A DNA stretch of 63,893 nt, filler included, from Folioceros fuciformis (lineage: Eukaryota), in assembly GCA_049999805.1 (NCBI GenBank). It is 6 parts of 6 records of this genome, joined end to end, with 100 filler letters (N's around TTAATTAATTAA, not from the genome) between each part and the next. Parts side by side here need not be neighbours in the genome. Positions count along the whole stretch, not along the records: positions 1 to 14,501 come from JBNGIO010003186.1; 5 more parts are not named here. One strand, written 5' to 3'. Positions within the stretch are counted from its first letter, which is position 1. Every line of letters begins with the position of its first letter. A model generated the notes under the pieces. It was not told the origin of the DNA, searched no databases, and was given only the letters and a program-made list of their open reading frames with translations. Of the stretch, positions 1-63,893 are shown one piece after another. Made by a program: the position numbers and the translations under genes.

Positions 1-140
1 CGGCTGCAACCCCTGCCTCTAGCTCTAGCTAGGGCATGGCCTCCACAACCGTTCATGCCAGCCAAGCAATCAGCCAGCCTATCGTCAGACCCTGACCCCT
101 GACACTAACATACCCAGATACCCGTTCCTATGTTCAAACC

Positions 141-185
141 ATTATTATATTATTATATTATTATATTATTATTATATTATTATTT
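141..185. repeat. (ATATT)n microsatellite
   Basis: About 8 tandem copies of attat/atatt are visible. Confidence 0.9.
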
Positions 186-476
186 AATCATTTAATATTA
201 TAGATCTTTAATTAATATTAAACTAATCACCCAACCCTATGGCCTGGTACCGAACCTAATCCTTCCCAGCTCTGGGACCAAACCTATACCCACTCTTATA
301 ACCAAACCCACTATTTCCTGGTCAATTAACCCAATTAGCACAAAGAAAAATAGGAAAAATGACCAGAAAATCAAGGAAAATTAGGGAAAATAAGTTGAAA
401 AAGAAAACCAAACCATACCACTATTAACCCTTTTTCAACCAAAACAAACTACTACCCCAAACTTTGGAGGTTCACA

Positions 477-3400
477 GGAGCTCACACCAAAAAAAACCTT
501 CCCTCATAATGACAAGCCTGGCCTCTTATACTCCCTTGGCCAGGAACGCCCTGTCACTACCTAACTAGGTCAGCACGCCTCAGACAGAACTCTCAACTCG
601 TCAAAACCCTAACCCTAACTTCGACCTACTCCTAACCCTAGCTCTAATCTAACCTAACTCTGACCTAACCTGACTTTGACCTAACCTTAATCCACCCTAA
701 TCCTAACCACGACCTAGAAGGGCTTATGCCCCTGGTTGCTCCTATAAAAAATAATCAACCTCTCAAAACTACCAAAAATCGTCAGTGCCTCTCGATACTC
801 TCTTCCTCTCTCTCCGATCCTCTCCTTTCCCTCACATCATGTGCAATTCTTCAGAGACCCCACCCTCTTCAGATCCTTCCCTCCATTCTGCTGGCCAAGG
901 CCCATGACCTGGCAGAGCTACCCATCTAGTGCCCTTGCGTGGGCACCTTGTGAGCTTGGCACTAGAAGCGACAACCCACCATCTCTACCAACATAACCAT
1001 CACTGGGCTTCCCACCTATTAGCAGCACACCTGTACTAGGCTTTCCGCCTACAAGCAGCCAAGCGTGCTGCTCGTGGATGGAAAGCCAAAGGGCACTTAT
1101 GTCATCTGGCTGACCACAGGACAAGAGAGATGCATTACTCCTGACTCCAATACTTGGATGGGGCAGTTCGCAGGTCCCTCAGCTTTGTCTGCATGCATTC
1201 TCCTGGCGGGCTGCGCCCCTTGACTCCGATACCTGGATGGGGCAGTTCGCAGGTCCCTCGGCTTTGTCTGCACTTATTCTCCTGGTGGGCTGCGCCCCCA
1301 ACGTTTGTCCAAGCCACCGTAGCCTCCCTGCTTGAAGCCTGACTCGAGCTGCTTCCCCTCCACCTTGTCCCTGAATCCCCAACTTCTAGCCCCGCCCCCT
1401 TGATCCAATCTCTAGGGGTCTGGTTGGCCCTTTCCACCTCAGCCAGCCGCCGTCTGCTCAATTCTAACCCAAACCCGGCCTTTGCAGCCTGGCTGCTTAT
1501 GCCGTGATTCAGCCAGCCCCTCGACCAGCCACAATCTTACCACCCGCCATCTGCTTGAGCCCCTCGTTCCTGCTTGGATTCCACCGGCACCCTGCTTGTG
1601 ATCCTGCCACCGACTAGCCATCAGCTAGGATATTGATTCAGCTTGCTCGGTGCCGACCCTCATCCTAGCTAGTCAGCCATCCTGCTAAACACAACCCAGG
1701 CCAGCCTACAACACAATCCAAGCTAGCCTACCATGGTTGCCTGGATCCTGCCACCCCGGCCCCGCTCAGCCCCAGCAATTCGGCCAGGCTTAGATTCTCC
1801 ACCAACCAGCTAGTCTACTAGACTGATCCTGGCACCCGCTTGCTCGGAGCGCCGGTCACCTGGAGGCTAGCGCTCCCCTCTGATCCCCTGGCCGACTGAA
1901 TCCGGCCCCAGCCGTCTGGAGCCCTTCCTCCCACGCAGTCAGCCTTCAGCGCCAGGCCGCCTGCACCGAGGCCACACACCGGCCTCCTGCCTTCCCGATA
2001 TAGCCAAGCAGCCAGCTTGCTTGGTTGCTTGGTTCCTGCAACCAGCCACTGCCCAGCTTCCCCAGCTGCCTTGCTGCCTAATCAATCCTGCCCACCACCC
2101 GGTCGCATGCCATCCACTGCCGCTGCTGGTTGCCTGTAGCCCGATCTACTGGGCGAGCTGCTGCTTGCCGGTCCCCATACTGACGGTTGGGCTACCTGCC
2201 AGCCAACCAGCCCCCCACCTCAACCGTCTATCCGTCGTTGCTTCCCTAGATCCAATATACCTGCGACCCGGATTCTGCCCGCCTCCTGGATCAGGCAGCA
2301 TTGCCTGGCTGCCTGCTCCTCAACCAATTGTTGCTAGGCCAGCCACCTACCAGGATTCCCCCCGGCCTGGACTTCCCCCAGCCGCCTGCCTGCCGATTCC
2401 AGATCCAGCAGCTACTGAGCCGCCTGCCGGCCTGAATTTCCTCCAGCCCACCGGCCTGCTCCCGGCGGCTGCCTGGCCAGATCTGCCTGCAGGTTCGCCT
2501 ATCAGCCAGCCGTGACCAGCTAGCTAGCCCAGGCGGATCGAATGCCGCCCGCCTGCCTCCAACCACAACTAGTCCGGGTGCCCAGCCAGGCTGCCTGCAC
2601 CCCGCCTGGTAGATGCATGGCCAGACCCGGCTTCAAGCAGGCACGCCCTATCTAATCCGCTCCTCCTGCTGGACCTAGCCCACAGCCTGCCTGGGTCCAC
2701 TCTAGCCTCATTCGCAACCAGCCGATGGCGGCGCTTACCTGCGGCCTAGATCATGCCGAGGCTCGCTTGGCCTGGATTTCCTCTTGGCCAGGTTCCCCCT
2801 GGCCAGCCAGCCCCTGTTGGCCAGCCACCTGCCAGGCCTGGCTGTTCCTCAGTTGTAGGCAACCCGCAAGCTTGGTTGCTCCTCAACAGCCGGCCGCTTG
2901 TGCTATTGGCAACCTACCTGCCCCTCAGCGGCCGAGCCACTGCTGCCCATCCACCCACCAGGCCGCCTGCCGGCAGGCTAGATCCTCAGCTGCTGCTACT
3001 GCTGCCAGTCGCATGCAGCCAGGCCGCTGCTGGCCCGGCCATCCTCCAAGCCCTTGCTGGCCTGCCTGCCCTCCTAGATCTGGCCAGGCAGCTAGCCCGC
3101 AGGCCTGCTTGCTGCCTGCTGGCTAGGCTCCTCAGCAGCCAACCGGCCCTTGGCCTCCTCCTGGCTCCAACCTGGCTCAGATCCAACATGGCTAACTTGC
3201 CAGCCCCATCCTTAGCCCGGGTCCGGCCCCGGTCTGGTACACCTACGGATCTAGCTCCGCCGCCTGGCCTGGATCCGGTGCTCCCCTGTCCGTGGTTGCC
3301 TGCTTGCCCCGCAACCGTTGGGTTGGCTGGCCAGGTAGCTAGCCACCATCTTGTCTCCTGTCCTGTAGCCGGGCCGAGCTAGCCTCCTGGCCAAGCCCTT

Positions 3401-4140
3401 CAGCAACCCTCTCCCTGTCGGCGGTTCTCCCGGTAGCTGCAGCCATCAGCGCCCAGCCCGGCCAACCACGCCCCGCCTGGCTAGCTCCTGGCTGGCTAGA
3501 TCCGACTGGCAAGCCAACCGTACCCGCCAACCAGCCCCTGTATGGCTCTGCCTCGACCAGCCGGCTGGCTCCACTAGCCAGACCGCAGAACCACTGCAGC
3601 TCAGCCACCTGCCCGACCAGCCTTGTCTGGCCCATCCTCGACCAACCGGCCGGTCTACTGGATGGCTGGATCTGGCCGCAAGGCAGCCAAACCCGATGGC
3701 CAGGCCCCTGCCATCCTGCCGTCAACGCAACCAACTGGTCGCACCGCCGGGCCGCTACTGGCCCGGCCACCCTCAAGGCCGCCTGCCATACCGACTTGCC
3801 CTTCCGGATCCGGCCAGGCAGGTGGTCCAGATAGCCAGCATGCTGGTTGCCTACTGCTTGGCCGCGGCCCAGCCAACCTACCCACGAGACCCAGCCGGCC
3901 CCAACCTGGCTCCGATGTTGGCTTGTCCAGCTGCCTACACTCAAGGTCCTCAGCCCCCGGCGCACCTGGGGCAGAGGCCAGGGCAAGTCTAGGCACCCCC
4001 ATGCCTATCCCCAACCCCCACCCGCACGCTCCCGAGGCCCCAACTCGCCCTCACACGCCCAACTTAGGGTTCCACACACGCCGGCACCCCTCCCCACGGG
4101 CACACCCCACCCGCTACTTCGCTCTCTCCACGGGTTAGCT
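477..4140 (+). mobile_element. C-rich, GC-rich dispersed repeat (probably non-coding part of a retrotransposon)
   Basis: 477-935 matches the reverse complement of ~42975-43375. 2127-2445 matches 60827-61150 directly. 3610-3790 matches the reverse complement of ~40665-40860. Its ORFs are low-complexity P/A/L/W and have no recognisable domain. Confidence 0.7.
1142..1299. repeat. Tandem duplication, 2 x ~79 bp
   Basis: tgactcc..tacytggatggggcagttcgcaggtccctc.gctttgtctgca...attctcctgg.gggctgcgcccc occurs twice, back to back. Confidence 0.85.
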
Positions 4141-4344
4141 AAACGATGGTTCACCTTATGAACTCCACCACCGCTATCTCCTGATCAGCCTATCAAATCT
4201 AGTCCTATTTAACCTAGTTTCCTAATTCCAAGGAATCCAATCAAAATTCAAAAAAAAAAAAAATGCTACCACTTTTCTATGAGATCTATCTACCATGTGA
4301 TCTCCACACTCACTACAAAATAACAGGCCCATATCATGAGTCTA

Positions 4345-4740
4345 CTGCTAAAATACAAGGATTGTTTTGCCTTCTCCATCAAGGAATTGAAACGTTGCAA
4401 TGTGACAGTTTTTCACATCAAGCTGATCACTCACAAGCCCATCTACAAGCGGCGTTACTGGCTCAGTCAAACAAAGTGGGAAATGGTGGATGCACGATGT
4501 TAGGAATTATTAGAAGCTAGGCTCATCTGTCCCTCCAACTCAAACTACGCGATTGCAACAATCATGCCTTCAAAGAAGGATAGCAACGAGATGTGGACAG
4601 AAAAATGGATGTGTGGGGACTATCGTCCTATCAACGTTGTGATTGCTTAGGGCCCATGTCCATGCCAACCCCGTAGGAGATCTTTTATAGCATTGGCAAT
4701 TCAATGTTCTTCTCCATACTTGATCTTTGACAGGGATTTA
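4345..4740 (+). pseudogene. Ty3/Gypsy reverse transcriptase fragment (stops, frameshift)
   Basis: Manual translation gives KYKDCFAFSIKEL...KPIYKRRYWLS...ELLEARLICPSNSNYA...KKD...MCGDYRPIN, then MPTP*EIFYSIGNSMFFSILDL*QGF. These are Gypsy RT N-terminal motifs. Confidence 0.85.
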
Positions 4741-6050
4741 GGAGTGATAGGTAGTTTTGGGAATGATATTCGAGGAGGCTTATCTACTTTTGGCCTTTGG
4801 CTCTCGTCATGTTGTTCCTCCTCATTTTTGAGGTAGATGGGATTTTTCATGTCTTTTAACTTTGTGTGTGTGTATATGTATATATATATATATATATACA
4901 TACTACCTAATTTTGTATTATTTCTATGGAATACTGAGAAATGAATGGAAAATAATCAAAGTTAAAAGACATATAATAGCATATTTACGTATATATATGG
5001 AAAACTCTAAAAGTTATATCTAGAGGAAAGAGAATATCTTACGTTAAAAAACAAATTATGGACCATATAACCTATATATAATATATCTTTACTCAAATAG
5101 TAAAATAAGAACTTGCACTATTCTTCTTGTCATGATTAGAAACGACTAAACTTCTGGCACGTGTCTGCTTAGCTCCAATTTATCTGCATCACTAAGGGAA
5201 TCTCTCCATCTTTTTGTAACCTGCATAAATAGAGTTCTTTTTTAGATAAGTTTAGATCTTATGAATAGTATCAATATATAACTAATTTTCTAAAGTATAT
5301 ATTTTCCAAAAACTAAATCAATCCATGAAAAAAAGAAGAAGTAGAAATTGGAAAGGAAGCATGAAATCTATTGCACAATTATTTCTATTTATTTTTACAT
5401 GTTGTGGTGGGAAAATCCCAAGACCCCTAGAGCTCTTCCAATAGCAACCACACTTATCTCACTATCACTTCGTATAATAGATTTCATTCCTTCAAAGGAA
5501 TATTTGCTCAATTCTATATGAATCGACCTCCCTTTCACCTCAACTACTTAGTTTGCGGCTATACCTCTTCCAAAACTTTAAAAATCGTGCTATATTGTAA
5601 CCCAATCACAACAACTTGCGCCTATAGGTCCTGACCTATGATCGTAGGTGCACCAATGGCAAACGTGAAGACCCCGTATGTCACTACAAAACTTTTCCAC
5701 CCTCATTGAGGATCAAGGTCTCCAATAAAGTGGAGAGAGTTTCTGGTCTCTAACATCTTAGAGAGAAAAAAGCTTGCTTCAAATCCTGAAACCCTCTATA
5801 TAGTGGTTTTTCTTGAAGTAAGGAATGGATTTCTGTCTGAAGTTCAAGGATTCCATTGCAAAATATCTATATTTAAGTGAATTTCAAAAAGACCAAGTAT
5901 TGCTTAATGACCCTCTTCAGTCCAAGAACTTTCATGAGATGCACCCTTTTTGTATATTATAGGCTTTTCATGTGATTTAAGATAGACCACTAACAACATT
6001 GTCCTGCATATCTATGACCTATGCACTTTTTGGGAGAGTGGGGATCACAT

Positions 6051-6700
6051 TGCGGTGGCAAAACCCAGGCACCAGACTATTGAGGAGGGGCTTTTGTTGC
6101 CTCTAGTGTCCACACTTATCCCACTATCCTTGAGACGTTGGGTTTTGTTCCCATGAAGGAGCGATGGAGTTTCTCTCTTTCTATTTGTCGGATGGATGGA
6201 GGGTCTACCTTTCTTACTACCTCAACTCCTAAGCAAATACTATCTTGTCCTAGCCCATATGTCCCACCCAACCGGATAGACAGTTGGGTCAGCTTCTCAA
6301 CCAAGCCACAAACAATTCATAGACTGATGCTACGTCAAATTCTTCTCACGGCCAGTTCTCACATTAACAACCTCAGACAGTCTACCAGATCTCAAAATGC
6401 CTTCTAAAGACTATGTTCTATCAATTGGACAGATTGCCTAAACACTTGTACAACTCACACACCTTTGGTGTCGGATTTGAGGGCTCCCCTCCAAATCCGA
6501 TTAGCGTAGGACAAATTGTCTATCCAACACTCCTTAGTGCTTTTCCTTTAGCAACCAACAAGACTTCTACCCCTACTCATCCTAATGAGTCCTCCCTATT
6601 GGGCAAGAGTCTCTTAACTAGGCTACCACCGAGAGAGAAAAGAGGGAAACACACTCCCCTTATCGATACCTCTTCCTCACAACCTTACTAGACACCATGA
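6051..6700 (+). mobile_element. LTR-like repeat, copy 1 (same family as 14219-14501)
   Basis: Starts TG(C/T)GG(T/A)GGCAAAACCC and shares ccacacttatccca...ttgagac.ttgggtt..gttccca.gaaggagcgatgg and gagggctcccctc...gcgtaggacaa with 14219-14420. The 3' end is approximate. Confidence 0.6.
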
Positions 6701-7934
6701 AACATGGCTAGCACACAACACTTGTTCAACTAAGTGGACAAAATAAGAGACCAAGACATATCCTTCACAATCAAGAGTCATGGGCTTAGCCCTTTACCTT
6801 GGCCACTTCACCTCATGATCCCACTAACCATTGTGCAAACACACAACCGACACCATCACTTGTCCTGGACCAAGCATGGACATACCAAAAGGGCAAAGCA
6901 TGACAACATGAGTTCTAGGGACTTGCTATACTTTATAGGAGCCCCTCTCTCCTACGTCATCTCTCTTGTAGGATAATTTTTATTTTAATAAGTCAACTAG
7001 GCTAGTAGACTATCACCAGCCACTAATTTAGACTTTTATAGTATCTATCCTGCCATTAGAATTAACAAGCCAACCATACCACCTGCTAACCCTACCACCA
7101 CAAGTATCTTCAACCTATAAAAATATTCTAAACATTGAATGCTGACTAATCTCTTTAGATCCTATGGGCACCGCCTTTTAGAGATTGCTTCCTTGACCTC
7201 CTTATTTTACTAACCCGCTATTATGATGACCTATCCCCTAGACAATTAGATCTATCATCCGAACCGTCACTTCCATTTCACTTACAACCACTTTCTGCGC
7301 TTCCTACAACAACTGTCTCACATCCATCCCGTTTGAAAGTCCTTCAACAGCCCAATCAATTCCAAAAATTAGTCTATTGACCTCCAGTCAGTAGGTATGT
7401 TAATCCATATGTAGATGCCAAAAAGCCATGAACATGAGAAATTCTTCTAGATTAAATTTTTGGAGTAATTCTTCGATGGTCCAAATATAGTTTCAAACCA
7501 AAGTAGTCCTTCGAACCAAGTCTGTTATGCTACCAAACTGGTCTGCCACTCCTGATAAGACCAAAAGTTTGGACCAGAAGCCGAGTTGCCCTACGGACTG
7601 TGACGCAAATATTTAGTCCAACCAAACTTCCGAATGTATTAACTGGACTTCCGTGGAAAGAGAGTATGCACCATCATCTCCATCTTCTAGGTTTTTCTCA
7701 AGGCATGTCGTGACACCGATCATGTACGAGCTTCACAAAGGAGTATGGAGAAAGGAACTCCGACCTAAGAGGGGGAAGGGGGAAGGTCTACCGTACATGT
7801 ACCGCATTGTGAGGCTTCTGGAAGGAGGGAGTCGTGTGGCAAGGCGGTGGAACGAGCCTCCAATGCTTGTGAAAGAGTGCAACTCTAGCCCACTAAACTA
7901 GGCATAAGGTTTTAGTGACGTTTCATGAAAGACA

Positions 7935-8870
7935 TGTTAATAATAAGGGGTTATTTTAGTATAACCTACCTTAGGGTTAATTAACCATAGTTATGAAAAG
8001 ACACTTTGTATATAATACCTTTTTTTTTGTTGAGTTTAATTAATTGTCATTTTATGCAACTTGTGCACTAGCATCTTTTCTTCTAGCATGGTATCAGAGC
8101 CCATGCATTTTTATCTAGTAGTCCTATGGCTAATTGTAGAAGAAGATTGTCTCTACTTCTATTGTCTAGCATAGAGTGCTACTTAGAGTGTTAAAATGCA
8201 TTTATGCTAGTGAATTTTGTGCAGGATGACGAGGAGAAGGGGAAGCTATTGTTCTTCTAGCTTCAGGCCTTCACAAGGCCAAAGATTGCAGAGAGAGCAG
8301 CAATCCCCACTACAGTCACCTACATTCTACTCTACAAACCCACAATTTCACTGTGCTAGGGGTAGTAGGTGCCCACCTCCTTGCTTGCATCCTGCACAAC
8401 ACAATTCCTACAGAATTGCTGTTGAGAGGGTCAATTCAGGTGCTCGAGATATTCAGAGGCATCTTCTCCAACAAATGAACAACAGGCTGGTTTGGCTTGA
8501 TCAAGTACCTGAAAGAATTGAGGCTTTGGAGGATCGTTTGGGATTTTTGCTGTTAATTTTGCAAGATGTTTCTGCAATAGTTAATAGATTGTATGAATTT
8601 CAAATTGCACCTGCACAGTCTACTTCTAATCAGTCCAATTTTGCTAATTTTCAAGCAAATTTGGGTCATCAATCTAGTTGATACCTTCATATAGCAAAAG
8701 CCACAGCCTGATTTGAAAGGTTGTGATGAAAGGGTGCCTGCAAAAAGCACCAGCAACTGCCAAAGTTAGTTCCTTTTGATTGGTTGGCAGTTAGGGTTTT
8801 GGCCTTTAATACAATCTTTGGCTTATCTCTTTATACAATCTCTTATCGCTATATACAATCTTGGCGAAGA
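7935..8870 (+). mobile_element. LTR element A, 5' part (LTR ~7935-8088, PBS 8089-8100, extra ORF), truncated
   Basis: A TGTTA...TAGCA-bounded AT-rich segment is followed immediately by TGGTATCAGAGC (PBS for initiator tRNA-Met). No gag was recognised downstream. Confidence 0.7.
8226..8681 (+). CDS. Accessory ORF of LTR element A (basic N-terminus, C-terminal coiled coil)
   Basis: Open frame MTRRRGSY...LQQMNNRLVWLDQVPERIEALEDRLGFLLLILQDVSAIVNRLY starts 126 bp after the PBS. Confidence 0.5.
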   Translation: MTRRRGSYCSSSFRPSQGQRLQREQQSPLQSPTFYSTNPQFHCARGSRCPPPCLHPAQHNSYRIAVERVNSGARDIQRHLLQQMNNRLVWLDQVPERIEALEDRLGFLLLILQDVSAIVNRLYEFQIAPAQSTSNQSNFANFQANLGHQSS

Positions 8871-9409
8871 ACACCCCATCACTCTCCACCATGGTCAACA
8901 TTAGTTCACAGGCTTAAAAATATTTCACACACCCGCCAAGAACCTAAACCCTAACTCCAGCCTATGGGAAACTGCTAGCTGGCCTTTTCAGACTCATTAC
9001 TAGTTCCCCCCTAAACTGGTCTACAGCCACTTCCTTGCAATTACTCCACCTTCCCCATCTCCCCCCTCAAGTCATCCTAGCCTTCTTCAAAGCCTCAAGC
9101 CCCCATCCTCCTGGCCAAACTGGCCAAGGAGATTCGCCATGCAGCTGTCATGATGATTGAACTGCTGCACTCAACACATTAGCTTCATGTCCTTGCTCTC
9201 TAATTTGTGCGTGAAGCTACTTCCCCTTCCTTAATGTTGCAGCTCGCACACTTGTAGTACTTGGCTTCCATATCCTTGCTCCGTAATCTGTGGGGAGATG
9301 CAACAAGCCTCCTTTGAGTTCACATCCCCACTCCAGCAGCTCCACAAATGTAACGCCTTTACCACACAGCCTCACGTTCGCGTCCACGTTCTTTTGCAGC
9401 AAACGTAGG

Positions 9410-10300
9410 AGGTCATGCAAGTCTTGGGCATGGCAGACATAGCCCTGAGCAGCTTGTAGAGCTGCCCCAAGGGAGGCTGAATTTGGGCGTTGAGCTGGAA
9501 ATATAAGGCTGCCAAACACTTGAGCCATGAGCTTGAGGAGATGCTGATTAGTCGATCTACCACCGGTTGCAATCACACACTTAGGCAAGCTGGGCATCCC
9601 GATCCTCTCGCGTGTGCTTGCATGGACAAAAACTAGCCTTCTTCTAGCACCCTCACCTCGGCTGGAGCATCGAATGGCATACCTACCGCGTGAGCCACCC
9701 CATGCACAAACCAATGAGTCTTGGCAGGAAGCGGAGGCAGAATTTCCGACTCGGTATGGAAGAAGCCGACCTGGCCGTTGTTCAATGCTGGGTTCCGGTC
9801 TAGTAGTTGATTGAACTCCTCCCCCCACCTCCTGATCTTGCACCAGCTCCCAAGTCAGAGACCCATTCCTGTAGCACAACATGGCCATGTAACAAGACAG
9901 ATCCACCGGGTTGGGAAACAGGTCCTTCCATGCTTGGGTCATGGTATTGTGTGATGCCAAACACGGTGTTGCTCGTTCCCAAGCTCACGACTAGATCCCC
10001 TGGCCTATTCAATGCCAAGCCGGCCAAGGAGCAGGGGCTGTCCCTGCTCCAGTGCACCACTTGGCAATCCTCCCAGAAACCATAGCTTCGCATGGAGTAG
10101 GAGCTCAATGGTCTCGCTACCGCATGCGGATGAGCAGGATACCCGAGTTTGTCTCTCAGCCCCAGTGCGGTGCGTGCAACGCCTCCTCATACCACTCCTG
10201 CTCTGTCCTCCAGCACATGCTCTCAACTCTACACCCCACATCACTTGCACCTGCCGCAACCTTGAATCCATTGCGTGCTCCAGGAACTTGGCCAGCACCA
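9410..10300 (-). pseudogene. Xylulose kinase (FGGY family, XK-2 type) pseudogene fragment
   Basis: Frameshifted pieces match plant xylulokinase: VVHWSRDSPCSLAGLALNRPGDLVVSLGTSNTVFGIT; FPNPVDLSCYMAMLCYRNGSLT; VIATGGRSTNQHLLKLMAQVFG...RPNSASLGAALQAAQG. Confidence 0.85.
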
Positions 10301-10302
10301 CA

Positions 10303-10661
10303 TGATGAAATATAATAGGTATAGGGCACTAGTCACTAGGGCACCTTTACTTAAACATTATTAAATGTCTAGGGCAACAAGTAGTTTCCTTAGGTAGTTA
10401 GTAGTTAGTAGTTATAACAACTTATTGTTATAACAACGTATTGTTATAACAACGTATTGTTATAACAACTTATTGTTATAACAACTTATTGTTATAACAA
10501 CGTATTATTATAACAACTTATTGTTATAACAACGTATTGTTATAACAACTTATTGTTATAACCGCCTTCTAGGCTTCTATATAAACACTTTAGACTTCTT
10601 ATTATGTAATGCAACTCTACAAGACTCTTTTGCAAAGTACATTTGTGCGTGATTCTCATCA
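10303..10661 (+). repeat. 5' LTR of Copia B
   Basis: 6-bp terminal inverted repeat TGATGA/TCATCA, TATA-like CTATATAAA ~10577, and the PBS directly adjacent. Confidence 0.85.
10411..10562. repeat. 16-bp tandem array with palindromic core TTGTTATAACAA (~9.5 copies) inside the LTR
   Basis: Unit ttgttataacaac(g/t)ta is read directly. Confidence 0.95.
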
Positions 10662-10842
10662 TGGTATCAGAGCATCCTGCTCTAGATGTTTGAGCACCTT
10701 GCTTGCCTCTCCTATAAGCATGAATTCTTTTGTGCATTACTAATTTTGCAGCATGGAATTTTGGCTTGGAGGAGACTTTACAATTATGCTCATCGTATTT
10801 TTATGATGCACAAATTGTGCATCATCTTCTTAACTCCTTCTC

Positions 10843-11385
10843 ATGGGGCAAGGAAGTAGGAGGAGATTGAAGGCTGCATCAAGGGAGAATGCAATCAATT
10901 TCAATAATTCCGACAAATTTATAGATCTAATTGAAAGAGATTCTAAATTTATTGGCAATTTTATTGGTGCTATCCTTATAAAATCAGAGAATCAAGGAGA
11001 GTTGATTGAGGTGGCTAAGAGAGATTTACTTACTTGTTTTAGCTTATCACAAGTAGAATCTCTTGTTCTAGCACTCCAACTCATTCCTAATCTACGTGCT
11101 GGTCCTGTTGTGATAAGTAGCACAGATTCTTTGCAGCCCCTCCTTCAATCTATCAAAATAAATTCAGAACTTAGACATAATGTCATTAGTGGACAGTTGT
11201 CGTCTTTGGCGCGTGCCATCAATCATTTAGCTGAATGCATTGAAGACTTAAATACTAAAATGTCTAAAAGTTCCTTGCGGAAATTCACATTTTTACCTGC
11301 AGATTTTGTTTTTGATATGATTGGAGCATCCTTTGGTGAAATCTCCTCCAAGACAGCACGCACACGACATACTCGTGGCCTTTAA
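10843..11385 (+). CDS. Extra 180-aa ORF between PBS and gag of Copia B
   Basis: Intact frame MGQGSRRRLK...GQLSSLARAINHLAECIEDLNTKM. It is in the same frame as gag (ATG 11398) and separated from it by one TAA. Confidence 0.55.
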   Translation: MGQGSRRRLKAASRENAINFNNSDKFIDLIERDSKFIGNFIGAILIKSENQGELIEVAKRDLLTCFSLSQVESLVLALQLIPNLRAGPVVISSTDSLQPLLQSIKINSELRHNVISGQLSSLARAINHLAECIEDLNTKMSKSSLRKFTFLPADFVFDMIGASFGEISSKTARTRHTRGL

Positions 11386-11397
11386 ACATTACCTGCC

Positions 11398-14218
11398 ATG
11401 GGTAGTCGGGAAGATGAGGGAGAGCAACTTGATGAAGAAGTCAATATCAACAAGGATCCTATTGAGACCATATCAATGGTTGTCAATAATTATGGAGACA
11501 GCTTCAAAGAAAAGGACAGATTCAATGGCAAGGACTACAACGTATGGCGCCTGTGAATGAGGGGAGTATTGCGTAACTGTGACCCATGGGATATCGTTAG
11601 CGGACCCTTAGAGCGCCCAATTTGGGGTGCTGACAAAAAACGCACTTGGGATGCAAAGGATGAGAGAGCCCAGGATATGATTATCGGTGGTCTCTCTCTC
11701 CATATGGTACGACAAATCAACGAGGTAGGATCCTCCAAAGATATGTGGGACCACCTCGCACAATTATACTCCTCCAAGGATGTTATGAGTTTGATGATTG
11801 CTACTCGTCATTTCCATAACCTCAAGATGAAGGAATATGATATCATCGAACACCATATTAGTGCATTCCGAATGGCAAGATCCCAACTTGAAGTTGCTTC
11901 CAGCTCCAAGCTCTCCGAATTAACATGCTTTGTCGCATTATTATCCTCTCTTCCATCCTCCTATAGATCATTTGTGACAACTCAAAATGCTGTTTTAAGA
12001 ACAGCACAAAAAAATATGGATATGCACGAAACTTTAGACATAAGTGTAAATGAGTTGATTGGAGCACTGATACAAGAGGAATCAAGTCGATGCCTCGACT
12101 CATGAGCTCGCCGACAGCAGGTGATGTTCACAGGAAGGGGCATAGGAAGAGGTCGCGTTCAAAATCGTACTAGAGGACCTCCTTCCACAAGACCTACCAC
12201 TTCCTCTCAAGGCTTCTCTAAAGGAGCTTCTCCGTCTTCTTCCACAACTATAAGAGGTAATAAAAAGATAGGAATTATTTGCAATTGGTGCAGAATCCCA
12301 AATCACATGGAGAAGGATTGCAGAAAGAAGAAAAACGATGAGCCTAGGAAAGAGGCCCCACTTGGCGTACATGTTGCTGTGAAGAAACCATCTTCCTCAA
12401 CCCCTTCTGCACTTACAGTAAGTATGTTTGGCATCTTCCCAGCCTACTAATCAATACTGGTACCTTGACAGCGGAGCTACCTCACACATCTGTTATGACA
12501 AAGACTCCTTTGAGTCCTACTCCCCAACCACTGGACACTAGTCTGTCCTCTTGGGTGATGATCACAACCTCCCAATAATTGGAGCATGTTTATATGTTTC
12601 ACAGGTTAGACTCTACACTTACGTCATGTCCTTCATGTACCAGCCATGTGTAAAAATATAGTCTCTGCCTCTAGTTTATGTTATCAACACAGTATGCAAG
12701 TCATACTTTACGCAGATAGTTGTCTTATTTCATATACCTCCAATAAGTCACATATCATCTGCATAGGCACACTAAAAGAAGGGTTATACAAACTTTCAGT
12801 TAAAGTGGGTCCTACACATTCTATCAATGTAGCATCCTCTAATTCTGCATCACTTAACCACACAATATTGTAGCACTGTCGTCTTGGTCATCCAAACAGC
12901 CAAAAATTAGTACAAAAGTCTAAGGCAAGAAACTTATATCGTACATCCTGCCTCTCTCAAATTCAACACCTATCATGGTGTGAGACTTGTGTCATTACTA
13001 AGAGACATCAAGCTCCCTTTAAGAATTCCTCTCCACAGAGGGCAAAATGTCCTCTAGAGATTGTTCGTACAGACATTTGTGGCCCTATGATAGCTCTACA
13101 CCTTCATTTAGTGGTAGCAGATATTTTATGGCCTTCGTCGACGACTACTCTAGGTTTACTCTCACCTACATTTTAAGTCATAAAGGACATGTTTATCGTT
13201 ATTTCCAAGACTATATGGCATGGGCAGAGAGATCGACGGAGAAGAAACTCAAAACCTTACGTTCCGACAATGGTGGCGAGTTTACCTGCAAACAATTTGA
13301 GGATTTTTGTCGCCTTCGCGGTATTGCTCAACAACTCACTGTTGTTTATACTCTTGAACAAAATGGTGTAGCAGAGAATAAGAATCTACACCTTCAAGAG
13401 ATTATTGGTTGCTTGTTAAATCAAGCAAAGTTACCCAAAGTGTATTGGGCCGAGGCACTCCTCACAGCCACATATCTCATGAATCAACTGCCCACTTCAA
13501 CAGTCCAAGGTATGACACCTTATGAAACTTTTATAGACAAAAAGCCTTCTATAGAACATCTCTTTATTTTTTGATCTCCGGCATATGTTTTTGTCCCAAA
13601 AGCATTAAGAAGAAAGTTTGATCCAAAGGCAGTAAGATATACCTTTATTGGCTATTCAAAAGGAATCAAGGGTTATAAATTGTTTGATCCTTCCACTAAG
13701 AGGCTTCTTTATGCTCGCAGTGTTACCTTTCATGAAAATTCCATGTTTTCACCTTTAGTGGGAGATGTTCTACCTACTCACTCTTCATCTGAAGATATAG
13801 AATCTGAATGTTCTTCTTTTGATACAAGTGACTATATTGTGGATTTTCCTAATCCTACCCTTCAACTTCTCTTTGATAGACCTATCATGCAAGAGGAGGA
13901 TTTGGGCCCTGTATTGCGTCCCGATTCACCTACATAAGATATTGAGGAACCTCAACACCTTGAGGATATCCCTTATGATCAGGATGAACCTCAGGATGTT
14001 TCTTTTGATACAGGCGAACCTAATGGTGACTCTGAGTAGGACTCAACGGACTCAATGCCTTGTGAAGATGTAGAAAATGAGCAACCTACACACTTACGAA
14101 AAGAAAAGACTTACGTACTTGGCGTCAATATTATTAGAGACAGAAGCCATAAAAGTTTAAGCGTTATTCAAACAAAATATATAAAGGAAAGCTTAATCAA
14201 GTTTGGACTAGGAGATGC
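11398..14218 (+). pseudogene. Copia gag-pol polyprotein pseudogene
   Basis: Gag, protease and integrase motifs carry in-frame stops (e.g. TGA 11554, 12103) and frameshifts. Most of RT/RNaseH is missing. Confidence 0.9.
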
Positions 14219-14501
14219 TGTGGAGGCAAAACCCCAGGCACTGATTGCCGACGGGTTCCACCTTTAGTGGCCACACTTATCCCATTGTCGTTGAGACATT
14301 GGGTTCCGTTCCCACGAAGGAGCGATGGGGTTCCTTGCTGCTGTGGAAGGAGGGTCGGACTCAATCGACTCAGTGATGGATTCGAGGGCTCCCCTCGAGC
14401 TCCAATCAGGCGTAGGACAAGCCTCATTGTCCAGCGGTCAGCTGCACCTCTATGGGTGCCCACAAACTCACTCCAGTCACTACAACGACCCTAACCTCTC
14501 A
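14219..14501 (+). mobile_element. LTR-like repeat, copy 2, nested in the RT of Copia B
   Basis: RT homology stops abruptly at TGTGGAGGCAAAACCCC, and the following sequence is homologous to 6051 onward. Confidence 0.65.
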
Positions 14502-14601
14502 NNNNNNNNNNNNNNNNNNNNNNNNNNNNNNNNNNNNNNNNNNNNTTAATTAATTAANNNNNNNNNNNNNNNNNNNNNNNNNNNNNNNNNNNNNNNNNNN
14601 N
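14502..14601. other. Artificial contig spacer
   Basis: N44 + TTAATTAATTAA (stops in all six frames) + N44. Confidence 0.98.
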
Positions 14602-16221
14602 AGATGGCGTCACGGAGTACGAGAGGCAGAGGGCCGCTAACATTCGGCGCAATTTTGAGATTCTTGTCAGCCTGGGGATAGAGGCAGCCAAGACTGAGAT
14701 GGAGCAGACTCGAAGGAACGGTGCAGCTCCTCGGGTGAGGAAGGAAGCCAAGCCTAGGCTTCCAGTTCGGAGGAGCGCCAGGGTGCAGGCCAGGGGATGC
14801 GGGGCCGCTGTTGCAAAGGATGCTGAAGCGGATGGTGTGAAAGACGGGGACGAGGAGGAGGAGGAGAACGAAGATGAGGAGGAGGGTGAAGAGAAGGAGG
14901 TTGTGTACGATGAGTCGTCCGTTGTTCGGTACACTTGTGGCTGGAGGTCAACTTACGGTGCAGGAGTGGCTAGGACTGAAGGCGAGAGTGGAACCTCTGG
15001 CGCCGGCCGTGTGGAGGATGTCGCGGGGATTGCTGCGGAAAGAAAGATTTTTGGATTCCAGCTCGGGGCGGAAAATTATGTTGATTCTGCCCTGACTAGG
15101 ATATACACGATGGATGTACTCTTCTCCCGCGGTGAGCAGCAGGCATTGCTGCTTGCTGCTGCTGGACACCAAGGCCGGATCGCCGTATTTGGATCAGGCG
15201 TGCCCATACCGGGAGAGGAGAGGGAGGAAGAGGTCTCGCCATTATTGTCCTGGAAAGGAGGTGCAGGATGGATATCTCATGTTCAGTTTCTATCTAGGCA
15301 ACCGGTGAGTTTCTTTCTGGTCCCACTTTTCATGTGTTGCCCCTTGAGCTCTGTTCTAACATTGGTAGAAATGCCGTCAGGGTGATGCAACTCTGTTGTT
15401 GTCCAGCTCCAATGATCGAAGAGTTGTGCTGTGGGACATCAATAAGCAGCAAGAAGACCTTCCTCGTGTGGTTGCTGCAACTACGGAGCTCCATGACGGT
15501 GGCATCTTTTCCATGCATGAGTTCCTAGGCCAGATTGCAACTTGCTCCAAAGACTCATCAGTATCTATTGCTGTTCTTACGGCTGGCACATTCGAGAGAA
15601 AGAGATCGATGTCCGGTTTCATTTACGGCCCTGTGAAAGGAATCCGCTTCAGGTACGTACTCACTGTTGGCGATGTCACTGACGCAGATATGTGTGTTTC
15701 TTAATGTCTCACGAAGTTTTCCTGGCTTCAGGGATTGCAACGTCCTGGCAGCATGTGGATCCCAAGGACGCATCTGTCTGCTGGATTTGCGTGAAAGCGA
15801 TGCCTGTGTGCAAACTATGGATTCATCTCACTCGACAGCGGTCAATGTGGTGGAATGGAACTCGTGGGACTCCAACTTGTTGCTTTCAGCCAGCAACGAC
15901 CTCAAGATTCTGATTCACGACGTTAGAAGCCCCGCAACTCCTCTTCACAAGCTCTCGGGACACGTTCACCCCAGCCTGACCAGGTGCAAGAGTATCTACC
16001 GGCCTGCATTTTGCCACTACGGTAAGGCAGTAGCGACCCCTGGGGAACGCTCCGACCTGATATCCCTGTACTCAGCGACCTCGGGTCAGGCGATCAGCCG
16101 GGGCCATATTGGATACAACCCAACCATGGTTATGTCCACCTGTGAGGAAAGCGGACGGCAACTATTGTGGGTCGCAGGCAGGTCTGTTTCCCCTTTCTTC
16201 CCTCTTCTTTCAGAACAATAG
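14602..16221 (+). CDS. WD40-repeat protein, WDR76/CMR1-like; 5'-partial; exons <14602-15304, 15381-15652, 15732-16221
   Basis: N-terminal VTEYERQRAANIRRNFEILVSLGI motif, acidic tract, WD repeats (SSSNDRRVVLWD; SASNDLKILIHD). GT-AG introns keep the frame. Confidence 0.85.
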
Positions 16222-16839
16222 ACTGTACTCCTTGTACTGAATATTAGACACCTCCGCACTGAGCACAAACTGCGACAACTACAAACCTTGTAGTCTTTTG
16301 GAAACATGTAATGACTTGCTCCGATCGTTTTATCATTTCAAACCTAACTTCACACATGCACGACGCCGCATTCTTTCTGTGGAAACCGAAATGAAATTTG
16401 TCTCAAATGAAGTCGGAGGTTATAAACCTGTCGCGACTCCCTGGTCTTGGTTCTTCTCTCTCATCTCTCCACTCCCGAGTCCTTATTATCGGGACCTTCT
16501 GACATGTTTTGCTTTGGTTCCAGCGGACTGCTCTTCAGAAGCTCGTCGCCGCCGCGGCGTTGAATTTCGCCACTGCAGTCCAGGTGACCCAATCTCCTCT
16601 CGTCTTCAGATCGATGCGTGTAGCGCAGTACCGTCGCAGCGTCGTCGCCCAATTGTTCTCTTTTTCTCTGTAGAGCGAACGATCTTATCACTGCATGGAA
16701 GAAGCGCGGATCATAAGGACCCCGTGATCTGTGCTTCTACATGCACTGATAACTGTAGGACCATCTGGTATGCTCAATATCCTACTTCGCTTCCTGCAGT
16801 ACTTTCGTTTTCAGAGGATTTCGTTGCTCTGCATCCAGG

Positions 16840-19514
<2,675 letters not shown>

Positions 19515-20177
19515 GATGCCGATTGCTTTTGCCATGTTGCAATTGCAACTCAGCAAATGAACATGTTTTTTTAGCGAGGCTTTTGCTCCTTTTTGCAAGG
19601 TTGCCTGCTCGTGCAGATGAGGTGTAACCTTCACGAAAGTATTTCGCGGGTTGAGGCAGATCGGATATTAGACTAAGTAGAGTTTGGTTTCTGGCAGGAA
19701 TCATGGGCCTGGAATATTAGCGCACCTGTAAATCGTTGCAACAGTCGTGCAATGTATGTAGAGTAGTGGAAATTTGTGGTGGAGGTAGTGCGTAACTGTG
19801 GTTGTACGATGGTTGTACGGTGAGACCGAGGTGACAGAAATACGTACAATTGTTGGGTTTTGGCAATCTTTGTACAGAAGTTCAAACGAAATTTCCGCGA
19901 ATATTTATCTGTGTTTATGTATGTATTTACTGATGACTCAGAATAACCAGAATTTTTAGTCGTACTTCTACCAAAATTCAAGGTTCTGAGGAAGCCCACA
20001 AATAGTCTTCTGCAAGACTCTATTACAATGCCCGAGAAGGAGTAAGCTCCTCTAACCCTCCTACATCTGAGGACAACATTCTTTCTCAACAAGCCAATTG
20101 CAGGAGTCCCAGAAAGTAGACTTGACAGGAAAGCAAGTTACATGCTCGCCGACAATTCAACTGTCAGATCACGAAGC

Positions 20178-20867
20178 TCACGAGACTTGAATGTCGATGA
20201 CCTTCTTAGGATCAGCCTTCGCTTTTTTCGGCACAGTTACATCCAGAACACCATTCTTGAGCTCTGCCTTGACGTGGTCGAGCACTGCATTCTCGGGCAA
20301 CTTCAGTCGAGCGAAGTAAGTGCTGGCTCCCCTCCGTGACTTCCACTTCGTTTCACCCTCAGAATGCTCTGCTTGGATGACGAGTTCATTCTCTTCGACG
20401 CTGACCTTCACTTCGTCCTTACTCAAACCAGGGAGATCAACTCGCAAGTGGAAACCTTCATTGTCTTCAACCACGTCCCAAGGCGTCCGAGCGACAGTTC
20501 GCGGGACTGCGACGTTTGCTGCTCGAGGCGCGAACAAAGTCGGCTCCTCGAAAATGCCATCCACGGTTTCCAACAACTGCCTCAGATTCCTGGTCGGCAA
20601 GAACGGATGCCACAGATCGAGCAGGCCGAAAGGCGAAACCGCGCCGCGACCGACAGCCCGCGCCGCATTCCTCTGATCTTCAACGTTGCGTTCAACTTCG
20701 GTCTCTTGCGAGACTTCTTTCGCCGCCGACGTAGCCATGGCGCGACAAGTGCCAGTCTCTCCTTTCCTCAAGCCCTTGGTGATTCCATTAGCGCTGAAGC
20801 ATGACTTCAGGCTGGGCAGCCCGCCCGCCAATTTCCGTGACAACAATCTGTTGGCCATGAGCACCAA
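20178..20867 (-). CDS. Organellar (mitochondrial/plastid) small heat-shock protein, HSP20 family, intronless
   Basis: Basic N-terminal transit peptide, PFGLLDLWHPF..RNLRQLLETVD, alpha-crystallin domain RTPWDV...VDLPGLSKDEVKVSVE...AELKNGVLDVTVPK. Confidence 0.93.
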   Translation of the reverse strand: MVLMANRLLSRKLAGGLPSLKSCFSANGITKGLRKGETGTCRAMATSAAKEVSQETEVERNVEDQRNAARAVGRGAVSPFGLLDLWHPFLPTRNLRQLLETVDGIFEEPTLFAPRAANVAVPRTVARTPWDVVEDNEGFHLRVDLPGLSKDEVKVSVEENELVIQAEHSEGETKWKSRRGASTYFARLKLPENAVLDHVKAELKNGVLDVTVPKKAKADPKKVIDIQVS

Positions 20868-21316
20868 ATCTCTCCAACAACGAGATGGAAACGCCGACAG
20901 TCACAATTCTCGAGAAAGCAGAGGCCTCAAAGCAAGATATATCTACAATCTCAAAGCACAAGAAAGCAGGGGTTTCAAAGCTGTATGACAGTCACACCGC
21001 GCAAGAACGTAGATGCCTCAAGGCTGGACGTGCAACAAGAGAGAATTCATAGAGTGAAAGAGAAAGCTAGTGCAGAACTCTGCTAGACTGAAGGGTTGCT
21101 TGAGCAAATATATGCTTGAGGCGCACGCCATCTAGAAGCCACTAGGACTGGCAACGGCGACGGAGAAGGGTCCGAATTAACTGGATGATTCTGGGACGTT
21201 CCGTTAGAAACAGGAACACGCAATTACGAACGTGCGAAGTTGCAAGAGGAACTTCCAGTAGCACATATGATTTCGAAACGGTTCGGGATGTTTCCAGAAT
21301 GTCTGTGCCTTCTTAT

Positions 21317-24300
21317 CTAACCAGCTTCATTATCGCCGTCACAGTTGCTTTCTAATGAAAGCCGCAGGTATTTACTTTGCGGCGGACAACTTATCAGGGG
21401 GAATGTAGGGGCCAGTGAACAGCGGGCTCCTTGGATCTGTAGGAATAAAAGGGCAGCACTACAAGTGACTAATCTTGTTTTCAAGCCGCTTGCATCGCTT
21501 TCTTTCAAGAAAAAAACGGAAGGGTGGGTACCTTCGGGTATTGGAACATATTTATCATCAAGAGAGCTGAGCATGAATTCTCCGCCATCTTTCTCTCCTT
21601 TGAATTGGCAGATGGTTTCAAACCATCTGTAGAAGGATAGAAGCAGCTTCTTCTTGCTGTCTTGCATCTGCAAATTCGATGGACGCCTTGTTCAATGGAC
21701 ACAGCCTTAATGGATGTGAGCACCTTTTCGGTCATGGAGCGAGTACCAACCTCTTTGCGAAGCACCTCAATTTCGCCTTTCGTTTCCTTCAGTTCACTCA
21801 AGTCCCTAACGTAGGATGCTTTCAAAAACTTGTACCTGCATGAAGAGGGAGCACGGGTACTCAGATGCTCCATATTCGCGATAGTAAGCCATAACCTGAA
21901 TCTGGAAGTAAAGATGATTTTCCTTTCACAGACCTTTGCATCATCTTGATTGTTTCCTCACTGATGAATGGATCCGCCTGAGGAGACTCAGGCGCCCCAG
22001 CCTCTCCTGTCGGTGCAACAACTCCGCCCTTTGGCTCTTTCCCCAGTGCACCAGACGCACCCTTTGACGAAGTAACTTTCCCTTTAGGCTCTCCCTTCGG
22101 TGCAACAGCTTTTCCCTTACCCTTGGGTGGGGAAGGATCCTTCGGCCCACTGCTTTCCGCAGCTTCTTTGGCAGCTTTTTCAGCTGCTTGTTTGAGTTCC
22201 AGAATTCTTTGATTCTCAGCGATAAGAAGTTTCTATGAGAACAGGAAGATTTCAGTTGCTGGAAGATTGTTGCGTTTGATGTACAGGCAGGTCTTTAATG
22301 CCACTATTTGGGTCAGCAACAATGCCGATGTTTGTCTTACTCTCAGCTCTTCTATCTCCAGCTTGTAACCGTTCACGGAGTTGGAAAGGTCGCGTGCGTG
22401 ACGACGTTTTTGCCTGTGCATCATGGAACACAGTTAGAGGGGTTGCAGAATGTATGGGTGATCCAGATTCACAGGGCAGTGAAGTACACACCTGATTTCA
22501 TCATGCTTATTTTTCATATACGTGTCCTGGTCGATGCCATCTGTTGTGGCGTGCTTATACTCGGTGAAGGCCTGAGAGTAAATGATACGAGATATGACTG
22601 ACAAGTAGCAGAAATGCACAGAGGTGTCAAAAAGTGGAGCCTTGAGGACTTACAGCACATCTCCCTTTGCTGCCTTCTGCCCAAATGCAAGCTGGCACCT
22701 TTGCTGGGTCAAATTCTGGTTCCCGGAGCACACCAAGCAGATCATCTGGATGAGGTTCTTGGCGTGTAGTCACAGGAGAGACAGGGCGTGCGCCTGGTGG
22801 TGCTAAACCAATGTCCAGACCCTGCACAGACCAGCTCGTCTCAGGACAGGGGACCCACTGTTATAAACCTTTGAAACGATGAACCTCCTTTTGCAGGTTG
22901 GAGAAGGACATACGAAAGGAGCGAGTAGACCAACAGCGAGTGGTCCATCACAAGGGTCAGAAAATGGCTCTTCTTCAGGGGGAGCTAAAGCTGGATCACC
23001 TTTGAAGCCAACCAACATCTTTTCAAGCTGCAAATGGAAGACGTGGTCAGACAAGTGAACAAAACCTTCTCATTGTGCAGTTTCTGTCGGCAAGGGGAGC
23101 TGTATGTAACAATACCTCAGCACGGAGAGAAAGCTGGGCCTCCTTGAACAAACTGAATAATTCTTTCACCTGAGCACGTATCCACCCGTGTCACGAATTT
23201 CGAAAGAGTGACCCATAAGCCATGACAGAAAACTGCCAGGGTCATTCTCATTGGAGACATCCACCTGAAGGAGAACCAATTTCCTGACTTGACACAGACC
23301 GAAGGAACAGGCAATTTGGAAGTTTTCAGAGACCTGTTTGATGTTCACAACAGGAACACTATCAATATCTGCGTCCTCCGTAAGATAAGCATTAATCTTC
23401 TCCTTAAGTTCCTCTCTCTGATCCTCCCTGTTCCCAAGTAGAATCAATGAAAGACGGAGAACAGATGATAACAAACTCTCTCGCCTCAGAGATTTCTAAC
23501 CCAAATTTCTGCTAAAAACGTACGTGAGATCATCGTACGAAATGTTTGTCCTGCCAGAGAGCGCATCCCTGAGTGCCAATTCTTGTTTGAGCTCAGTTAT
23601 TTGCCTGACGTACCTCCTGCAGCCGTGAACGCGTTGTTTAGAAGTGCCCACATACTTTACCATGAAAAAGCACTTGGTTCTTGCTAATTTCCATGACCAT
23701 GAAACCTCTCCACTGCAGCTGTCGTCCACTTCTTATTCAATACTGGTATCGTTTTCAAAAATCTCACACGCTGAGCAAACCTGCAAGTACTGATCTGCAT
23801 GACAACTTCAGTAAATGAAAAAGGTACACAAGGCAGGGCAACTAGGTCGCAACTGTTTCGTGGTGGGTATGAGCTCACTGTCTCGTCCAAGCAAAAGTCC
23901 TCACTCCATGCACAGGCAATCATAATCGTCTTACAATTGCCCCCGAGTGAATCCCGGAGGACTGTGGTCAGCGGGCTTTGTCGATAAGGTATATGCTCGA
24001 ATGAGCTCAACCTCAACGCCCATATGGTCTGTAAATCCAAAGGCGAGGCGCTTCAAAGCAACAACCACGTTAGCTAACCTGCATCCAACTCCATGAAGAA
24101 CAAAACCTGTAGCCCTGCATTTACCTGTTCGAGGAATGATAAAGACTTGTTGATGCAGGTGACCTCCCTCAACGACTTCCCTTCAGGCTTTATTTTTTTG
24201 GTTCTTTCTGTGCCCGCTAGATCTACCAGGTTGAGCTTTGCAACTGTCGTTTCTTGAAACATCCGCGGCCCAGTGTGACGCTCAATATACAAAGTGAAGA

Positions 24301-25401
24301 TACAGTGTGATCTGCTGGAATTCTGAGAAAGTGTAAAATGCCAAAAATTACTGAAATCGTCATTTTCTCCCTCTGCCACCATATCTGCTGCATCCGTTGA
24401 TGTCATGTGCGAGTATCACCGTCTACAATCTACCAGGCATGGTGATCTTCAAATGCTCGAAGGAAAAGAACGCCACGAACCTCATTGAGGATGTGTGCAG
24501 CATTGCACCTGTGCTTCTCTCCCTCAAAAAAGAATGCAAGAGCTTCCTCCGCATTATGACATTTGATCTTATTCGCCCCTCGCAATTCTTGATGACCCTC
24601 GAAGTCTTCAAGGAGCTGAACAACACGGCCAGATATTCCAGGTGGCTTGGCAAGCAGATCATATACTCCCTGCAGCGATTTGCAAGGGTCAGCTCATGAG
24701 ATAATGGACACACAGTGGCAACTGTTACAGATTTGGCAACCAAGCGGTGAAACCAACATGCAGACCTCATTGTAGATCTCCAGGTATGAGACATAAATCA
24801 CGATCCTCTGTTGTGGCTTTGCTTCCTTCTCGGCATAGAGACGTTCTATAACACGAGGTGTAACACCCCGATACTCTCCTCCAAAAGGCTGCAACGTCAC
24901 ACAGGTTTTAGGATCATGGAACATGTGCAACAGACCCATTCACAGCGGTGCTCGAAACAGCAATAACCTTCGGATCGCCTGTCATGGTGAAGGTTTTGCC
25001 AGATCCTGTTTGCCCATATGCCATAATAGTCCCATTGAATCCGCATAAAGCTTCTTCCACCAGTCTCTTGCAGCAAATATCATAAATAGAACTTTGGCTG
25101 GTTGTCTGTGACAGGGGAAAGCTCCAGTGCTCAGCATACTTCTCTAGGTTAACCGTGGGCAAGAAAGTATGATGGTGCCAACCTGAATGACATGATCAAA
25201 AGGAAACACCATCTGGTCAGTATAATGTTTTGGAGCTCCGCCGGCATTGTATTTCTGCCAGTCAATCCGCACGGTGTTGGTTTTCTCATCAATGTGGATC
25301 GTCTTGGAAGGTCTTGCCGACGGTCTCAACCTAAGAAACACTTTGATACGGCAATCCGGCACCGTGAGGTTTGGCATCTTGGGACGACCGACGAACGGCA
25401 T
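21317..25401 (-). CDS. KIF9: Kinesin-9 family motor (KIF9/KLP1-like), multi-exon; ends approximate
   Basis: [87 protein letters not shown]. The neck [24 protein letters not shown] and the tail LLLSFYRWF are KIF9-like. Confidence 0.88.
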
Positions 25402-26169
25402 TTTGAATCCTTTGTGCGATCCCTTGGAGTAGCTCTGCTGGACTCAACCCCTGCAAAAAATGCTGTAAGGGGAAGGACAACTCTGTGGCCACATCATCCA
25501 GAGATTGCTCTTCAATTCTCCGCCCCAAGCCTGGACATCAGGACCACATCACCCGCGCACTGGCTTCCCATCTCCTCCGCAACTGGATGATCCAAACATT
25601 GCGCAAGACCCATCCAACAAACCCTACGACCCCAAGAGCACATGGGCATCATGCAGAAGGAAATACGCCGGTATCCTTCCAGCATCCAGACTCATCAGTG
25701 TGTGAGCTAATTCCCCAGTCCTGCAGAGACGGCACCCTCGGCACCGGCAGAAAAATCATGGTGCCCTGACGACTCCCAGCGGTAACAGCTGAAAACGTAG
25801 ATTTTTTAGAGGATGAAAAAGCAGACTCATCAAGTACGTCCAGCGGCAGTGTCTTGATGAGTAGAGCTCAAATTCTGGTGCTCTCAGGCAACCGCAGAGT
25901 TGGAAGTAAAGTAGTGTCCCGCTTTCTCAGATGGAACAAGCAGGAAGCGTCGTCTGATATGCTTTTTGAGTCAATTGTAACAGAGTGCGCTGTCCATAAA
26001 CTCGACCAGTCATCGGACGACGTGTCTCGTACTGCCTTGGGCTCCGCTTTGTTCGTCCTGATCGGACAACAGGATTACGCGGCTTAGAACAGAAAAGCTC
26101 TGAACATCGAGAGAAATCAAGGAACTCATCCCTCCTCGCTCACCGCGGTCCCAGGAATAGGTGAGTTCA

Positions 26170-27070
26170 GGGGCTCGTGGTGTTAGATCCTTCCGTTAGG
26201 AGGATAGGATTTCGTGGAGAAGTTTCTGTCCTGAGGTGAAGGTTTTGATGGAATTGAAAGGATAGAAGCCACCGAAGAACGCATAGAAAGTTGTGTGTGA
26301 TGACGAGATTAGTGCAGAACCAAGGACTGGAGTGGTATTTCAAGTATTTGCCGTTACGAATGCTTGTCGCTAACACATAATCTGTGTCCACAGGAGCACA
26401 AGAAGAAGAAGACCATTGCAATCCACTAGGACAGAACGCGCAAGGTGTGTCACCACTCCCGCTACGAAAAACATGTTCTCCGGCAGTCAAGAAATTTGAA
26501 CTCAAAGGGTCAAATTAAACCAAAGGCGGCGGCCTAGTTAACCATCCAGCGTCCATGACATTCTGCTCGAGGAAAGGAAATCAGCACATCCTCATCAGGT
26601 GTGAGGAGGCATCCTCCACAAGTGTGAGCAAGTGGAACACTTCACATTGCAGAGACGAGGGACGCCAGCCAACTGGAGCAAGCATCAACAACTTACTTTG
26701 TGCTTGGAAAAATTAATCTATCACTTATCAACTCAAAGTCCTCTTTACCCAGCAAGAGTTCACAATACTGATTCAAATAGCCACATGCTGCAGGTTTGTC
26801 ATTAAACTCCATAGCAAGGTATTCTTGAGAGCCCAAAACACTCTTCATGTTTCTGATTTCCACAGCATCTCCCTCGTAAACTTCATCTCCCATCTCTGTG
26901 AAGACTTCCATTTTGACACATTCGTTCACCACCGTCCTTTGTACATGCACAATCAATCGAATAAAGTATGCAGAATGAATACACCCTTCAATGATAGACT
27001 TTGGCTTCTTAAACAGGAGCTCTCTTATCTCCTTTGATCTTTGGGAGATGAAAACCTCTCTCGGACCCAT
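26170..27070 (-). CDS. Unidentified exon(s), possibly transposon-borne
   Basis: Open frame bounded by tttcag|ATG (27070) and |GTAAGT (~26695), with natural amino-acid composition, next to an AT-rich tandem-repeat region. Confidence 0.35.
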
Positions 27071-27502
27071 CTGAAAGATACACGCACTACCAAGTGTTAA
27101 AAAAAAAATCAAAACACATATCAAAGAAAAAAACTACACACCAAACACAAGTAAACACTAACTTGAAAGCTTGCTCTATGGCACTTCCAATGAACAACCT
27201 GTTACTCTACATATATAGGCTTGCATCTACCAATTTCGAAGCAAATCCACAAGTTATCAAAAATTTTCTACATGTGCAGATAAGTATTCCCTTCATAAAA
27301 TTTGTATTAAGAATAGCACCAAAGATAATCATGCAAGAATAAATTTTCATGACAATAAAGTGTACGATAAAAAAAACCATGCAAAAACCACATCTTTATG
27401 ATGTTCATCACACCTAATGCATGTTTTTTGTGCTTAAATGTGTTATTTTGTTTCACTTAACAAGATATGATTTATTAATCCAAAATTAGTTTTGATGGGA
27501 CC

Positions 27503-27676
27503 GATCATGTTTTAACAATATTTGATAATATGTTAACGCTAGTCAATCATGTTTTAATGATAGTTGATCATGTCTAAAAATAGGCTACCATGTGTTAGCG
27601 ATAGTTCGATGATGTTTCAACAATAATCGATCATGTTTCAACAATAGTCGATCAAAAAAAAAAAAAAAAAAAAAAT
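27503..27676. repeat. Degenerate ~22-bp tandem repeat (gatcatgtttyaacaatagtc) ending in a poly-A run
   Basis: About 6-7 imperfect copies are followed by more than 20 A. Confidence 0.7.
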
Positions 27677-28220
27677 TCTCTAACGAGTAATTCAATGTAC
27701 ACTAATTGACGCAAAATTTGCTGCCTACCTATCACATGTTATAACATAGGTAACAAAAGGCACTGAGGCATCTCTCTAATACATGAAGGTGCTGCTCAAG
27801 ATGTTTATCATAGGAAATGAGCTCTCTGATTTTGTAAGAGTGGTTTGTGAATTGTCCTTGCAACCCCATCATAAATTACTTGTGAGCTTGATTCAAGATT
27901 GGTGGACTAGACTGAAATGGTCGCTCATAAATTTTGAATTATTTATCAAAAAAATATAATATTTCTTAATTTAGTTCAGGCGATCATGTGAATGTTCTTT
28001 GGAAACAACAATTGTTGCCATACTTCTGTCTTGCTTAAGTTGACATGCTCTTCAGCAGTAGGGTTAGTTTTCCTACATATGTTAATGCAGTTTCCTAATT
28101 AATCACTGTTGCCAACTTGCCCAGTTAAAAGAAATTAAATTGAAGTAAGTCCCGCGACGGCAATCCGTCCAGTTGGACTTCAGGACAGTTCTTCTTTTCT
28201 GTTCTTACCGACCGAATATA

Positions 28221-28236
28221 GTTTAGGGTTAGGGTT
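28221..28236 (-). promoter_or_regulatory. Telo-box-like element (AACCCTAACCCTAAAC) upstream of RPL27
   Basis: gtttagggttagggtt lies ~90 bp before the ATG. Telo-boxes are typical of plant ribosomal protein promoters. Confidence 0.6.
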
Positions 28237-28324
28237 GGGGGGCTGTAAAACGCGTCAGTGTCACCCGAGCCTTCTCTTCGAAGGCCTTGAGCGTTGGAGT
28301 CACGTTGTTCGGCGACCGGCAGCC

Positions 28325-29003
28325 ATGGTGAAGTTCCTGAAGCAGAATAAAGTGGTTGTGCTTCTGCAAGGCCGGTACGCCGGGCGCAAGGCCGTGATCG
28401 TCAAGAATTTCGATGAGGGCACGCAACAGCGACGATACGGGCATGCCTTGGTTGCGGGCATTGCAAAGTACCCTAGGAAAGTGCGTAGCTGACGACTCTG
28501 CCTTGCAGGTTGATGGAGCTTGTCTGAAGGGCTAACTGGTACCTCTGACTCGCAGGTGATCAAGAAGGCGTCTGCGAAGAAGATCGCCAAGCGGTCTAGA
28601 TTGAAAGCGTTCATCAAGGTGGTGAACTACAACCACATCATGCCTACCAGGTGTCGCATCTGCTGCCGCCTTGTGCGTTGTGTCCTCGTGTTAGAGGCGT
28701 TGCGTGGCAGTTTGTTGCTTGACCGATTCTGTGTCTCCTTTCTCGCGGCAGGTATACTCTGGACGTGGACCTTAAGAACATCGTCGTGCCGGAGAAACTT
28801 GAGACGAAGGCCAAGCGAGTGGAGGCTCGAAAGGTATGAGCTTCCTGGTGCTGTGGTGTTAATCTGCTTGGCAGCTGTGCGAAGTACAGTTTGCGTGCTC
28901 ATCCCTGTTTGGAATGGGAATTTGGCAGGAGACGAAGGCAGTGTTTGAGGAGAGGTTTAAGACTGGTAAAAACCGCTGGTTTTTTTCCAAGCTACGGTTT
29001 TAG
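28325..29003 (+). CDS. RPL27: 60S ribosomal protein L27 (eL27), 4 exons
   Basis: [33 protein letters not shown]...[16 protein letters not shown]...[19 protein letters not shown]. Confidence 0.97.
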
Positions 29004-29689
29004 GGATAGTGCAGCAATGGCCCAAGGGCAACCGATTCTTCAGCACTGCTGTGCTTTCCGTGCGGAATCCTCGAGCAGAAGTGGATGTTGATGGTCGGGA
29101 GAATTGGAGACCGTCAGGCCTGCGGGGCCATGCAAATTTTGAATTTGTTGTTGAACGTGTGAAAATTTATTATATCCTTGGGGCGTCCACCCCTTTTCTA
29201 GGATCAGTCCTGTGGGTCTAACGCGTGGCCGCAGCTGGCGATGGTGGTTGCCTTGCCGTCGCGGCCTCAGAGAGTTTATCTGTTGTTGCAGAAAGCCGCA
29301 AATTTCACTTGTAAGTTTTTGCTTTCTTTCTTGCCGAACGGAAAAGTGCACAGTTGGTGAAACTTCTGTCGTTTGCCTCTCGAAAGGCAGTTTCTTTATC
29401 CATGGTGTCAAACATTACAGCTCGGTCTGCGAGCGGTCTCTACCTTCTGTAATGTCACGAAGTTGGGTTGCTCATGATTTGGTGGTCGAACCTGAAAATG
29501 GTCCCTACCTGTGCTCCTCTGATTTGAAACCGCTTGTCCTTCTCCGTTTGGGGCTAATTGTTGGTCGCTTGCCGAGGTAGCAGAACCATACTTAAGTCGA
29601 ATGCAATTGTTCAATGACGGAACACAAGCTGGCACCGCTGAGCAAGTCTTCTGGGCGAGAACCGAGCATGTTCCTCACCAGAACCTGGG

Positions 29690-31379
29690 TCACCTCCTTG
29701 TCCTAACAACAATCTCCCCGGCAACCTGCACACCCATGCCTCCTACGGCGGCTTCAAAGCAATCAAAGCCAGCCTCTTGGAGATGGGACTTGACCTTGGC
29801 CACAAAGGAGGTTGATGTGTCTGCGAGCTGGTGTCAAGGCACAAGGCAAAAACTGTTGTACCAGAAAGCAACAAGCAACAGCAGCGACAGGCAATAGATG
29901 TGAAGAGGAGAGCGGAGGATACCCCAAGGCAGGAGTGTGAGGACACACCCGCCACCTCCCGCACCAGTGAGCTTAGAGTGGAGGCCGAATTTGGAGGTGA
30001 TTTGGCAGATTCGCTCAATCGTGATATGACTGACACCGATGCTATGCAACAAGCCTTGATTCATTTCCACGAGCTCTTCCAACTGCATTTCTGCATCGCT
30101 TTTACAGCCTTGTGAGTCTGCCACATGCTCACCATGTCCATCTACTTCAAGTGTCTGCTCACCGTCCTCCATCCCCTCACCCGCCTGCAGAATGGAAACA
30201 ACTGTTTCTCCAATGGCATCGATAGCACTGAAGATGGCTGCCATCGCTTGGGGATACTTCTTTGCCCTGTCACCGACCCCAGCCACAAGGGCTTTGGTGT
30301 TCCGGCTGACTCTGGTATTGGTGAGGAGCATCCTGAGCGGCATTGCATTTCGCAGGCGGGTGATCTTTGTCTGCTTGAATTTGACGATGGAGCCTGAGAC
30401 AAGAGGAATAAGTTGGTGATAGAAAACCGGAAACTGGGAGGAGAGACTTCGAGCCTGCTGCAGCTGCAGGGTGAAGAGGGGAAGCCGGAATGCCCCACTG
30501 TAGCTTACCATATGTGCTGACAGTGTTGTCGATACCAGAAGGCCTGCCGTGTATGATCTTCTCCCCTTCGAACGCCCAATCATTGACCAGTCTAAGGCAG
30601 TTCTCATCCACGTCCAGCCACTTCCCAAAAGGAGAACACTTCAATCTCCCAGCCAACGCTAGCAGAGCCGCTGACAAGGAGACGCAGAAGGCAGCTGACG
30701 AACCGAGACCAGCGCCTACGGGAAGTTCAGAAGTGACAGTGACAGTGGACGGCTGCAACCTGACGCGTGAAACCTGTTAGCCAAGGGAAACGCGAACAAT
30801 CAGCAGTGTGACCAAAAGCTGCACCAAGATCATGGGTGGAGGAACAGGATGTTACCCAAATATCGAGGCGTACAGGTACAAGAACGCCATTATACCAGCA
30901 GCAGCTCCACCATGCAATCCTGGCTCCAGCTGCGAACCCACAAAGCGCTCGAGCTGCTTGTACAGATCGTTCGAGCAGGGACGAACAGTGGCAGTGGCTT
31001 CCCCAACATCGTCCAGAGCCGGCCAGTCGAAGGCAGTCCTGATCCTTCCCATAGGCCACCTCATATGCACCTCCAGCTGCGGCAAGTTGAGTGCCAAGAA
31101 CTCCTCCTTGCCTACACCAGCACAAGCATCCTCGGCCTCAAAACCCTACGCCGCCACACCACATTTTTCACAGCAACAAGCGGAATCCAAGAAGGCGAAC
31201 GAGGAGCTAGGACGAGGCACACCAGTGTCGCGCGCGTGCACCAGAATACAGGCATTCGTGTAGAGGCCGAGGGAGGCCGCCACTGCTGCCCCGCCGTGCA
31301 CCACGGCATGCTCTCCCACCAGGATCACCTTCCCAGGCGCCCTGGACTCCATCTTCCTCACTACCTCCACCTCCTCCAT
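29690..31379 (-). CDS. MVK: Mevalonate kinase (GHMP family), multi-exon
   Basis: SRAPGKVILVGEHAVVHG; LPVGAGLGSSAA; EKIIHGRPSGIDNTVSTYG; NQGLLHSIGVSH; SKLTGAGGGGC. Confidence 0.96.
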
Positions 31380-32286
31380 CTCCACTTCCTTCCTCCGCCT
31401 TCGCCCACCGGAGACCACACACTCGCCCGCTCCCGATCCAGTCCCGTAATCTAAACAGCGCAATTCAATCTGCACACGCCACGCCCTGACACAACCAGAA
31501 GCGGCAAAGCCGCGAAGCGGCCTGGGCCCCAACCGCTGGCGGTCAGCAGACAGGAACCTGAAGGCCCATCAATCGCAGCAGGTGGGAGCCATGGCCAGCA
31601 CGTGAGGTTACGACACAAAGCCGGCATCGGTCTCGGACCCGACAGCGACTCCCGCCAAGCCGTCCGTTTCCTGGAAATATCCGACGCCCCGGCATGACCG
31701 GCTGCTCACTCCCACTTCACGCTCCCCTGCACATGAAGAGCGTGTCAGTCTACTGGCATGGCGAGATGGCGTGCAAATCCCAACTCCGAAAACAAATCCG
31801 AGCTTGAACTGGCCGAGAGCTTGCGTTCAGAAGTCGGGCCTCTGGCAGGATGCAGGGATCGCAGACCACGGCTGTGCTGATTCCCGTGCGTTGCTGGAGC
31901 AAGATCTGGACAGCTTCCTTGCTGCCATTGCAGCTGACGGCGGGTGATGGGAGGAGCACGAGCCTGCCAGGCCAAAGGACTTTGACACCAGACGAGGGTT
32001 ACGCTTAACCCGAGAAGGTGGTTAATCTGACCAACCCAGTGTGTTCACGAGAGTGTGACTCTTCAACCGACCCTCGCCTTCCTTGACTTTTGCAACGACG
32101 TCTAGGCGAGGAGGGGAATGGCGTGCAAGCTTGCGGGGAGAAGATTCTGTACGGACTGGAGTCGAGATTAGCGAGCAGCGTCCAAGAGGCGGAAGGAACA
32201 GGATGGTGTGAAGGAGATGGAGGCGGCAAGGGCACTTGCGGTGGAGGGAGTGTGATGGTTAGGTGCACGAACCATGTTGTCCGCAA

Positions 32287-33990
32287 ATGATGTGGGCGGC
32301 TTCGGAAATCAGCCACGCCCACGAGGGGAGCCAGAGCCAGAGCCAGAACGAGGGAGAGGGCGAGGGCGAGGGCGGGTGCGAGGAGGGAGCCAGGTTGCTG
32401 AGCTTCAAGGATTCTTTCCTCAAGGAGGAGGGCCCGGCGGAGGAGATCCAGGGGGCGCTCAAGAAATGGCCGTCTCTTCAACAAATCGTGCTGGAACTGG
32501 AGCGGCAGAGCAGGATCGGGGCGTCCATAGCGGCCATGAATCTCATGTACTTCGCGCGCTCCATCGTGTCCACCGTCTTCCTGGGCCATCTTGGGGGGCT
32601 GCAGCTTGCGGGCGGGACCCTGGCCCTGACCTACGCCAACGTCACAGGCTTCTCCCTGCTCACAGGCCTGTCGGGGGGGATGGAGCCCATCTGCAGCCAG
32701 GCGTACGGAGCCCGGCACTACAAGCTCATGGGGCTGACGCTGCAGCGGGGGATTCTCATCCTGCTCCTTACCTGCGTTCCGGTCACCGCTGCGTGGCTCA
32801 ACATCGAGAGGGTGTTGCTGTTTGTGGGCCAGGACGCTGCTGTGGCAGCTGTTGCCAAGACGTACCTCAAGTACTTGCTTCCTGACCTGGTGGCCACATC
32901 TGTGCTGGCTCCGTTGAGGATCTACCTGCGCTCCCAGTGCATCACCAAGCCTATGATGGTGGTGACAGGGGTGGCTATGGCTTTCCACGTCCCTGTGAAC
33001 TACTTCCTGGTGTATGGCCCCTTGAAGCTGGGAGGCCCGGGCACAGCCCTGGCCGCCTGCTTCACAGACTTCATCATGATCGTCATGTTCGTGGTGTACA
33101 TCAGGAGGTCCGGCGTCGACAGGATCTCGTGGACGCCCTGGACAAAAGCCAGCTTCATGGACTGGACCCCGTTGCTGACCCTGGCAGTCCCCTCCTGCCT
33201 CATGACCTGCCTGGAGTGGTGGTGCTATGAGATCATGACCCTGCTCACAGGCTTCCTGCCTAATTCCAGGGAGGCCATCTCCACCATGACTATTGTCCTG
33301 AACGGGGACACCCTCCTGTACGCCATGCAAATCTCCCTCGCCTCCTGCGTCTGCACCCGTGTGGGGAACGAGCTGGGTGCCAACAGGCCTCTGGGAGCTT
33401 ACCATGCTTCGGTTGCCACCTTGGGCTTGAGCATGGGGATGGCGTGCCTGGGCTCCTTCGCTCTCATATGCGCTCGGTCATCCTGGGGCAAGCTCTTCAC
33501 TTCCGACCAGCAGATCCTCATGGGAGTGGCCAAGATTCTGCCCATCATGGGCCTCATGGAGCTGGGCAATTTCCCTCAGACTGTGTGCTGCGGCGTGTTG
33601 AGGGGCAGTGCCAGGCCGTCCATGGGTGCGTACTTGAACGGAGGAGCCTTCTATCTGGTGGGCATACCCCTGGGAGTCTGCCTGGCATTCTGGTTCAAGC
33701 TCGGACTGGTGGGCCTTTGGATCGGGCTGCTGGCTGCAGTCGCCACCTGCGCTTCCATGGCGGTGTTTGCTGTCATTCGCACTGACTGGATCTTGCAGGC
33801 TATGCGTGCCCAGAACCTTACTCTTCCATCCAGGGTGCTTACTGACCCTTGCCAGGACCTGGATAACAAACATGGTGGTCAGCTAGAACTAGCTGCTTTC
33901 GCAGACGAAATCCCTGTCTGTGCTCCGGAGATCAACTACGAGAGGGGATACTGTATTGCAGCCCTGGCTCCAGTACCCTCATCCTACTGA
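32287..33990 (+). CDS. MATE/DTX efflux transporter, intronless clade
   Basis: FLGHLGGLQLAGGTLA, GMEPICSQAYGA, CLEWWCYE, TRVGNELGANRP, GVLRGSARP, FYLVGIP; about 12 hydrophobic segments. First in-frame ATG is at 32287. Confidence 0.96.
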   Translation: MMWAASEISHAHEGSQSQSQNEGEGEGEGGCEEGARLLSFKDSFLKEEGPAEEIQGALKKWPSLQQIVLELERQSRIGASIAAMNLMYFARSIVSTVFLGHLGGLQLAGGTLALTYANVTGFSLLTGLSGGMEPICSQAYGARHYKLMGLTLQRGILILLLTCVPVTAAWLNIERVLLFVGQDAAVAAVAKTYLKYLLPDLVATSVLAPLRIYLRSQCITKPMMVVTGVAMAFHVPVNYFLVYGPLKLGGPGTALAACFTDFIMIVMFVVYIRRSGVDRISWTPWTKASFMDWTPLLTLAVPSCLMTCLEWWCYEIMTLLTGFLPNSREAISTMTIVLNGDTLLYAMQISLASCVCTRVGNELGANRPLGAYHASVATLGLSMGMACLGSFALICARSSWGKLFTSDQQILMGVAKILPIMGLMELGNFPQTVCCGVLRGSARPSMGAYLNGGAFYLVGIPLGVCLAFWFKLGLVGLWIGLLAAVATCASMAVFAVIRTDWILQAMRAQNLTLPSRVLTDPCQDLDNKHGGQLELAAFADEIPVCAPEINYERGYCIAALAPVPSSY

Positions 33991-35043
33991 ATCACCGGAA
34001 CACACACTAGTGCTAGTACTAGTCCTGGACCAGGCTCTGTCGGACTCTCTCTGCCTCGCCGAGTTTGATTAACTCCACCCACGTTTCCACTCCCACTCAC
34101 GCTTCCCCAAACTTGTCAAACATCATACTGACTCAGAATCCGAACAACGAATGAGGCCACGACAAGTTCCACATCCCCATGAACAAGCTACCTTGGGAAT
34201 CGCCACTCCCACCCTCCGACATAAATGGGCAACCGACTTTTCCTCGTACGAACACTTGGGCAGGACGGATATCTACAGCCTTTTCAGAATGCAAGTCTAA
34301 GGAACAACACAGACCAGACGGGGGTGCCATAAAAGCCCCTGACGAGTTGTTCCTGAAGCAAACATGCCACGTTTAGCTGAGCAGGTGGAAGGAACCGGCA
34401 TCCGAGAAGAATGTATGAAACCAAACCACAGACTCTCTTGAGAGACAGGGTGCCCCCGCCCCCGCCGCCGCCCCGGGTCTGGCCACCCGAGAGAGCAGCG
34501 AGGGCATATTGTACTGCACCACGTCATCGAGGATGCAACCACCTGCCACACGAGCACCACCGAATCAAAACTTGCCAGGCCAGCAGGCCTGTCCCACACC
34601 ACCACAACTACCAAATCTTCCTGAGCTCGCACTGAAGGGCCGGAGCCGGAGGCATCTGAGACACGAGATCCAACGATGGACTTCAGGATGCCTGCATTTG
34701 CCTTCGGCTGAGCACTTTGGTGAGGGCTGCAGAAGACCATGACATTGCAGTTCGCCAATTGGTGCAGTTCTGAAGAGATCCAAGTTCCCACATATCTAAA
34801 TACATGGGTAGCCAACGAGTTTTGATCAAGCTCGAGGGAACACGCAGACAAACACGAATCAGGATCAGGTCCAGCTGCGTGCAGCTGGACCACTGACGGC
34901 CACTCTCTCATGGTAGACGTGCTCCATGGTGGCGTTTGTTCTCCTTGCTTATGTGCAGTACACTGTTTGAGGAAGGACGGTACTTCCGGATATCAGACTG
35001 AAACATGTACTGTAACTCCTTTTGATTGTCCGGGTTGGATGCG

Positions 35044-35123
35044 CTTCTCTTCTCTTCTCTTCTCTTCTCTTCTCCTCTCTTCTCTTCTCCTCTCTTCTCT
35101 TCTCTTCTCCTCTCCTCTCCTCT
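35044..35123. repeat. (CTTCT/CTCCT)n pentanucleotide microsatellite
   Basis: About 16 tandem units. Confidence 0.92.
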
Positions 35124-36535
35124 CCCATCACGTTCTTTTTGTTCTCGATACAATTTTACTTACGAAGAAGGACAAACGTTCCAAGATGTGTGAAGCAAGA
35201 CTTGAGAAGAAAGCGGAAGCCATCGATGTGCGGGCCACACTCACAGGAAGGCAGGAATGCGGTCAAGACGGCCCTCCAAAAGGCTCCTGTTGCGCGCCGT
35301 GCGCTGCCTGCATGCAGCTTGGCTCGCATGTCGTGCCAGGCAGAGCCCGCACAACCCCAGCGACCGGCCCATTGCACTTCCATATGCAAGACCTGATCGA
35401 AGCGCATCGGAATCTGAGAGGGCTGAGCGAGCAACTAACTCCACAGTGTGGACGGAATCATAGTTGCGGCGGGCCCAGTCGCGCCGTTCACCCGCATCCC
35501 CAAGCGCTGCCATGTTTGCCCATGTCCAAGTGATGGACAGTCGTGCCTCGATTGGCCGCGCCGGGCCCTAGGGCTGCCCCGAGCGGTAGCCAGTCCGCGG
35601 CAGCGGAACTCGGGGACTCCCTCGCTCGGGTCTCCCCGCAGTGCGCGCCGTCCCAGACCATGATCGAGCGTGTGACATCGGCCGTGCGTTCGAGAGGCAG
35701 CGGATCTGATATGTCGGGACCAGCACCTAACGGTTCCTCCCACCCCGGCGTCCGGCTGCGTCTTCTCTCGTTCCGACGAAGAACGAACTGCGGACTCGAT
35801 TGCATTCGTACGCGGCCGCAAACGAAGGACGGGAAGGCTTTATTCTGTCTGCCAAACTCGAGACTGGTGACCACGTTTAAACACCTTGATCGTCCCGCTC
35901 GCTGGAGCAATTCCACTCTCTACCGGTGAGTGAAAGTCGAAGACGTCTCCCGCCCGGAATTCCGCTGCTCGCACTCATCAGACACCCTCCAACTCCGGCT
36001 CCGGCTCCCGCTCCAGCTCCAGCTCCGGCTCCGCTTCCCGTTCCTGCTGTCGCTGGCTTTGCCGTTGCGCTGGGGTCGCCGCTGTGACATCGCCTGGCCT
36101 CGGGAACGGAGAGCGGCTCTCTTCCCGAGCTCCACGAATCGGCGCTCCTCCTCCCCGTCCAATTCCGCACGGCCGGTCTTCCGCTCAGCAAAGTAACGTC
36201 TTCTCTTGCGTGCGGGGGTCTCGGCAGACGCTTTGGCCAAATGAGGTTGTCTCCCCGCAGCTTTGCTCATTCTGCGCATCTCTAGCTCACAGTCTCTACG
36301 AGCTGAAGGAAGGGAGGGAGGAATTGAGAGGCGGGAGGACTCTGCTCTCTTGCGTGCTTCAGTCCTTGCTTCCGCGAACAAGTTGCTTGTCCGCAATCCG
36401 ATTGGTACGCTGCGGTGGCCTGCTCCGAGTGCGAGAATTTGTCGCTTTGAAGCGCCAAGCGGTTTGCAGGAAATTGATCCTTGTGATCGGGATGATTATG
36501 TTGAATTGCAGGTACGGGAGGTTGTATTTGACGCA

Positions 36536-38817
36536 ATGTCGCTGCACAGGGGCCTCGGTTTGATCCTTGTGACGGCCCTGGTTCTTGTAGCTGTGTCCTT
36601 AGCAGAAGGTGAGTGAGTCGACTCCGTGTGCTTTGCGTGCGGTATGTGCATTTCTTTCATCGCGGATTTTTCTTGCTACTATCCGTTCGTCGCTGGCGGC
36701 TGACATCTCCGAGTCGACGCTTTCTCGAGCAAAGCTTGCTCCTGATTGGGAGGGATTGAGGGAATTTGTGCTGCGGTTAGGGATGAATTTGTTATTTTGC
36801 ATCAGGATTTTTCTTCCATATCTCGCATCCCTGCTCACAGATGCATTTTCACTTCCTTTGGGAACAAATTGCGAGCCGTAGTTTCGCAGGGTTGGCGTTG
36901 TTCTTTTGGTCTCGGTAACCTAAGCTGGCTAACCCGAGACTGTTATGTACCCGGTTTGAGCTGATCATGGTGGCTAGCCGTAAGTGGCAGGCAAACGAGC
37001 ATAACTAACGTGCGATACTGTGTAGATTTTGTGGAGGAGGAATGACCTTTGTTTATGGCTTGCTACAGGACTGCAATGCCAGTCAAAGGGAGTAACCATC
37101 TCCGTCAGAAAGGCGGCGGACGTGGCTCAGCGTCTTCGGCATCCCCCAACCGAGCTGGTCACGCTTGTTGTATTGACCAACCCAGGCCCGCTGCGTCTGG
37201 TAGGCTCCGGCTACAGCTGCACAGTCATCCGCTCCAGATCCGCCGACAACCCGGTAACAGTAGTGTCCAACGACCGGTCGCCCGCACTCTACGTGGAGGG
37301 TGCTAGCCACGTGCTTGTCACAGGGGTAAACTTCAAGATCAACGCATGGAGAGGCTCACCAAAAGGCTGCCCAGCTGTTACTGAAGAGAAGGGCAGTAAA
37401 TACCAGTCCTGCCCGGCTGTGTATCTTTGTACTGTTCACAACGTTCTGCTTACCAAGGTATCATCTCGTTTGAAGACTCTGTATCTTGGAAGATTTTGGA
37501 AATTTGAATGTGATGCATGTGAGTGCTACTGTGTGTCAGTGAGCAGAGAACGTGTGATTTCCAAATCCAGTGGCAAGTCAAGTCTTCGCAGTTCACGAGA
37601 GTGTTTTTGCATCCTGATTGCAGGGATTGATAAATGGCCGTGTGGATCTTTGGCGAGCGGAGTCGAGCCTGGTAGATTCTGTCACCATCAAGGGCTTTGA
37701 GTGGGATACAGGCCTCAGGATAGGGGACAGCGGGGATGGGCCTGCCCACAGGAAGTCTGGTACTGTCATCTCCAACAATGACATCAGTGGGAGCGACAAT
37801 GCCATCTGGCTGCTGTTTGGGGCCGTGGGGACTTCCATTGTGAACAACTACATCCATGAGTTTGGCTTCAGCGCCATCAGGTGTGGGTTGGGGGAGCACA
37901 ATGTGGGGGACTGCATGCTGACCACTATCAGCGACAACGTCATCTACACAGCGCCTCACGAAAGGAAAATCTCTGACAACACGGGCATCTACTTTGGTAC
38001 GCATTGGCTTAATGTGGGGAACTTCTTGAGCTGCAATTACGTTATTGGAGGGGAGCACTGCCTGTACCTGGACTGGGCAAGCTCTGGGATTACTATCGAT
38101 GGTGGAGTTTGTCATCTGAATCTGAATGGCTTGAAGCTCAACAGCGGTCACTCCAACAAAGTAACTAGTTTGATCATCTCGTCGCCAAGTGGGCAGAGTG
38201 GCTGGATCAGCTGTCAAGATTACGAGGTCAACAATTGCCTGTCGGACCCAGGTACTCATTGGGAATCTATGCGGAGACAATTTTATAACAGCGGTACTTA
38301 TCAGAAAGTAAGTATCCACTTGGATGGCACCTGTGTTCGTGGCCAGAGAGCCCACCTTTACAAACGAAAACTGTGAGCAAGTTCTGGTCTGACCACATTA
38401 TACTGCTTTCGTGTGCAGCTGTACCCTTGGTTGAACAACTTCTGCGGTATCAGGAGTATCAACGGCCAGAACTGCAATCCGCGAGGATCTGAACCTCCCT
38501 CGCGGACAGGCTCGTGCAGTGGCTTGCCGACCGCCAACGATATCACATTGACCCTGGTGAATGCAGGCAAATATATTCCCGGCTACAGACGCTGCGAGAA
38601 GGTGACCTGCATTGAGAAGATAAACTCCCTAAAATACCACGAGGTCAGTGGGAACTACCCCAATTTCAACAAAGTAGGCTCATTCGGACACGGAGATGAT
38701 TTTGGAGTTCCGAGGAACTCTCAAGTATACCGCCACGAGCCGAACTTCAAGTCCTGTCCCAAGAGCAACGTTGGAATCAAGGCTGTGCACCCTGACACAT
38801 ACTACGCTCGACTGTAG
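36536..38817 (+). CDS. Secreted right-handed parallel beta-helix protein (GH141-like/pectin-lyase fold); exons 36536-36608, 37069-37457, 37624-38307, 38419-38817
   Basis: Signal peptide MSLHRGLGLILVTALVLVAVSLA; GT-AG introns with consistent phases; PbH1-like rungs TVISNNDI, TSIVNNYIH, TTISDNVI; DNTGIYF and LYLDWASSG motifs; about 515 aa. Confidence 0.8.
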
Positions 38818-39539
38818 GTACTTGGTAAGTGTTCGATATCGAGCTAACACTCGTGCTTCAGTTAATGCCTTGGCAAGTTCAACACTTTCATTCCTCCTTC
38901 TGACATGGGATGCAGGTTCCGAGAAGTGACCAAGAAGACAAATTGAGCTAAGCTCCATCACGCTTCAAGCGCACACCACCCGAGATAGGAGTGCTCAGGA
39001 CAACGGAGTGCTCGGAGATCGGAGAGCATCTACGTTGTGTCATTCCTTTTAGTTGGGCAAGAAACGTAGCCGTCGCTACCTGGTAGTCATGGCAAGGTCC
39101 ATATTTTTATTCAGATATTCAAATATATATATATATATATAACATTAAAACATTGAAAACTTAAACTTTTATGAAGTATCTTCATGATTCAAGGATTTAA
39201 GGATCTATCCTAATTCTTTTATATAATATATACAAAATTAAACAACATGAAGTCATATCATGTGTAATTTTGAGTATGGAAGATAAAAAAATTTAAAGAG
39301 AGTATATTTGATTGAAGTTATATATATATATATATATAGCAAGGTAATATATGAATAAGAAGATTTTGGCTACTCAGGAAGAAGTTTAAGGCCTTGGATT
39401 TTTGTTAGCACTTGTATACATTATTATCAAAAAATGCATGCAAATATTAACACCACTCTAATCTTTAATGAATTATTAGGTTAGCAACCATCTATGGAAT
39501 AGAGACATCATCACGCCATCTTTGACACAAAGTTTTGCA

Positions 39540-40270
39540 TGGTAGTATATGGTCCAAACTTTTGGACGTCTTGCTTCTCCAAGAGTCCCTCGGGTGAAAC
39601 CACCTTAAAGACCTTGAATCACCATCCGGATCCCCTACTTGCGCAGCAACATAAATTGCCCGGTCAAATTCTAGAGGGATCTCATGGTCCTCTATGTCAG
39701 AGTAACCCCCCTAGTTGTCCACGCCATATGCTCCCCAAGCATCCTCGGCCACTGTCGGTTTCTGAAGCAGCATTTGCTTCATTGTCACTTCCATCCCTTC
39801 GTGCAGCCAAAATGCTTCATTGTCACTTCCATCCCTTCGTGCAGCCAAGTTAGTATAAGACGTGCATGTTGTACCGGGGTGCCAAACTCTTCCTGGATTT
39901 CCCCCACTTCTTTCCAACAGCCCTCCACCCTGTTCCATAAGTGCCCCACTTGGTACAACCCTTGGCAACCGACAGCCCCAAAGATTTGCGAGTGATACAC
40001 ATGCGATACAAACTCTGACACCCACAACCTCCGAAAGCCTTGTAGGGGCGTACCTAAGACATCATCCATGTTCACAGGGGAAGCTGGCATCAATAGGGGT
40101 TTGACTTCCAAGAAGCTACTCCAAATGGACTTGAATAGTGTGGAGCAATCCTTTGTATCTAACATTGGCTTATCTGCTAGGATGTTGTCATAAGACCTTC
40201 TGCCTTGTGGAACTGCCTGTGTACAATCCAGGAGCTGCCTCAGGTTTATTCGGAAAGCTAGCAAATGGGT
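39540..40270 (-). mobile_element. Degenerate repeat-like coding remnant, family unresolved
   Basis: Broken ORFs between an AT-rich (TA)n region and a contig-terminal tandem repeat; contains a 38-bp tandem duplication at 39775-39848. Confidence 0.3.
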
Positions 40271-40324
40271 GACTTGGGGCTTGTTGACCCCCTAAGTAAG
40301 ATGACGGCCTTGCATGCGCAACCT

Positions 40325-40412
40325 CCCCCATGATGCCTCCCTTCCCCTACCCTATGATGCCTCCCTTTCCCTCCCATATGATGCCTCCCCTCCCCTTCCC
40401 TCCCATATGATG
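40325..40412. repeat. Short tandem repeat (atgatgcctcccytyccc...) at contig end
   Basis: 3-4 imperfect 23-30 bp units. Confidence 0.75.
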
Positions 40413-40512
40413 NNNNNNNNNNNNNNNNNNNNNNNNNNNNNNNNNNNNNNNNNNNNTTAATTAATTAANNNNNNNNNNNNNNNNNNNNNNNNNNNNNNNN
40501 NNNNNNNNNNNN
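40413..40512. other. Artificial contig spacer
   Basis: N44-TTAATTAATTAA-N44. Confidence 0.98.
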
Positions 40513-40530
40513 AAACTTTGGAGGTTCACA

Positions 40531-43500
40531 CGGGGACCGACCAGCAGCAGGGCAGGCAGCCAGTGTGCCGGCGGATGCTGGGTGATGGCCGACTAAGGAG
40601 TCTCGCCGGTAGCAGGCAGGAGAAGGCGGCTATCTTGGCCGGTTGCCTGGCCACATCCAAGAGGGCAAACCGCCATTGCAAGGCGGCCTGGAAGGTGGCC
40701 GGACCAGCAGCGGCCCGGTGGTGCGACCAGCCGGGCTGACCAGCTGGTTGCATTGGCGGCCGGATGGCAGGGGCCTGGCCGTCGGGTCCGACTGCCTTGC
40801 GGCCAGATCCAACCAGCCAGTAGACCGGCCGGCTGATCGAGGACGGGCCAAACAGGGCTGGACGGATAGGTAGCAGCCAGGCGGGTCGGTGGCTGGCAGT
40901 CCTGTCTAGCTGAGTGCAGGCACGCAACCACTGCAAGCGGCAGACCCGACTAGGCAACAAGGTGGCATTCAGGAGCGCTCAGTGGAGGGTTCACGGCAGC
41001 CCGGTGGCGGCGTTGCATCTAGGCCGGGGAGCGGTGCCGGACCCAAGGCGATTGGGGCTGGACTTGGAAGCCAGGCACCATCCTGGCTGCAGGAGCCCAA
41101 GTAGCCAGGTAGGCTAGCCTAGCCTCGAGGCGGGTGAATCTAGCAGGCAGCTAGGCCGAGTAGGCTGGTCGCCTGGCTGGATCTGAAGGCTGGAGGTCGG
41201 CTAGCGGCCTCTGGCCAGTCGGCCCAGGCAAGCGAGTGGTCAGATCCAAGTCGGGCTGACCAGCAGACGAGCCCAGGCATGCGTAGTCAGGTTGGTAGGG
41301 GGGGCCTGCCAGATCCGGCCGGTTTCCCAGCCGGATCTAGCCAGGGGGAAATCCAATCCAAGCCCGGCCGCTTGGGACTAGGCAGGCGGATCCTGCCAGT
41401 GGGGACTAGGCAGGCGGACCAAGTTGGCGGATCTAGCTAGCCAGGAAGGCTGGTGGCGTGGCTGGATCCGAAAGCCAGCAAGCCTGGTGTGTGGCCTTGG
41501 TGCACGCGGCCGGGCTGGCATGGGAGGCCGGCTGCGTGGGAGGAAATCCAGGCAAGAGGGCGGCCTGGGTGAATCGGTTTAGAGGGGGTGTGCAGCCAGG
41601 CTGGTAGGTGGATCCGGCTGGGCAACCAGACAGCCGCCTGGTCGAGGGAGGATTGCGGCTACCTGGCTGGATCGCCAGGCAGGCCGTGCTGGCCAGCAAG
41701 TGAGGCTCAGGTTGACGGCAGGGAGGCCAGCAGGGGAGTGGCGGGCTGCTGAAGGTCCTAGCCGGCAGGCCAGCCCAAGCGGATCCAGGCCAGGCGGGCC
41801 TCGGCAAGATCCGAGGTGGATCCAAGTGGGTGGTGGAGCTGGATCTGGGCAGGCGGCCTGAATGGTGGCTGGGTTAGGAGCATGGACACCCGGCTGCGGG
41901 CAGGCAAGGCATCGGGATCCAGGCAGCCATGGCTAGCTGGCCAGGATCGCGAGGGGGGCTAGCTAGGGGCTGAAGCAGGCAGCCCTACGGGCTGGCTGCC
42001 TGGCCAGATCCAAGGGGGCAGGCAGGCGCCCCAGCGGCGCAAGCAGCCAGTGGGCTAGCCAAAAGCAGGCTGGCAGGGGGCTGGCTAGCGAAGCAGAAGG
42101 AGAAGGGCGACTTGCCTGACACGTCCATACTGCCCTCCCACCTTCACATTGCAAAAGACGACTCTCATATTGATGGGGACAGACGGGTTGCAGGTCACTA
42201 CCTCGAGGTGGCGGGGGCTAGAGATTCCCATGTTGTTCTTCCTGTGGAATCAGATAGTGAGAAGAACTGCAGGGTTTTGACGTCGGTGCGTATTCCTCTT
42301 GAGTGGGGTGGTTGTGGCCAGCTCTTTGTCCAGGCGATCACAGGTGCTGGGAGACGTGTCGGAGCTGCTTGGTTTGGTCGGTAGGGAAAACCCAACCTGC
42401 AGGATTGGGCCCAATGGGAGAAACTGTGCAAGAACTAGGTTATTCCATGATGGGTTTTCTTACAGTGATGGCATTGGTAGAGCTGGTTTTTGGGAGCCCA
42501 TAGTTGGAAAAGATGGGAACAGGAAGGCTGTCCCTTCAGGCATGCATATGCGCTCTGATTTCAATGATGAGCCTTTGTAGGAGCGGTTTGCAAAGGCTCA
42601 TGGGATCGAGAGCATAGCGATAAGGGTTGCAACTGCAAAGGTCAAGTGGGCAGTCTCCATCGCTGAATAAGAAGTTCTCACCGAAACATTTCCGTTGGGA
42701 CTGGAAGCGAAGACAGGGGAAGTTAGTGGAGGGAGTGTGCCTCATCTGCTACCAGACGATGGTTACAAGGTGGATGGAAAGCAGCTCGAGTTTGGCTCTA
42801 GGCAGGAAGGCCACGGGGGCCTGGACAATGGTCGGGGGTGCAGCCCTCCATGAAAATGGGTGGAGATAGAGCTGAGATAGGTTGAGGAACCTACGAACTG
42901 CCTGATGATGATTATGGGGGCAAGGGATTTGGGAAATGCCACCTCAGGTGCCATGTTCATAAGGTTACCTCGTCAGGGGTACTAGAAGGGCAGCTATGCC
43001 GGGTCATGGGGTCCTTGGCCAGCAGGATGGGGAGTAGACGACTGGAGGAAGGTGGAGTCTCTAAGGGATTGCATATGATCTCAGGCAAAGGAGAGGATCG
43101 GAGAGGGGAAGAGGGTGTCGAGAGGCACTCGTGAGTTTTGGTAGTTTGGAGAGGTTGATTAATTTTGATAAGAGCAACCAGGGCCGCAAGTCGGAGTCAA
43201 GTTAGGTCAAAGTTAGGGTTAGGCTTAGGTCGGAGTTAGGTTTAGGGTTTTGACGAGTGAAGGGTTCTATCTGGGGCGTGCTGACCTGGTTAGGTAGTGT
43301 CAGGGGTTCTTGGCCAAGGAGGTATAAGAGGCCAAGCCTGTCATTGAGGGGGAGGCTTTTTTGGTGAAGAGTGCCCTTGACCTTGTGTGCAGGCTGCTGG
43401 GTTAGAGGGATTAATCCAGTGTGCAGATGCACCTCGGCCTTGATTCCCCATGCCACTAGGGGAACGTGGCGGCTCCCAAAATCGCTAAGATCTGGGTGGC

Positions 43501-44753
43501 TAGATCCACAGGGGCTGACCTTTCTTGTAGGCTGGTTGGGTGGTTGAGGTACCTTGACGTCCCTAAGGGGTTTCCAAGGCGACGGATTGTAGGGCTGTGA
43601 GCCGAGGAGGCTATCCAGCCTGGGTCTGCACATCTCGGCCTCAAGGACTGCAAGTGAGGGGCTATTGTGTTCCAAAATCCAGGAGTGAGACGTGGAGGCA
43701 AAGGGTTGAAGAGTTGAAGTGCTGGGGCAGAGATTTGAAGAGCTGAAGAAGTGCTGGAGTAGAGACTTGAGGCCTGGAGTTTGGAGTTGTTGTGCTGGGA
43801 CTGAAGTTCTCAATCAGCTACTGAGGTGGCTGGCATTTAGGGCTAAGAGTGGAGGTCGAGGCCAGGGCTAGGGCCTCCTCTCAGCTGCTGAGGCGGCTGA
43901 TACCAGGAGCTGAAAGTGAGAGCTGAGGATGATGCTGACTCCTCATTCAACTGGGGTTGTGGTTGGTGTTGAAGACATGGCTCTGATCTTTCTGCTGTAG
44001 TGTGGTTAGGTCTAGGAGCCGGCTGATACATAGGATTAGATTTGGGCAATGTGGGGAAGGTTGTGGGGAACCTTGACACTAGTTCACTCCCTTGGGAGCG
44101 AATCCTAGTACTACGACGATAATAAGGAGGAAGTGTGGCCCTTGTTGGTTCTTGGGTGCAAGTTTCATTCCACAGGAGTGTCGCGCACACACTGCCCACC
44201 CAGACATCTCTAATCCAGCCATGGACAGCGCGGGGATCTCGACCGGGAGGAGTCTCCAACATTTGCTGATTAGAGAGGCACCAACAGGCCCTTTTATACA
44301 GAGTTTTCAAAGCGGGAGCCACAGCCCGCCAAAAAGTCTAGTTCTAAAAACAGTCAACTTGAAAGGTGCCCTTAATTACGGGCAGCATCAGGTCAAGATA
44401 GCATCTTGCCAAATTTTATCTAAATTCTATTTTAAGATGCAACAACTCCTGCCCTACCTTGGTGCCACGCTCTCCTCCTATCTGTTCTTCTGGCCTTGCT
44501 TCCTTTGCCACCAAATCCTCAGGCTCCACGCTGCTGATTAGGCAAATCCTTCCATAAAATCTCCACCTCACTTCCGCTGCTGGCTCACTTATCATGGCTG
44601 GGCAAGGGTGGGGCTCGCCTCAGAGTCCTCTTTTCCTATGCTGGCCACTTGTTACTAAGGACCATTCACAGGTTCCTTCCCCACCTAGGCCTATGCCCCT
44701 TATTCTGTGAGCCCCTTTAAGACAGCCTCTGAATACCAAGGGGTTAACCACCA
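40531..44753 (-). mobile_element. Second copy (inverted) of the C-rich dispersed repeat, plus degenerate retroelement sequence
   Basis: Reverse-complement similarity to 477-935 and 3610-3790; G-rich on the + strand; no intact gene. Confidence 0.65.
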
Positions 44754-44853
44754 NNNNNNNNNNNNNNNNNNNNNNNNNNNNNNNNNNNNNNNNNNNNTTA
44801 ATTAATTAANNNNNNNNNNNNNNNNNNNNNNNNNNNNNNNNNNNNNNNNNNNN
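44754..44853. other. Artificial contig spacer
   Basis: N44-TTAATTAATTAA-N44. Confidence 0.98.
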
Positions 44854-45132
44854 CTCCCACCCACAAGTCTAGCTTGCCTTACGCCCTCGCCCTCTGCCTG
44901 ATAACACTCCTAACTCGTGACGCTCAAATCCTTTGCTCACTCTGTTTTGCCACCACACCGAACTTGAACCATCCGCCGTTGCCCCGCAGCCTCCATCTCT
45001 TGCGAGTCTCTTGTAATTTACCGCTCACCTCGATTCTTTTGCCCGCAATCGCTGTAACTCCAGCCACCTTATTTGTTGCTTCTACCTGGCAGGGCAGTAG
45101 CGGCGTCGCCCCTGTGCACTGCCTCCTGCACT

Positions 45133-46058
45133 ATGGCCTTGCGTTCCACGGATCCCTTAGTGGTCGGGAGGGTCATAGGAGATGTGATTGACCTTTTTGT
45201 GCCCTCTGTGAGTATGTCCGTGCACTACAGCATGAGGCAGGTGAACAATGGCTGCGAAATCAAGCCCTCTGCTACCGCATCTCCTCCCAACGTTCAGGTT
45301 GCCGGCCGCAGCAACGCCGACACTTTTTTCACACTGGTTCCACCCTTACCTCGTCCCCTTTTCCATCACTTGGTTCTGCACAATCTAGTACTGTTCGCTT
45401 GGAACCAACAAGTGTTTAACAACTTGACTTACGCTTGCGCGCCACTGACTATCGTCCTCGCAGATCATGACAGATCCCGATGCGCCAAGCCCTAGTGAAC
45501 CGTCAATGAAGGAATGGGTCCATTGGTAATCATTTCCCCTTCAAAACGACATCCTCCTTTTCCTCGGTCAATTGCAGTCCATGTGTCCATGTGGGCTGGG
45601 CTAGAAACACAAGTCAATATTTAGTTTACGTGTCGCTGCTATTTCATGCTCTGTCGCCAACTTTGTGCAGGATCGTGACCAACATTCCTGGTTCTACGGA
45701 CGCAACTCAGGGTATTACACTCATTGTTTCCTGTGTTCAAACTTCTCTTCCAGATCTTGTAGGAAGCTAACACTTGCACAAGTGGAATTCCAGACCTCCA
45801 CGCACCTGTCTTACTATCCAGGCTTTTGCTTTTGTTGCAGGCACCGAAGTTGTACCTTACATGGCACCGAAGCCTCCCATAGGCATCCACAGGTACATTT
45901 TTGTACTGTTTGAGCAGCGGGGACCGATGAGCGTGAATTGTCCTTCTGTTCGCAACAACTTCAGCACTAGGCGTTTTGCGGATGAACATGGTCTGGGTCG
46001 GCCGGTAGCTGCCGTCTACTTTAATGCTCAGAAAGAACCTGGGAGCAGACGGCGCTGA
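45133..46058 (+). CDS. MFT: PEBP family protein, MOTHER OF FT AND TFL1-like; exons 45133-45336, 45464-45525, 45671-45711, 45841-46058
   Basis: DPLVVGRVIGDV, MTDPDAPSPSEP, KEWVHW (Trp at the FT-Y85/TFL1-H88 site), PPIGIHRY, VYFNAQKEP; canonical 62-bp and 41-bp internal exons. Confidence 0.96.
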
Positions 46059-46458
46059 TTTCTACTTCCGCGGAATGCTAGCAGGGGTTTATGCTTCCTT
46101 TTACGCCTTACTTTCCGAATAAACGACATGGCAAGTAACTGTCCACCACAAGCCAGCTGCTGCCTCATGTCAACAGTAAGTGCAAAACAGGCTTCTGTTG
46201 TATTTTTAAGTTACCTGTACGATCCACCTGTACGGTTACACGTGTTTCACCTCATATGTTGCCGCTCTCGCTGCAATTGATATCTCTAATCTAATAAACG
46301 TGCTTGAGTGGCACCACTCGTCGTTCATAGTCGCATCTACACACACCCTGTGCTATGCAGGTCAGCAATCATAGTTTTCAAAAACACTTCCCCGTTCTGT
46401 CTACCGTGTAATTACGCAAAGTTGTCCCTAGGTGACGTTAGACGGTAGGATACGTATC

Positions 46459-49400
46459 CTAAGCCACATCGTCCATCTCGTAGGGATCTAAACCACAACC
46501 ACCGAACAGACTTTCCAGCTCGGAATCCAGACCAACTCTCTGTCCACAGAAACAGCTCGTTACCAGCAAACCATCCTTTGGAAAGCTGAGCACAAATGTA
46601 ACGAGCGATGGCCTCATACCATTCTGGCCCTGTTGTTGAGACGAGCCCTCTTGTCGCGAATGGATTCTTTCATTTGAACCGGTACTGTCAGAGCTGCTAC
46701 ATCCTACAGTGAGGACAAATGTGTTAACATACAAAGCACCCAAACAGGGCCGGCTCGTACGAAAAGCGCTCCAGATGTACGTTTGGAATAGTCTGTTTCT
46801 TACTGTACTCCTGTTTCTCTTCCCTTTGTCGAACCTCTGTTTGGACTGCGGTGCCGTAAAGGCATGTTCTTGGTGAACAACCTGACACAAGTTCGAATAA
46901 TAGAAGAGCCATCAGAAGTGCATCACTGCAAAAACGTAGCTCATCTTAGGCTGACCATCCAACGATAGTTGTCTGGAAACAAGCCCTCTCGAACAACCTT
47001 CCCCGAACTTTCTAAGTACTTTTCCAGGCACTGGAGCGATCATAAGGCTCAAGACCAAGAAGGGACAAGGTAGCATGTATGTTTCTATTTGGGCGTCACT
47101 AGTACCTGATCACACTTCAACGTTAACTGGCTCATCGACTTTGGTCTTCCTTTTTCCAACTGTTTTCAGGTCAGATAATTCCATCATGCGCCCACGAGTT
47201 TAGAAACTCTGACCAGGCTCTGAAGGAGGAACCAAACCTGCTCTTCCAATTCTATTTTGTCGCGGGTGCTTAGCTCTGTCAACTTAAGTTCCGACTGCAT
47301 CTGAAACCAGTCCAAAGTAGATCTTAGTTGTTTCCAGGTTCCCAGGACCCACAGCTTATGCTTCTAGCAGAAACAACCTCCTTTGTCTGCAATCTGCTGT
47401 TCTCCATCCTCTGCAATTCGTACTTCCTTTCCCAATCCAAGCAAGTATCTCTGATCTGGATGAACAGGCCACAAACCACCTTATCAAAGCACATTCCAAG
47501 CACCTAAAGGAGGATCTCCAATTTTTCCAGGCAGCCCACATCTACCTCATCAAGCTCTTTATTAAATGTTTCTTGCATGTCTGCAATAGTCTTCCGATGC
47601 GCAGCACCCGAAGTTTCTCTGTCAGCTTCATACCTTAGCTTTTCTTCATCGAACTGATAACAGCAAATACTCGATACGATTGTCAGTGCATATCATATAT
47701 AAGGTCTCCTGTCTTATCCCAGTAACGCCTCAAAAGAAACAGTTCCTTCGATATCATTGAAATGCAAAAGATGCCGAGCTCGTGAACCAGCAACGCAGGT
47801 CTCTGCATTATTTCATGATTACCTGTTGCTTCAGTATTTGAAGGTCTGCCTCAACCATAGCCTTTGCTTTTTCCATGCTTGTGAACTTCGATTCCCACAC
47901 CAAGTTTCGCATCTTGCTCTGATAAACGAAAGGTACACCATCTTCCACCTTACAACTTCGTCACCATCTGAATAAGCATTGGCTGAAAGCAAACAACCCT
48001 GAAGCTGCCAGCTGTTTCACGCATGTGACTTGCCTCTTCCAAACTTGCTTGGAAGGATTGCTGCAAGGTTAAGATTTCAGTTTGATGATCGCGTTTTAAC
48101 AGCTGGCATCCCGCGACCTCATCCTCAAGAGTTCTCTCATACTGCAGGCATCAAACAGCAGCTCATTCTTCGCATGACTGAGCCGCACAACAAGCAGAGC
48201 CATGACTGTTATCTCAGCGATTTGTGGCCACTGTCTAGGAATTGCTGCTGCCCACTTTCTGCATGCCTCATATAGCTTCCATTCGGCCAGGCGTGCTTCA
48301 ATGGCACATTGGGTTCACCTGTGTCAGCTCAGCCCTCAATTCTTCCTCCCTTTTCTTCATATCACTCTCAAACTTCTGGCATAAAACAGAAATTCGTCCT
48401 TCCAATTCTCTGACCTTTTGTTGCTCCTACAATGGTAACTCACCGTCAGAACGCAACTCAATTTCACTTGACTCCGGGAACATCTTCATACATCAGATTG
48501 TTGTAAGCAATACCTTGGACACCAGCAATTTATGCTCAGTTTGCAGCCTATGTAACTCTTCCATGCTGTCCTTCTGTAGTTGTTGATACTTGCCATCCAG
48601 ATCATCGGTGGTTTTTTGTCTTTCCTATCATTTGGTAAAGAGGCATATAAGCACAGAAGAAGAGACGCCCGGAACAGAAAATGATGGAAAGACATTGACA
48701 CATCTGAGAAAAAGAAACAATTCAACCTTTGAAATTTCTGTGAGGACTTGTTCCTTCTGCTGTACAAGCTCTGCATGGTGTTTCGCGGTCAATTTCTTCT
48801 TTTCCAGCTCATGAGCAAGCAACAATTCTTTCACCTGTAAAAAATAACCGCCCATGAAGAACCCACGCACAGCTTACAGGCTCGGACAGTGACAAAAAGA
48901 GATCAATTGAGACATGCTAGGACAACCTTGACACTCTCCTTCAGGATAGCTTCCTTTGCCTCAGCTTCGATCTTCATCCTTAAATCACTCATCTCCTACA
49001 TGAAAATCAGAAATCGCTTGACTTATGATTCCCAGAAACTTATGCCACTTGTTTAAGACAACAGCAGTGAGGACCCACAAAAAGTAGCCACGCTAGACAA
49101 CGAAAGTGGATACCCGTACAAGTACCAACCTGATTGTTCCGATTGGCTATTTCCTTGAGGTGCCTGTTCAGGTCTGCTTGCTTTGCTTCTAGCTGTAGCT
49201 CAGATTGCCGTTTTATCTCCAAAATGTGACTGTCAGCCAGTTCCACTTTGGCAGATTCCTACAAAGTTGAAAACCCGAGTCAAACCACCTCGCGGAAGGA
49301 TAAGTCATACCATCATTTGGGATGCTTTGTGCTATTTGACAGTGCTCGCCTCTTTTATTTTTTCCTCCAGAGATGCAAGGTTTTCTGAGCTCTCTTCAAG

Positions 49401-52008
49401 CAAACGCAATTTTTCTAAACAGTCCAAACGCAAACGATTGGCTTCCTCTTCCACTGATTGGAGAGTACACATGAGCTCAGCATTCTTCAGTGTGAGGCCC
49501 TCAACCGCGCCTGTCCGTTGTTCGAGTTGGCTATTTAATTGCTCAAGTGCCTGTGCTTTCTCCGTTGTCAAGCGCGATATTTCTCCAAGAAGCGTCTCCT
49601 GCATTAACCCCTCCACGCCACGAATCCTGAGTCAAAAGCAAGAAGGGTGATAATTGACTCCGGACCACAAAGCTTACAAACCTTATCAGCTTCGCCAGAG
49701 AATGTCTTAAGAGCATACTACAGTACCTTCTCCTCACATAGATCCTGCACAGTTGAGGCCAGTTCCACTTCCTTATTTCTTTGTTTATGCATGATTTCTT
49801 CAAGCCCCTCTTTTTCAGTCCTGAGTTTCACGTTCGTCTCATGAATGACCTTTATTTCAGAGGCTGAAGCAGCTTCAGTATCTTCTGCCCTTCTGACAAC
49901 ATCATCAAGACTCCTCTGCAGCCCGGCGTTTCGGGTCTCAGCAACTGGAAGAGTCAAGAGAAATATATTAGCGGAAGAGGACACACAGCTTACTCTTGAT
50001 AAGCAGCGGAATTCTAACTTGCCTTCCAGCTGGTGATGCACCGAGGTCACAACCCCATCAATCTTCTGATAACGAATTTCTAGAGCCTGGAGGTCCTGAA
50101 GAGCATTTTCCTTTGCCTGCCACTCGACCTGAGCCCGTTCTTCAATCTCCTTAATTTGCTCACGAAGGTTATCAGCAGTAGATGAAGCTTCGTCTAGGGC
50201 CCTTTCCATCTCGCTGACCTTGTGGGCCAGCTGCAATCTCTCCTGCTTCCCTGCATCGATTATTTGCGCCATACCAGATAGCTGCCCCTCCAAGTCCCTA
50301 TTGTAAAAATCACTCTCTGTTTTCTTCTGTACCTGTGGAAATTCCACGAGCGTTAAGTCTGCACATAATGGAAGGACACTCAGACAGCCTCAGATTCTCA
50401 TTGTCAAAGGAACAGAGTCAGAAGTTTGACTACGCGCTTCCAACTTTTGCGGATGCAATCAGTGTGGTCAATGTGGGACTCATCAGAGAATTATACCAGG
50501 AGCTGCAGATCATTCTCCAACTTGGCTAGTTCTTCAATCTTTTCACTCAGTTGCATTTGTGTGAGCCTGTGCTGGTCTCTAGAGGATATTAAGAAGTGTT
50601 TCTCGTTTTGAAGGGACTGCTCAGCAACATCCAGCTGCCTTTGCATTTGTTCTGTGAGGTAAAGGCAAACACCAGGTACAACAAAAAATCATTTACTACA
50701 CCAATAACTTAGAACAACTGCAAACAGAAAGCCTGCCAGAGCTACAAATCCCGCCTGATGAGACCTTCATCCACCTCAAATGTGATCTCAATGAGGCTGT
50801 GAGCGTATGTGGCAACAATTGGTTCAGAATGAACCGAAGTGTGCATATTACACCTAGTCTTAACACTACCAAAGATAGCCTATTGATGGCACAAAATGCC
50901 TCCAGATACCTTTTTCTTCAGTCAATTTTTCTGACGTTGAGATTGAACGAATAAGGTTATCTTGCATCTCAGCTGCTTCTTGAGCCATCCTTTGAATATC
51001 TTCTTCTCCTGCAATATTAGCACCTGCCTCTGAATCAGAACTGCCCCAAGTACATGCATGCGATTGACACGAGATTTCCCTACTTTGTACAGTGGTGTTA
51101 GTAGCTTCAGTCAGTTTATGGTGCAACATCTCTGTATGAGCTTTGCTCTGCTCATAGAAAGCAAGTCGACTCATTAGGCTCTTTTCAAGAAGAGCTTTGT
51201 CTTGCTCCCCTGCATCAGGCAAACAGAATTATCCCCACAATGAGAGATGCCCTGTCATCATGTCTGAAACACGATAACCGCCTCCAATAATTATATTAAG
51301 ATAACGGACCCTGGCTCAGTTGAATTTCCAGCTGTTGAACAGTTTCTGTGATCTGATCAAACATTGCGCTCATGCCAACATGCTTTGTCTCAAGGACCTT
51401 CCACAGTTTCATATCCTCCATATGCTTGGCCTTCAACACCGACTTCTCATTGGCTTCCTGCTGTAGCTTGAACTCTAGAGCTTGGACTTTTTCCTCGTAC
51501 TTTAGAACCTTACTTCTCTGAAATTACAGACAAGGTGATATACCACCGTAGCCATCATGTAGGCCCAACTTCAGGCGAGCAAAAACGCAGTGTAAATCGC
51601 ATTTCAGCTCTCTGTGCAGCCTTCCCGGTCTCCTGCTACTTTCAACTTCTACTCCTTGCAAACATCCATGCTACTTACCAGCCGTTGCACATCCGCCTTA
51701 GTACATGCTTGCTCCTGCATCATTTTCTCTGCAAACATATATGTATTAGACCACACATCTAGTATGGTTGCATGCAACGGAGTTAAAGGATAGTGCTCAC
51801 ACAAGTCGGAGTGAAACAAACCTGCGGTCAGCTGCAATTGTTGGAAATTCTCCTCCGTGCGAAAATTACTCGGTTTCGCTTGCGTCTCCCCATGAGCTCG
51901 AGGTGACTTGAGGCTGCTTCCAAGTACCGACTTCGTGTGGAAACGGGACTGCTCGCAAATTCTGATTGCGGTACTATTCTGAAGCGCCGACTTCAGAGGA
52001 AAGGCCAT
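46459..52008 (-). CDS. ZYP1: Synaptonemal complex transverse-filament protein ZYP1-like, many exons; start approximate
   Basis: N-terminal FQQLQLTA/EKMMQEQACTKAD and LEFKLQQEANEKSVLKAKHMEDMKLWKVLETK...DQITETVQQL resemble plant ZYP1; long coiled coil; C-terminal SLFGGCGLDPYE resembles ZYP1 DLFSEGSLNPYA. Confidence 0.85.
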
Positions 52009-53493
52009 CTTCAGGTTCTGGATGGTCGAACTTCGCAGATTTGTAAAATCTTCAGCAACCACCTGTTGCCATTGTTGAAACGCTTTCAGCAACGAAGCCA
52101 GAATTCAGTGGGGCACGAGTACCAAGTTACAAATTACAGTCATCTCCGTCCGAAGCAGAGGATTTTACGACGAATTGCTGGAAGAAGAGCTAAAGTCATC
52201 ACCTCAGCAAGAAAAGCTCTGGTCACTTAGCACGCAGCTCAGCATAGCGAGGAGCAGACATCTGCGCATTGCCACGCGACAAGCATTTGGCCCTTACTAA
52301 GCAGCAATTCACGTCCGTAAACCGGACTCGAAGATATGCTGGGGTCCTTGGTTCAATGTTGTTACATTATAGATTTGTCCACCATAATATATATCATCTC
52401 GTATAGAAATGAAAATCATATTAAAAAGAAAAGAGACAAGGAAAATCCACGGATTGGGGTGACCAGCGAGTTGTGTGCCTAGATCTAGGCTACTGCACTA
52501 TGGGAGGTGAGTGGGATACTGCCGGAGGTGAGTGGGATGGAGGTGGAGGCATTGGATCTAAAGGACATAGAATAGTGGCTAGGGAATGTTCCTAGCAAGG
52601 TGCCTTGAGCTAGGCCTAAGCGTGTAGAGGTTGAAAAGGAAAGCGAGGTCTATTACCCACAACTTCTACTACTGAGAGTATGATATCCAAGAGTACGATG
52701 ATCCCAAGAGCTCACCCAGATGCCTGGGCTTACAATGGGTGGATAGTTACGAAATAGTAGAGCTGCATGTTTCCGAAGCTTCTCAATCTTTAAAGCAAGA
52801 ATAGGTGGACAGTTACGAAATAGTAGTGTTGAATGTTTCGTAAGGTTCTCAAAGTCTAAAGCATTGTGACCACAAACTCTAACTTCAAAGGAATGGCATC
52901 AACAATACGCAGCCAAGAAGGCGAAGTGTGCGAGCACATTACAGGCAACTTAAACAGCTCGAGTGAAGCCGTATGGAAGGAGGGTGATGACAATCACCTA
53001 GCCGCCAATGCACATAGCAAGATGATGGCAAATAAGAAGATAATGGTGGCAAGGCCAAGCATTGAGGGGTTCAAGTCTTTGAAGTCGCACTTGGAGCACA
53101 TTGTTGTCATTGGAGGATAAGGGCTGATTTGTAACCAGTTTCTACTTGAATGGAAGCTTGCTTGTGATCTTTGAGTGCTCTCCTATGTACATATATACTT
53201 TTCCTCCTTCAACCTAGGCTTTTTCCTCCGTAATTTATAAGAAGGAAGCCAATCGAAGTCACGACATGAGACTACATCAAATTACGGATTGTTTATGATA
53301 CATCCACGTAATTTTAAACCACGTTAAGAGTCAGTGAAATTGGCAATTGGTTGACGCGTTTAATGTGTGGCAGGAAATGCGAGTGCCAACTGGCAGTGAA
53401 GACGAGTCGGACTACTTCCCAGGATGTGCATTGCAAGAGAGGACGAGGAGGAGATAGTGCCGTGGGATGTGGGAGTCGGGGAGTGGAAGGGCA

Positions 53494-54983
53494 ATGGGAA
53501 AGGAATTGCAGGAGGAAGGCAAGCCAGAGGTAGCGGTGCTTGGTCGAGTGCGGGCAGTTACAGTGTGGGTATGGCGTGTGGCGAAGCGCATGATCCCCGT
53601 CTCCACGCTGCTCTTGCTGTCTCCCGTGCTAATGCCCTGCCTGTTCCTCCTCGTCGTTCTGCTCCTGGCCGGCGCCGTTCCTGTAGGGATCGTGGTTGTG
53701 CTTGCGAAATTCTGGCCCCGCGCGTCCCCGTTTAGGCGAGGCCTTGCTTTCCACCGGGAGACAAGGCCTCTTGCTCTTGCGTACTCGCCTCTTCCGGCGG
53801 CTCCCTACTCCGTGCCTTTGTCCGAAATATCCCCTTTCTCGTCGACGGAATCGGTTTTGGAATCTGCTTCCTCGTCTACGGATTCGGGTTTGGAGGTGGA
53901 AGGAACGGGGGGGGCAGCAGATGCCAAGCAGCTTCCGGGGCAAGCTTCTGCAGCAAGGATCATAGCAGGGAAGGTATCCGTACCAGGAGGAGGTGGCGGA
54001 GGAGGAAAAGAGACAAGGTCGACAGCTGCACATCAACTTGATACTGACCCCAAAGCAGACCAGCAGTTGCACCAGCGCCGGCGCCTAGCGGAGCATTTGC
54101 ATCGAAAGCCTGAGGACCAATGGGACTCTGCTCAAAGTGGTGACCGTCTTCTCTCCGGACCAAGGGATTCGCTGGATGTAGATAACAAGCCCATGACAAC
54201 GGGGAAGGACCATGGCCAGGTACTGTTCTACTTGACGTTGCGATTACCGGCGCTTGCTTTGGTTTCTCCAATTAGCCTCTGGAACCTCCACGTAACCACA
54301 ATCTCGTCTCAGCATGCCCAAGTACAGTACAGGGCAAAAGCTTGCACCAGCCGTGAGGATTCCAGGACTAGTACAGTCCAACAGGCTAGCGGGTGGGATG
54401 GGCGTGAGTCTTTTCAACACATGCACCTGTCACACGATGCATTACATGACTTTGGCTAACGTCTGCTAAAGTTTGCGCGCCTGCAGAGCTTTTGGCGCGA
54501 GAAGGAGATGCAAGCAAGGGAGGAAACGCTAGCTCCTCCCTCTCCCGGCGCTGGTAGCTTCCGACGCACTCCGTCAGCAGTGCAGGTTAACATACACTAG
54601 TACTGGGCCACGGCTATTATCCCCAGTGGCATGCATATGAGTGGATTGTATGTACTTACTCGCAATCGGTGGCCAAACCAAAGCTACGGGCCCCAAACCC
54701 CAAGCCTTCCCCCTGTACGACAAAGTGACCGTGCTCTTCGTCGTGCCGGCAGGTTGAGGGTATCAGTCTTGGCAAACGCATTCGCGGGGAGATTGTGGGA
54801 TTGAAGAAATTCCTAGGAGATGGAAGCTCAACGGACGGCTGTCTGCTGGAGGAGATAGGGAGACTGGGGGAGTTTTTGGGAATCGACCTGCCGGTGAACG
54901 CCGTGGCTCCCAGATCCGACCTGGACCGGGCTAAGGAGAGCATCGAGGTGCTCAAGTTGGTGGTCGGGGTAAAGTTCCAGTAG
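53494..54983 (+). CDS. Seed lipid droplet protein (SLDP)-like, multi-exon
   Basis: Long Pro-containing hydrophobic N-terminal stretch, disordered middle, and C-terminal EIVGLKKFLG...LLEEIGRLGEFLGIDLP...DLDRAKESIEVLKLVVGVK resembling the SLDP1/2 C-terminus as I recall it. An alternative in-frame ATG lies at 53467. Confidence 0.65.
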
Positions 54984-55342
54984 ATACGAAGATGGAGGCA
55001 AGGGCCCGCAAATCTGGGTGCAGGTTGTGCAAGTGATTGATGAGACATTCCGATTAGCGGCATGAGAGATTGTTGAGAGGGATATGAGGCTGTCCTCTTC
55101 GCACCTTGCTCTACTTAGACTCTGAGGCCGGTCCGAGAACCAATCCCTGGACCTTGCCTTGCCTGTCATTGGCCCTCACCCCGAACCTTAGGGGGCCTAC
55201 CGTTTTCTTTCTTGTGTAAGATACTCGATTTCTCATAGATAAATGTACCGAGATTTGGTGTCCACTTATGGAGCAGGAGGGGAATGTGTGTTCGTAGATG
55301 CGGCAGAGCAGCGCTAGCCAGCCTTTGTTTCGCTGACGAGCG

Positions 55343-56069
55343 ATGGCTCTGCTACAACTCCCTCCTGCTCCACATGCGCAGCGCAATGGGCTGCGGCAGC
55401 TCCCTCCGTTGCTCTGCCGCTCGCCTCTCGCGGGGCCATGGACGCGCCTCCTCGGTATCGGTGCCCACCGGAGGCTGGCACTCGCGCAGCGTAGGCCCGC
55501 CCAGAAGGTGCTTGCCGCAACTCCCTCATCCCAGCAGGGCGCCGTGGAGTCCGCGAAGGAGGCGCTCGCGGGAGGAGTGACTGCGGTGGACAAGGACACC
55601 TTCTGGCCGGTCGTCCATGGGGCGGGAGATAAGCTGGTGGTGCTGGATATGTACACCCAGTGGTATGCCTGGCCGCGATCCTTTCCCGCCTCTGGTGTGA
55701 GTGGTGGGTCTTTGAGGAATGATGGTGCAAATGCGTTGCACGCAGGTGCGGGCCGTGTAAGCTGATAGCCCCGAAGATCGAGGGCCTGGCCAAAGAGTAC
55801 ACGGATGTGCTCTTCCTCAAACTGGATTGCAATCAGGATAACAAGGTTAGCACAATTCGAATTGGGTGGCAGCCGGTGCTGGTGTATGTTGCTCTGCCCT
55901 CATGCCTGCTTCTTGTTGATGTTTGTGACAGGCATTGGCTAAGGAACTGGGGATTCGGGTGGTTCCTACATTCAAGCTTCTGAGGCGTGGAGAAATCGTG
56001 CAGGAGATTGCCGGGGCCAAGTACAAGGAATTGGTGTCCTTGATAGATGCTGAAAGGATCAAGTCATAA
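55343..56069 (+). CDS. TRXf: Chloroplast thioredoxin f, 3 exons
   Basis: Transit peptide; VDKDTFWP...LVVLDMYTQW/CGPCK...FLKLDCNQDNK/ALAKELGIRVVPTFK. Confidence 0.96.
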
Positions 56070-56302
56070 GTTGCTCCTGGGTAAGTGCGACATTTGTTCG
56101 CCGAGGTTACGAGCTAAGCTTGCGTGAAATTTTTTCAACAATTTGACGACACCACGGGAGAACTGTCCTGTGTCTGTACATAGACTACTGTAATAGTCCA
56201 AGACAAAAGACAACTTCGTTGTGAATACCCTGCCTTCAATACAAAGTTTCCTCTGATTGCCTCAACTCTCGGAATTTCAACGGAAAGTAATTCCAATCCA
56301 CA

Positions 56303-59300
56303 CTACGGAGTGGCCACAGCCACCCCTGAGGCGGCTTTCCCCCTTTGCGGCGGCTTCTCTCGCTCGCGCTTCTGCTTACTTCGCCAAAGCAGGCGGACAG
56401 GCGTGCCTGGGTAACCCACATTCTGCCGAATTTGCTTCTCCATGTATCGCCGATATATTTCAGGAAACAGCTTGGCGTCGTTCACGAAAAACACGAAAGT
56501 GGGAGGCCGAATCGCAGCCTGCAGACAGTAAAGACATCAGACAAGACTGGCGCTTCCGTTTTGTACACTCGAACTAGACCATGCAGCAAAACCGACCTGG
56601 GTACAAAAATAGATTTTCCCCTTCCTGCCCCCTCTGGTCGTGGGAGGCTGTCTCAGAGCGACCGCTTCGTGAATCACTTGATTCAAAATGGAAGTTGATA
56701 ATCTTCTGGAACGCTGTTTTTCAGCTTCTATTGCTGCCACCAGAATCCTGAGACAAGCCGGTTCATCAGTTCGAAGACGACAAGATAACGCGAACTACCT
56801 CTGTTACTGTACAACAACACCAAGTGTAACAGCAGGGGACGTGCCATACCGTTGTACCCTTTGACCGCTAGTTGCTGAAGAGTACACAATTGGAGCCCAG
56901 TCTAGCACACGAAGGCGCTCCTTCACATCTTGGTCATAGTATAGTGTTGTTTTACTGTTCTTGTCTGGGATCGTGTCCCATTTGTTTACCACTATCACAC
57001 AAGCCTTCCCTTCCTTCTCTATTCTTTCTCCAAGCCTGTAGTCCTGTGGCAAGGTTGGCAAGGAATCTTGAGCTCAATGTCAAGCCAAGTAACACAAATG
57101 CAAAGAGTGCACATGAAAAGGGGCAACTCACTTGCTCAGTAACACAGGCCATAGCATCAATCACAAGTGCAACAACATCTGACAGCCTGATTGCACGGAA
57201 AGCTCGATTCACAGACATTTTTTCTGTGGCGCTGCCAGCGGCAGCAACAGCCGATCTGCGCCTGATACCTGCTGTATCAATCAACCGGATGGCCTGCACA
57301 AGATGTAAATGGGTAAAGCTACAAGTAGAAGCACAACGGCAGCACATGCAGCCAGGCAACTCAAAGCAGAACCGAGAAATCATTGCATTGCAGTCACACG
57401 TAATTCCTTGGTTACCTGTCCATTTGGACCGATGAAATCGGTGTCAATCGAATCACGTGTTGTGCCACTTATTGGACTCACAATGGTCCTCTCCTCGCCT
57501 ACGAGAGCATTTAGAATGCTGCTTTTTCCAACATTTGGCTTTCCAACGATTGACAAAGCCAAGGGCCGGTCCACTGTATCACGTTGGTCGTCTGAGAGCT
57601 TCACCATTCAGAGAAAGAAAAGGAAACAGCAAGTCCGTTTTAAACATACGTCAAGGTGTTCCGTATTAAGGCAGTGTCCTCGGCAAGGCTGGCAAATCTT
57701 GCACCAAATCGCCCAAACACGACTACCAAAAGGCGGACAAGGATGAGTGGGTGACATACTTCAGGCTTCTTCAGGTTAGCACAGACAGCATCCAATAGGT
57801 CTCCGGTTCCAGTTCCAGATATAGCGGACACAGCTATGGGAGTGAAACTGCAGCCAATATTCAGAACATCAAGGGGTTGTGCTCGATGAAATTTTGCTGC
57901 AAGCATCCCAAAAACGGACTACGTACCACTAAAGACACAAACGTGAGATTACCAACCCACATAAACGTCACTCACCCAAGGCACCAAAATTCTAGTGCCT
58001 GAAGTTGGCCCTTTGTCGGTGATTCACATTTGTTAACCGCGAGTGTGATGGTCTTGTTCGAATGTTTTTTTCTTAGCCAATTTGCAATGTCAATATCGGC
58101 TCCGGTCACACCTGCCTGCAACTCTTCCCTCAGACCACAGCCAAGGAATATGACCTACGGATTTTAGAACATAACGTGTTGCAACCAAGAAGAAAGCTCA
58201 CCTGCCCATCCACCACAAAGATAACACTGCAGCAGTCTTCGACCGCAGCAGCAGCCTGCTTCTCGATCAGTGCGGGAAGGCCTGCAACAGCTGCTTCCCG
58301 CATGGCACGGTCCAAAGCCTCGGGGCCTCCACCACTGGTAACAGCAATCCCATCTACATCGAAGCCATCCATGTTGGAAATCGTCATGACACCACCTGTG
58401 TCAACCAGCATAAATTCCAGCTCCCCCCAGTATGCTCTGCTATACTTTCTATCTCTCGTAACACCAGGTTCATCATGAACGATGGCAATGTCTCCCTGGA
58501 AGATATAGCGATGGGTGAGCGAAGCTCCACGTAACAGAGCGGGAAAAGGCCTCCCACACAGAGCATCAACCCGTGAGCACAAACATGTGGTATCCCACAC
58601 TTACCCCAGCAATCCTATTGAAGAGGGCAGATTTGCCGACATTGGGCCGCCCCACAACGGCAACCTTTGGGAGGAGGTGATTGGGCACCTGTGAAGCACA
58701 ACAAAAATAAGAATCGGCTTTGCAGTAAGAATCAGCTTTGCAGAATGAGAGGCAGATACGGGCAAACGTTCGGCTCACCTGGTTTTCATCAGGAAAGGAG
58801 AATCGAGGAGCCCTTTTCCTTCTCTTGCGGCCACCGGTCTGTGGCTCGTCTTCTTCCTCTGCAGGAAACAAGACCAGACCAAATCCACAGTCCGTTGGCA
58901 GGTGCTCCACTGGGAGCCAACCTTTCGAACAAAAACTTAATCCACACGCGATTCACCAAAGAGAGAGCCCGGTACTGAAGAACCAGACGATCATGCTTGC
59001 CATTGAGCGAGTTCTGACCTAAGTAAATCTCCTCCCGCAGAGACTGATTGTACTCGGTGACAGCACGTTTTGCCTCCTCCTCGTAGTCCAGACTCCCAGG
59101 ATCCTCTTCGCCTTCGTCTTCGTCATCGTCTTCCTCCTCATCTACCACCGGGAAATCCTGTGTGCCCAGAGCCAGGACCTGTCCCCCTGAAGACCTCCCT
59201 CGAGCGCATCCCCTGAAACAATGGATGGCGGGAAGCTGCGACTGTGCGTGAGCCTGTGCCTTCCACCGCAAGGACACTTGGCGCGCATGTGCAGCAGAGG

Positions 59301-59394
59301 GGGTTTGTGCCAGTGCTAGCTGGGTAAACGGTGCAACCATGGAATTCAACAGGGAGGAGCATGAGGGTCGGCAGGCCGCACAAAGGTCTTCCAT
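56303..59394 (-). CDS. engA: Plastid double-GTPase EngA/Der, multi-exon
   Basis: Two G domains: [65 protein letters not shown]-like C-terminal [20 protein letters not shown]-terminal transit peptide. Confidence 0.96.
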
Positions 59395-59507
59395 GCTGTT
59401 TGCGGAGCCTCAGACTACGCGCCACACTTGGGAATGCATGTTGGAGGCGATGGATTGACGTAAGCACGTTTCGTGATCCATTATTATCCACTGCAAACCA
59501 CAGACCG

Positions 59508-59607
59508 NNNNNNNNNNNNNNNNNNNNNNNNNNNNNNNNNNNNNNNNNNNNTTAATTAATTAANNNNNNNNNNNNNNNNNNNNNNNNNNNNNNNNNNNNN
59601 NNNNNNN
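59508..59607. other. Artificial contig spacer
   Basis: N44-TTAATTAATTAA-N44. Confidence 0.98.
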
Positions 59608-60826
59608 GGTTTAGGGTATGACCCATCCATAGTACCCCATACACCACGTGCCAGCAGAGTGGCTTTCATTCTTACACGCCAGGTGGAATAACCGTCCCCC
59701 TTGAACCTATCCTTTTCACGTAATTCTGAGGTAAAAGTTGGGAAGGCAGTTGTAGCCATGAGGGTTGAGGGGTTTCGTGAGGGAAGGGAAATATCCCGGA
59801 GTTACACCCTGCTCACGCCAAACTCCCCTACTTTCCTTTCAGGCAATTAAGGCAGTTACGTCATAAGACTTATTAAACACACTAAAGATAAGAAACGTCG
59901 TAACGCACACCTCTTCATCCAAAGAAAATTGAGCCGGCTGATACTAACCGCTCATGTCCCTTGGATATGCAGACCTGAACCAATGAGGTAGCGCGCCAGG
60001 TTGTTCGGTGAAGAGGCGTGAAGGAGAAGACGTCGTTTCAAATCGAGAGTCGGCTTGCGCCGGATTGCTCCTGCGCCTCGGCCGCGCCACTCCGGTAGTG
60101 TAATCGCCTCAAGATTGCGGTGGGAGTGATGCCAATCTCTCGCGTTGGAGTTGCTCCGTATTGTCGAGATGATTGACAATTTGCGCTTGAAGCATGAGGA
60201 TGCGCGACAGGATTACCTCCACCCGATCCAGTGATGCTTGCAATTTTTTCGAGATGCACCTGAACTCCGATCTGCGAATTATCTTCGCTCCTTCCCGCTG
60301 ACCAGAAAATTTGGATGTTGAACCAGGTTGGTGCGGGACGGAAGTCGGTAAAACAGCGTCAATTGGTGATCGGTCGTAAGTTGATATCGGTCCCCCTCCA
60401 TAAGCGCATCCGCGGCGAAAACAGTTAGCTATCGTCGTCGTGATGGGAAAATGGTTGCGATATTGGGGCCGATGCCCAAATTGAGCACGGCTGTATGAGG
60501 TGAGCACCGCATCTAGCAACGGGGGAACTCCACATCTCAGCGCGTGTTTTTCTTGGTAGCCATACCGTAGAGACTCCGCTTGGTGAGCTCTCCTATGGTA
60601 GGCTCCCCGTCGCGGCATTGCTCATGTACAGGATCCAGAGCAAAGCTTTGATACCATCTCACAAAGTTGGCTTGTGCGGAAGCTAGTTGAGGAACTATTA
60701 TAATATATGAATTAATTAAATACAAACAATAGTTTGTTCAAATACAAATGGTGGTGACGTTTCGCTAGTAACTATTTAACCAAAAATGACTAAACCAGGT
60801 AGTTAATGTTTATCCTTATTTTAACA
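59608..60826 (-). mobile_element. Ty1/Copia element C, 5' part (LTR 60657-60826, PBS 60645-60656, extra ORF, gag start)
   Basis: On the minus strand: TGTTAAAATAAGG... LTR, PBS TGGTATCAAAGC, gag N-terminus LREKDRFKGDGYSTWRVRMKATLLARGVWG (ATG 59759). It is inserted into the C-rich repeat, which resumes at 60827. Confidence 0.85.
60109..60618 (-). CDS. Extra 169-aa ORF between PBS and gag of Copia C
   Basis: MPRRGAY...ISKKLQASLDRVEVILSRILMLQAQIVNHLDNTEQLQRE starts 26 bp after the PBS, in a different frame from gag. Confidence 0.55.
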   Translation of the reverse strand: MPRRGAYHRRAHQAESLRYGYQEKHALRCGVPPLLDAVLTSYSRAQFGHRPQYRNHFPITTTIANCFRRGCAYGGGPISTYDRSPIDAVLPTSVPHQPGSTSKFSGQREGAKIIRRSEFRCISKKLQASLDRVEVILSRILMLQAQIVNHLDNTEQLQRERLASLPPQS

Positions 60827-62310
60827 TGGTTGCCTGCAGCCCGATCTGCTGGGCGGGGTGCTGCCTGCCGGTCCCCATACTGACGATCGGGCTGCTTGCC
60901 AACCAACCAGCCCGCCGCCTTAGCCGCTTATCCACCGTTGCTTCCCTGGATTCGGTATACGTGCGACCCGGATTCTACCCGCCTCCTGGATCAAACAGCC
61001 TTGCCTGGCTGCCTGCTCCTCAACCAGCTGCTGCTGGGCCAACCACCTGCCAGGATTCCCCCTGGCCTGGACTTCCCCCAGCCAGCTGCCTACCGATTCC
61101 AGATCCAGCAGCTACTGATCCGCCTGCCGGCCTGAATTTCCTCTAGCCCCCTCTGCAAACGGCCCGGTGGCCGTGCCTACCTGCAGCCCAGTTGCTTTGG
61201 CCATGATCCAGCCAGCCGCCGATTGGCCATGGTGTAGCTAGTCGACCTGGCTGCTGGATCCATCATCCCCCCAGCCTTGCCTGCAGCCCGCTTGGATGGC
61301 CCCAAATCCCGCTGAGCCACCCGCAAGCCGCTAGGCGGGTACCTGCTCTGGCGACACCCCCTGCTCGTCGCCTTGACGGCCAAGGTCTCCTCCAGCCAGC
61401 TGGCCTGCACCATGCGGCTGCCCGGTCGAATCCACTTGCAGGATCGCCTGCCGGCCGCTTGCCAGCCAGCTTGCCGCCAACCAGCCAGGCCGATACCAGG
61501 TTGCCTGCTGGTTGCATGCCTGCAGTCACGACCAGTCCGGCCACCCGCAGCCGCATCCAGCCGGCCAGCCGCACTGGTCGCACAGCCGGGCCGCCGGTGG
61601 CCCAGCCACCCTCCAGACCGCATGCCAGGCCGGCTTGTCCTCCTGGATCTGGCCAGGCAACTAGCCAGCAGATCCGCCTGCAGGCTGCTACAACCGCCGC
61701 CTGGCTAGCTCCGGGCTGGCTAGATCCGGCTAGCAAGGAGGACGTGCCCGCCAGCCAGCCCCTACCTGGCTCTGTCCCGGCTAGTGGATCGCAGGACCGC
61801 TGCGACTCGGCCCCCTACTCAGCCGCCGTGGCCTGTCTGGGTTCAATTCTCTTGCACCAGCCTGGATGCGCGACCTCCTGCTTGCTTTGGTCCAGCCACC
61901 TGCCATAAGCCTGCTACCCCTCCGGATCCGGCCAAGCCGCAAGCGCCGCCGGAGGCCTGTCACGTGATCCACCCCAGAGGCCTGTCACGTGATCCACCCC
62001 GGAGGCCTGTCACCTGATCCACCCCGGAGGCCTGTCACGTGATCCACCTCGGAGGCCTGTCACGTGATCCACCCCGGAGGCCTGTCACCTGATCCCGCTG
62101 GCTAGCCGTCTCAGCCATTGCTGCCAGCCGCCAAGCGACAGCCTGGCTGCCTGGTGATCCGGCATCTGCCAAGCCACTGCAAGCCGGCCCACCTGCCTGC
62201 AGCCCACCTGGCCTCAGCGCCAACCGCCGACTACATAGCTCCAAGATCAATCAGCCACTGCCCGCTCCACTGCCGCTACCAAACCGCCTAGATCCTCCGA
62301 CGCCAGAGGC
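60827..62310 (+). mobile_element. Third copy of the C-rich dispersed repeat
   Basis: 60827-61150 is near-identical to 2127-2445; further blocks match ~3050-3090, 3470-3570 and 3730-3790. Confidence 0.75.
61949..62096. repeat. 25-bp minisatellite, ~6 copies (ccggaggcctgtcacgtgatccacc)
   Basis: Read directly; 4 copies contain TCACGTGA. Confidence 0.95.
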
Positions 62311-62377
62311 CGTGTAGAGGGAAAAACTATTCGCGAACCCCTTTTTGAGTGACAGATTTGGTGGATTTTGATTTTTT

Positions 62378-62477
62378 NNNNNNNNNNNNNNNNNNNNNNN
62401 NNNNNNNNNNNNNNNNNNNNNTTAATTAATTAANNNNNNNNNNNNNNNNNNNNNNNNNNNNNNNNNNNNNNNNNNNN
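62378..62477. other. Artificial contig spacer
   Basis: N44-TTAATTAATTAA-N44. Confidence 0.98.
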
Positions 62478-63587
62478 GCCGCGCATACTGGACGGCCTTA
62501 CCTCCCGGCAGAAGCAATGCCTGCGATTGCCGGGCCCTGGCCGATCGAGCCAACCAGAAGTCTGAGACGATTCCTGCGTTGAGTGTTAACCTCCAAACAT
62601 CACTGTACCCAACAAACTCCGGATCGTACACGACGACCTGTGTCTAGCTGTACTTCATCGCACACGTCCTCCCCCTTCACATCCTTCTGCCGCCTAGCCT
62701 CACGAGGTCTCCAGGAGCGCCCGCTTCCTACCCTCACGGATCCTGATCCCATGCAGGCGGGCTCGAACCCCGCCGATTCCAGTGTTGACGAAACAGGGGC
62801 ACCGGTCTTTAGTCGGGCTTCTCGTGAACGGTCCCCACCGGAGCACGTACCGCAACCTTCGCCTCCTTCGGCGTGAAGAAAGCTTATACTTCGTGAAGAA
62901 ACAACTGCCGCTGGGCAACCGGATCGCCCGGTTACCCGGCCGGTATGTCATCCCCTAAATGATCTGGATCCCACCAGTTGCACGTCTCGCACGAATAGCT
63001 GAGAGTTACTACAAGCCAGTGACAACCGCCTCCGCTTGATCGTCCATAACAGAACACACGCTGGATGCAATGACCGAAAAGCGCAGTCACTGGCAGTGCC
63101 AGATCTCGGGAAAGCGTTTTTTTCCTATGACAACTTGGCCTCCAAATCTTGAAGGAAAAGGGTTGTTGTTTAATAAAATAGTTCTAATATTTCAGCGTTT
63201 ACATATATTATATATATATTTATCAATAAGGTTCCGATCACCCTTCTGCTGTGCGATTGAGATGGTTCCTGGCGAGTTATGTCCTGGGCGGCAGCTTGCA
63301 AGTTGCCGCTTAGGACAGCCGTCCTGGTCGCTACCAAATGCAGGTACGAGGGCCAAGGGCAGAAAACAGTGAGGATGTTAACGCCATAATCCTTACTGCC
63401 CAGTAGACATCGGAAAGAGGGAGCCATCGTGCGGCACGCATCATCACGTCCCAGGAGGATCCATGCTGTTAGGTGGGACAGCGAGCAAATCCTCACGTTC
63501 CTTCACGAGACAGCGACGCCCAGCCGGCGAACCGATAGAGCTCTACCTTCAGCAGCGCCGTCTGCTCGGCACAGGCTACGCGTCACC

Positions 63588-63893
63588 ATGGGTGGAGGTG
63601 GCAGCGGGACTGCTGCTACCGCTACGCTGCTGCTGCTGCTGGCATCCTCCTGTGCCGTGTGCCAGGGTAATGCGTGATTACCGCTGCATGATCCCGCTTT
63701 GAAGGAGACAACCATGCGGTGCGAGGTGATGGAGGTGACGGATATGAAGACTTTGGTTTTGTTGGGTGTGCGCAGGGAAGTGTCGGGTGGCTGCTGTGTT
63801 TCAGGACGCGCCTGGCTTCGACTTGGACGGCATGCCGCTCCTGAACTTCTCGCTCCGGGACTGTGCCGCGAGTTGCAGGGACAACCGCGATTG
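63588..63893 (+). CDS. Secreted PAN/apple-domain protein, 3'-partial; exons 63588-63666, 63776->63893
   Basis: Signal peptide MGGGGSGTAATATLLLLLASSCAVCQG, a phase-1 GT-AG intron, then KCRVAAVFQDAPGFDLDGMPLLNFSLRDCAASCRDNRD(C), a PAN-like C-x3-C pattern. Confidence 0.65.

Follow-up and report, generated by a model that had tools for sequence, protein, structure and literature searches.

Candidate 5' accessory reading frames after the primer-binding site in three Copia-type retrotransposon copies of Folioceros fuciformis

Three Ty1/copia-type retrotransposon copies in Folioceros fuciformis, all of them incomplete, truncated or degenerate, carry an additional open reading frame on the sense strand after the PBS. 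The three frames, named ORF-A, ORF-B and ORF-C after their elements, comprise 151, 180 and 169 codons, respectively, and none of them is gag, as an earlier note on this DNA had stated. They are regarded here, tentatively, as real and family-specific 5' accessory ORFs, comparable with the 5' aORFs known from the Gypsy elements Tekay and Ogre. What speaks for this reading is that the length of the frames, their consistent placement and their common design, basic at the start and with a heptad helix towards the end, appear to exceed what accidents of three unrelated leaders would give. Structural uniformity, with one gag-pol unit and nothing more, is the accepted picture of Copia elements, for which an extra ORF just ahead of gag is rarely described.

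Structure of the elements

The window, meaning the whole stretch of DNA analysed, is 63,893 bases long and joins six contigs. Each spacer consists of 44 N, TTAATTAATTAA and a further 44 N, and the N runs begin at 14502, 40413, 44754, 59508 and 62378. The contig joins cut element B at 14502 and element C at 59607. No second (3') LTR of A, B or C is present in the window, and hence no LTR pair with a target site duplication; B and C end at contig joins and A is broken at ~8810, so that the copies are incomplete, and this does not exclude membership in Ty1/copia. That membership is indicated by the Copia-type gag and the tRNA-Met PBS, and the three elements are taken to represent different Copia families (Table 1).

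The LTR candidates of all three elements are short and AT-rich, start with TG and lie directly before the PBS. The window contains three PBS matches where 0.29 are expected, and at least three were found in 0/100 shuffles. For nine Copia families of Jatropha, the available text of PMC3852365 gives the 12-mer TGGTATCAGAGC as the tRNA-Met PBS. All three tRNA-Met PBSs listed previously are present, each after a short LTR, with the qualification that the third has one mismatch. Scans of the window for tRNAs and Rfam families were empty, leaving no tRNA gene in the window for direct comparison with the PBS.

Table 1. Coordinates of the features of elements A, B and C in the window
Feature	Position	Strand	Description
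5' LTR of A, TGTTAATAATAAGG...AGCA	7935-8088	+	154 bp; TG...CA ends immediately before PBS
PBS of A, tRNA-Met type	8089-8100	+	exact TGGTATCAGAGC
ORF-A, 151 aa	8226-8681	+	Arg-rich, predicted disordered N-terminal part without lysine; long predicted helix 56-127
Remaining leader of A	8682-8810	+	similarity to A family stops at ~8810
5' LTR of B, TGAAATATAATAGG...	~10306-10661	+	5' end uncertain; 10 copies of a 16-bp tandem repeat
PBS of B	10662-10673	+	exact TGGTATCAGAGC
ORF-B, 180 aa	10843-11385	+	perfect four-heptad a/d pattern at 115-142; gene-like codon periodicity
gag of B	11398-12105	+	Retrotran_gag_2, E 6.2e-29; in-frame TGA at 11554-11556
Degenerate pol of B	12106-14218	+	domains of the pre-integrase, integrase core and SH3-like types, spread over several frames; RT largely gone
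5' LTR of C, TGTTAAAATAAGG...	60657-60826	-	170 bp
PBS of C	60645-60656	-	one mismatch, TGGTATCAAAGC
ORF-C, 169 aa	60109-60618	-	heptad helix from residue 120
gag start of C, MATTAF...KDRFKGDGYSTW	59608-59759	-	other frame than ORF-C; cut by contig join

The LTR of element A starts at 7935 and not at 7936, the position given in the earlier note. In one sequencing run the contig depth (Logan), which is a summed depth and not a copy number, rises from 11.7 (7600-7830) to 265.5 (7831-8061) at this LTR, supporting its boundary. Logan contigs at 4.4-4.6 times the neighbouring depth span 8059-8810 (752 nt) and thereby cover ORF-A, with 12 substitutions and no gaps. Neither gag nor pol of A is found in the window. 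A sibling contig, however, joins 8810 to a 31-nt match at 11502, which is the KDRF motif of the gag of B; since sibling contigs run on from the A leader into this motif, the A family has a gag downstream of the ORF. The family probably comprises more than one near-identical copy. Element A is followed, on the minus strand, by part of an FGGY kinase gene (FGGY_C, E 9.4e-07).

In element B, the LTR region is marked by loose contig ends at 10347 and raised depth, and contig depth is also raised over ORF-B. The domains gag_pre-integrs (9.2e-05), rve (3e-10) and SH3_retrovirus (3.2e-19) directly follow gag, and RT is mostly absent, the piece at 14040-14264 giving no match to RVT_2. The element breaks off at ~14219, where a hyper-abundant repeat begins. 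Sibling contigs are without 4 bases at 12417 and 5 bases at 13089 of B, and some frame breaks of the window copy look private to that copy. Another contig apparently lacks 292 nt of ORF-B, a length not divisible by three (with a side of only 28), and one sibling of B may be broken within this ORF. Among the best-supported rows of the read table, which leave out 1449 differences and 73 indels, two substitutions fall inside the ORFs: ORF-A has 8422 T>C (Val66Ala), and ORF-B has 11139 C>T, which is synonymous at Pro99. Of six sequencing runs, two cover this DNA and neither is listed as RNA; a run presumed to be RNA gave no coverage of the ORFs, which says nothing about expression.

Element C is flanked at 60827-60900 by a different repeat, 88% identical to 2127-2200, which gives its LTR a sharp boundary. 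The 50 residues left of its gag match DUF4219 (4.6e-06) and Retrotran_gag_3 (1.7e-04), both narrowly below the Pfam cut-offs, and no pol of C is found in the window. Together with the Retrotran_gag_2 match in B, these near-threshold matches agree with the earlier statement that a Copia-type gag follows the ORF in both elements.

Length, heptad pattern and coding signal

The length of each frame was compared with the longest ATG-initiated ORF in 5000 dinucleotide-preserving shuffles of the corresponding leader from PBS to gag. The observed length was matched by none of the 5000 shuffles for A, by none of the 5000 for B and by 43 of the 5000 for C.

Helical periodicity was scored as the fraction of L/I/V/M at positions a and d minus the hydrophobic fraction elsewhere, taking the best proline-free window of 28 residues. 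The best windows start at residues 96 (A), 115 (B) and 120 (C), all within the C-terminal half, and composition shuffles attain the score in 3/1000, 0/1000 and 3/1000 cases, respectively. When the 34 ATG-ORFs of 130-230 aa in the window were used as a control, only ORF-A, ORF-B and ORF-C fell at or below 3/300 (0, 0 and 1). The next-best frame, at 49721-50272 on the minus strand (5/300), is rich in glutamate and leucine and looks like a host coiled-coil exon. Its resemblance to a true coiled coil implies that the metric picks such sequences, and the three frames score equally well or better; the gag and integrase ORFs of element B itself fail the test (239/300 and 46/300). The heptad-like helix that had been noticed in the C-terminal half of the frames is thereby recovered as a four-heptad hydrophobic pattern in all three. 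A coiled coil, taken as an a/d pattern over at least four heptads within a helix, is suggested by this pattern and, for ORF-A, by a helix model.

The model in question, an AlphaFold2 prediction from the single sequence, places residues 1-55 of ORF-A at pLDDT <50 and predicts a helix spanning residues 56-127; 43 residues reach a pLDDT of at least 90. The corresponding model of ORF-B is unusable (pLDDT 40), and a prediction of self-association for two copies of ORF-A residues 70-151 gave a score of 0.02 and no verdict. At the other end of the proteins, the first 30 residues are basic, with K+R:D+E ratios of 6:1 (A), 6:3 (B) and 7:2 (C), and ORF-A contains no lysine in its 151 residues. The Arg-rich starts reported earlier therefore stand as a common trait, with the correction that the peptide labels of B and C had been swapped: MPRRGAY and LQASLDRVEV... 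belong to the ORF at 60109-60618, and MGQGSRRR and LSSLARAINHL... to the ORF starting at 10843.

ORF-B displays codon periodicity, with an RNY value of 0.31 in frame against 0.20/0.22 and a G1 value of 0.27 against 0.17/0.15, and this pattern is that of gag and integrase in the same element. ORF-A and ORF-C show no RNY or G1 periodicity. The third codon position has the lowest GC content in A (0.48/0.45/0.34) and in B (0.44/0.39/0.29). Upstream ATGs, located after the PBS and before the ORF start, number four in A, six in B and one in C. Language-model recognition reaches 1402 for ORF-A and 1584 for ORF-B; 91 in 100 known families reach 2300.

Searches for relatives

No Pfam family, gag families included, was detected in ORF-A, ORF-B or ORF-C (best E-value 0.03), and NCBIfam gave only matches with E of 0.05 or more. 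An exhaustive phmmer search of ORF-A against 1.84 billion representatives returned 0 matches. ORF-B and ORF-C found no relative among proteins of near length, and among longer proteins none was found for a read-through product of ORF-B and gag in which X replaces the stops. Metagenome and viral contigs held no relative of the frames, and ORF-A has no match in PDB at E 10. In the Protein Atlas there was no usable match for ORF-B, and the best score for ORF-A was 0.79, to a CCDC184-type cluster, which is below lead level. An RNase H-like nature of ORF-B was considered and rejected: neither Pfam nor PDB supports it, and the model has a pLDDT of 40. The frames show neither similarity to Tekay ORF0, Ogre ORF1 or the SIRE env-like ORF nor any of the domains PMD, Transposase_28 and Athila ORF-1.

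Relationship among the three frames

A single Copia lineage with one fast-evolving protein, as the earlier note had proposed, is not supported by the comparison of the frames with each other: in BLASTP and Smith-Waterman alignments, all pairs of ORF-A, ORF-B and ORF-C are at the level of shuffled sequences. For A and C the local z is -0.09, and their C-terminal halves give 172/2000. The start peptides MTRRRGSY and MPRRGAY, of the form M-T/P-R-R-(R)-G-S/A-Y, reach 76/20000 in an anchored test applied post hoc; they differ in their Arg codons, and only A and C share such an anchored N-terminal peptide. The LTRs of A and C align collinearly at 47/2000, a weak result of a test that was likewise post hoc, and those of A and B at 75/2000, so AT-richness contributes to the LTR similarity. 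The motif I(V)N[H/R]L occurs in the helices of ORF-A, ORF-B and ORF-C.

A more ambitious proposal, and a distinctly improbable one, is that all three ORFs descend, with much divergence, from a single ancient accessory gene of Copia, which would encode an oligomeric RNA-binding protein made before Gag and define an undescribed three-gene Copia lineage. The traits shared through descent would then comprise an Arg-rich start, a heptad helix with I(V)N[H/R]L at its end and LTRs beginning TG-W-W-AA...ATA-AGG. Such a protein would be a functional parallel to LINE-1 ORF1p. The latter is encoded by the first ORF of a retroelement RNA and is an RNA-binding chaperone with a basic disordered N-terminus and, after it, a coiled coil through which it oligomerises. 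It belongs to another element class, however, and bears no sequence relation to the frames described here, which are without an RRM or C-terminal domain.

Interpretation and competing explanations

Each frame is the first long ORF on the genomic RNA, in sense orientation between PBS and gag. If the frames are family-specific accessory ORFs, then, judging from the architecture, the helix may mediate self-association of the protein and the Arg-rich disordered part may bind nucleic acid. The product could then act on the RNA or particle of its own element, as a packaging factor, as a chaperone or in nuclear traffic. Translation would arrive at Gag through reinitiation (the stop of ORF-B precedes the GCCATGG start by 12 nt), splicing or internal entry. 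For a spliced leader form, the interval 11011-11302 of B is a GT..AG candidate.

The main rival is that the frames are neutral relics or young proto-ORFs in dead copies, open without encoding a selected protein. We consider this unlikely, even though several observations are in its favor: all three elements are broken, the frames are orphans in every search and have no mutual similarity, A and C lack codon periodicity, recognition of A and B by the language model is low, and several upstream ATGs precede the ORF starts. What neutrality accounts for poorly is the presence of such ORFs in 3/3 leaders at 0/5000, 0/5000 and 43/5000, the heptad helix at 3/300 or less in all three and in none of the other 31 ORFs of like size, and the gene-like periodicity of ORF-B. 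Recurrence of a heptad helix together with a basic N-terminus is equally unexpected if the peptide is irrelevant and the act of translating a long upstream ORF regulates gag or the fate of the RNA. This regulatory account has a slim chance; it would fit a first long ORF on the RNA, the B stop 12 nt before the gag start and sequences that differ entirely between families, but reinitiation after 150-180 codons is inefficient.

Two further explanations were weighed. Being in frame with gag, ORF-B may be the N-terminal part of a Gag that is longer in intact copies, in which case the stop in the present copy would have arisen by mutation or be bypassed by read-through. Only TAA (11383-11385) and four codons lie between the two, the separation of ORF-B from gag rests on this one TAA, and the copy is known to carry nonsense mutations, having another in-frame TGA inside gag. 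Yet the gag ATG at 11398 has the strong context GCCATGG, and the 42 residues that precede the KDRF motif in B are in the usual range for Copia Gag. The TAA of ORF-B is also in a poor context for read-through, being followed by A. The other elements are at odds with an extension as well, given that in C 350 nt with stops in every frame separate the ORF from gag, which lies in another frame, and that ORF-A is followed by no fewer than 129 nt in which every frame contains stops. A Gag extension is therefore judged very unlikely. Capture of host gene fragments into the leader by transduction, followed by decay, is scarcely credible. It draws on the 52% GC of the ORF-C leader, which differs from the AT-rich LTR, and on two sets of alignments that were judged to be chance. 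One of these pairs the last 56 residues of ORF-B with the N-termini of just two uS19 proteins in PDB (E 0.051 and 1.6), but the whole of ORF-B reaches only E 1.7 and the 56-residue cut was picked after the match had been seen. The other aligns residues 71-158 of ORF-C with E. coli inorganic pyrophosphatase (E 0.27); seven of the eight ORF-C matches are variants of this one E. coli protein, and Pfam offers no support, the pyrophosphatase family being absent even at E 10. With about six such searches, E-values of this size are expected by chance, and ORF-A, as noted, has no PDB match at all at E 10.

The reading of the frames as accessory ORFs would have several consequences. A small, basic coiled-coil protein that recurs in front of gag across three families would be a third gene for the Copia superfamily, and it would offer a short, tractable protein for testing the role of accessory genes. 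Should the ORFs prove neutral, they would still show that surveys with a threshold of 250 codons miss this size class.

Comparison with known systems

Among the ORFs of plant LTR retrotransposons, the frames fit the class that goes by the names 5' aORF and eORF-5'F. In A, B and C alike, the ORF has the position that characterizes this class, on the same strand as the element, between 5' LTR and gag and outside gag-pol. Vicient and Casacuberta (2020) additionally expect a 5' aORF to be present in all or most copies of a family (PMC7264820).

In the REXdb survey of Neumann et al. (2019), 582 Copia elements with extra ORFs fell into 45 similarity groups, and the categories include eORF-5'F; the eORFs are highly heterogeneous orphans, according to the text available (PMC6317226). 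The same text names a single Copia extra ORF as characteristic, the 3' ORF of SIRE (eORF-3'F). The survey considered ORFs of at least 250 codons, as stated there, so the frames of 151, 180 and 169 codons fall below its threshold. In common bean, 63 of the 65 Copia families have ORFs for retrotransposase alone (PMC4093653). A literature search found no described Copia ORF between PBS and gag, though the figures and supplements of PMC6317226 may hold such cases.

Closer counterparts exist among Gypsy elements. The Tekay chromoviruses, which include Retrosat2 with its ORF0, RIRE3/8 and group 2 of the sunflower Tekay elements, have a sense ORF between 5' LTR/PBS and gag, as in the copies described here. 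In the accessible account of the sunflower elements, 500 of 523 Tekay elements conserve a 5' aORF whose product has an NLS, alpha-helices and long disorder (PMC11728184), and ORF0 of Retrosat2 is described, in the part available, as diverging fast while gag-pol is conserved (PMC3485330). Conserved within a family, these ORFs differ from one host to another. The likeness extends to the orphan nature of the Tekay proteins, their basic or NLS-like stretches, few alpha-helices and long disorder, so far as these are covered in the text consulted. They differ, on the same sources, in belonging to Ty3/gypsy elements, in a size of ~400 aa as opposed to 151-180, and in having their conservation shown over hundreds of copies. 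No sequence similarity was found between Tekay ORF0 and these frames.

Ogre elements, giant Ty3/gypsy elements of the Tat clade, likewise carry an extra sense ORF upstream of gag (PMC2533021; PMC6317226). From the portions available, this ORF1 is far longer, at 1527 bp in Medicago Mtr70, and a plant mobile domain is present in 57% of the elements; no such domain occurs in ORF-A, ORF-B or ORF-C. The frames described here are 5' additional ORFs of a kind known from Gypsy, here in Copia and in a variant for which no description was found. If they are genuine accessory genes, they would provide Copia with a parallel to the 5' aORFs, themselves unexplained, that Tekay and Ogre elements carry.

Possible interruption of ORF-B and a non-significant C-terminal match

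ORF-B, the 180-residue frame (10843-11385, +) lying between the primer-binding site and gag of the incomplete Ty1/copia element B, may not be continuous in every assembled contig. In each of three DNA sequencing runs, one contig, at a depth of 9-14, skips 292 nt inside the frame (11011-11302); this is weak evidence, since the shorter side measures only 28 letters. The skipped segment begins with GT and ends with AG, and a strong acceptor-like tract, tttttacctgcag, stands directly ahead of 11303. The contigs that lack it may represent a copy made from spliced RNA, or they may reflect a simple deletion.

For ORF-B taken whole, the PDB hit to uS19 was not significant (E 1.7). With its last 56 residues (11215-11382, +), a cut picked post hoc for the PDB search, the only matches were to two ribosomal proteins of the uS19 (eukaryotic S15) family, in each case at the N-terminus, with E-values of 0.051 and 1.6, and both alignments stop at ...RGL.

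Repeats and genes surrounding the elements

Six contigs, linked end to end through spacers, make up the window, so features that span the joins are not contiguous in the organism. The features recorded around the three incomplete elements (A, B and C) are collected in the table.

Features of the window surrounding elements A, B and C
Feature	Position	Strand	Description
GC-rich repeat family	1800-4000; 60827-61900	both	Long open frames; GC 60-67%
FGGY carbohydrate kinase gene fragment	9220-9942	-	FGGY_C at E 9.4e-07; between elements A and B
16-bp tandem repeat	10379-10594		Within LTR of element B; ten head-to-tail copies
Spacers	14502-14601; 40413-40512; 44754-44853; 59508-59607; 62378-62477		N44-TTAATTAATTAA-N44 at each join
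Open frame with strong heptad pattern	49718-50389	-	Glu/Leu/Gln-rich

Within the LTR of element B, the tandem repeat has the unit GTTATAACAAC[G/T]TATT. The element itself is cut off by another repeat (14219-14501), where summed contig depth, which is not a copy number, reaches 80,000-160,000 against about 11 in unique sequence. The flanks of this repeat are many and different in the sequencing runs, a copy lies at 6100-6514 (6100-6174 and 6473-6514; 84-85% identity), and an Rfam search with it returned no match. In the region of the kinase fragment, positions 9423-10203 are matched at about 89% by a contig of 6048 nt from a presumed RNA run, in which a stretch of 76 nt is replaced. Element C is inserted in one copy of the GC-rich repeat family, whose open frames are rich in Pro, Ala and Gly; 60827-60900 and 2127-2200 share 88% identity.

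The heptad-patterned frame is probably a host exon that encodes part of a coiled-coil protein. It provided a positive control, though not a planned one, for the heptad score, which judges the a/d hydrophobic pattern of the best 28-residue window against composition shuffles.

Base differences in one sequencing run

Over 7600-14500, C>T (219) and G>A (421) make up most of the differences in sequencing run X3, the pattern expected of a bisulfite-converted library. If X3 is such a library, the methylation state of these elements could be read from it.

What the first reader, a model, noticed from the sequence alone, without database searches (positions are those of the whole stretch)
36536..38817. 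Intron-containing secreted beta-helix protein resembling bacterial GH141-like enzymes: candidate horizontally acquired carbohydrate-active gene
Seen: signal peptide, 3 spliceosomal introns, beta-helix rungs and many cysteines. The motifs are DNTGIYFGTHW..GNFLSCNY, LYLDWASSG, LYPWL and DFGVPRNSQV...PNFKSCPKSNVG. Recalled knowledge: bacterial right-handed beta-helix proteins related to GH141 have D.GAIY...W..GN.I.YNY, GIYLDD..SG and a C-terminal DF.L..DSP....GF..IP...IG, with the two Asp residues as catalytic candidates. Both Asp are present here. It lacks the motifs of plant polygalacturonase (GH28), pectate lyase (WIDH) and pectin methylesterase. Inference: a domesticated, disulfide-stabilised wall or mucilage glycan-modifying enzyme of non-seed plants, possibly relevant to mucilage or symbiont interfaces.
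Basis: partly seen in the sequence, partly recalled or inferred. Interest (0 to 1): 0.75.

Follow-up and report, generated by a model that had tools for sequence, protein, structure and literature searches.

The report
Secreted GH141-like beta-helix enzyme gene

Summary
A 4-coding-exon gene (36536-38817, +) encodes a 514-aa protein with a signal-like N-terminus and 18 Cys. All three predicted GT-AG introns, plus UTR introns, are bridged by contigs of an independent run, with no differences listed.

The fold is a right-handed beta-helix (AF2 pLDDT 86.9 for a homologue, 93.6 for the window's core). Curated Pfam cut-offs are not reached.

Only 128 of 1.84 billion representatives match. All 16 green-lineage clusters among 30 looked up are Zygnematophyceae (Spirogloea, Closterium, Mesotaenium, Netrium). 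One chytrid and one diplonemid also match. No named land plant or bacterium does. A neighbouring MATE gene places the window in a land plant, probably a bryophyte.

The GH141 idea is partly borne out. The family profile's best PDB hit is BT_1002 (E 0.0033 and 0.026). A GH141-type metagenomic protein bridges the two (hhalign E 2.4e-6; controls score 21 or less against 58). That alignment puts the catalytic Asp523 and Asp564 on the conserved Asp272 and Asp304. Fold comparison alone cannot single out GH141.

Recent bacterial transfer into this plant is not supported. An ancient origin, by transfer or not, stays open. The substrate is unknown; a fucose- or xylose-containing wall or mucilage glycan is my guess.

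The parts
36163..36192 (+). Most upstream 5'UTR piece seen (inferred)
   Evidence: The 30-letter loose end of an X3 contig at 36293 matches the window here as I read it. GT/AG bound the implied intron 36193-36292.
36293..36404 (+). 5'UTR exon
   Evidence: An X3 contig piece covers 36293-36403 and joins on to 36511/36512. It holds no ATG.
36405..36511 (+). 5'UTR intron, 107 nt, GT..AG
   Evidence: Joint in an X3 contig (table 5). Ends checked.
36536..36608 (+). Coding exon 1: start codon and signal-like peptide (residues 1-23 = 36536-36604)
   Evidence: First ATG of the known leader. The cleavage site was read by eye, not predicted by a tool.
36609..37068 (+). Intron 1, 460 nt, GT..AG, phase 1
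   Evidence: contig skips 460.
37069..37457 (+). Coding exon 2: N-terminal cap and first rungs of the beta-helix
   Evidence: Homologue model.
37458..37623 (+). Intron 2, 166 nt, GT..AG, phase 0
   Evidence: contig skips 166.
37624..38307 (+). Coding exon 3 (residues 155-382): beta-helix core with the conserved candidate active site
   Evidence: AF2 model of this exon has pLDDT 93.6 and pTM 0.92.
37756..38181 (+). Residues 199-340: the stretch that aligns with GH141-type proteins
   Evidence: hhalign probability 88.9%, E 2.4e-6, 138 columns. Controls.
37975..37977 (+). Asp272 codon (D-N-T-G-I-Y), aligned with BT_1002 Asp523
   Evidence: The column holds D in 76 and E in 4 of 82 family domains.
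38071..38073 (+). Asp304 codon (L-Y-L-D-W), aligned with BT_1002 Asp564
   Evidence: The column holds D in 77 and E in 2 of 82, with 3 gaps.
38308..38418 (+). Intron 3, 111 nt, GT..AG, phase 0
   Evidence: contig skips 111.
38419..38817 (+). Coding exon 4 (residues 383-514 plus stop): Cys-rich C-terminal part with the D-F-G motif (Asp476 = 38698-38700)
   Evidence: Asp476 column holds D in 64 of 82, with 14 gaps.
38825..38915 (+). 3'UTR intron, 91 nt, GT..AG
38916..39082 (+). 3'UTR as far as the contig reaches
   Evidence: X3 contig piece 38915-39082.

Best explanation
This is a genuine, transcribed nuclear gene of a land plant, most likely a bryophyte that the protein databases barely cover. 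It encodes a secreted, probably disulfide-stabilised right-handed beta-helix enzyme.

It belongs to a small unnamed eukaryotic family that is strongly expanded in Zygnematophyceae. That family is a very distant branch of the bacterial GH141-type glycoside hydrolases.

The likely mechanism is acid/base hydrolysis of an extracellular polysaccharide bound in the groove of the helix. The carboxylate pair would be Asp272 and Asp304, the equivalents of BT_1002 Asp523 and Asp564. His281, Asn292, Lys325 and Asn327 on neighbouring rungs would assist.

[quoted passage not shown] How that ancestor got the gene (old bacterial transfer or older eukaryotic descent) is open.

Shown: the gene model, its splicing, the fold, the family's range, and the alignment to GH141. 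Inferred: catalysis, secretion, vertical descent and the substrate. My substrate guess is a fucose- or xylose-containing wall or mucilage glycan.
For: Gene and expression:
- Searches give the gene model. All introns are bridged by contigs of a run from another study, with no differences listed.

Host context:
- The neighbours are ordinary nuclear genes: copia element, WD40, thiolase, HSP20, kinesin, RPL27e, GHMP kinase, MATE, GTPase.
- The MATE neighbour's four best hits are liverworts and a moss at 59-62% identity. No alga is named among the 120 rows listed.

Fold:
- AF2 pLDDT is 86.9 (homologue P0017) and 93.6 (window exon 3).
- Structure matches to solved beta-helix proteins reach Z 27.4.

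Family range:
- 128 of 1,835,955,588 representatives match at E <= 1e-3.

Link to GH141:
- The A1 profile against 177,635 PDB sequences puts BT_1002 first at E 0.0033. The A4 profile puts it first again at E 0.026.
- The only 2 non-family hits among the 16 of the A2 profile search are P0285 (E 6.5e-5) and P0286 (E 0.019). P0285 matches BT_1002 at E 9.8e-34.
- hhalign of the family against P0285 and P0286 gives 88.9% probability and E 2.4e-6 over 138 columns, with both Asp on both Asp.
- The real score is 58.2. The reversed template scores 20.5 and 20 column shuffles score 13.5-20.1. Off-register alternatives score 20.4 and 17.0.

Conservation, n = 82 family domains:
- D272 column: D in 76, E in 4.
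- H281: 80. N292: 80.
- D304 column: D in 77, E in 2.
- K325: 76. N327: 77.

GH141 catalytic residues are taken from passages of PMC5593877, PMC12786026 and PMC10154630.
Against: - The direct profile-to-BT_1002 E-values (0.0033, 0.026) are marginal and cover only about 60 residues, ending at the first Asp.
- The bridge rests on two closely related metagenomic proteins (71% identical).
- Fold search does not single out GH141. For the full-length model BT_1002 is first but within 1 Z of a tailspike, AlgE epimerases and NosD.
- For the window's core, an alginate lyase is first (Z 19.5). BT_1002 is fifth (Z 18.6), with a chain range (104..568) that does not correspond to the sequence alignment.
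- The family appears to lack the beta-sandwich that is inserted in BT_1002's catalytic domain. I infer this from its shorter length and the strand pattern of the model (PMC10154630 passages).
- The tree does not resolve where the window protein sits. It has a long branch on an open backbone, from a quick search with SH-aLRT support only. Vertical descent is therefore parsimony, not a result.
- No activity, localisation or substrate datum exists.
Confidence: 0.6

Rival explanations
1. Ancient horizontal transfer. [quoted passage not shown] It then gained introns, a signal peptide and cysteines. It was kept in the algae and in this bryophyte lineage and lost elsewhere. This concerns origin only and is compatible with the mechanism proposed above.
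For: GH141 is 98% bacterial (PMC10154630, passage). The family has a narrow, patchy eukaryotic range. Among the named clusters looked up, the only green-lineage members are Zygnematophyceae. The nearest outgroup found is a GH141-type protein whose N-terminus looks like a bacterial lipoprotein signal by eye.
Against: Identity to GH141-type proteins is only 25% over 138 columns, so no donor can be named. A chytrid and a diplonemid also carry family members, which fits an older eukaryotic family or several transfers equally well.
Confidence: 0.3
2. Recent transfer into this plant lineage: acquired directly from bacteria, or from a zygnematophyte alga, after bryophytes diverged.
For: No named land-plant protein is among the 128 hits, although land-plant proteomes are in the searched collections. 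The tree does not exclude placement next to an algal clade.
Against: The best full-length identity is only 38.8%, and the end branch is long at 1.04. The gene has at least five spliceosomal introns used in RNA. Its GC3 of 0.64 lies between two neighbouring ORFs at 0.62 and 0.78. It sits among ordinary plant genes. It is not inside any starred algal clade. No bacterial protein comes close.
Confidence: 0.07
3. The family is a polysaccharide lyase or C5-epimerase acting on uronic-acid polymers (homogalacturonan, or glucuronic-acid-rich mucilage), not a hydrolase. The conserved Lys325 and His281 would then be the catalytic base and acid.
For: The best structural matches of the window's core are an alginate lyase (6kfn, Z 19.5, rmsd 2.3, 182 aligned), an alginate epimerase/lyase (8ja4, Z 19.2) and AlgG (Z 18.7). 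AlgE epimerases are within 1 Z of the top for the full-length model. Lys and His are near-invariant. Zygnematophyte mucilage is rich in glucuronic acid (PMC10762512, passage).
Against: No sequence-level signal links the family to any lyase or epimerase: alginate lyase 5z9t reaches only E 1.5-2.7. The only profile hit better than E 0.1 is GH141. Beta-helix Z-scores within 1 of each other are ties.
Confidence: 0.15
4. A non-catalytic, secreted beta-helix protein: a glycan-binding or structural wall protein, or an inhibitor.
For: No activity data exist. Many beta-helix proteins are adhesins (for example PfbA).
Against: A cluster of polar residues on successive rungs is almost invariant across 82 domains from four algal genera, a chytrid and a diplonemid. 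The two Asp coincide with the GH141 catalytic pair.
Confidence: 0.05

Closest known systems
GH141 glycoside hydrolases: BT_1002 of Bacteroides thetaiotaomicron (PDB 5MQP), Xyn141E of Clostridium thermocellum, Wf141 endo-fucanases
   Same: Right-handed parallel beta-helix. BT_1002 is the best, though marginal, PDB sequence-profile hit. It is also the top structure match for the full-length model, as a tie (Z 27.4, rmsd 2.9, 310 aligned, 16% identity). Both catalytic Asp align with the family's conserved Asp, at a spacing of 32 residues against 41 in BT_1002, 37 in Xyn141E and 39 in P0285 (PMC5593877 passages).
   Different: Eukaryotic, intron-bearing and rich in Cys (18). About 490 aa when mature, against 619 for BT_1002. 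It appears to lack the beta-sandwich inserted at residues 109-295 of BT_1002 (PMC10154630 passage). Identity is about 25% over 138 columns only. No CAZy or dbCAN assignment could be run. Activity is unknown.
Unnamed family of Zygnematophyceae proteins (Spirogloea muscicola, Mesotaenium endlicherianum, Closterium spp., Netrium digitus; 'unnamed protein product' or 'hypothetical protein')
   Same: Full-length collinear homologues at 33-39% identity, and 41-47% over exon 3. They share the Cys pattern, the signal-like N-termini, the conserved polar residues and the C-terminal motif.
   Different: In the algae the family is multi-copy, partly in tandem arrays, and some gene models hold 2-4 copies. 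This 63.9-kb window holds a single copy. The window protein lies on its own long branch.
Plant pectin-active beta-helix enzymes (GH28 polygalacturonases, PL1 pectate lyases, CE8 pectin methylesterases)
   Same: Secreted right-handed beta-helix proteins of the wall. Arabidopsis GH28 structures match at Z 23.6-24.7.
   Different: No Pfam match to these families was listed at E <= 1 for the window's exons, or at E <= 0.01 for 47 relatives. They have different catalytic motifs.
Alginate lyases/epimerases (6kfn, 8ja4, AlgG, AlgE4/6) and NosD
   Same: Fold matches as good as that of BT_1002. There are weak sub-threshold Pfam NosD and Beta_helix matches.
   Different: No sequence-profile link (E >= 1.5). 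Their catalytic motifs were not compared residue by residue here.

Membership tests
GH141 (CAZy) | Significant sequence similarity of the catalytic module to a characterised member | tested here: inconclusive
   Family profiles against PDB put BT_1002 first, at E 0.0033 (A1) and 0.026 (A4). Through the GH141-type bridge P0285 (E 9.8e-34 to BT_1002), hhalign gives E 2.4e-6 and 88.9% probability over 138 columns, with clean controls. The window's exon 3 alone finds nothing in PDB.
GH141 (CAZy) | Right-handed parallel beta-helix catalytic domain | tested here: met
   AF2 models. Structure matches.
GH141 (CAZy) | Catalytic Asp pair equivalent to BT_1002 Asp523 and Asp564 | tested here: met
   Met at the level of sequence alignment only. 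Asp272 and Asp304 align with P0285 Asp578 and Asp617, and through them with chain positions 528 and 569 of 5mqp_A. I infer an offset of 5 from native numbering, because 569-528 = 564-523 = 41 and the native length of 619 (PMC10154630 passage) fits. The positions were not superposed in 3D.
GH141 (CAZy) | Beta-sandwich inserted in the catalytic domain (a BT_1002 feature; not known to define the family) | tested here: not met
   The P0017 model shows strands running on from residue 81 to 402 with no 190-residue insert. The window's mature protein is about 490 aa, against 619 for BT_1002.
GH141 (CAZy) | Assignment by the CAZy/dbCAN family model; measured hydrolase activity | not testable with these tools
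   No dbCAN library is on hand, and no bench work was possible.
Pfam PF13229 Beta_helix / PF05048 NosD | Score at or above the curated gathering cut-off | tested here: not met
   Exon 3 scores 17.4 bits against a cut-off of 25.9, and 15.8 against 23.6. Nine and 8 of 47 relatives match at E <= 0.01.
GH28 polygalacturonase, PL1 pectate lyase, CE8 pectin methylesterase | Match to the family's Pfam model | tested here: not met
   No such family is listed at E <= 1 for the 3 exon translations, or at E <= 0.01 for 47 relatives.
Unnamed zygnematophyte beta-helix family (this report's A1 profile) | Full-length match to the family profile, with the conserved polar residues and Cys pattern | tested here: met
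   hmmsearch with the A1 profile gives E 3.8e-175, profile positions 9-513 on residues 12-512. Residues are tabulated.

The most novel reading that the evidence does not exclude
The family is the plants' and algae's own hydrolase for their fucose-rich, partly sulfated extracellular mucilage. [quoted passage not shown] If so, it would be the first endogenous mucilage- or EPS-remodelling enzyme family of streptophytes, and a lost piece of the toolkit of plant terrestrialisation.
Probability: 0.15. Interest if true: 0.8.

Novelty: new variant of a known kind. Interest (0 to 1): 0.55.

Why it matters
Known GH141 enzymes cut fucose- and xylose-containing glycans: pectin RG-II, xylan and sulfated fucans (passages of PMC10154630, PMC5593877, PMC12786026). 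Zygnematophyte mucilage is described as rich in fucose, galactose, glucuronic acid and sulfate (PMC10762512, passage). No enzyme that turns it over came up in what I read.

This family is uncharacterised and secreted. It has a conserved active-site-like residue cluster, dozens of copies in Spirogloea and Closterium, and one expressed copy in a land plant. That makes it a concrete candidate for such an enzyme.

It also adds a gene family shared by Zygnematophyceae and a bryophyte but missing from the named proteomes of other land plants. That bears on gene loss after terrestrialisation and on the debate about old bacterial gene transfers into streptophytes.

I found no paper that mentions it. 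In one search none of the 20 listed papers (of 189 holding at least 2 of the 3 terms) has GH141. In one search none of the 15 listed (of 37) has 'beta-helix'. Searches listed nothing on plants or algae with GH141.

Tried and rejected
- Own genome: not held, so paralogues elsewhere in the genome could not be counted.
- Earlier findings of this scan: nothing found by place or by sequence.
- Exon 3 alone against PDB sequences: only chance-level hits at E 0.68 and 1.
- NCBIfam: nothing for the window or for P0017.
- P0116 and P0153: these PKD-repeat metagenome proteins were weak phmmer hits, but they do not match the family profile. Of the 12 distant hits tested, 10 matched and these 2 did not. 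I dropped them as spurious.
- Foldseek against PDB: only generic beta-helix hits at E about 1e-4 with TM 0.3-0.4. 5mqp ranked 43rd.
- VIA-align: BT_1002 is tied with unrelated beta-helix proteins, so the fold does not decide the family.
- Protein Atlas: only generic bacterial Beta_helix/NosD clusters.
P0285 in prokaryote genomes gave 39 pattern matches, none confirmed. A3 in metagenomes gave 209 pattern matches, none confirmed. So I could not build a deep GH141 reference profile or a tree that includes bacteria.
- RNA evidence: no listed holder is on record as RNA. X3 is marked RNA only as a guess. Its intron-skipping contigs are my reason to treat it as RNA. X5 and X6 (other organisms, same study) laid nothing.
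- PDB entry 9rx2, the second profile hit: no paper found.
- Tree: the first run did not finish. The finished quick tree leaves the window's place open. I did not run the careful search or AU tests.
- A MAFFT realignment timed out and was replaced by hmmalign.
Full report
**1. The observation**

The region holds a clean four-coding-exon gene on the + strand. The exons are 36536-36608, 37069-37457, 37624-38307 and 38419-38817. They are separated by GT..AG introns of 460, 166 and 111 nt.

The spliced CDS is 1545 nt. It gives 514 aa with 18 Cys and no N-X-S/T site.

The N-terminus reads as a signal peptide by eye: a basic start, 15 hydrophobic residues and S-L-A before residue 24. No predictor was available.

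The joined protein aligns without breaks across every exon junction with algal homologues.

Independent support came from public reads. One run of another study with the same organism label (X3) holds 0.55 of the sampled words. That is roughly the exonic share of the stretch (my reckoning).

X3's contigs join exactly across all three coding introns. They also join across a 107-nt 5'UTR intron (36405-36511) and a 91-nt 3'UTR intron (38825-38915), with no differences listed. A loose end implies a further 5'UTR intron at 36193-36292.

The run is labelled RNA only as a guess. Contigs that skip GT..AG introns are hard to explain otherwise.

The 166 nt of known leader hold no ATG. The gene is therefore real, transcribed and spliced, with at least five introns rather than three.

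**2. Whose gene is it**

The window is ordinary nuclear DNA of a eukaryote. It carries copia gag and integrase pieces, WD40, thiolase, HSP20, kinesin, RPL27e, GHMP-kinase, MATE and GTPase exons.

The MATE ORF (32263-33987) finds land plants. The best four hits are Marchantia, two Riccia species and the moss Ceratodon, at 59-62% identity. Gymnosperms, ferns and lycophytes follow. No alga is named among the 120 rows listed.

The window is therefore a land plant, most likely a bryophyte whose own proteins are not in the collection. 'Hornwort' is my guess and was not tested.

The beta-helix gene has a GC3 of 0.64, against 0.62 and 0.78 for two neighbouring ORFs. It is the only copy in the window. 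The whole genome was not available.

**3. The family**

Pfam gives only sub-threshold Beta_helix and NosD matches. NCBIfam gives nothing.

An exhaustive phmmer search with exon 3 over 1,835,955,588 representatives found 128 proteins at E <= 1e-3, of which 65 are at <= 1e-30.

I looked up 30 of these clusters:

| Source | Clusters |
|---|---|
| Spirogloea muscicola | 6 |
| Closterium spp. | 6 |
| Mesotaenium endlicherianum | 3 |
| Netrium digitus | 1 |
| Chytrid Podochytrium | 1 |
| Diplonemid Namystynia | 1 |

No cluster is a named land plant or bacterium.

With a family profile, the chytrid (E 6.8e-59) and the diplonemid (E 1.6e-40) are true members. Two PKD-repeat metagenome proteins are not.

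The best full-length identity to the window protein is 38.8% over 500 aa, to a Spirogloea protein. One unnamed 123-aa fragment is 76% identical over 89 aa and diverges 5 residues before the end of exon 3. A close relative therefore exists somewhere.

In Spirogloea and Closterium the family is multi-copy. Neighbouring loci on one scaffold, and gene models holding 2-4 copies, point to tandem arrays.

A quick maximum-likelihood tree (82 domains, 507 columns, SH-aLRT support only) puts the window protein on a long branch (1.04) on the unresolved backbone. It is inside no supported algal clade. This fits descent from the common ancestor with Zygnematophyceae, but does not show it.

**4. Fold**

A full-length Spirogloea homologue (P0017, folded with 47 relatives) gave pLDDT 86.9 and pTM 0.86. 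The window's own exon 3, folded with 54 sequences, gave pLDDT 93.6 and pTM 0.92. Both are right-handed parallel beta-helices.

Foldseek gave only generic beta-helix hits.

VIA-align on the full model ranks BT_1002 (5mqp_C) first: Z 27.4, rmsd 2.9, 310 aligned, 16% identity, model 80-563 on chain 18-616. A tailspike (27.2), AlgE6 (26.8), NosD (26.6) and AlgE4 (26.5) are within 1 Z.

For the core alone, an alginate lyase is first (Z 19.5). BT_1002 is fifth (Z 18.6), and its chain range does not correspond to the sequence alignment.

Structure therefore confirms the fold class and no more.

**5. Kinship with GH141**

The sequence profiles are more telling.

- Against all 177,635 distinct PDB sequences, which include the many solved beta-helix proteins met, the 47-member profile hits BT_1002 first (E 0.0033). 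The next hit, 9rx2, is at E 0.26.
- A 54-member profile again puts BT_1002 first, at E 0.026.
- Both alignments run from the N-N-Y rung to the D-x-A-G-I-Y motif.
- A 24-member profile searched in the 5.8-billion collection returned 14 family members and only two other proteins, P0285 (E 6.5e-5) and P0286 (E 0.019). Candidates were capped at 8000 in that search.
- P0285 is GH141-type. It matches BT_1002 at E 9.8e-34 and 9rx2 at E 8.4e-21.
- hhalign of the family (with the window protein added) against P0285 and P0286 gives 88.9% probability and E 2.4e-6 over 138 columns, window residues 199-340.

Controls:

| Comparison | hhalign score |
|---|---|
| Real alignment | 58.2 |
| Reversed template | 20.5 |
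| 20 column shuffles | 13.5-20.1 |
| Off-register alternatives (slid along the helix) | 20.4 and 17.0 |

The signal is therefore register-specific. It is not generic rung similarity.

In this alignment Asp272 pairs with P0285 Asp578 and Asp304 with Asp617. The P0285-to-BT_1002 alignment carries these on to chain positions 528 and 569 of 5mqp_A.

Their spacing of 41 equals 564-523, and a native length of 619 fits an offset of 5. I therefore take them to be the catalytic Asp523 and Asp564 described in passages of PMC5593877, PMC12786026 and PMC10154630.

Across 82 family domains:

| Window residue | Conserved in |
|---|---|
| Asp272 | D in 76, E in 4 |
| Asp304 | D in 77, E in 2 (3 gaps) |
| His281 | 80 |
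| Asn292 | 80 |
| Lys325 | 76 |
| Asn327 | 77 |

That degree of constraint argues for an enzyme.

The family also differs from BT_1002. There is no sign of the beta-sandwich inserted at residues 109-295 (PMC10154630 passage). The chain is shorter, it holds many cysteines, and it is eukaryotic.

I therefore call it GH141-like. It is probably a remote homologue, and I do not file it as a member.

**6. How it probably works**

The protein is probably secreted and held by disulfides. It would bind a polysaccharide along the helix groove. It would hydrolyse a glycosidic bond with Asp272 and Asp304 as the carboxylate pair. All of this is inference.

Known GH141 activities are as follows:
- An endo-acting fucosidase on pectin RG-II.
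- An endo-xylanase.
- Endo-fucanases on sulfated fucans.

These are taken from passages of PMC10154630, PMC5593877 and PMC12786026.

Zygnematophyte mucilage is described as branched and anionic, rich in fucose, galactose and glucuronic acid, with variable sulfate (PMC10762512, passage). A role in remodelling such mucilage or wall glycans is the most attractive guess, but it is only a guess.

A lyase or epimerase mechanism is the main rival. It would use the conserved Lys and His. It is favoured by the structural neighbours and disfavoured by the sequence profiles.

**7. Origin**

The closest relatives are algal, at 33-47% identity. GH141-type proteins are barely detectable. The gene has introns that are used in RNA, and it sits among ordinary plant neighbours.

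[quoted passage not shown] The chytrid and diplonemid members fit other histories equally well.

I could not assemble a bacterial reference set to test this.

**8. Verdict**

The finding is an uncharacterised, divergent GH141-like family. It is found in Zygnematophyceae and one land-plant lineage, with sporadic members in other eukaryotes. It has an expressed copy here.

I found nothing in print on it in searches (listings only). For the GH141 and algal-matrix papers I read only the passages returned by term look-ups, not whole texts or supplements.

Noticed in passing
window 11557-13934 (+): Pieces of a copia-type LTR retrotransposon: gag (E 6.2e-29), integrase core and the SH3-like domain, in successive ORFs.
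   Followed up: no
window 14502-14601, 40413-40512, 44754-44853, 59508-59607, 62378-62477: Five places each hold two runs of 44 N separated by 12 bases. They look like masked or withheld stretches of a repeated element.
   Followed up: no
window 32263-33987 (+): A MATE/DETOXIFICATION transporter in one 575-codon ORF, 59-62% identical to liverwort and moss proteins. I used it only to place the window among land plants.
   Followed up: partly
window 39100-39350: An AT-rich stretch with (TA)n runs starts right after the last RNA-supported base of the gene's 3'UTR, at 39082.
   Followed up: no
P0125 (Podochytrium sp.) and P0120 (Namystynia karyoxenos): A chytrid fungus and a diplonemid carry true members of this otherwise zygnematophyte family. 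In the tree the chytrid sits inside the Spirogloea group on a very long branch of 2.94. This could be transfer, contamination or long-branch artefact.
   Followed up: partly
Spirogloea scaffolds s46, s47, s174, s2/s152/s118 (names): Family genes lie next to each other on the same scaffolds and recur on three scaffolds as near-identical triplets. Some models of 1000-2077 aa hold 2-4 copies. This points to tandem arrays, and possibly to fused gene models.
   Followed up: no
P0051 (unnamed Logan contig of 7,356 bp): A 123-aa predicted fragment is 76% identical to window residues 289-377. It diverges 5 residues before the window's exon-3 end, as if an intron followed at about the same place. It is probably an orthologue in a related plant.
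   Followed up: partly
PDB 9rx2_A: A solved 717-aa 'Parallel beta-helix repeat protein' is related to the GH141-type bridge protein (E 8.4e-21). It is the second PDB hit of the family profile, including a weak match of the C-terminal D-F motif. No paper was found for it.
   Followed up: partly
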